From: Rotaria socialis
Taxonomy: Eukaryota
DNA length: 46,786 nucleotides
NCBI GenBank assembly: GCA_905331295.1
Contig: CAJNYD010000027.1
Span: 62,001 to 108,786 of the forward strand
Direction of reading: 5' to 3'
Shown here: positions 1 to 46,786 of the stretch, one piece after another
Layout: each line of letters begins with the position of its first letter
Position numbering within the stretch: position 1 is the first letter of the stretch
Notes under the pieces: model-generated
What the model was told of the DNA's origin: nothing
The model's input: the letters and a program-made list of their open reading frames with translations, nothing else
Database searches by the model: none
Position numbers and translations under genes: made by a program

Positions 1-12712: not shown

Positions 12713-14251
12713 CTAACTATCAAATAAAGCACCGAAACAAGGAATATCTTTACGCCAAAGTGCATTAGTCACTTCGACAGTGAATTTTTCATTCGATACA
12801 ACAAATACAGCTTCTGATTCTGTTTTCCAAAAGTGATCTTCTACGAGTTGAACACCAGGTCGTCCACTAACTGATGTATCATGCAAAGTAAAATGTGGAT
12901 ATGTTTTTTGAACTAAGTTCCAAACATAATCTCCATAAATACGTTGATGTTGTTTTCCAATCCATAGCAGGTGTACATGAGTTGTAGGCAATGAGTCTTT
13001 AATGTAGGGCAATGCTGGTGCAATACCAGCACCTGTACATACGATTAATACTTTCCGATAAGTATGAATGCTATACATAAAACCAAGACCTTTTATTTGT
13101 CGAATCCAAATATGTTCTGGCAATTGATGCGCACGACAATTCTCAGCTAATTTCTTAGTCCAATCGCCAGCAACTGCAACTAATATTGAATGTTGATTTG
13201 TGCATGGGTCCGTGAGAGCAATAGCAAATGCATGCCATTCGTGTCCGTCTAATGATATACGTGTAGTTGAACCGTACGGATACAATGCACTAGGAAATGT
13301 AATCACAGTTAAATCTTTTGATGGTTGATTATATTGTACGACCACTTTACGAATACATATCCAAGGTAGAAAGACAATTATAACAATAACTACTAAGATA
13401 AGTACAGGTACATTGAAGAGAGTTGCTGTACTAAAAGAATCGAATTTGTCCAATTGAAGAAAGATCACATGAATAACAAGTATAATCAATGTTGTCCATC
13501 CAACATAACGATGGATGTGTTCAAATATATTATGGAAACGACGACGAACTATTGGTATAGCCGTTAATGAAAGAAATACAATGAGAAATGAAATAATACC
13601 ACCAGTTATTCGTGCGCCAAAACCATGCAGTTCGAATATAAGAGAAATTAATAGCCAGAGAAAAGCGCAGATGGCTGATGAAACATGAAGACCACCGATA
13701 CAATGTAACATTCGATTAAATTCATATTTGAAACAGGGAATCAATGCAACAATTCGATGAAGTAAAGCTATAAAGATTTCATTTCGTACTAGTACACCAA
13801 AAAGTAATTCACAAATCGAAATAGTACCGCCTGAAATATGAATGATGTGTGCAAAATAGAGTACACATAAAGCTATAGTCACTGAAATATGAATCGCAAG
13901 CCATGCTTGATGACAGGTTATAGAATCAGGAACAGTGTGTCGATACCAGGCTTTAAGCGGATGCATTTTTCTAGTTGATGATGTTATCGAGTTTTCTTCA
14001 ACAGTTATTCTAACTTCATTATTTGATGAAGCAAATACATCGTCCGACGATGAATTTTCGCTAGTTTCAGGAATTTTTTCATCCATACGGAAAGATACTA
14101 TAATATTATCAGACATAAATCGTTTTTGCTTCGTAGGCGTGGCAGGTTCATATGATATGGCACGTCGAAATTTCTCCAAATAGGATGCTTTTAGAAGAGT
14201 TGAACAGTCATGATTTTTCAACCAATTCATTCTTTTACATTCGTTTGACAT
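12713..14251 (-). CDS. Intronless multi-TM ferric-reductase-like / FNR-type oxidoreductase, resembling the C-terminal module of fungal NPS12-like adenylation proteins and bacterial homologues; HGT candidate
   Basis: 512-aa uninterrupted ORF with ~6-7 TM helices. Motifs: GGLHVS, HNIFEHIHRYVGW (heme His pair), EWHAFA (FAD), VAGDWT, VCTGAGIAP (NAD(P)H), VVSN and a terminal FGALFDS. Confidence 0.8.
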   Translation of the reverse strand: MSNECKRMNWLKNHDCSTLLKASYLEKFRRAISYEPATPTKQKRFMSDNIIVSFRMDEKIPETSENSSSDDVFASSNNEVRITVEENSITSSTRKMHPLKAWYRHTVPDSITCHQAWLAIHISVTIALCVLYFAHIIHISGGTISICELLFGVLVRNEIFIALLHRIVALIPCFKYEFNRMLHCIGGLHVSSAICAFLWLLISLIFELHGFGARITGGIISFLIVFLSLTAIPIVRRRFHNIFEHIHRYVGWTTLIILVIHVIFLQLDKFDSFSTATLFNVPVLILVVIVIIVFLPWICIRKVVVQYNQPSKDLTVITFPSALYPYGSTTRISLDGHEWHAFAIALTDPCTNQHSILVAVAGDWTKKLAENCRAHQLPEHIWIRQIKGLGFMYSIHTYRKVLIVCTGAGIAPALPYIKDSLPTTHVHLLWIGKQHQRIYGDYVWNLVQKTYPHFTLHDTSVSGRPGVQLVEDHFWKTESEAVFVVSNEKFTVEVTNALWRKDIPCFGALFDS

Positions 14252-16102
14252 TTAGGAAAAATCTGAAGGTATAGATATCTAGATTAAAATAAAAGTATCT
14301 TTTGTTTTAGTGATGCAATTTGAAGATATACATTTGTTTCTATACATTTTTCTAACATTTGATGAGTAGCGAAATAGTGATTGTGAGGCTGTTCTTCCAA
14401 TAAGTAAGATAATCAAAGATTCTGCAAAGTATCCTTTTCTCAAGTTGGATTCACAATATATTTATATTGAACTTAATTATGTGTCTATTGAAGATATTTT
14501 CCTCTCGAAAAATATCACTCAGTTCGAGCATTCTATTACGAAATACTAGATAAATTGGAATGCAAGTAGTTTTTCATTCATATATCATGACCTTTATAGT
14601 ATTTCTGAAAAATCGTCTCAACCTATTGAGCGACGAATATTAACGAAAAAACACTACCTCTACTGTATAAATATAAGCTGAAGTTATTTTGTCACCAACC
14701 TGAATTGTTATCAATACCTATAATGTTACGAGAGCAAAACTTGGCCTTGGTATCCTATCGAGTAGTAGGGAGTGATTTTTACTCATGGTCTAAATTGTAT
14801 TTTATACATAGAATCAAAAAGGAAGCATGATTTTGATTTGAAAATAAAAACAGGCTGGAAATTTGTATCATTAGCGTATGTCATTTGACATTTTCTTCGA
14901 TACATGACATGATAAAACAGAAAAGAGAAGTAACTTCGTCGTAAATGGCAATAAAGCAACTTAAATGGTTAAAATAATGGCTGTGTCATTTTACTCAAAC
15001 ATGATTTTTACTGAGTCGAAATATAGATGACATCGATTTTGTCTTTCTTATACCGTCTATTTGTTTCTGTTGTGTATTGAGTGATGCTATATCCTCCAAA
15101 CGTCCTACTTGAAGTTGCTGACTTCTGAAACCGAGAACATATTTTGAGTCATTCTATCAATAATATCGTTATTCAATACACTTGTAAACTTGTAGAATTC
15201 ATTGTGACAACTAAGTTAAAGAATTGATTTAGTCTTCAACATGGAAGATTTTCATAAAAACTTTAATTCTGATCTTATTTTATTTTCAAAACTTCTATAT
15301 TATCAAAATATTTTGCCGAATATTGTTTCATCAGCTGAATATTTATTTTAAGTTATATTCTACGAATACTTCGTCTTTTGTAATTCAATCGGCTGTTTTT
15401 CTCTATTGTGTTAATACATGCTTGAAAATTTGATTCATTTTTAGAAACAAATGAAATTTTTTAAATATTCCTTATGATTATATTTGGGAAGTGAGAATTC
15501 AATATCCACAAATAAAATTGTTTAGCAAAAGTGAGCTTTTGACGACATTCAGTTGATTGCATATATCTATTACTAATGCAGCAAATAAAAGCCGTCGATT
15601 TTTGTTTGCCTACTTCAGTCTCTTGATAAAATCTACCATTGTTTCTCAGTATTTCTACGGTATCTAAACAGCAGAAATAACTTTTCTCTAAAATTTTTTA
15701 CTTCAACTGTGTCACAAAGTCCAGATGGATTCCTTCATAACTAAGAAATGTATCTATCATTGAATCAAATGAGCATCGTCGAACACGTATCGAATAAGCC
15801 TCAGTAATGTTTCAGTCATGCATAGTATCTTAATAATATGACTCGACATTATCGTTAGTTAAATTAATACTAAGTCGATTGAATATAATTCTCTTGAGTG
15901 TATCTACAGCTATACATATGAATTTTTCAGAGAAGCTCCCTGCAGAGTACTACAGCATTCAACAAATACCGCAGATCTGTTGGACATCACCTAACTAACG
16001 TCAACACAATAAGAAGTATCGACAATTTATTCTGCACCAACAAACCAAATGCATCGAAAGTAAATATTGTTGAGAGCTGACTAATTTATTATTCTCTTCT
16101 AA

Positions 16103-16582
16103 CGAAGGAACGTTCCCAAGTGATTCGCACCATTTCGATTCATCTTTTGCTGGTTTGTAGGACTCATCATATATATATGGCATATGTGAAAGGGTTCGTG
16201 CCATTGCTGCTCGGTTTCAAAGTTATGAGCGAAACAATTGCTTTGATAGATGGGGCTACTATCTATTCATTAAATGTTTCGTTCTTCCGACCAGGTGGCT
16301 CAAACATACTTCTCGAAACTTTTTTTCGTTCGAGCAAGTTTAGGCATGTTCGTATTATAAACATCTATGGGGAAAATCATCCCCAATTTAAGATATGAAA
16401 AGAAGAAAAAAATAGCAAATAGAAGGTGGCAACATCTATTGTAACACATTTTCCGCTCATAACTTTGAAACCGAGCCGCAATGGCACGAACCCTTTCACA
16501 TATATGTCATATATATGACGATTCCTACAAACCAGCAAAAGATGAATCGAAATGGTGCGAATCACTTGAGAATGTTCCCTCA
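16103..16582. mobile_element. Tc1/mariner-type MITE (~480 bp) with ~165-bp imperfect terminal inverted repeats
   Basis: Left arm CGAAGGAACGTTCCCAAGTGATTCGCACCATTTCGATTCATCTTTTGCTGGTTTGTAGG... is the reverse complement of the right arm ...CCTACAAACCAGCAAAAGATGAATCGAAATGGTGCGAATCACTTGAGAATGTTCCCTCA. TA flanks the right end (16583-16584); the left flank is degenerate. The terminus resembles mariner TA|CGAGGG. No transposase ORF. Confidence 0.85.
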
Positions 16583-19082
16583 TAATCGTAGTTTATCCTA
16601 ATGGATTTCTTAACTGAATATTTTTTCACTCCTGTTTTACTGAACAGTAAATACTGTTGCATCGTAATTTGAATGATTATTGTGCGATAGATCTTGTGGC
16701 GTCTATCGTTATCTTCAATATCAGCTCTTGAGGACTGAAAACACCAGATTGTTATCGAATCGAAAGCAATAACAAAACACAGAGAAACCCTATTAAGCGA
16801 GCCTTTGAAAGATTGTTTTTCTCTCATGATTATAATGTGCACTAATATTTCTATCCATCTGTCAAAATTGAATTGATTCATATGAATGATATTTCATGTC
16901 TCGAAGCTAGACACTTCGATTTCTCTCTCGATACAACAATAACTGCTATTTGTTTTGATTATTGCTTTCCCGAGAAAAAAACAAACAGATTTGCATCTGA
17001 CGTATCAACAGCAACATGCTATTAAGATTGAAGCTATATGGATGCCATCGTATTTAATCATTATTCTTTCAAAATCTTACTTCAGTGTCTACGACTACAT
17101 TATATAGAGAGAAGAAAAACATGAAGTATGTATATCATATATTATTTTCTATTGAAGTCAATTACATAGATGCAAAGAAAAGGAAACCATAAACAATAGA
17201 ATCTTTTTCATGATTTATCCTATTAAAAGCTTGATTATTTTTATTTAATGGCCTTGAATCAACATATGTTAAAATATGGCACATTTCCTATCAGATATCG
17301 CTGCCAGTCTGCAAACTAAACAAAATTTGGTAATCACAGCAAATCATCTCTCTCGGCTGTAGATGACTGGAAAGTTCTATTGCAGCATAGTCAAAAGTCA
17401 ACAAATAAGAAAAATAAATACTACTGTAATTTGTTCTATTAGTTGTAATTTTAAGATCAAGGCATAAACTTATTTCGGTATCGTATATTACTTTATTTTC
17501 TGGTAAATTTGCTATGAAATTCAAGTACGTTTTATCGATGTTGGTTTACAATGTAAAATTAGACAATAGGATATACATCAAAGCGATGTCATGAAAAATT
17601 TCGAAGTAGATCAATAAGAAACCAATTTTCTTTTATAACTGATTAATTTAGAGACAAATCTATTTAACATAAAAAGAAAAAGAAAAGGACTATGATTATA
17701 AATGTATCGATGGTGCCAATTTAAATCAGAAAGAAACAATAAACTTCTTTGAAATTTGTATGAAAATCAATTAAATATGTTCTGCTAAAATAGTATACAG
17801 CAGAACAAACAACAAAGGAAATTAAGCACATTTAGATTTGCCAAGTGCTTTTGTGCAAACTACTCTTGATTAATATCATTATCATTCACAGTAGGTGTAT
17901 CGTACAAGGGTAGAGCAAACAAAGATCAACGGCATTCTTGTTGTTTAACAACACATACGGTCTTTATTTTGGAAGAATTCCTGAATAATACATTATTAGT
18001 CATTCTAGAAAAAAGAAAATCATATAAAGAAACAAGGAAGAACTAGATAAGTATTGTGTTAATGAAGAACGATTATTTATTTTGCATACGATAAGAGACA
18101 TGTTGTTGCCAATAGCTTTGGTTGACCTAATGTCAATTCCAGATTATACAAGAACATCGATGAACAATGTGCGTTATGTTGTTTTGTTTTAATTAGCAAT
18201 GCAAGCAAAATGGAAAAAGAGAACCGACTGATGGCTCATTACACATGCAATTTTCTGCTATGGAGTTTTAGCTTAGCGATTATAAGATAAGGATAAGAGA
18301 AAGAATAGAGAGAACTAATTTAATCAGCTATCGTTTTCCATAAATCGCACAAGAGATCAATTTAGCGCATGAAGAACGAAAATGGCACATCTCTACAACA
18401 AAAATGTCTTACTGGATATGACACAATAATTAAGAAAATTTTCATCCAACATTGATTTTAAACAAAGTTCTGCTGAACACTTCAATCAAACAAACAAGAT
18501 ATTATGGTATATTAGTTTGATATATATATATATATATACATATATGTCACAGTTGACATGAGAATTTCAGTTGAGATTGGAATGCGCGAAAAAAAATAAT
18601 TAATCAAAAAAATATCTTTTTTTCTGTTCGTGATAATAGATTATAGAAAAACAGAATAGAGAAGAAATATTTCTCAGATAAACTCAACGTCCCCATGTCT
18701 CCATAGTTAAAAAATATACAGAGAGTGAATTTATCATTGAAAGATAAAAATAAAAAATTTATTTTTCTCCGATAAATTCAATGTTCTCATGTCCCCGTAG
18801 TTTAAAAAATACGCAGAATTGAATTATTGAAAAACTCATTGTAAGAAGATGCAAGGAATAATTCTCAATATAAAAATTTCTAAAGTCAGATCTCAACAAA
18901 AATTCTATTAAAAAAATTAAGAAAAAAACTATTCCAAACTCATCTGCCATATATATATATATATATATGTTTTTTCAGAAAAAATCATTCGATTTATTTA
19001 CAAGATGATAGCAACTATTTTTTTGTACATTTAGGGTGATGCAGCAAATAATTTCGATCGGTTTCTCCCTCTATCTGCCCTA

Positions 19083-20329
19083 ATGGCCAATCCAGACGCC
19101 CTATTCCATAACCTTTCGCTAACCCTTGAATCAGTTTCATCATCGTCAATGTGGAATAGGACCGAGTTCTCTGTACCAATCGATGAAAGTATCATTCTTT
19201 ATCGTCATCCAATTTTATATGGGGCAGCAATCTATGCTCTTCTACTCATCATTATTGGTACCATTGGTAACTCTAAACAGGCGGAGAATTTGCAATTGAA
19301 TAAGATCATTCTATTTAGGTAATGTCTTAACGATCGTTGTACTTCTTCGTCCTAATCTACAACGATATACAACTATGCGTTATTTAATAGCAGTTGCTGT
19401 TGCTGATCTGTGCTCATTATATTCATGGAATTTAAATCTATTCTATAAACATTTAATCAATCATTATCAAAATGACCTTGAAGATGGATCCATGATAGCC
19501 TGTCGTATTGTATCATTTATTGCATTTGTTAGTTTACAACTCTCATCATGGTATTTAACATTAGTTAGTGTTGATCGTTGTCTAAATATTTATTTTCTAC
19601 TTTGGCATCGACAAATCGGTAGAACTAGTTATTCAATCTATATTATTTTTAGTGTAACAACAGCTATTATTTTTCTTAATTTACATTTACTTTTTCTCAA
19701 TGGCTATCAACAATCTAATTGTATTCCATTTGAAAAACGTACTTGTTTTATATGTTATGCACGTTTGGAAGATCGATTCTATATATTTCCAAAATGGGAA
19801 AAAATTCATCTTGTCGTTTACAATTTTATTCCTTTTACGATCATGTTTATATCGACTTGCTTTATTATTCGTCGTTCTGCATCATCCGCAAATGCACAAA
19901 GAAGATTAACAATTGACATGAGAAAAGATTCACTTCAATGTAGTAGTCGCCGGCGTAAACAGCGACAATTAACTCGTATACTTTTGTCAGTTACATTTTT
20001 ATTTGTTTTCTTAACAACTCCAATAATGATCTACAATGTTTTCTTCCGGAACCGTTTAAGAAATCGTAAACCATTAAAATATATTGTACAGGCATTGCTA
20101 TTATGTACGCAGTATACAAGTCATGCAGTAAGTTTATTAGAATTGTTTATTTGTGATCAAAACAAATGAAAAAGTTTTTGTTTTATTTCAGATCAATTTT
20201 TTTGTTTATTGTTTCGGCGCGTCGAACTTTCGTCATGAACTAGGAGAATTTTTTTCAGATTGTACAAGAAAAAAAAACTCTATTTTAAATCAAGTGAGAA
20301 CACCTGAGCAACTTTTATAAAGACGTTAA
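19083..20329 (+). CDS. Rhodopsin-like (class A) peptide-type GPCR, 3 exons (19083-19266, 19319-20127, 20192-20329)
   Basis: TM1 GTIGN, TM2 YLIAVAVADL, TM3 C..LVSVDRC, TM5 YNFIPF, TM6 FVFLTTP, TM7 HAINFFVY, then helix 8 NFRHEL. Confidence 0.9.
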
Positions 20330-22950
20330 ATAAATTATTTATATGCAAATCAAATTCTTGATATGTATTAAAAGAAATCTTATGTAAGGTACTCATGAGA
20401 TATTTTGCACCACATGCATAAGTACAGAAGACCTTTTTCTTTCAATAGTGTGACGATGAAATCGAAGTTGTTTTTCAGTAATTATGCAGTTGCTTGAGTT
20501 TGTCATGTCTAACACAAGCAAAAATCAATTAGACGAGAAGAATAAGGGAGAATGGGGGCAACAATAACCAAAAGAGTATTGCCTATGTGATATATAATGT
20601 TGATAAACAAGTTACATTTTGCTGATTTGTTTTCAGGTCAGATGAGACTTTTGGCATACATATGAATAGTCTCCAGAGCCACGACTAAAACTGTTTCATA
20701 ATTGTTTTTCTCTGTTTGAATTGCGTAGCACTGAATTCAGTATTTATCGGCAACAGCTATTTTTTGAAATTAGTTGCCTATTGAAGATGAAAAATAGATA
20801 AACACATCAGAATCAGATACAAGGGTAATATTTTAGTGACAGCTTGTTATTATACTGAATAATGAGAAGCTAAAAATAGTCGAAATTATGAGCTCGATCC
20901 TTGGGTTTTACTTTTTTCTTTGTTTCTTTGTTAATAAAATAATGTTATATTGGTAGATTAAGATTTATTAGGGGGTAATATAAAAGGTGTCCGGAGAGAG
21001 AACAACTGTATTCATTGCGGTGTGGCTTTTGTCATGTGATCAAAATAGGATAGGACGCTTAAAAAGGGTGTGGTATGGCTGGGCCTTCTTGCTTCATTTT
21101 TTTTAAGCGAATCGACAACGAAATAAGAGAAATTGACTGATTTTGAGACAATGAAGTTTCATTATTTCTCATAATGCTCATGCAATCTATCGAGATATAA
21201 TAAGCGTTGTGGAATATACGCATAATTCATCGAAAATTTGTTTTTTTTGTATAGTACATATTCGATACATTTAATACTTTCTAGTTCTGAAGAATGATGT
21301 TTGAATATTATTAATAATAGAGCCTTCTAGCTATGATCATTTCAAATAAGACACCGAAAAGAAAGAGGTGGTATATTTTTAGTAGTAAACTAAATATTTT
21401 ACAATGATTATTTAGTAAAAAAAAACGATTGCATCGATTTTGTAAATAAAGGAAAAAAATGACCTTTTAACTGTTTCAAATAATATTAATATCACCAGTT
21501 AGATTGTGAATGCAGAGTTTCATTTTTTTTATCAAAGAAAATCATGTTTTGTCTCTGCATAAAATTTCTAGTCACATGAAAATTACATCAAGGTCAGAAT
21601 TTTAAGATAGACATTGACAAAATAATTTGTACAGGTGTTTTCCTTCAAGGATAAATTCATAAGAAAAAATCCCATTGCTAACAACTTTTATCATTGATTG
21701 ATCTATTCATCATCCAGGTATGACATAAACGAAAGTGCTTGCTGTGGAGTTATTCACGTTGGCTATATTCTAGTGCCTGGCTCGGTATTTTGATTGCTAG
21801 ATAAGAGCAATAGGCAGCTACGCTCATTAATATTATTGAAATTTGATGCGGTGTTATTTTTCTCATGAAGCCAAGCCCCTCCCTCCATGCAATTATATTC
21901 AATAACTCGTGATGCACCGAGAAAAAAATGGTATAAAGAGACTCACTAAAACGAAAAAATGCTTACAAAAGATGGGAGTTTTCTAGTTCATCGAAACTAG
22001 GACAGTTGTATTCTTTTGCAATTTATACCTATTCGACTAATCGATGTAGTGAAGACGAATCAAACAACGCTCTTTGTTATGAAAATAGAGACAAATATCA
22101 AATTTTCTGTGTTGTTTATCGAGTCGAAAAGATTTCAACACAATTATCACCCAAAACAGTAGTATACAAGATAAGTTTTTATTGATCACCAATTTCTAGA
22201 TACTGTTTTTTCCCATTTCAAACAAGTAAGCAACAACAACAACAACACAATTCTCAATTAACAAATAAATCCATCGAAACTATATATGACGTTGCTGTTC
22301 TTTCTTTTAGAATAATAGTCGAATGATTGTTCTCGATTTTTCAGCGAGAATAGGCAGCCTGCTGTCTTTAATATTCTCAAGTTAAAAAAAATTGATGTAC
22401 ACACATCTGTTGCTTCTATATCATTTCATATAGCACTCGACTAGGATGATTACATGATATTTTTAAAAGTTCAGTCAGCACTTCCAAAATGTATGGAACC
22501 GATAGTATCTTCGCATAAATAGAAATAATTGCTCGATAAGATTTTTGTATTGTCGATTTCACTTGAAAAATTTGAAGTTTATTTTTTTTGCACTATTCCC
22601 TTTATTGACAATCAGATTAGATCTCTATAAATTAGTCCCTGATATACTTACACAGAATCCTAAAATTGATGTTAACAGCAATTGAATACGATAAATTTAA
22701 ATACCTTGATCCATTGTCTTACTACCTTAATTATCGTGAGCAAAAAGAGCCTAGTGATTACGCGTTCTTCTCTCTCGTGATGTCATTAATGTAAAAAAAC
22801 AAGCAGAAAAACATCGTACGATGTACTAGTATTCATAACAAGTATAAAAGACGAGTGCAAAACGAAATAATTGCGTGTTTTTCTTTTTTTTCTTTATAGA
22901 TTCATTACTCTTCATCCTATTCACGCGACTTCATTGTTAAATACATAGAC

Positions 22951-23925
22951 ATGGAAACTCATGGTCACTCTGAATGGAAATATATTGATCGAAGAGAAAT
23001 TGGTATCACTTGTGTAGCTTTTAGTGGTGGACAACCGAGACCAGGTGTAGACTTAGGACCAGAATTTGTCTTAAAAGCGGGTCTTATTGGTCAACTGAAT
23101 GCCATGGATTTCAAAACAATATTAACCGATGGTAAAGAAATTCATGATTACAAAGAATTTTTTCCTGCATCTGATGAACCAATTGGTATAATTAAACGAC
23201 CAAGAGCAGTTGGTATCGTCAGTAAACACCTTACAGATCAAGTTTATCAACACTCAAAAGCAGGACGAATGGCATTACAAATCGGAGGCGATCATTCTAT
23301 GGGCCTTGGAACAGTTAGTGGTATTGCACGAGCTACAAAAGAACGTTTTGGTCAAGATATTAAAGTTATATGGGTTGATGCTCATGCTGACATTAATACG
23401 CCCGAAACAACGGAAACCGGAAATTTACACGGCATGCCATTATCGTTTCTAATTGGACTTGTCAAGGAAAATATTGAAGGATTAGATTGGGTTGTGCCTT
23501 GTTTAAAACCTGAAAATATTGTTTATATTGGTTTAAGAGATGTGGATAAAGCTGAAAAGCAGATTCTTAAGCAGTACAATATCAAAGCATTTTCCATGCA
23601 CGAAATTGATCGGTATGGTATTGGCGCAGTGATGAATATGACTATTGAATATTTATCCAAAGGTGATACGGCTCAATCACCTATTCATCTTTCATTTGAC
23701 ATTGATGCACTTGATCCAACTGTTGCTGCAAGCACAGGTACTCCTGTTCGAGGTGGATTAACATTTCGTGAAGGACATTATATTTGTGAAGCTCTTCATG
23801 AAACAGGACGATTGGTTGGCATTGATATAGTTGAATTAAATCCGACCATAGGTCACAGTAACGAAGATACAATTACTATCGGATGCAGCCTTATTCGAGC
23901 TGCATTGGGCGAAAGTCTTTTGTAA
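22951..23925 (+). CDS. Arginase (Mn-dependent ureohydrolase), intronless, fungal-type sequence
   Basis: 324 aa. Motifs FSGGQ..GV..GP, GGDHS, WVDAHADINTP, GNLHGMP, SFDIDALDP, TGTPVRGGL and IVELNP are present; the metal ligands are intact. Confidence 0.95.
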   Translation: METHGHSEWKYIDRREIGITCVAFSGGQPRPGVDLGPEFVLKAGLIGQLNAMDFKTILTDGKEIHDYKEFFPASDEPIGIIKRPRAVGIVSKHLTDQVYQHSKAGRMALQIGGDHSMGLGTVSGIARATKERFGQDIKVIWVDAHADINTPETTETGNLHGMPLSFLIGLVKENIEGLDWVVPCLKPENIVYIGLRDVDKAEKQILKQYNIKAFSMHEIDRYGIGAVMNMTIEYLSKGDTAQSPIHLSFDIDALDPTVAASTGTPVRGGLTFREGHYICEALHETGRLVGIDIVELNPTIGHSNEDTITIGCSLIRAALGESLL

Positions 23926-24277
23926 TTTTTCAAATATGTATGATGCTCATTTTGTGCACTTGTTGATTAGCTGATTCTCATTTTCTTATTGATATTCTGC
24001 CCTTAAATATACTAATAAACTTGCAAACAAAAACTCTATCTTCCTGATAGAATTACAATCTAAACTTTTTGAAAATAGTCTGTGACAGAAATGCTTGCAA
24101 GAAAAGAAAAATATTGGTTTTTGAAATTTTTTAAATCTCGGTACACCTCCATAATTACGTAAACAAAGCCTGACAAAATAAATAAAATATCCAGAACATT
24201 AAATGAAAACAAGAAACAAAGCAAAGAAGTGGAATGATAACATAAATTCGCATAAGAAACAGATCGATGATTTGAGT

Positions 24278-25941
24278 TTAAGGATTATTAACAGCTGGTG
24301 GAGCTCGAGGAATGTGGATTTGTTGTTGACCGGCTGCCGGACGTTCTACTGCGGCTTCAGGGTGAATTGGGACTTGTTGATTGTTGGGCAGTGATGGAGT
24401 TTGATGAATCGGTATTGACTAAAATAAAATAATATTCATATTGCTCTATGCAAATTATTAATAGTATATATATATATATATATATTACAGTTGATACGGG
24501 TGCCATTTTTTCAGAGAATTTATTAAAATCTTGATCAGAAAATACTGTGCTATCTTCAATTGACTAAAAAATAAATTAACATTATTAAAAATCGTTCGTT
24601 TGTTTTTATTTGCTTAAATATGAATGTCTCACCTGCCATCCTTGATCGTTTTTAGCTCCTGTTCCATTGATACCCACCAAGAATTCCTCCAATGAAAGCA
24701 TTCGATCTGCATTTTTATCGAATTCAGTGAGAACATGTTGACGCATACGATCAAGTTCTTCTTGTTTTTCAACTGGATCAGCTTCGGGTGTTCCTTCGTG
24801 TACTTTCTCAGCCTAAAATAATAATAAAAAGGAGATTTTTTTTTCAATTTTTATTCATCAATAGAATTTCTAGTCACCTCTTTCAACATAATAGCTTCAA
24901 TTTCAGCTTCATCTAAAAATCCATCAGTATTGATATCATGTAAGTTAAAAAATGATTTTGGTGAAAATTGATCGGCATCTAATTTATCAACGTCTTCCCA
25001 TACTTTCTCTATTTGATCAACACTACCAGGATGATTGACTTTTGGATGATGTTTCTTTTTTTCCAATGCTTCGGCATGTGTTGCTTCTATTTTTTGACGT
25101 TCTTCAGGGCTAAGCTTCTATAAAAGTGAAAAAAATTAAATGAGAATTTCTACTTTTGTTTTCGATTATCCTACAGCAAGTTCTGCACGACGTTCGTATT
25201 CTTTTTGCATTTCATACTCTTTAAATTCTTTTTCACGCTTTCTATCCAATTCATCAAGGTCCCTGGATGCATGACGAATTAAACGTTCCAAATCAGTTTG
25301 ACCGAATGTTTCTACGTTTTTATGATCGATATGTTGAGGAAGCAATTCTCTCGTCAATTTTCCACCTGCATCAGATCGAGCAAGTGCAGCACGTTGTTTA
25401 TCTAGATGGCAAAAATCAAATAGAGATGATAAAAAAACTGAGGCAAAAGAAGAAATTTACCACTTAAATTACGAGCTCTTTGACCGACCAATTCTCTCAA
25501 TCGAATCATTTCTCGTTGTTTTGCTTCATCAAGTTGTGTACGAATATGATGTTGAACAAGACTTAAATGTTCAGCAATGTTACCTGACTGTAAAAATATT
25601 AAAAAAATAGTAGAAAACAAAAAACCATCGATCGCATTCAATACCTTAATATCATCGAGAGATGCATTCTCAATTTTCTTTTTGAATTCAGGGTCACTTT
25701 CGAGGATTTCAACAACTTCTTTTAAATATCTTCCGTATTCAAGATTGTCTAACTATAAAAATAAAATTACAAAATAAAATCTAAATGAAGACGTGCCATT
25801 TGTTCATACCACATCGTCTGAACCTTGAGGATCTTGTGGTGTAGTTTGAGCTTTGTCTTCCGCTGGATGTTCAACAACGGGTGGCGCACCAATTATTATA
25901 ATAACAGCAAAGAAAAAGAAAATACTGATTTTCAGTTTCAT
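24278..25941 (-). CDS. NUCB: Nucleobindin (secreted/Golgi EF-hand Ca2+-binding protein), multi-exon
   Basis: Signal peptide MKLKISIFFFAVIIIG. Conserved blocks: EYGRYLKEVVEILESDPEFKKK, IRTQLDEAKQREMIRLR, HPKVNHPGSVDQIEKVWEDVD. EF-hands DINTDGFLDEAE and DKNADRMLSLEE, with a Pro/Gln-rich tail. Confidence 0.93.
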
Positions 25942-26947
25942 GGTAAATCTAAAAAGCATCATTTCAATCTGACAGCACTACTTGATTCACTTCCTCAAGG
26001 TGTAAACAAGAACGACGATACAAAAATTAAGAATTAGATAAGTAAAGTTACATGAACATTACTACTTCTCACAGATGATACGCATAGTTAAACAAATCTT
26101 TTTTTTCCGTTTTATACATCCTTAGTAAACAATAGTTACCAAAAAAAGACTACAAAAGTACTCTAATATGTATGATTACGTTGTACGTTAACAGTATTGA
26201 TCAAATATGGATCTTATTGGAGTTCGTCTAGCTGGTCGAATCAAGAAAGAGAAAACTAGAGGCCGCTCATTGTTTTCAAAAAGGTTATGAAAAAAAAAAT
26301 ACAAAGTGAAAGGTTAATATGGAGTCAGTCGTGATCGTGACATAGATGTATCAACGGTTCAAGTCCAATGGGTAGAAAATGGATCATTTATATGTATAAT
26401 AGATTTTTGCTTATATTTAAAATCGATCGATCTAGAAGTTTCTTTTAGATGATATTTTGACGTGAAATCTCCATTGAATATGCATCATCGTTATAATTAG
26501 TTAAATATTGATACTGCACAGCGGACTGATTCATACTGAATAAAGAATACAAAAAATATCTATTCGCGTACTTCATACCCCATATTATTCATGTGGAAAA
26601 ATTTGCTATTATATGCACAATTTTTCATATTATATTTATGTATTTCGAAAAGAACAGTCACACTATTTTCTTATTTTGACTATCTAAGTATATTCTATCC
26701 ATGTGGGGCTGTTGTACGGTAAGATCAATAAATAATCATCACAAAGTTATTCTCATCTTTCATGGCTTTATCTATTCTTCTCACCGAGATAGCTGTCGTA
26801 TCGATAAAGATAAAGCATACTATGATGAGATCGAGAAAAGAATAGATAAACGTCTAGCTCACATAGAGCACCTTCGACAACGACGCTATCAATACAGTCT
26901 ATTCTTTTCCTAGTAGGAAGGATGTGTCTTACTTTGTTTTATTCTAG

Positions 26948-27633
26948 ATGATTCGCATATTTTCTATCGTTTTTATATCGTTAACATTGATCTATGCAAT
27001 TGAAAGTAGGAAATACATGAGATAAATTTAAATCTTTTTTTATAATAATTCTTTTCAGGTTACTCACTAAGAAGTGCTACCGATGTCGGTAGTAAAACGG
27101 CTAAAGCATGCGCACCTGTCAAGTGTCCAGGAAAACCGAAGTCATGCCCATATGGTTATCAGAAGAAAGATGGCTGTGAAATTTGCAGATGTAGTGATCC
27201 ATGTAATCCACCAGGAAAAGTAATTTATTCATGAATGAAAACTTCTTTTCTTTTAAACAATTCATTTTTAGCCGATACTTTGCGGAGCTAAACAACGCTG
27301 TTACGTTGATAAGAAATCTGATGGAACATTTGAAGGTCGTTGCGGTGCACCACCAAAGAAAGCCAATAAACACAAAAAGAAAGAGAAGACTACTACAAAA
27401 GGTACTATTATTATTATTATTTTGTAGAATGACTTTACATAGATCTTTTCTTTATTCTACTTGTAGATGATTGTAATTTACCAAAAATGACTGGTCCATG
27501 TCGAGCATCATTTCCACGTTTTTTCTATAATCCAGCTACTCAAAGTTGTGAATCGTTCGTCTATGGAGGATGCCGTGGAAATAAAAATAATTTTAATACG
27601 AAAGTTGAATGTGATCTAGCTTGTGTCGCTTAA
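26948..27633 (+). CDS. Secreted antistasin-like + Kunitz/BPTI protease inhibitor (paralog A), 4 exons (26948-27005, 27059-27219, 27272-27401, 27467-27633)
   Basis: Signal peptide [17 protein letters not shown]. Antistasin-like [28 protein letters not shown]. Kunitz [51 protein letters not shown]. Confidence 0.9.
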
Positions 27634-28279
27634 TCGCAATAAATGATTTATTCAAATTTTTGAAATTCAACTGTCGTCGAGCGATAAAATTGTACTATGT
27701 TTGTGTTGTTTCTTCCTATTATTCATTAGCACGATTTTGTAATACTTTTACTTTACTTCTCAATCATCATTCACTTAAACTCTAATTGTCGATTTCTTTT
27801 TTTTCATGTCACAACCAATTTAGTGTGTGTGGTTCACAGGGAACATTTTGTTTTTTGAATAATTAACAGATATAAAAATCATTGATTTTTCAAAGCTCAA
27901 CATATACATATCCTAGTTCGAATAAACAAGAAAAAAAAGCCATATGGTATATTTTGCTATTTTTACTACATTGGACCCTTTCTCATATCAACAGAATCAT
28001 CAACTATTTCTTCGTGAAGCATTACCATTTCAACAGATGTCTTTCTTCAATTGCTATCATAACAAAAATATAATACGCATTAGGAATGGTCTATCAGTTC
28101 GAGTGAATTCTTGTGTTCTATGGTCCACATTAGTCTCTGATGAAGAAAACAATTATCTACATAAATATTTGTAAATAGAAGGTATCGGATGGATAAACAG
28201 AAGCATACAATATCGGTTACTCATAGATGATAGCCGTACTGTCTATACAAACAATTACTCTAAATTTTGCACATTCTAG

Positions 28280-29367
28280 ATGTCCGGACTATTTGTTTTC
28301 ACATTTATCAGCATAGTTACAATTTATACTATCAAATGTGAGTATATAAATTAAGATTGATTATTAGAAATTCATAATTTTCATTCAGCTGCTCCGCTCG
28401 AAAAAACGATTACGGGCAAAGTAACTCATGTCGGTAAAAATACTATTGATAAGGGTGCTCATGTAAAAGTTGAACTACGCGATACTAGTTTAATGGATGC
28501 ACCATCGAAATTAATTGCATCGACAATAATAAACGACGCAAAAACATTTCCTGTTTCATATACACTTAAATATAATCCATCGGAAATTCAAGCTCATAAT
28601 ACCTATTCACTATCGGCACGAATCAGTGGACCTGGTGACAAACTTTTATATATTAATGATGCTCACACACGTGCTGACTTAGCAAGTAAAAAATCATTAA
28701 CGATTGATGTAGCCGTTATTCGAGGTACAACAATATTTCTTTCGTTTACACAATAATGCTTATTTTTGATCATTGTAGTTGGAGACAGTTCTGCTACTAT
28801 TGCAACCGAACCTGGTGATAAGAAAAAAGTATGTTCACCAGTTAAATGTCCAGGAAAACCAAAACAATGCGCTTATGGTTATCAGAAAAGCGATGGTTGC
28901 GAAATTTGCAAATGTGATGATCCATGCAATCCACTAGGAAAAGTAATAATACATTCGCTAATGAAGACTTTTTATCTCTTTAATAATTCATCTTGTTAGC
29001 CAATACGTTGCGAAGCTAAACAACGATGCTTTGCTGAAAAGAAACCTGATGGAACATTTGCAGCTCGCTGTGGTGCACCAACAACTCCAACAAAAAAACC
29101 TCATGAACACAAACCAATCAAGAATCTTTCAAAGCGTAATTACAGTTTTTTTTCAAAAGTATTCTTAACATATTCATATGCTGTTTTTTCTTCTTTGTAG
29201 TAACCTGTCTCCTGCCAAAAGATACTGGTTTTTGTCAGGCACATATGCCACGTTTTCATTACAATTCAGCCACGAAAACCTGTGAAACATTCACGTATGG
29301 AGGATGTCAAGGCAATAAAAATAATTTTCATACAAAAGTCGAATGTGAAAAAGCTTGCAAAGCCTAA
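28280..29367 (+). CDS. Secreted YbaY/YscW-like + antistasin-like + Kunitz protein (paralog B), 5 exons (28280-28338, 28389-28724, 28779-28942, 29000-29135, 29201-29367)
   Basis: Signal peptide, then exon 2 ITGKVT..GAHVKVELRDTSLMDAPSKLIA..FPVSYTLKYNPSEI....YSLSARI....KLLYIND, which is the bacterial YbaY lipoprotein pattern. This is followed by [28 protein letters not shown] and Kunitz CLLPKDTGFCQAHMPRFHYNSATKTCETFTYGGCQGNKNNF. Confidence 0.88.
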
Positions 29368-29529
29368 TTTATCTTCAGTCCATACAAGCTATTCAATTTA
29401 TTACTCAAGCGGCTGGACCAAATTTACCCATTAGATTTTAGTTAACTTCTTTGCTAAATAATGTAGTATTTTTAGTTTGTATAAAATGAAATATATCACC
29501 GTGCTCGTATAGCTGGATAAATTCTTTGT

Positions 29530-29650
29530 TTCTTTCTGCATATTTTACGAATCGATGAGTCATAGGTAACAGAGCGAACAGCATAGATTTACTGTGCAAT
29601 ATCTGCATGAAGGACTCGTATAAAAGCTCCGTTCCAACAGAAGAAACATT
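29530..29650 (+). promoter_or_regulatory. Conserved U3 upstream promoter block with TATAAAA at -32..-26 (repeated at ~30450-30570 and ~35464-35584)
   Basis: ~120 bp near-identical in all three copies (ATATTTTACGAATCGATGAGTCATAGG...CAGCATAGATTTACTGTGCAATATCTG...CGTATAAAAGC). TATA lies at 29619, 30539 and 35553, with identical spacing to +1. Confidence 0.75.
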
Positions 29651-29877
29651 AAGATTGTACTTCACAGGATCATTTTCTGTAGTACATATCGACAAAACAC
29701 CCATAGCCAAAGAAGACCCAAACAACCCACGATGACGAGTGGCAGTGGTTCTTCTTGAGCGTGAAGTAGGATGGGGCTGCTCTCTTCTCGAGAGCTCGGC
29801 CTGCTTCCTTTGATGATCGCACCTTGTTGTGTCCTCGTGATACGGCAAGGAGGGAAGCGACCACATTCAGAGTGGTT
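29651..29877 (+). ncRNA. U3: U3 snoRNA, copy 1
   Basis: 5' AAGATTGTACTT (box A'), CAGGATCATTT (box A, complementary to 18S 5' UGAUCCUG), CCACGATGACGA (box C'), GAGCGTGAAG (box B), TGATGA (box C) and TCAGAGTGGT (variant box D plus terminal stem with CCAC). Length ~226 nt. Confidence 0.92.
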
Positions 29878-30570
29878 GGCTATGGTGTTTATTCTATTAA
29901 ATAAAATTACAAAAGGAAATATCTTTAATCATCTCGGGGAAGAACGTGTTTCTAAGGTTATATGAACAGATCATTCCGTTCCATGACATTTCACGAACTT
30001 TCTAGTTATTCTTCTTCACGTCTCTTATTATGGAATGTATCAACTGACTAATATATGTTGATGTTGACTTGTATGAGAATTCACACATAAAATACGTCTA
30101 TACTCTACGGTTTCCGCTGGTATCATTCAATTCTCATAATTATTCGACTTCTAAATAAATGAAGACTATTTTTATCAAAACATGAAAATACGTCTTGGTC
30201 GTGAATGACATATCTGATGTTCACTGATCTATGCATTTGACTTCAAATAGATTTATATTATTTATTTATTTATCTATACATAACGATAAAGCTACGAATA
30301 ATTCTCCTGCATTGTATTACTCTGTGTTCCAAAAGAAAAATACGTAATCTGATATGTTTTCATTCATAAAGATGATTCATTTTTCAACTTTTAAAGTTTG
30401 ATTATTTTGTCGATCAGCTATAAATAGTGGAGAAGAACCACAAGTGTCTTTCTTTCTGAATATTTTACGAATCGATGAGTCATAGGCAACAGAACGAACA
30501 GCATAGATTTACTGTGCAATATCTGCATGAAGGACTCGTATAAAAGCTCCGTTCCAACAGAAGAAACATT

Positions 30571-30797
30571 AAGATTGTACTTCACAGGATCATTTTCTGT
30601 AGTACATATCGACAAAACACCCATAGCCAAAGAAGACCCAAACAACCCACGATGACGAGTGGCAGTGGTTCTTCTTGAGCGTGAAGTAGGATGGGGCTGC
30701 TCTCTTCTCGAGAGCTCGGCCTGCTTCCTTTGATGATCGCACCTTGTTGTGTCCTCGTGACACGGCAAGGAGGGAAGCGACCACATTCAGAGTGGTT
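30571..30797 (+). ncRNA. U3: U3 snoRNA, copy 2
   Basis: Same boxes, 920 bp downstream of copy 1. One substitution was seen (GAT to GAC in the 3' hairpin). Confidence 0.92.
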
Positions 30798-32466
30798 GGC
30801 TATGGTGTTTATTCTATTAAATGAAATTACAAAAGAAATATCACTTGTCATCGCGTACTATTGTCTGTGTATGTTATGATTATTTACGCATGATACGTTA
30901 TGTCACTGATAAGGAATATTCGCGTTCAGTGTTGAAACGAGTCGACTAGTTTTTGATGGACAGGGAACTAACTGTTCTGATCTTATGTAATATGTACATG
31001 AACAAAAGACGTAAAATGAGAAGGATGATTGTCAAAAAATTAGTATTTAGTGGTTCACTAAATCGAAAAGTTGTTTACTGCATTTATTATACTGAAATTT
31101 AGTAAATCATCTTTGCATAGAATTTATATTTTTCCATAAATACACCGGTACTTAAACGTTGATTTGAATCGTCCATACACTGATACTATGCAAAATATAG
31201 CTCCATCAGCAATTATTTGTACAGTGTGAAGAAAGTTTTGAGATATTCAATAAGAGCATCATCGATTCACTCGGAATGATTTTAAGGCACTTGGTATTAT
31301 TTGAAACATATGGATAAATTTCACAAAAGAATACAATCAATTGTTCGCAAAAGATCATAACTGGTAAATTGAATAGAACGTTTAAAAAAAGTTATTGTGT
31401 AATATTCGGAATAGAGCATTTTTCGCTGTATTTAATGTAACACCTGAAGGTCGTAATGAACACGGTCGGGTGTTCGGAAGGTATTTTTAAGGGTATTTTA
31501 ACATGGAGTTCGTAAAAACATTTATCAAGATATTGTAATTGATATAAATACTTTCTGGTCTATAGACAACAATATAATCGGTTCCATTTTTGGATTACAT
31601 GCATGATTATATAAGTATGAAATTATTCTTTCTCTACCTGTACTCTTTGTGCTAGAGTGATATAGAAGTTATTTCTAATTTTAATCTTGTAATCTATTCA
31701 CAATGCCACGAGATGGCAGTGTTCCCAGTAGAAATGAAATAGTATATGATGTAAAAAAACGTCTCTGCATTTAATTGTGATTAGCTACACAAGTAATTGA
31801 GCAGTACAGATAAATCGGGCTGGATCTTCATAAAGAAGTGAAAAGTGTACATTTGGAAAATATTGTATCATAAATAAGAGGGTTCGGTTTGCTTTTATTT
31901 TTTATTTCTAGAAAATTATTCAAATGGCTAGAATCTTATTCATTGTTTGAATCTACACTTGCTTCAACTTCAGATTTTAGGTTGTGAGACTAGCGTACCA
32001 CTTCACATTCTGTTACAGGTGAACAAACCGGAACATACTTGCGAAAATCATGTCGTCTTTTCTTTTATTACGGTCTCCATGTCTTTGTCATTCCGAACAT
32101 CCGGACATTCTGATTACGATCTCCAGTCGAATTTCGATGTTCGTAAAGAGAAAAATTCACATGGAGTTCGGAATCAAATCTGAAAATAACCTTTTCAATG
32201 GTTGTATCCTATGAAAAAGTTATTGTCAGAACTAGTTCCGAACACCATGTCTTTTTTTTCCATGGCAGGAGATCGTAAACAAATTATTTTACCGGAGTTC
32301 ATAAAAAAGAGGTAAGGCGAAAGTTAATTTCCCCTGTAGCGATTCAATAAACAGATTTAAAAAAAAAAGAATGATAACATTCTACTGTTACAAATTCAAT
32401 ATTTTCAGTGAACAACATTCTAAGAAAACAAAAGGTGTAGCATGGCTAGAAACGTCAGATTGCCGA

Positions 32467-34175
32467 TTATTGATTTATTCCAAGCAATCGATATAATTCT
32501 GCAGTTTTTTCATCAGTTACGTTAATTCCACCGGCAACTAATACTATACCATTAAGTAATGCGACAGCTGCGTGTTCAGATCGTGGCACATTCATGCTCC
32601 TAGTAATACTCCAAGTTCCGGTTAATGGATCATGCAATTCGGTACTATTGAGACCACCACCACCACCACCACCTGTAACTAACACTTTTCCATGTGTTAA
32701 AATAGTTGCTGTATGTAACTATCGCGCGTCGGCCATGCTACCAGTCATATTCTACGTGCCTGTCGATGGATCATATCATTCAGCAGTATCCTGGAGGAGA
32801 GTGCCTAATCCACCGCAAACAAAAACTCTACCGTTTCTTAGTAAGCTAGCTGTAAAACCGCTTCGTTCGTATGCCATATTATTAATAGCTGTTCAATTAC
32901 CTGTTGTTGAATTATAGGACTCAACAGCATTCATATTAGAACTATGATTCCATCCACCGATCACTATTACGTTTTCATTGGTTAATACGGCTGCAGCATG
33001 ATTTTCTCGGGCATGCTGCATGTTTGGTGTCGCCATCCAGGTTCCTGTTGATGGATCATATAATTCAGCAGTATTTAGGGTAATGCTACCATTAGCTCCG
33101 CCTGTGACTAATACATTACTATTTCCTAGCAACGATGCTGTTGGTCCCCGTCGTGCATAACTCATACTACCAATATAAAATCATCCTAGAAGAAATATTT
33201 TAATGCATTCAATTTGAAAATTGATCGATATCATTAAACCATTTTTGATAGCATAAAATACAAAACGCTTTCTTATTCTACATACGAAAACTACTGTAAA
33301 CGATGTTTACTGGTAAAAATTTACAATTCTATTGAAAAAAGTTATTTACGAAGTTATGAAGATCGAACACCTATTTTTCATCTTCACATTCATATTCGAT
33401 TAGCTTTGAATTCTTTACACTGCTCTGACTATTTTACTCATTAAACTGTGAAATCGATTGGTAATGTTAAATGAAAATTTTCTCTTAAAAAAAAGACTAC
33501 AACCAATTATTTACTCAACAGATAAAAATCTCGTATTAAAATTCGATGTTTGATCTAATAATCTGAAACAATGATTTCTCGTAGAACTCAATAGATTTAT
33601 ATGAACACACTGCAAGTTATTTTTGTTGAAGAATATGTTGAAATTGGATTTGTCTATACTGTGATAAAAGCTATTCGATCTTAAAGTTGTTACAGCAAAT
33701 CAAATATTTATTGGAATCAAGAAAAAATATTTTAGCTTCTGAGCACTTGCAAGCGACAACGGCAAACACATGAATTAACGATACACACAGAATTATTTGT
33801 TGCACAAGCATTTGTAATATTGTTACATGGTTCCAGAATCGAACATAGAATACCAGGTCCACAATAGCTGACTTTGTTGAGTTGTACGATAGTCGAAGCA
33901 AGGTGTTGACAATGACAGACAACTGATCATGTTACCCGAAATTGAGCGACATTGTTGTAAAGAACAGTTTGATATTGAATTTCATACAGAATTAGCTGAC
34001 TGAGAAAATGTGAACTCTATAGAGCCACTGTTGTCATTGCAAGAATAAATCGGTGGTGCTGTCGACTGACCTAAGAGTTGGCATCGGTAAAAAAATTTAA
34101 ATAAAAAGGAATAAGTTAGTATACCTTTTACACAAGAGAAAATGATGCTAAAAAAAGCGGAAGTAGAAAGCGCAT
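32467..34175 (-). pseudogene. Pseudogene of a secreted Cys-rich + Kelch/galactose-oxidase-type beta-propeller protein
   Basis: Kelch repeats (ASLLGNSNVLVTGG..AELYDPSTGTW) run in one frame over 33165-32467 with four in-frame stops. An upstream Cys-rich exon at ~33740-34075 (PCFDYRTT/YCGPGILCSILEPCNNITNAC..VCIVNSC) has a stop and a frameshift. The signal-peptide exon MRFLLPLFLASFSLV*K starts at 34175. Confidence 0.8.
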
Positions 34176-35584
34176 GCTTTCGGTGTAATGAATCAACAAA
34201 TGAAATGTTAAGAATGATTTTCGTTTCTTTTCTCTCTCCCGCAGCCTACTGATTCTTGTTTACATTAAGACAACAAAATTCAAACAATAATATCAAGTGC
34301 AATGTTGCTAATACAAATCTAAAATAGAATGTGCAATGCACGCTGTTTTGAATGTGTCGGTAAGGATTTTTATAAGTGTTAGTGTTATGATTTTGATGTG
34401 ATGAATGTATGTTTACAAATGAGTGTCCGCATTATTGTATCGCGCTGTGTTTGGCCAATTGAATATGTGAAAAGGAGCTCTATATGGAAACGCATATCAA
34501 TCTTTCTTGATATAAAAACTGATAGTTACATCACTATGCATACTCGTATGTTTACTGTCACACGTGAATATGTATAAAGTCGGTTAGCGAATGAGTCATA
34601 CTAGACAAGTATTACTACTGTATTTTTCGTAAATAAAATGCATAAAATCAATCGTATTTAAGCTGACAAGGAAAATAATGTACTGTGAAGAAAATTTTAT
34701 CCATGTTGCATTGAAAATGTTAATTAAAATCTTCGAAACTCATCCAGATGTAATTTGAATAATATCCAAAACTAAATGAAATTATCGTTTCAATTATTCT
34801 AATTTGATGAATCTTCCTTTGAACTTCGATCAATCCATGCAATATGTCATAATCATCATTATTAACAACGGTTCGATCATGTGTACATCTTGTAATCATG
34901 AGTAGTTCGATGTTGTCCACTTCGCAGACCATCATAAAATTATATATAGCATGGTCGAAATCTACTGATTTTGACTAGCACGATAATTCTCATCATGAAT
35001 CGATTTCTAATAAAATCAAGAGCCCAACGAAGACTATTCATCTGAGAACATGAAAGAAGTAGTTCTACTTCTTTTTAACGTGAATGACATAAATGTCATT
35101 CCACGTTAAACCACAACCGACCCTGTTCAATCGATTGAAATTTTACAAATGTTATGATCAAAATAATCCATCGTATTGTGCAATTATTCGATTTGAAACA
35201 GTCTTTTTCAATAGGTCACTGTTATAGCTAATACACTACGATATCTAAACGACAATTATAATGATAAAATTCTTCGCATAGATTCATACTATTTATTTAT
35301 CTATACATCACGACAAACCTACGAATAATTATCTTGTGCATCTTATTACACTGTATTGAAGAATAAAAACGTGGAATCTAATTTATTTTGATTCACGATT
35401 CATATATAATAGATAGCCTAGAATATATTGCCCTTGATAACCTAAAACTGGTCACAAGTTTCTTTCTTTCTGAATATTTTACGAATCGATGAGTCATAGG
35501 CAACAGAACGAACAGCATAGATTTACTGTGCAATATCTGTATGAAGGACTCGTATAAAAGCCCAGTTCTAACAGAAGAATCATT

Positions 35585-35811
35585 AAGATTGTACTTCACA
35601 GGATCATTTTCTGTAGTACATATCGACAAAACACCCATAGCCAAAGAAGACCCAAACAACCCACGATGACGAGTGGCAGTGGTTCTTCTTGAGCGTGAAG
35701 TAGGATGGGGCTGCTCTCTTCTCGAGAGCTCGGCCTGCTTCCTTTGATGATCGCACCTTGTTGTGTCCTCGTGATACGGCAAGGAGGGAAGCGACCACAT
35801 TCAGAGTGGTT
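35585..35811 (+). ncRNA. U3: U3 snoRNA, copy 3
   Basis: Same boxes; the transcribed region appears identical to copy 1. Confidence 0.92.
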
Positions 35812-37611
35812 GGCTATGGTGTTTATTCTATTAAATGAAATTACAAAAGAAATATCACTGATGATCTTCATTATGAATAACGTGCTCTCAAGAAAGAACG
35901 TGTTGGTAACGTCATATGAATAGATCAGTCTATCATACAATCATCACTATCCGTTGCTCAATGGATTTATCTCGTACGATTGTCTACATCTGTTTCAATA
36001 TAAATCTAATCAATATTTATTCATATACCTAAAAAGTATAATTTCTTAGTATACTTCGAAAATAAATAATGCGATTATTGACTGTAACGAAGAATGTTCT
36101 TGTGGTAAAAGCAATTAATTTTGATTTATTTTAACCAGAAGAGTATTATATAATAGATAGATGAAATCTATTTTATGATTATCTTCTCATGAAATGCGGA
36201 ATTCAATTATTAATATGATCATCGAGAAAAAACATAGAAAATTATTTAAAATCAATAAAACATCAAAAATTGTTGTATTTCTTTTTTGCTTGCGGAATAG
36301 TAATTTTCTTTCTGTCTCATTTAGTTTTGATGAACCATCATATATAATCAATCGAGAGAGAGAGAAAAAAAAGCTAGCAACTGATTCAATCCATTAAGTT
36401 TCTGACAGATCAAAGTATTATAGATAAGATGAACAACTGCAATGAGAAATTATCAATTTTTCTTTCTTGTTGTTCACATTTTCTTTGTTTGAAGAAAAAA
36501 AGAAACATTTATAAATTAATTGTAATCATAGTCGTTTAACTAAGTTAATGTTTCGTCTGACATTGATGTCAAGATGGTGTATTTACTTGAACTCGAGGCG
36601 CTAATCAACAAGTTGTGTCTATGAAGAAAAATTAAGATGAGACCCTTTTCTTTCGACATATGACATGTTTGATTCCTCTTTTCCCTTCATTTTCATGTCT
36701 ACAGCATGTTTTTCCGGTTTCTCTCTCTCTCTCTCTCTCGTTCGTTTGACACATCACTAATTCAATTCCTTTGCTGTCCCGTGTCATGGCGAATGAAGTA
36801 AAAATAAAATCAAACGGCCATCTTCATTTCTCGTCAATGTCACTGGGCTTGCCATCGTTTCTCTTATAAATCTAATCATGCGACAACCATAAAATGAGTG
36901 GGTGGTCGGCGGTTCACAACACAAAAAGAAAAATTGAAACGCCCGTTTTACATCTATACAGATGTTCGCCTATTTCACTTTCATGATAAGCCAAAGGCGA
37001 TGTTTGTTTGTAACATTCTTTATCTGCAAGGACTCGAAATTGCGTTTAGTCATAAAGGTTGATGAGGAATGATTATGATTATGAATTGAAGCTCGATAAC
37101 TTGAGGCGATGTTGGTGGATCAACAGAGAAAATTTGTCGTGCGTTAAAATGAATGTTTACTCAGCTCAAGGTTATTGAGGATCATAGCGATCTCTATTTA
37201 TCTTTTTCTTTTCGGAATACAATGAAAGAGAGGAAGAATATGATAAGATTTAAAATGCTTTTACTCTTTACTTGCAAACGGATGTTCTCTATGAGAATGA
37301 GCTTTGCGATATGAATAGAGACGAGAAAGTCTAATTAGGGCGTGCCAACCATGTCAATTAAGTAGAAGGGCGACATGAAGCGCGCGTGTGATTATAATGT
37401 TTCTTTTTTTTTCTTCTTCTTCTCGCCTCGTATATATACTGACCAGTTCGAACACGCACAACTAAACAACTGACACATTCTCCTGTGCTTTAAATCTTTT
37501 TTTCACATAGCATCTGACTATATAGAATGTAGAAGGGGCGGATAATCATTAAACTACCATAGTCCATTAGCTAATGATGATGATCCTCGCCTACTACCGT
37601 CAAACACTGGT

Positions 37612-37879
37612 AATATATATATATATATATATATATATAGCTATATAGAAAAATGATACTCCTACTTGTCACTTTCTCTTACAATAACAACAGCTATTGG
37701 TCTTTCTTTTTCATACAAACGTCTTGCGTTAGTAGTTTTATGCTCATCTTTTTTCTTGCTTTCCCCTAGCGTTCTGTTCAATGAGCGTAAGAAGGAGAGA
37801 GTAAGTAGAGAGAGAGAGAGAGAGAGAGAGAGCGAAAAGAATGGATGAACAAAATCGTCTCTCCTTCTCTCTCTCTCTC
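37612..37879. repeat. Cluster of (AT)n, (AG)n and (CT)n microsatellites
   Basis: (AT)n at ~37612-37639, (AG)n at ~37807-37832 and (CT)n at ~37867-37879. Confidence 0.85.
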
Positions 37880-38177
37880 GTTTTCTTTATTACCACAATT
37901 AAGCTCAGTTCTGCGACATGATGAGAGAGAGTGAAAAAGACTACATTGATGGTTGTCGTTACGATGAACCAAATGACAAGCATAAGTGTATGGCACATGC
38001 ATTTATTTTGAAAGTAACAGGTGTCTTGAGATGACAAAAGCATAGACAGACATCTCGATGACTTGCTTGTTCACCATAGGTGGGAGACAACATACATTTT
38101 ATTCTATATTTTCTTTTAGATGTAAAACAATGAACAGCAAACTAACATGTATTTTAGAAATCAAATGATGAGGATCG

Positions 38178-41100
38178 ATGAACATGGTTTCCTGTAAAAT
38201 TCTATATGTACTTCCAATGTTATTGACGTTCGGTAAGACTCGTTTACTTCTCGTCTTTTGAGACAAAAGATTATTAATCGCATCATACAATAATCAAAAG
38301 TTCTAATCGGACAGGTGCACTAATCTAAATCTTTGGAACACGATGCACTGAACCATTGTATTTTTAAAAGTCATTTTCTTTTCTTTACTGACGTAATTCA
38401 AAGTTCAAAATTAGCTTCACTGTGTAATTAGGCGTAAGAAGAAGGAAAATGAAAATCTGTTTAAATCGCTATCGGCTTTTCAAAGATTAGCCAAAAAAAA
38501 ATTGATTACCAATTTCCGTATGAAAAATATATAAATGTATATAAGTACTGTTCGAACGTCAAAAGAAAGGGCCGTCGACAACCTGATGGCTATTCAATTG
38601 TCTTTTCCCTATATACAGTTGGGTGCATTATGAAAAAATAACAGTTCTTACATTTCTTTTTTTTTGTTTTTCTACTTATAAAATTGCACTTGTTCTGTTT
38701 ATATCTTTTCTATCCTTTGGGCAAGTCAATGGAAGTTTTTGTCTTGAAAAGAAATAATGATTACGGCTGCCGTATGCATCTGTCAGAGTTATACGCTTGC
38801 GTCACTCGTATACTTATAAAGCGTGTTGTAGAGAGAAAAAGAAAAAAAGGTTCAAGTGCTTATTGAGACGATTACCAAAAGTTGATAGATTGAATACGGC
38901 CCGTTACTCTCATTTATCATAATTATTGTTTAATAATTTAAAAAAAGCAGAGTAAGTCAAAAGAATTTAAATATATTGTCATTTAATACTCGTGTGAATA
39001 TTTGACAAGAAAATTGTTTTATTTCATTTTTCATTTTCAAACTGATAAATAGTAAAGATTAGTCGACATGTATTGTAGACAAATGTCAAGATCGATTAGT
39101 GTCTGATTGAGATCTGTTATCTTTTCTGTCTGTTTTAGGTCTTTCATCAGCTTCATCATTGCCGACCTGTTTTATTTCGACACCGTTTGTCGGCGAATGG
39201 ATACAACCTGGTCTTGCTGATTCGATAACAATCAATAATACATCGTGTTCATTAAAGGGAACATGCATTGCTACTATTGGACACCAAGATGCGAAAAATA
39301 AATTTATCTTTTATAACGAGTAGGTTACATAGAGTATTTTTCATTTTTAAATTCTTCTTCTTCGTTTTTTTTTTCTGTATTACTCATTCGCACTGTTTAA
39401 TATCAAATGATGTAAACATAACAATACTATCTATTCTCACATCTTTATTCAATCCAGACATATATGAGTTCAATTTAGAGACGATGAATAAAACGATTTA
39501 AATCAAATTGCTTGAGCTGTTCATCCATTTTGATAACCTTGCGCGATTTCACCGTCTGCTCTTTCATACGTCTCTATATACAAAAGAATATAACAGTATA
39601 TATATATACATCCTTTGTTTGACTTGGAATCGAGTGAGACATGTACGTAAAAACAAATACAATATTTCAAACTAATCTTAGTAAAAGGGTAAAACTGTGT
39701 GTCAATAGAACACCAGTAAAAGAGAGAAAGGACAATCAAAAATTGTTTTGTTTATTTATGTCTTTTGATTCGTTCAATTTTCTTTTATTTTTTCGTTTTA
39801 TTTTAGACAGACAAGATGTAAACGATGTGTTCTATTTATTTCAAGACATTCAAATGCATTACAATATCGTGAAAGTAAGTACTGAGAAGCATGTCACAAT
39901 ATTTTGTAATTACAATCGATTAGTGTTATTATTAACACTCAATGATCAATATATAGTGATGAGATTTTCTTACTCGCTTTTTCCTATTGATGTTCTCTCT
40001 TTCTCTCTATACATATACGTAATATTTCATCTAGAAAACGATAGACACGTAGTCATGCTTACTTCCGTTGAACAACTGACTATTTTGACAATAGGTCTTA
40101 TGCAAGATTTTCTTCTTTTAACTTCCGTTGTCTTAATGATGACTTGTCTATTTCTTCTAGGCGAATGCTTCGACGCCGACGACGATGACAATACACGTAT
40201 TTGTGGATCAATCACGCCTGATACAGTTTTATATACACTCTTCCGGGGTAAGAAGATAAAATCACATGAAAATAAAATATGTAACCTGTCCATCAAAATC
40301 AACATTAATTAGACGAAAAGAAATCCGGTAGTGCGTGCGTGATAGGATAAAAAAAAGGAAAAAGAAAACGTCCATCGGCAGTGATAATATACTCTCTGGT
40401 GAGCAGACGAAAAGACTGACCGACATGACACATATAGAACAGATGAATGTTCACTGACCTATATAAACACAGGAAATTAGCAAAGCTCCCGGCGCCGCGA
40501 GCTCTCTCTCTGCCGAAATGAACTTATTTTTTTTTACAAACGAAGAGAAGATTGTATCGTATTTTGAAGAAAAAAAAATTATCATGCCTATTAATAATTC
40601 GATTAGAATAAATGGTGAATGATGTTTAATTTTTCTATGTAGAAAATCCAGAATCAATTCCATGCCCATTTGATCAATCGTGGCATTTCGGAAAGACTCG
40701 TCAAGTATCGAAAGTTTGCCATCCGAAAGCTTTTCAACATTGTTTGTCATCAAATACATTTGAAGTATCATATAATAATCAATGTCAAACTAATAAAAGT
40801 AAACACATTCAAAAAAGAAAAGAACACTTTGTTTTTTATAACAAATCATTTTCATTCCAATAGATGTAAGAGCAACATGTTTTGCTCGTTTCACTGATGG
40901 AAATATCAATTATGTTGTTGCTCGAAGTAATGATCGCAAACGATTTGTTTGTTTTGTAAGTTTGATCAATAGAAGCAATAGAAATTTTCAAAAATTTTCA
41001 AAATTTAGTCATATTCAAAAGCAAAACGTGATGAACAACATACGTTGCCCAATGAAGTTTATTTATCGATGGATGAAACATGTCGAGATTTACTTACAAG

Positions 41101-42360
41101 AGAATCAGCTATTGTATTAAATGTACTCCCAGGTAAATAAATTATAAAGAGATTACTAAGTTAATGCTTTCATTTTTATCGGATAAAAAACATAAAATGA
41201 TCCGTCGGTGAAGTTGGAAAAATTCTGAAATTTATTTTGTGTTTTCTTATTGACTAGATACATATCATCGACAGTATGAATCAAAAATTCAATTACCACA
41301 CTGGACTCAAGGAAAATGGTTAACTATTGGAACAAGCAGTATGAATATGAATTCAGTTTATATAAATAATACACAACTTATTATAAAAATCAATGGTGAT
41401 CAAACCATTCTGCATGATTTGAAATTAACTCGACTTGTACTGAAAAGTCGACAACATGAAAATACTATTCGAATTAAAGCTAAATCTTTTGAACAATGGT
41501 AAAAAATTGTTTTCTAAAAATAAGATTTATTATATAATTTTATAGTTCGTCTATTCTCTATTGTATTCAATTAACTTATCGATCCCCCGCAGTTATGGAT
41601 CTTTCAATAGGTAAAATTTTTATTTTATTAAAAGAGAAGAAAGAGAAATCCATTTTCTAATTATTTTATTAGGTTTCGATCAAAATAAATGTCAAGTTAG
41701 TCATTTACATTATACACTTTTCAGTAAGATTTTTTTCTTGTTCTATTCGATTTTCTCTACTTGATTTTGTTAATAAATAGAACCTTCGGCCTCTTCGAAT
41801 ATTTCCTGTCCACAAATGGGTATTTATAGCTCATCGAAAACCTATCGTCCTCTCATTCCCGTTTCAACATGTTCAACCGGTGTTTGGACATTATCTATTG
41901 GATGTGAAACATCGAATAAAAGTGAATTAACATTTTCTTCAGCGTGCCGCCATGAAACCGTACCTGACGTACAAGTTATAACATCAATTAAGGGTATTTG
42001 TCTAGCATCATGGCGTTCAGATGAACAATTTCAGCGTACGATTATTCTTTATGAGCAAACACGAGCTTTTTGTTTGGTAAAACAGTCCTAAAGAAAATTT
42101 TGACTTTCTAATATACGTTCGATTTTTTTCTCTAGATTCAACCATTAAAACCAAACATAGCAAGTTGGATATTGTCAGAATCAAGTTGTACAGAGATCGA
42201 TGTATCATCAATCAATGTTGAAAATAGTTTAAGCTATTCAGATAATTGTCAACATTATATAAAGTCGTCAGAATTTTTAACAACAAATAATAGTTCAATT
42301 GAAAGAATATCTTATTTATTATTTTCTTTTTTACTTGTTCTTTTACTATGCAAGTATTAA
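38178..42360 (+). CDS. Uncharacterised Cys-rich cell-surface protein (signal peptide, C-terminal hydrophobic anchor), multi-exon; resembles invertebrate DUF7042/DUF7044-type proteins
   Basis: Phase-compatible exons: 38178-38232 (MNMVSCKILYVLPMLLTF), 39139-39318 (CFISTPFVGEWIQPG..KGTC), 39807-39874 (CKRCVLFISRHSNALQYRE), 40161-40247 (CGSITPDTVLYTLFR), 40643- (PIPCPF-like ESIPCPF), and further exons to a stop at 42358-42360 after LLFSFLLVLLLC. The family label is from memory and tentative. Confidence 0.7.
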
Positions 42361-43147
42361 CATATATATATATATTTGTGTTTTTTTTTGTGTGATAAAA
42401 ATAAAACTAAAATTATAAAAGAGTTATGAAATCTTCTCATATGTCAATGCTCAAACAGAAATAAACATAATCGGCACGATTTGTCAAAGCGATTCAAAAT
42501 AATTTAGTATCAGTAAATTTTTTATTATGTAACTTAGGCATACATCAAATCTCTAGTTTCTCTACCACATTCATTGTGACGAGCTAATTAAATTTACAGT
42601 TTATTGACAACCGGCAAATCAAATAAGATGTCCCAGTTTTTATATCTAATGAATGCATACGAAATAATTGTGATTAATTCATTACAATCAGCATCCTCAG
42701 CGATGGAAATATCTCAAATAAGTCACGAATGGCTATTTATCTCGGATCATTCGTCCGAGAAAACAAACTACATCATTTACTCAAAGAACCATAAAATTAT
42801 TTTTATTAGCCTTATTATCGGCTTCGCATGCATATGTTTTGAGAAATTAATACTACAAGCATATCATTATGTCTCTGAATCTAAATGTAATCTTGAAATC
42901 AGAATTTTCTCAAGAATCACCGCAATGGTGTCAAAAATTTAGAACGTCATTTTTACCCTTAGACATCAGGTACTACAGAATGTTCCTAGATACTCATCAA
43001 CACAAATCTAAATCTGAAAAAATAGAATCTATTATCTTGGTATCATTTTATCGGTAAACATTTTACGAAAATGAGTACAAGATGAAGAATCGAGAAAAAA
43101 AAAGATCATGAATATGTACATTCCACAAAACCTGACATAAATATATG

Positions 43148-43178
<31 letters not shown>

Positions 43179-43337
43179 CGAGAAAATACAAATAGCTTTG
43201 TTAAATAATCCGAAAAATCAGATTTTGCTACTTCCACAAGAAAAATATATATAACAATAAAAAGCAACCGTACAGACTTACGCACACTGTTTAGAAAAGG
43301 ATAAGTATACAAAAAACAGACGAAAAGAGGACGATTG

Positions 43338-44274
43338 TTAGCTACTACAGCATCCATTTCGTCGTGGTTGAACACTAGGTAATACATCAATCGATTGATT
43401 CTGATGTGCATTTGCATTGTTGGGACCAGATTTTACTCCATCCCATCTTTAAGAAAAGCGTAATATTAAACTCATAGTAGAAACAAAAATAAAATTCTTA
43501 CCCATTTTGTACATGTATACGTCCTTCAATTAACATATCGTAGATCTCTCGTGCAATAAGTGCAAATGCTTCTTGAACATACAGCGACGATTTTGATGAT
43601 GTTTCAATAAAGGACACATTATGAAAATCAGCAAACGCTTTTCCTTCTTCAGTTGTTACCTAAGAGAATAATCGATTAAATAATCATTTTATCTTTTTTA
43701 CAAACTAACTTGTCGTTCAGACTCTCGATCAATTTTAGTACCAACAAGAAGAAAGACACTTTGATACGGTTGAATTTGCGCACGAGCTTCATTCAACCAA
43801 CTTGTGACGTGTGTAAAACTAACGTAATTTGTTGTATCATATATCAAAAGAACACCCACTGAATTCCGATAATATGCACGTGTGATACTTCTATAAAAAG
43901 AAAAGATTGTTTTCGTATGATATTATCTTTTTCGAAAATTGTTTACTTGAATCGTTCTTGACCAGCTGTATCCCATAATTGTAATTTTACTTTAACACCA
44001 GGTTTAACTTCAATAATACGCACATTGAAATCAACACCAACTGTTGGATCCTATTTCAATAGATAGAATTTTAATATTTCAATAAATAGAAACGTTGATC
44101 TTACTGGATCTTGAGAAAAGACTCCATCGCAAAATTTGCGTAGTAGTGATGACTGTAAAAAGAAATAGATTTTTTTTAATCTGATGATTTATTATATTTA
44201 TTTACCTTTCCGACAGTTGAATCACCGACAACAATTAATCGAAATTGATAATCATAACTGTACATACTATCCAT
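43338..44274 (-). CDS. RAB39: Rab39-family small GTPase, multi-exon
   Basis: [67 protein letters not shown] and WDGVKSG. C-terminal prenylation site GCCSS*. Confidence 0.92.
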
Positions 44275-46479
44275 TATGATTAAGACAATATTAATATCTT
44301 TGGCATAAAATAACACAAAAAATATCTGAAAATAGAAGTTAATTGTTATTTGAAAAATTCATAGATATAATAAGATTAAAGCATTTATGCTTGACAAAAA
44401 CAAGTTCAGTGATACGAAAGGCATAGACCTATCGCAAAGCTAACAATTAGACATGGTATGTCACAAAAAATCCAACAATCCGTCTTCTTGTAGTAATATT
44501 ATATTAATTTTTATCTCAATATATTTTTCAACATTTCTCAAGAGATTTTTTTTATTAAAAATGTAATCTGACGTATTGATTATTTAATGCGAAAGTCTTG
44601 TTTGTCACTATGTACTTTATTGTAATGATTAGTCATCAAACAGTTTCTCTCATGTGTTATAAGGAGGAAAAAACATAAACCAAGTGACTCGTTATCAGCG
44701 TCGTCGCACAAAAGAAAAACGAATGATGATGTCAACAGCTGTATGCAGAAGAAAGAAAGAAAGCAAAATAGGCAAATATGAATGGCGTACATTGTCTGAT
44801 TCTTTCAAGACATCATGAATCAATATGTTAAACTTGACAAAGAAATTTTTCTAACTCTAAGAATAGATCAGTGCACGTTTTGTGCTTAAGAAAGATGAAC
44901 TTTGCTATTGCTCGATCTTAGAGTATATTTAGCTGAGAATTACTTAATGTGATATTAAATTATTTTTCTATACAAACCCGTTACTGATTCATGAGTGAGA
45001 TGAGATGACCAGCAAGTGCGTACAATGTCTTGTGATTGATTGAAATAGAAAAATTTTATTTTTTTCTCACTCGCAAGAATAATATTTGTAGCTTATTAAT
45101 GTTTTGAGAAAAATAAATAAATAAATTGGATTATGTATTTTAGTATTTAGCATTACAAAAAATGACAATTTGTGTCAAGTGATCTCATATTTTAAGAAGA
45201 TTTGATTAATTAAATCATTGTGTCTCACTCACGTGAACATGAACATGAAACGAGAACTTTATCGGAATTGGTGTTTTTCTGAGCCATTAAAATTTTTACG
45301 TAAAATTCTACTCAACACTAAAACGCAGCTGAAAATTAAATTTTTAGTCATTTGTAGTTTCTAATAAACATTTATAATCTAATAATACTTGTTTTGTTAT
45401 AGAAATCAAACGATAGATGTCGATAGTGAACAATTACATTCAGATAGCTAAGAATATTAATTATGGAGTGTGAGCATTTGTAGAATAAATGGAACACCAC
45501 ATCTACACCCCCGACCCCGATATCTGACGCTGAGAAATGAATACAGAAGATTTCTCTAAAGAAAAAATGATTATTCTTCCACTAATATCTCGTTGCACTA
45601 GAGTTTTGACACTTGAAATACTTATCGAATCATCATCTACATGGAACAGATCCATAATTTGAGTTCGAAAACAAAATCAAGAAAACAACGACACTTTCTT
45701 TTCCTTTATTCGTGATTATACATGAAAGTATCGCTTTTTTTCAATGGTCAATAATTTTTCGATAATTTAGTTTCAGATGATACTCAAAAACAATCAAGAC
45801 TTGAACCGTTCGGATTTAATTTTCATGTATTAAATATTTTTAAAAAGGGCCGAATATAATCTTTATTATTTTTGATTAAATGGCATAGACAAAAAAATAG
45901 AAAAACGATAAATTCTACCTTTGACAGTATAATGAATACTATTGATAAATGTTAGAATTTTGTATTTTCTGAATGAAAAATTCAAACACCGAAAGATAAA
46001 AAGGAAGAATAATTATATCATATGAAACAAGTAATGAATACTGTAAACCTCGATTATAGATAAGATGATTTTTTTCTACAGAATGAGATTTCCTATAAAG
46101 TGGAATAAATAGATTTTTAGTTGTCGAGTTTGTGCATGTGAAGAATTAACATGAAACAGTTTCATAAGAAAATTTACTACAAACTCATCATGTTTGTTAT
46201 TTGCAAATAATAAATTTAACCTGTAGCTCTTGAGTTTTTGTATACATAAAATTTGAGAGAATCGACTAAACTATAATTACTTGTATTTTTGTTTTCCGTT
46301 TTCAATGTCAAAAATTTAGTATTTACTCTTGATCGTATTAGTTCCATACGTGGGCAAGTCGGTAAACTCAACTTTGGTCGACAGTAAAAATGTCGAAAGA
46401 AATTTATGAAAATAAAATTAAAAAATCCAAAAGAAGGAGTGTTATGAAAGATATTCGATGAATATGTTATTATTGTAGG

Positions 46480-46654
46480 CAGTGGCGGACCTACCAGTTA
46501 GGCTAGCGGCCATCGCCACCCCCCTTAAGAAACTTTTTCGATTTTTTCCTGCAGAAATGAAACAGAAAATCGTCGTTCTGTCGCAACTAGACTTGAAAAA
46601 CCGCTTTTTGGCCAGGAGTACCACTCCCTAACAGATTTTCTGGATCCGCCATTG
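46480..46654. mobile_element. hAT-type MITE (175 bp)
   Basis: Termini CAGTGGCGGACC and GGATCCGCCATTG are imperfect inverted repeats. The 8-bp target-site duplication is ATTGTAGG (46472-46479) / CTTGTAGG (46655-46662), 7 of 8 identical. GC-rich relative to its flanks. Confidence 0.85.
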
Positions 46655-46786
46655 CTTGTAGGATTGATGGCGACTTATGTTCGTTTAAATCTATCATTGG
46701 TCTATCAGACATTGGTCACTTAGTACAATGTAATAGAAAAGAATAAGAAAATTATTCTTCAATTATTCATTATTCGAGTGATAAAT

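Follow-up and report, generated by a model that had tools for sequence, protein, structure and literature searches.

The window analysed here, a stretch of 46,786 nucleotides from the freshwater rotifer Rotaria socialis (contig CAJNYD010000027.1, positions 62,001 to 108,786), contains a tandem pair of genes, A and B, of which the second raises the question of how a domain of the mostly bacterial YscW/YbaY family came to occupy an exon of its own in a gene for a predicted secreted protease inhibitor, and what it might do there. The account that we favour, with a probability of roughly 0.55, is that gene B is a spliced gene carrying an old bacterial domain on an antistasin-Kunitz inhibitor, with the YscW domain serving as a binding head. 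The pair and the ordinary eukaryotic genes around it are as follows.

26948-27633, + strand: gene A, tandem paralogue without the YscW domain, four exons, 171 aa
28280-28337, + strand: gene B exon 1, predicted signal peptide (helix 3-19 in the model), phase-1 donor
28389-28724, + strand: gene B exon 2, complete YscW/YbaY-like domain (PF09619), 336 nt, phase 1-1
28779-28942, + strand: gene B exon 3, linker followed by an antistasin repeat (Pfam match on the exon alone), phase 1-0
29000-29135, + strand: gene B exon 4, small cysteine-rich hairpin and basic linker, phase 0-1
29201-29367, + strand: gene B exon 5, Kunitz domain with six cysteines (PF00014)
2869-3165, + strand: SH3 protein, ordinary eukaryotic neighbour
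8904-9122, - strand: calcineurin-like phosphatase, ordinary eukaryotic neighbour
19300-20169, + strand: rhodopsin-type GPCR, ordinary eukaryotic neighbour
24851-25456, - strand: nucleobindin-like gene, ordinary eukaryotic neighbour
32467-33180, - strand: Kelch repeats, ordinary eukaryotic neighbour
43698-43922, - strand: Ras-family GTPase, ordinary eukaryotic neighbour

Gene A (26948-27633) and gene B (28280-29367) lie in AT-rich DNA and have short introns, all with GT..AG boundaries. The five exons of gene B are joined through introns of phases 1, 1, 0 and 1 and form an open frame of 286 aa; the four exons of gene A (26948-27005, 27059-27219, 27272-27401 and 27467-27633) are joined through phases 1, 0 and 1. 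The gene B product is identical in 286 of 286 residues to a protein of R. socialis (P0164), which identifies the host as a bdelloid rotifer. Exon 1 has no lipobox cysteine, and exon 4 (29000-29135) gave no Pfam match. The antistasin repeat (PF02822, cut-off 21.2 bits) scores 24.3 bits on exon 3 alone and 19.4 bits in the whole protein, and the Kunitz domain covers positions 1-53 of 53 of its profile (E 1.4e-20). Both domains are ordinary in animals. The 336-nt exon with phase-1 introns on both sides and a complete YbaY-like domain, as described in the first-pass annotation, is confirmed by the gene models and by the Pfam match (E 1.7e-19).

Several other features of the window were recorded. 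Three U3 snoRNA genes (29651-29876, 30571-30796 and 35585-35810, + strand; Rfam RF00012, 128-130 bits) lie inside 300-nt repeats that are 97-98% identical, the first of which starts right after the poly(A) site of gene B. An uninterrupted arginase frame (22900-23925, + strand; PF00491, E 4e-73) lies among intron-rich genes and is possibly a foreign gene. An uninterrupted frame of 512 aa (12713-14251, - strand) contains hydrophobic segments, matches a ferric-reductase NAD-binding domain weakly (E 0.016) and is possibly a foreign oxidoreductase.

Splice joints were scored on assembled contigs of eight runs from five studies, some of the runs being from a close relative with a few per cent of sequence divergence. 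For runs without an RNA label in their records, spliced and polyadenylated contigs constitute the evidence of transcription. The joint from the signal exon to the YscW exon (28337>28389) was present in six of the eight runs and the joint from the YscW exon to the antistasin exon (28724>28779) in seven, and all five exons of gene B occurred together on single contigs (X2, X3). A joint skipping the YscW exon was found in 0/8 runs, as scored on contigs, which omit rare forms, so that minor skipping could escape. The exon is thus spliced to the downstream exons, and the secreted chimeric inhibitor proposed earlier exists as an mRNA, its secretion being predicted. Gene A is expressed without the YscW domain. 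Transcripts of both genes begin with a common non-genomic 5' leader (the longest contig end has 21 letters of it and a shared AG), which in gene B is trans-spliced at the AG immediately 5' of the ATG. A bdelloid spliced leader of 23 nt has been reported (PMC1925144), with which the leader seen here agrees as judged by length alone. Poly(A) sites are at 27665 for gene A and near 29515 for gene B; since each gene has its own leader and its own poly(A) site, the two are separate mRNAs. Contamination as the source of the YscW exon is ruled out by the introns, the spliced leader and the host-like GC3, the exon being embedded in host DNA with a poly(A) site and intron-broken eukaryotic neighbours.

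The identity of the domain, for which a search with the Pfam profile had been proposed, is clear: the exon product matches PF09619 (YscW) with 70.6 bits (E 1.7e-19, cut-off 22.6) over positions 4-95 of 107 of the profile; NCBIfam gave no match. An AlphaFold2 model of the domain (pLDDT 91.9) has seven strands in a pilotin-type beta-sandwich. The best fold match was 5WEC (TM 0.81-0.84, E 2e-10; Z 15.0, rmsd 2.5, 107 residues aligned), followed by 2YJL (Z 11.3) and then by a chain at 8.2; these two entries lead both fold searches. 5WEC, with 28-31% identity, is also the sole sequence match in the PDB (E 3.8e-10). The full-length model of a relative, P0005 (mean pLDDT 56), is of low confidence outside the YscW domain and therefore uninformative on domain packing.

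The first 131 residues of the gene B product contain no cysteine and thus none for lipid anchoring. A lipobox pattern was absent from every bdelloid-type protein checked, the same pattern also having missed two of three bacterial-type controls. The GC3 of the YscW exon is 0.20, compared with 0.21-0.23 in the tails and a neighbouring gene, and its dN/dS is 0.22-0.66 across all 28 pairs of eight sequences (the window and loci L001-L007). Host-like GC3 and dN/dS below 1 indicate that the exon is old, assimilated and constrained. A D-x-S-x-x-D motif, placed by the model in the loop between strands 24-31 and 40-48, is present in 18 of 19 Kunitz-type, 15 of 16 inhibitor I13-type (see below) and 45 of 50 bacterial domains, counts that run high because the motif was the criterion for fetching loci.

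Homologues of the domain were sought among 1.84 billion representatives, which yielded 1282 matches, 150 of them listed; taxon names were looked up for 30 proteins. The architecture of gene B recurs in R. magnacalcarata, R. sordida and R. sp. Silwood1, and in more divergent forms in P0026, P0035, P0046, P0073 and P0086. A second architecture among the matches listed consists of signal peptide, YscW domain and potato inhibitor I (I13; PF00280) and was found in R. sp. Silwood1, where the protein has three YscW copies, R. sordida and Didymodactylos carnosus; Didymodactylos is an early branch among bdelloids. P0056 has three tandem YscW copies. Eighty metagenome loci included seven of the Kunitz type and 18 of the I13 type; these are AT-rich, have short introns and are called bdelloid-like. 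No other YscW-bearing entry among 235 proteins and 160 loci had an I13 or Kunitz tail. The domain is therefore a bdelloid family that heads two unrelated inhibitor types and, across the two, is retained in at least five named bdelloid species, so that the modular use suggested for gene B extends to a second inhibitor family. The names from the 30 look-ups among the matches listed included no Adineta and no animal outside the bdelloids.

Five R. sordida and R. sp. Silwood1 models (P0006, P0170, P0171, P0185, P0232) appear to fuse neighbouring genes, as A with B, as YscW-I13 with a B-box gene, or as B with an unrelated tail. The three R. sordida models that present A and B as one protein (P0006, P0170, P0171) are probably fused by annotation and were left out, because separate proteins (P0172, P0175) exist and the two genes of the window have separate leaders and tails.

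Outside the bdelloids, YscW domains occur in tandem in four fungi, Gryganskiella, Gamsiella, Mortierella and Lunasporangiospora (P0088, P0098, P0115, P0151), which we take to be members of the family Mortierellaceae. Five eukaryote-like proteins were present among the matches listed: P0031, P0090, P0077 and P0145 have one to three YscW domains, two of them with signal-like N-termini and without a lipobox, and P0043 (ENA) has a C-terminal piece of a multicopper oxidase (laccase-type) followed by three YscW domains, a third eukaryote-like architecture. Presumed bacterial proteins carry the domain as repeats or in fusion with META, fasciclin, MliC or an alpha-2-macroglobulin domain.

As to where the domain came from, 543 domains were reduced to 104 by dereplication (including the 50 best-scoring presumed-bacterial ones) and to 70 in a careful tree, 'bacterial' being a default label with only some rows named. 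A quick tree united all bdelloid-type and eukaryote-like rows at 95, which the careful tree did not. The latter supports the Kunitz-type (98/96), I13-type (85/84) and fungal (100/99) groups, leaves the deep forks open, and contains, among its 70 domains, no supported bacterial sister group or donor. In AU tests, neither all eukaryotic-type rows as one clade (p 0.60), nor the bdelloids only (p 0.64), nor bdelloids plus eukaryote-like rows (p 0.58) were rejected, and all three constrained trees scored above the free tree, which shows the tree search to be unreliable at depth. The window domain matches its best presumed-bacterial relative (44%, 85.9 bits) about as well as the I13-type domains (44%, 84.7 bits), and its Atlas neighbours are mostly bacterial YscW clusters. 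The foreign-gene content of Rotaria is known to be high (PMC5916493). It is this content, the patchy distribution and the bacterial bulk of the family, not the tree, that make an old transfer from bacteria the probable origin. Of the horizontal acquisition inferred in the first-pass annotation, the mostly bacterial, patchily distributed family speaks in favour; the tree names no donor and leaves a single eukaryotic clade standing.

An alternative to a direct bacteria-to-rotifer transfer, unlikely in our judgement, is inheritance of the domain from old eukaryotic ancestors, or its arrival through another eukaryote such as a fungus. Such a route would be in keeping with the domain in four fungi and five eukaryote-like proteins, one of them laccase-fused, with the AU result for a single eukaryotic clade, and with 150 of 1282 matches having been listed, so that other animals may carry it. 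However, the names returned for the matches listed include no animal outside the bdelloids, the fungal domains score lower against the window (60.1 bits) than bacterial ones do and are placed among bacterial ones by each of the three free trees, and both fungal proteins checked (2/2) start without a signal-like stretch. The fungal clade of tandem domains is possibly an independent transfer. The free trees place P0031, P0090, P0077 and P0145 close to the bdelloid groups, at positions that are not firmly supported; should they derive from monogonont rotifers or other animals, the date of the bacterial acquisition that we prefer would move.

Once in the genome, the exon could have spread as a mobile unit, a possibility that bears on the difference between genes A and B. 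Intron phases at other loci were predicted from DNA, with 12 of the 18 I13-type loci examined. Among Kunitz-type loci the 3' intron is of phase 1 in 7/7 and the 5' intron in 6/6 with the signal exon on the contig, the seventh being cut off at the 5' side with a phase-1 acceptor. Among I13-type loci a 5' phase-1 intron is present in eight of 12 and absent in four; the 1-1 state was found in seven (three rebuilt to an open frame, four by donor only), L010 is ambiguous, and three lack any flanking intron (L035, L056, L038). L035 and L056, which are near-copies, are genomic and have an intron within the I13 part; L038 is possibly a transcript. Compared with Kunitz-type loci, I13-type loci have their 3' intron some two codons further downstream. 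The 1-1 state is thus common to both inhibitor families, yet not universal. In every single-gene model of either family the YscW domain stands directly behind the signal peptide; this, together with the four I13-type loci without a 5' intron, suggests that the reused unit may be 'signal plus YscW' and not a free-standing symmetric exon. In the survey of architectures and phases, six Kunitz-type and seven I13-type loci agree with the modular picture, and the four without a 5' intron depart from it.

The A-B tandem recurs in locus L004 and probably in R. sordida (P0172, P0175). In L004 the YscW-less gene keeps the acceptor and the first 17 nt of the YscW exon: the start of its exon 2 matches the YscW exon start of all eight B genes at 9-14 of 17 nt, but the antistasin exon start of the same genes (8/8) at only 4-5 of 17. 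With the intron end included in the alignment, this scar reaches z 4.4-5.3 against L001, L004 and L007, only 1.9 against gene B of the window, and below 1 against the antistasin acceptor. In gene A of the window the scar is weak and mixed (z 0.5-2.6) and the intron end is nearer to the antistasin acceptor (8-12/16 versus 6-8/16); in R. sordida, exon 2 of A starts with a similar P-I dipeptide. The signal exons of the window A and L004 A group at 92/94 (58 columns), which suggests that the two genes are orthologous.

The tails of the A genes are 62-79% like Rotaria-type B tails, other YscW-bearing tails 42-62%, so that YscW-bearing tails are more diverse than the distance from A to B; all searches used YscW as the query, which places old YscW-less relatives outside the sample. 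A test on 16 rows (L003 excluded, L002 and L006 truncated) rejected a single clade of the three A tails (p 0.007). This conflicts with the signal-exon tree, and gene conversion or repeated loss is needed to reconcile the two. On the strength of the L004 scar, the grouping of the A-type signal exons and the greater diversity of YscW-bearing tails, gene A most probably lost the domain after tandem duplication by an internal deletion. Since L004 A keeps the start of the YscW exon, the deletion would have begun a few codons into the exon and was probably not a clean exon excision.

The opposite direction, in which a mobile 1-1 module was inserted by shuffling into an A-like signal-antistasin-Kunitz gene, appears quite improbable. 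It would account for the phase 1-1 state here, in 6 of 7 Kunitz-type loci (both sides visible) and in 7 of 12 I13-type loci, for the coincidence of exon ends with domain ends, for the tandem copies of P0056, and for antistasin and Kunitz domains being ordinary in animals. Against it stand the scar in L004 A and the P-I dipeptide in R. sordida A, the diversity among YscW-bearing tails, the constant position of the domain after the signal peptide, the I13-type loci without a 5' intron (4/12) or without both (3/12), the shift of the 3' intron between families, and the fact that phase-1 introns behind signal peptides are common anyway. The description of gene A as the same exon chain minus one therefore needs amending: A has no YscW domain, but the difference is probably not one of a clean exon, and the reading of the pair as a 1-1 exon shuffled in or out is not supported, L004 A keeping the YscW exon start. 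On the direction, which had been left open, loss in A is favoured by that scar and the signal exons, the scar of the window A being weak.

The history that combines bacterial origin with loss in A would run as follows. A YbaY-like lipoprotein gene would have entered the genome at or before the bdelloid stem and shed its lipid anchor to become a secreted head of signal peptide plus YscW domain, which may then have been joined to two different inhibitor tails through a phase-1 intron; after the tandem duplication, paralogue A would have lost the domain by the deletion described above.

As regards function, the protein would be secreted by virtue of its predicted signal peptide, and the Kunitz domain of B is predicted to inhibit serine proteases, its loop presumably blocking trypsin- or chymotrypsin-like enzymes. 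The P1 residue is Gln in B and Arg in A, so that their protease targets likely differ; R. magnacalcarata B has Leu at this position, and Arg or Lys predominates among homologues. The region of the D-x-S-x-x-D loop in the beta-sandwich may bind a ligand, be it a microbial envelope, mucus or the protease, and the YscW head would hold the inhibitor on that surface or partner. That the domain is a non-lipidated binding head which positions the inhibitor is a prediction to which we give even odds, based on the missing anchor, the missing secretin (to our knowledge animals have none of their own), the loop kept across groups and the retention with two unrelated inhibitors. The bolder version, that bdelloids domesticated a pilotin-like domain and use it to home two inhibitors onto microbial envelopes or proteases, with the loop as the ancestral ligand site, is speculative and rather unlikely; if true, the rotifer fusions would reveal what the bacterial YbaY family binds. 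By analogy, a defence role for gene B is possible. Foreign genes are deployed against a fungus in PMC11258130, the accessible portion of which mentions neither the YscW family nor protease inhibitors.

Two other roles for the domain seem improbable. It might itself be a unit that binds or inhibits proteases through the exposed loop, the proteins then being multi-headed inhibitors, as the fusion to two unrelated inhibitor families and, in presumed bacteria, to MliC, a lysozyme inhibitor (in 6 of the 105 proteins scanned), and once to the alpha-2-macroglobulin domain MG10 could imply. The loop position of the motif and the Met before its first Asp in 17 of 19 Kunitz-type domains also fit such a site, but that residue is Ala in 11 of 16 I13-type domains and in 34 of 50 bacterial ones, which suits a conserved reactive site poorly; moreover, the solved homologues are titled secretin pilot proteins, and many bacterial proteins consist of YscW repeats or carry META only. 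Alternatively, the domain might be a passive folding, solubility or spacer module without a specific ligand, in line with the expression of A without it, a dN/dS that is only moderately low (up to 0.66) and a loop motif that has decayed in P0086; its retention in two families and at least five named bdelloid species, its three-fold amplification in P0056 and the near-invariant acids of the surface loop (in counts inflated by motif-based fetching) argue otherwise.

No account of an animal YscW domain was found in the literature within reach, subscription journals and several supplements being out of reach, and a search for pilotins with rotifers, judged mostly by title, gave nothing relevant. 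The readable supplements of PMC11258130 (all but two files) gave neither a YscW nor a Kunitz match. The foreign-gene table of PMC4632278 lists 22 entries as 'lipoprotein'; some of them may be YscW genes, the table giving no sequences that could be matched to gene B. The automatic database labels of these proteins (NCBI, UniRef) read 'BPTI/Kunitz inhibitor domain-containing' or 'unnamed'. Foreign genes are common in bdelloids, and screens for whole-gene transfers would tend to miss the Kunitz-type gene, presumably because its animal domains dominate the score.

Among known systems, the closest to the head of gene B are the bacterial pilotins of the YscW/YbaY family, 5WEC (the 'alternative pilotin' of the V. 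cholerae type II system) and 2YJL (P. aeruginosa T3SS), which have the same seven-strand sandwich; the D-x-S-x-x-D loop is shared with the YbaY-like branch. Unlike these, gene B lacks a lipobox and has an animal signal exon, introns, a spliced leader and animal-type inhibitors. Pilotin function is treated in 10.1101/2022.02.14.480308; YbaY itself was called poorly characterized in 2022 (PMC9491580), and PMC11873228, in the part available, uses only the YbaY promoter. The repeated pairing with inhibitors is thus a testable lead for YbaY.

Chimeras of bacterial and eukaryotic parts are already known from bdelloids in N4CMT (PMC8885841), which likewise joins a bacterial-type to a eukaryotic domain, has conserved introns and is old in the group. 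N4CMT is a single nuclear enzyme of tested activity with introns at five conserved positions, whereas the domain of gene B is small, non-enzymic, confined to one exon, predicted to be secreted, combined with two partners and lost in a paralogue. With invertebrate antistasin/Kunitz (BPTI) inhibitors, gene B shares the signal peptide, the antistasin repeat, the six-cysteine Kunitz domain and a variable P1, to which it adds the N-terminal YscW head.

Extracellular exon modules of class 1-1 are known in animals, and the YscW domain resembles them in lying between phase-1 introns that are used in the mRNA and in occurring in more than one architecture. It differs in always coming first after the signal peptide and in lacking flanking introns at some loci, and the sole presence/absence pair examined resembles an internal deletion. 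The present case contributes a small bacterial-type domain in its own exon, heading two unrelated families of secreted inhibitors, with a deletion paralogue adjoining; genes A and B thereby offer a natural comparison of an inhibitor with and without its YscW domain.
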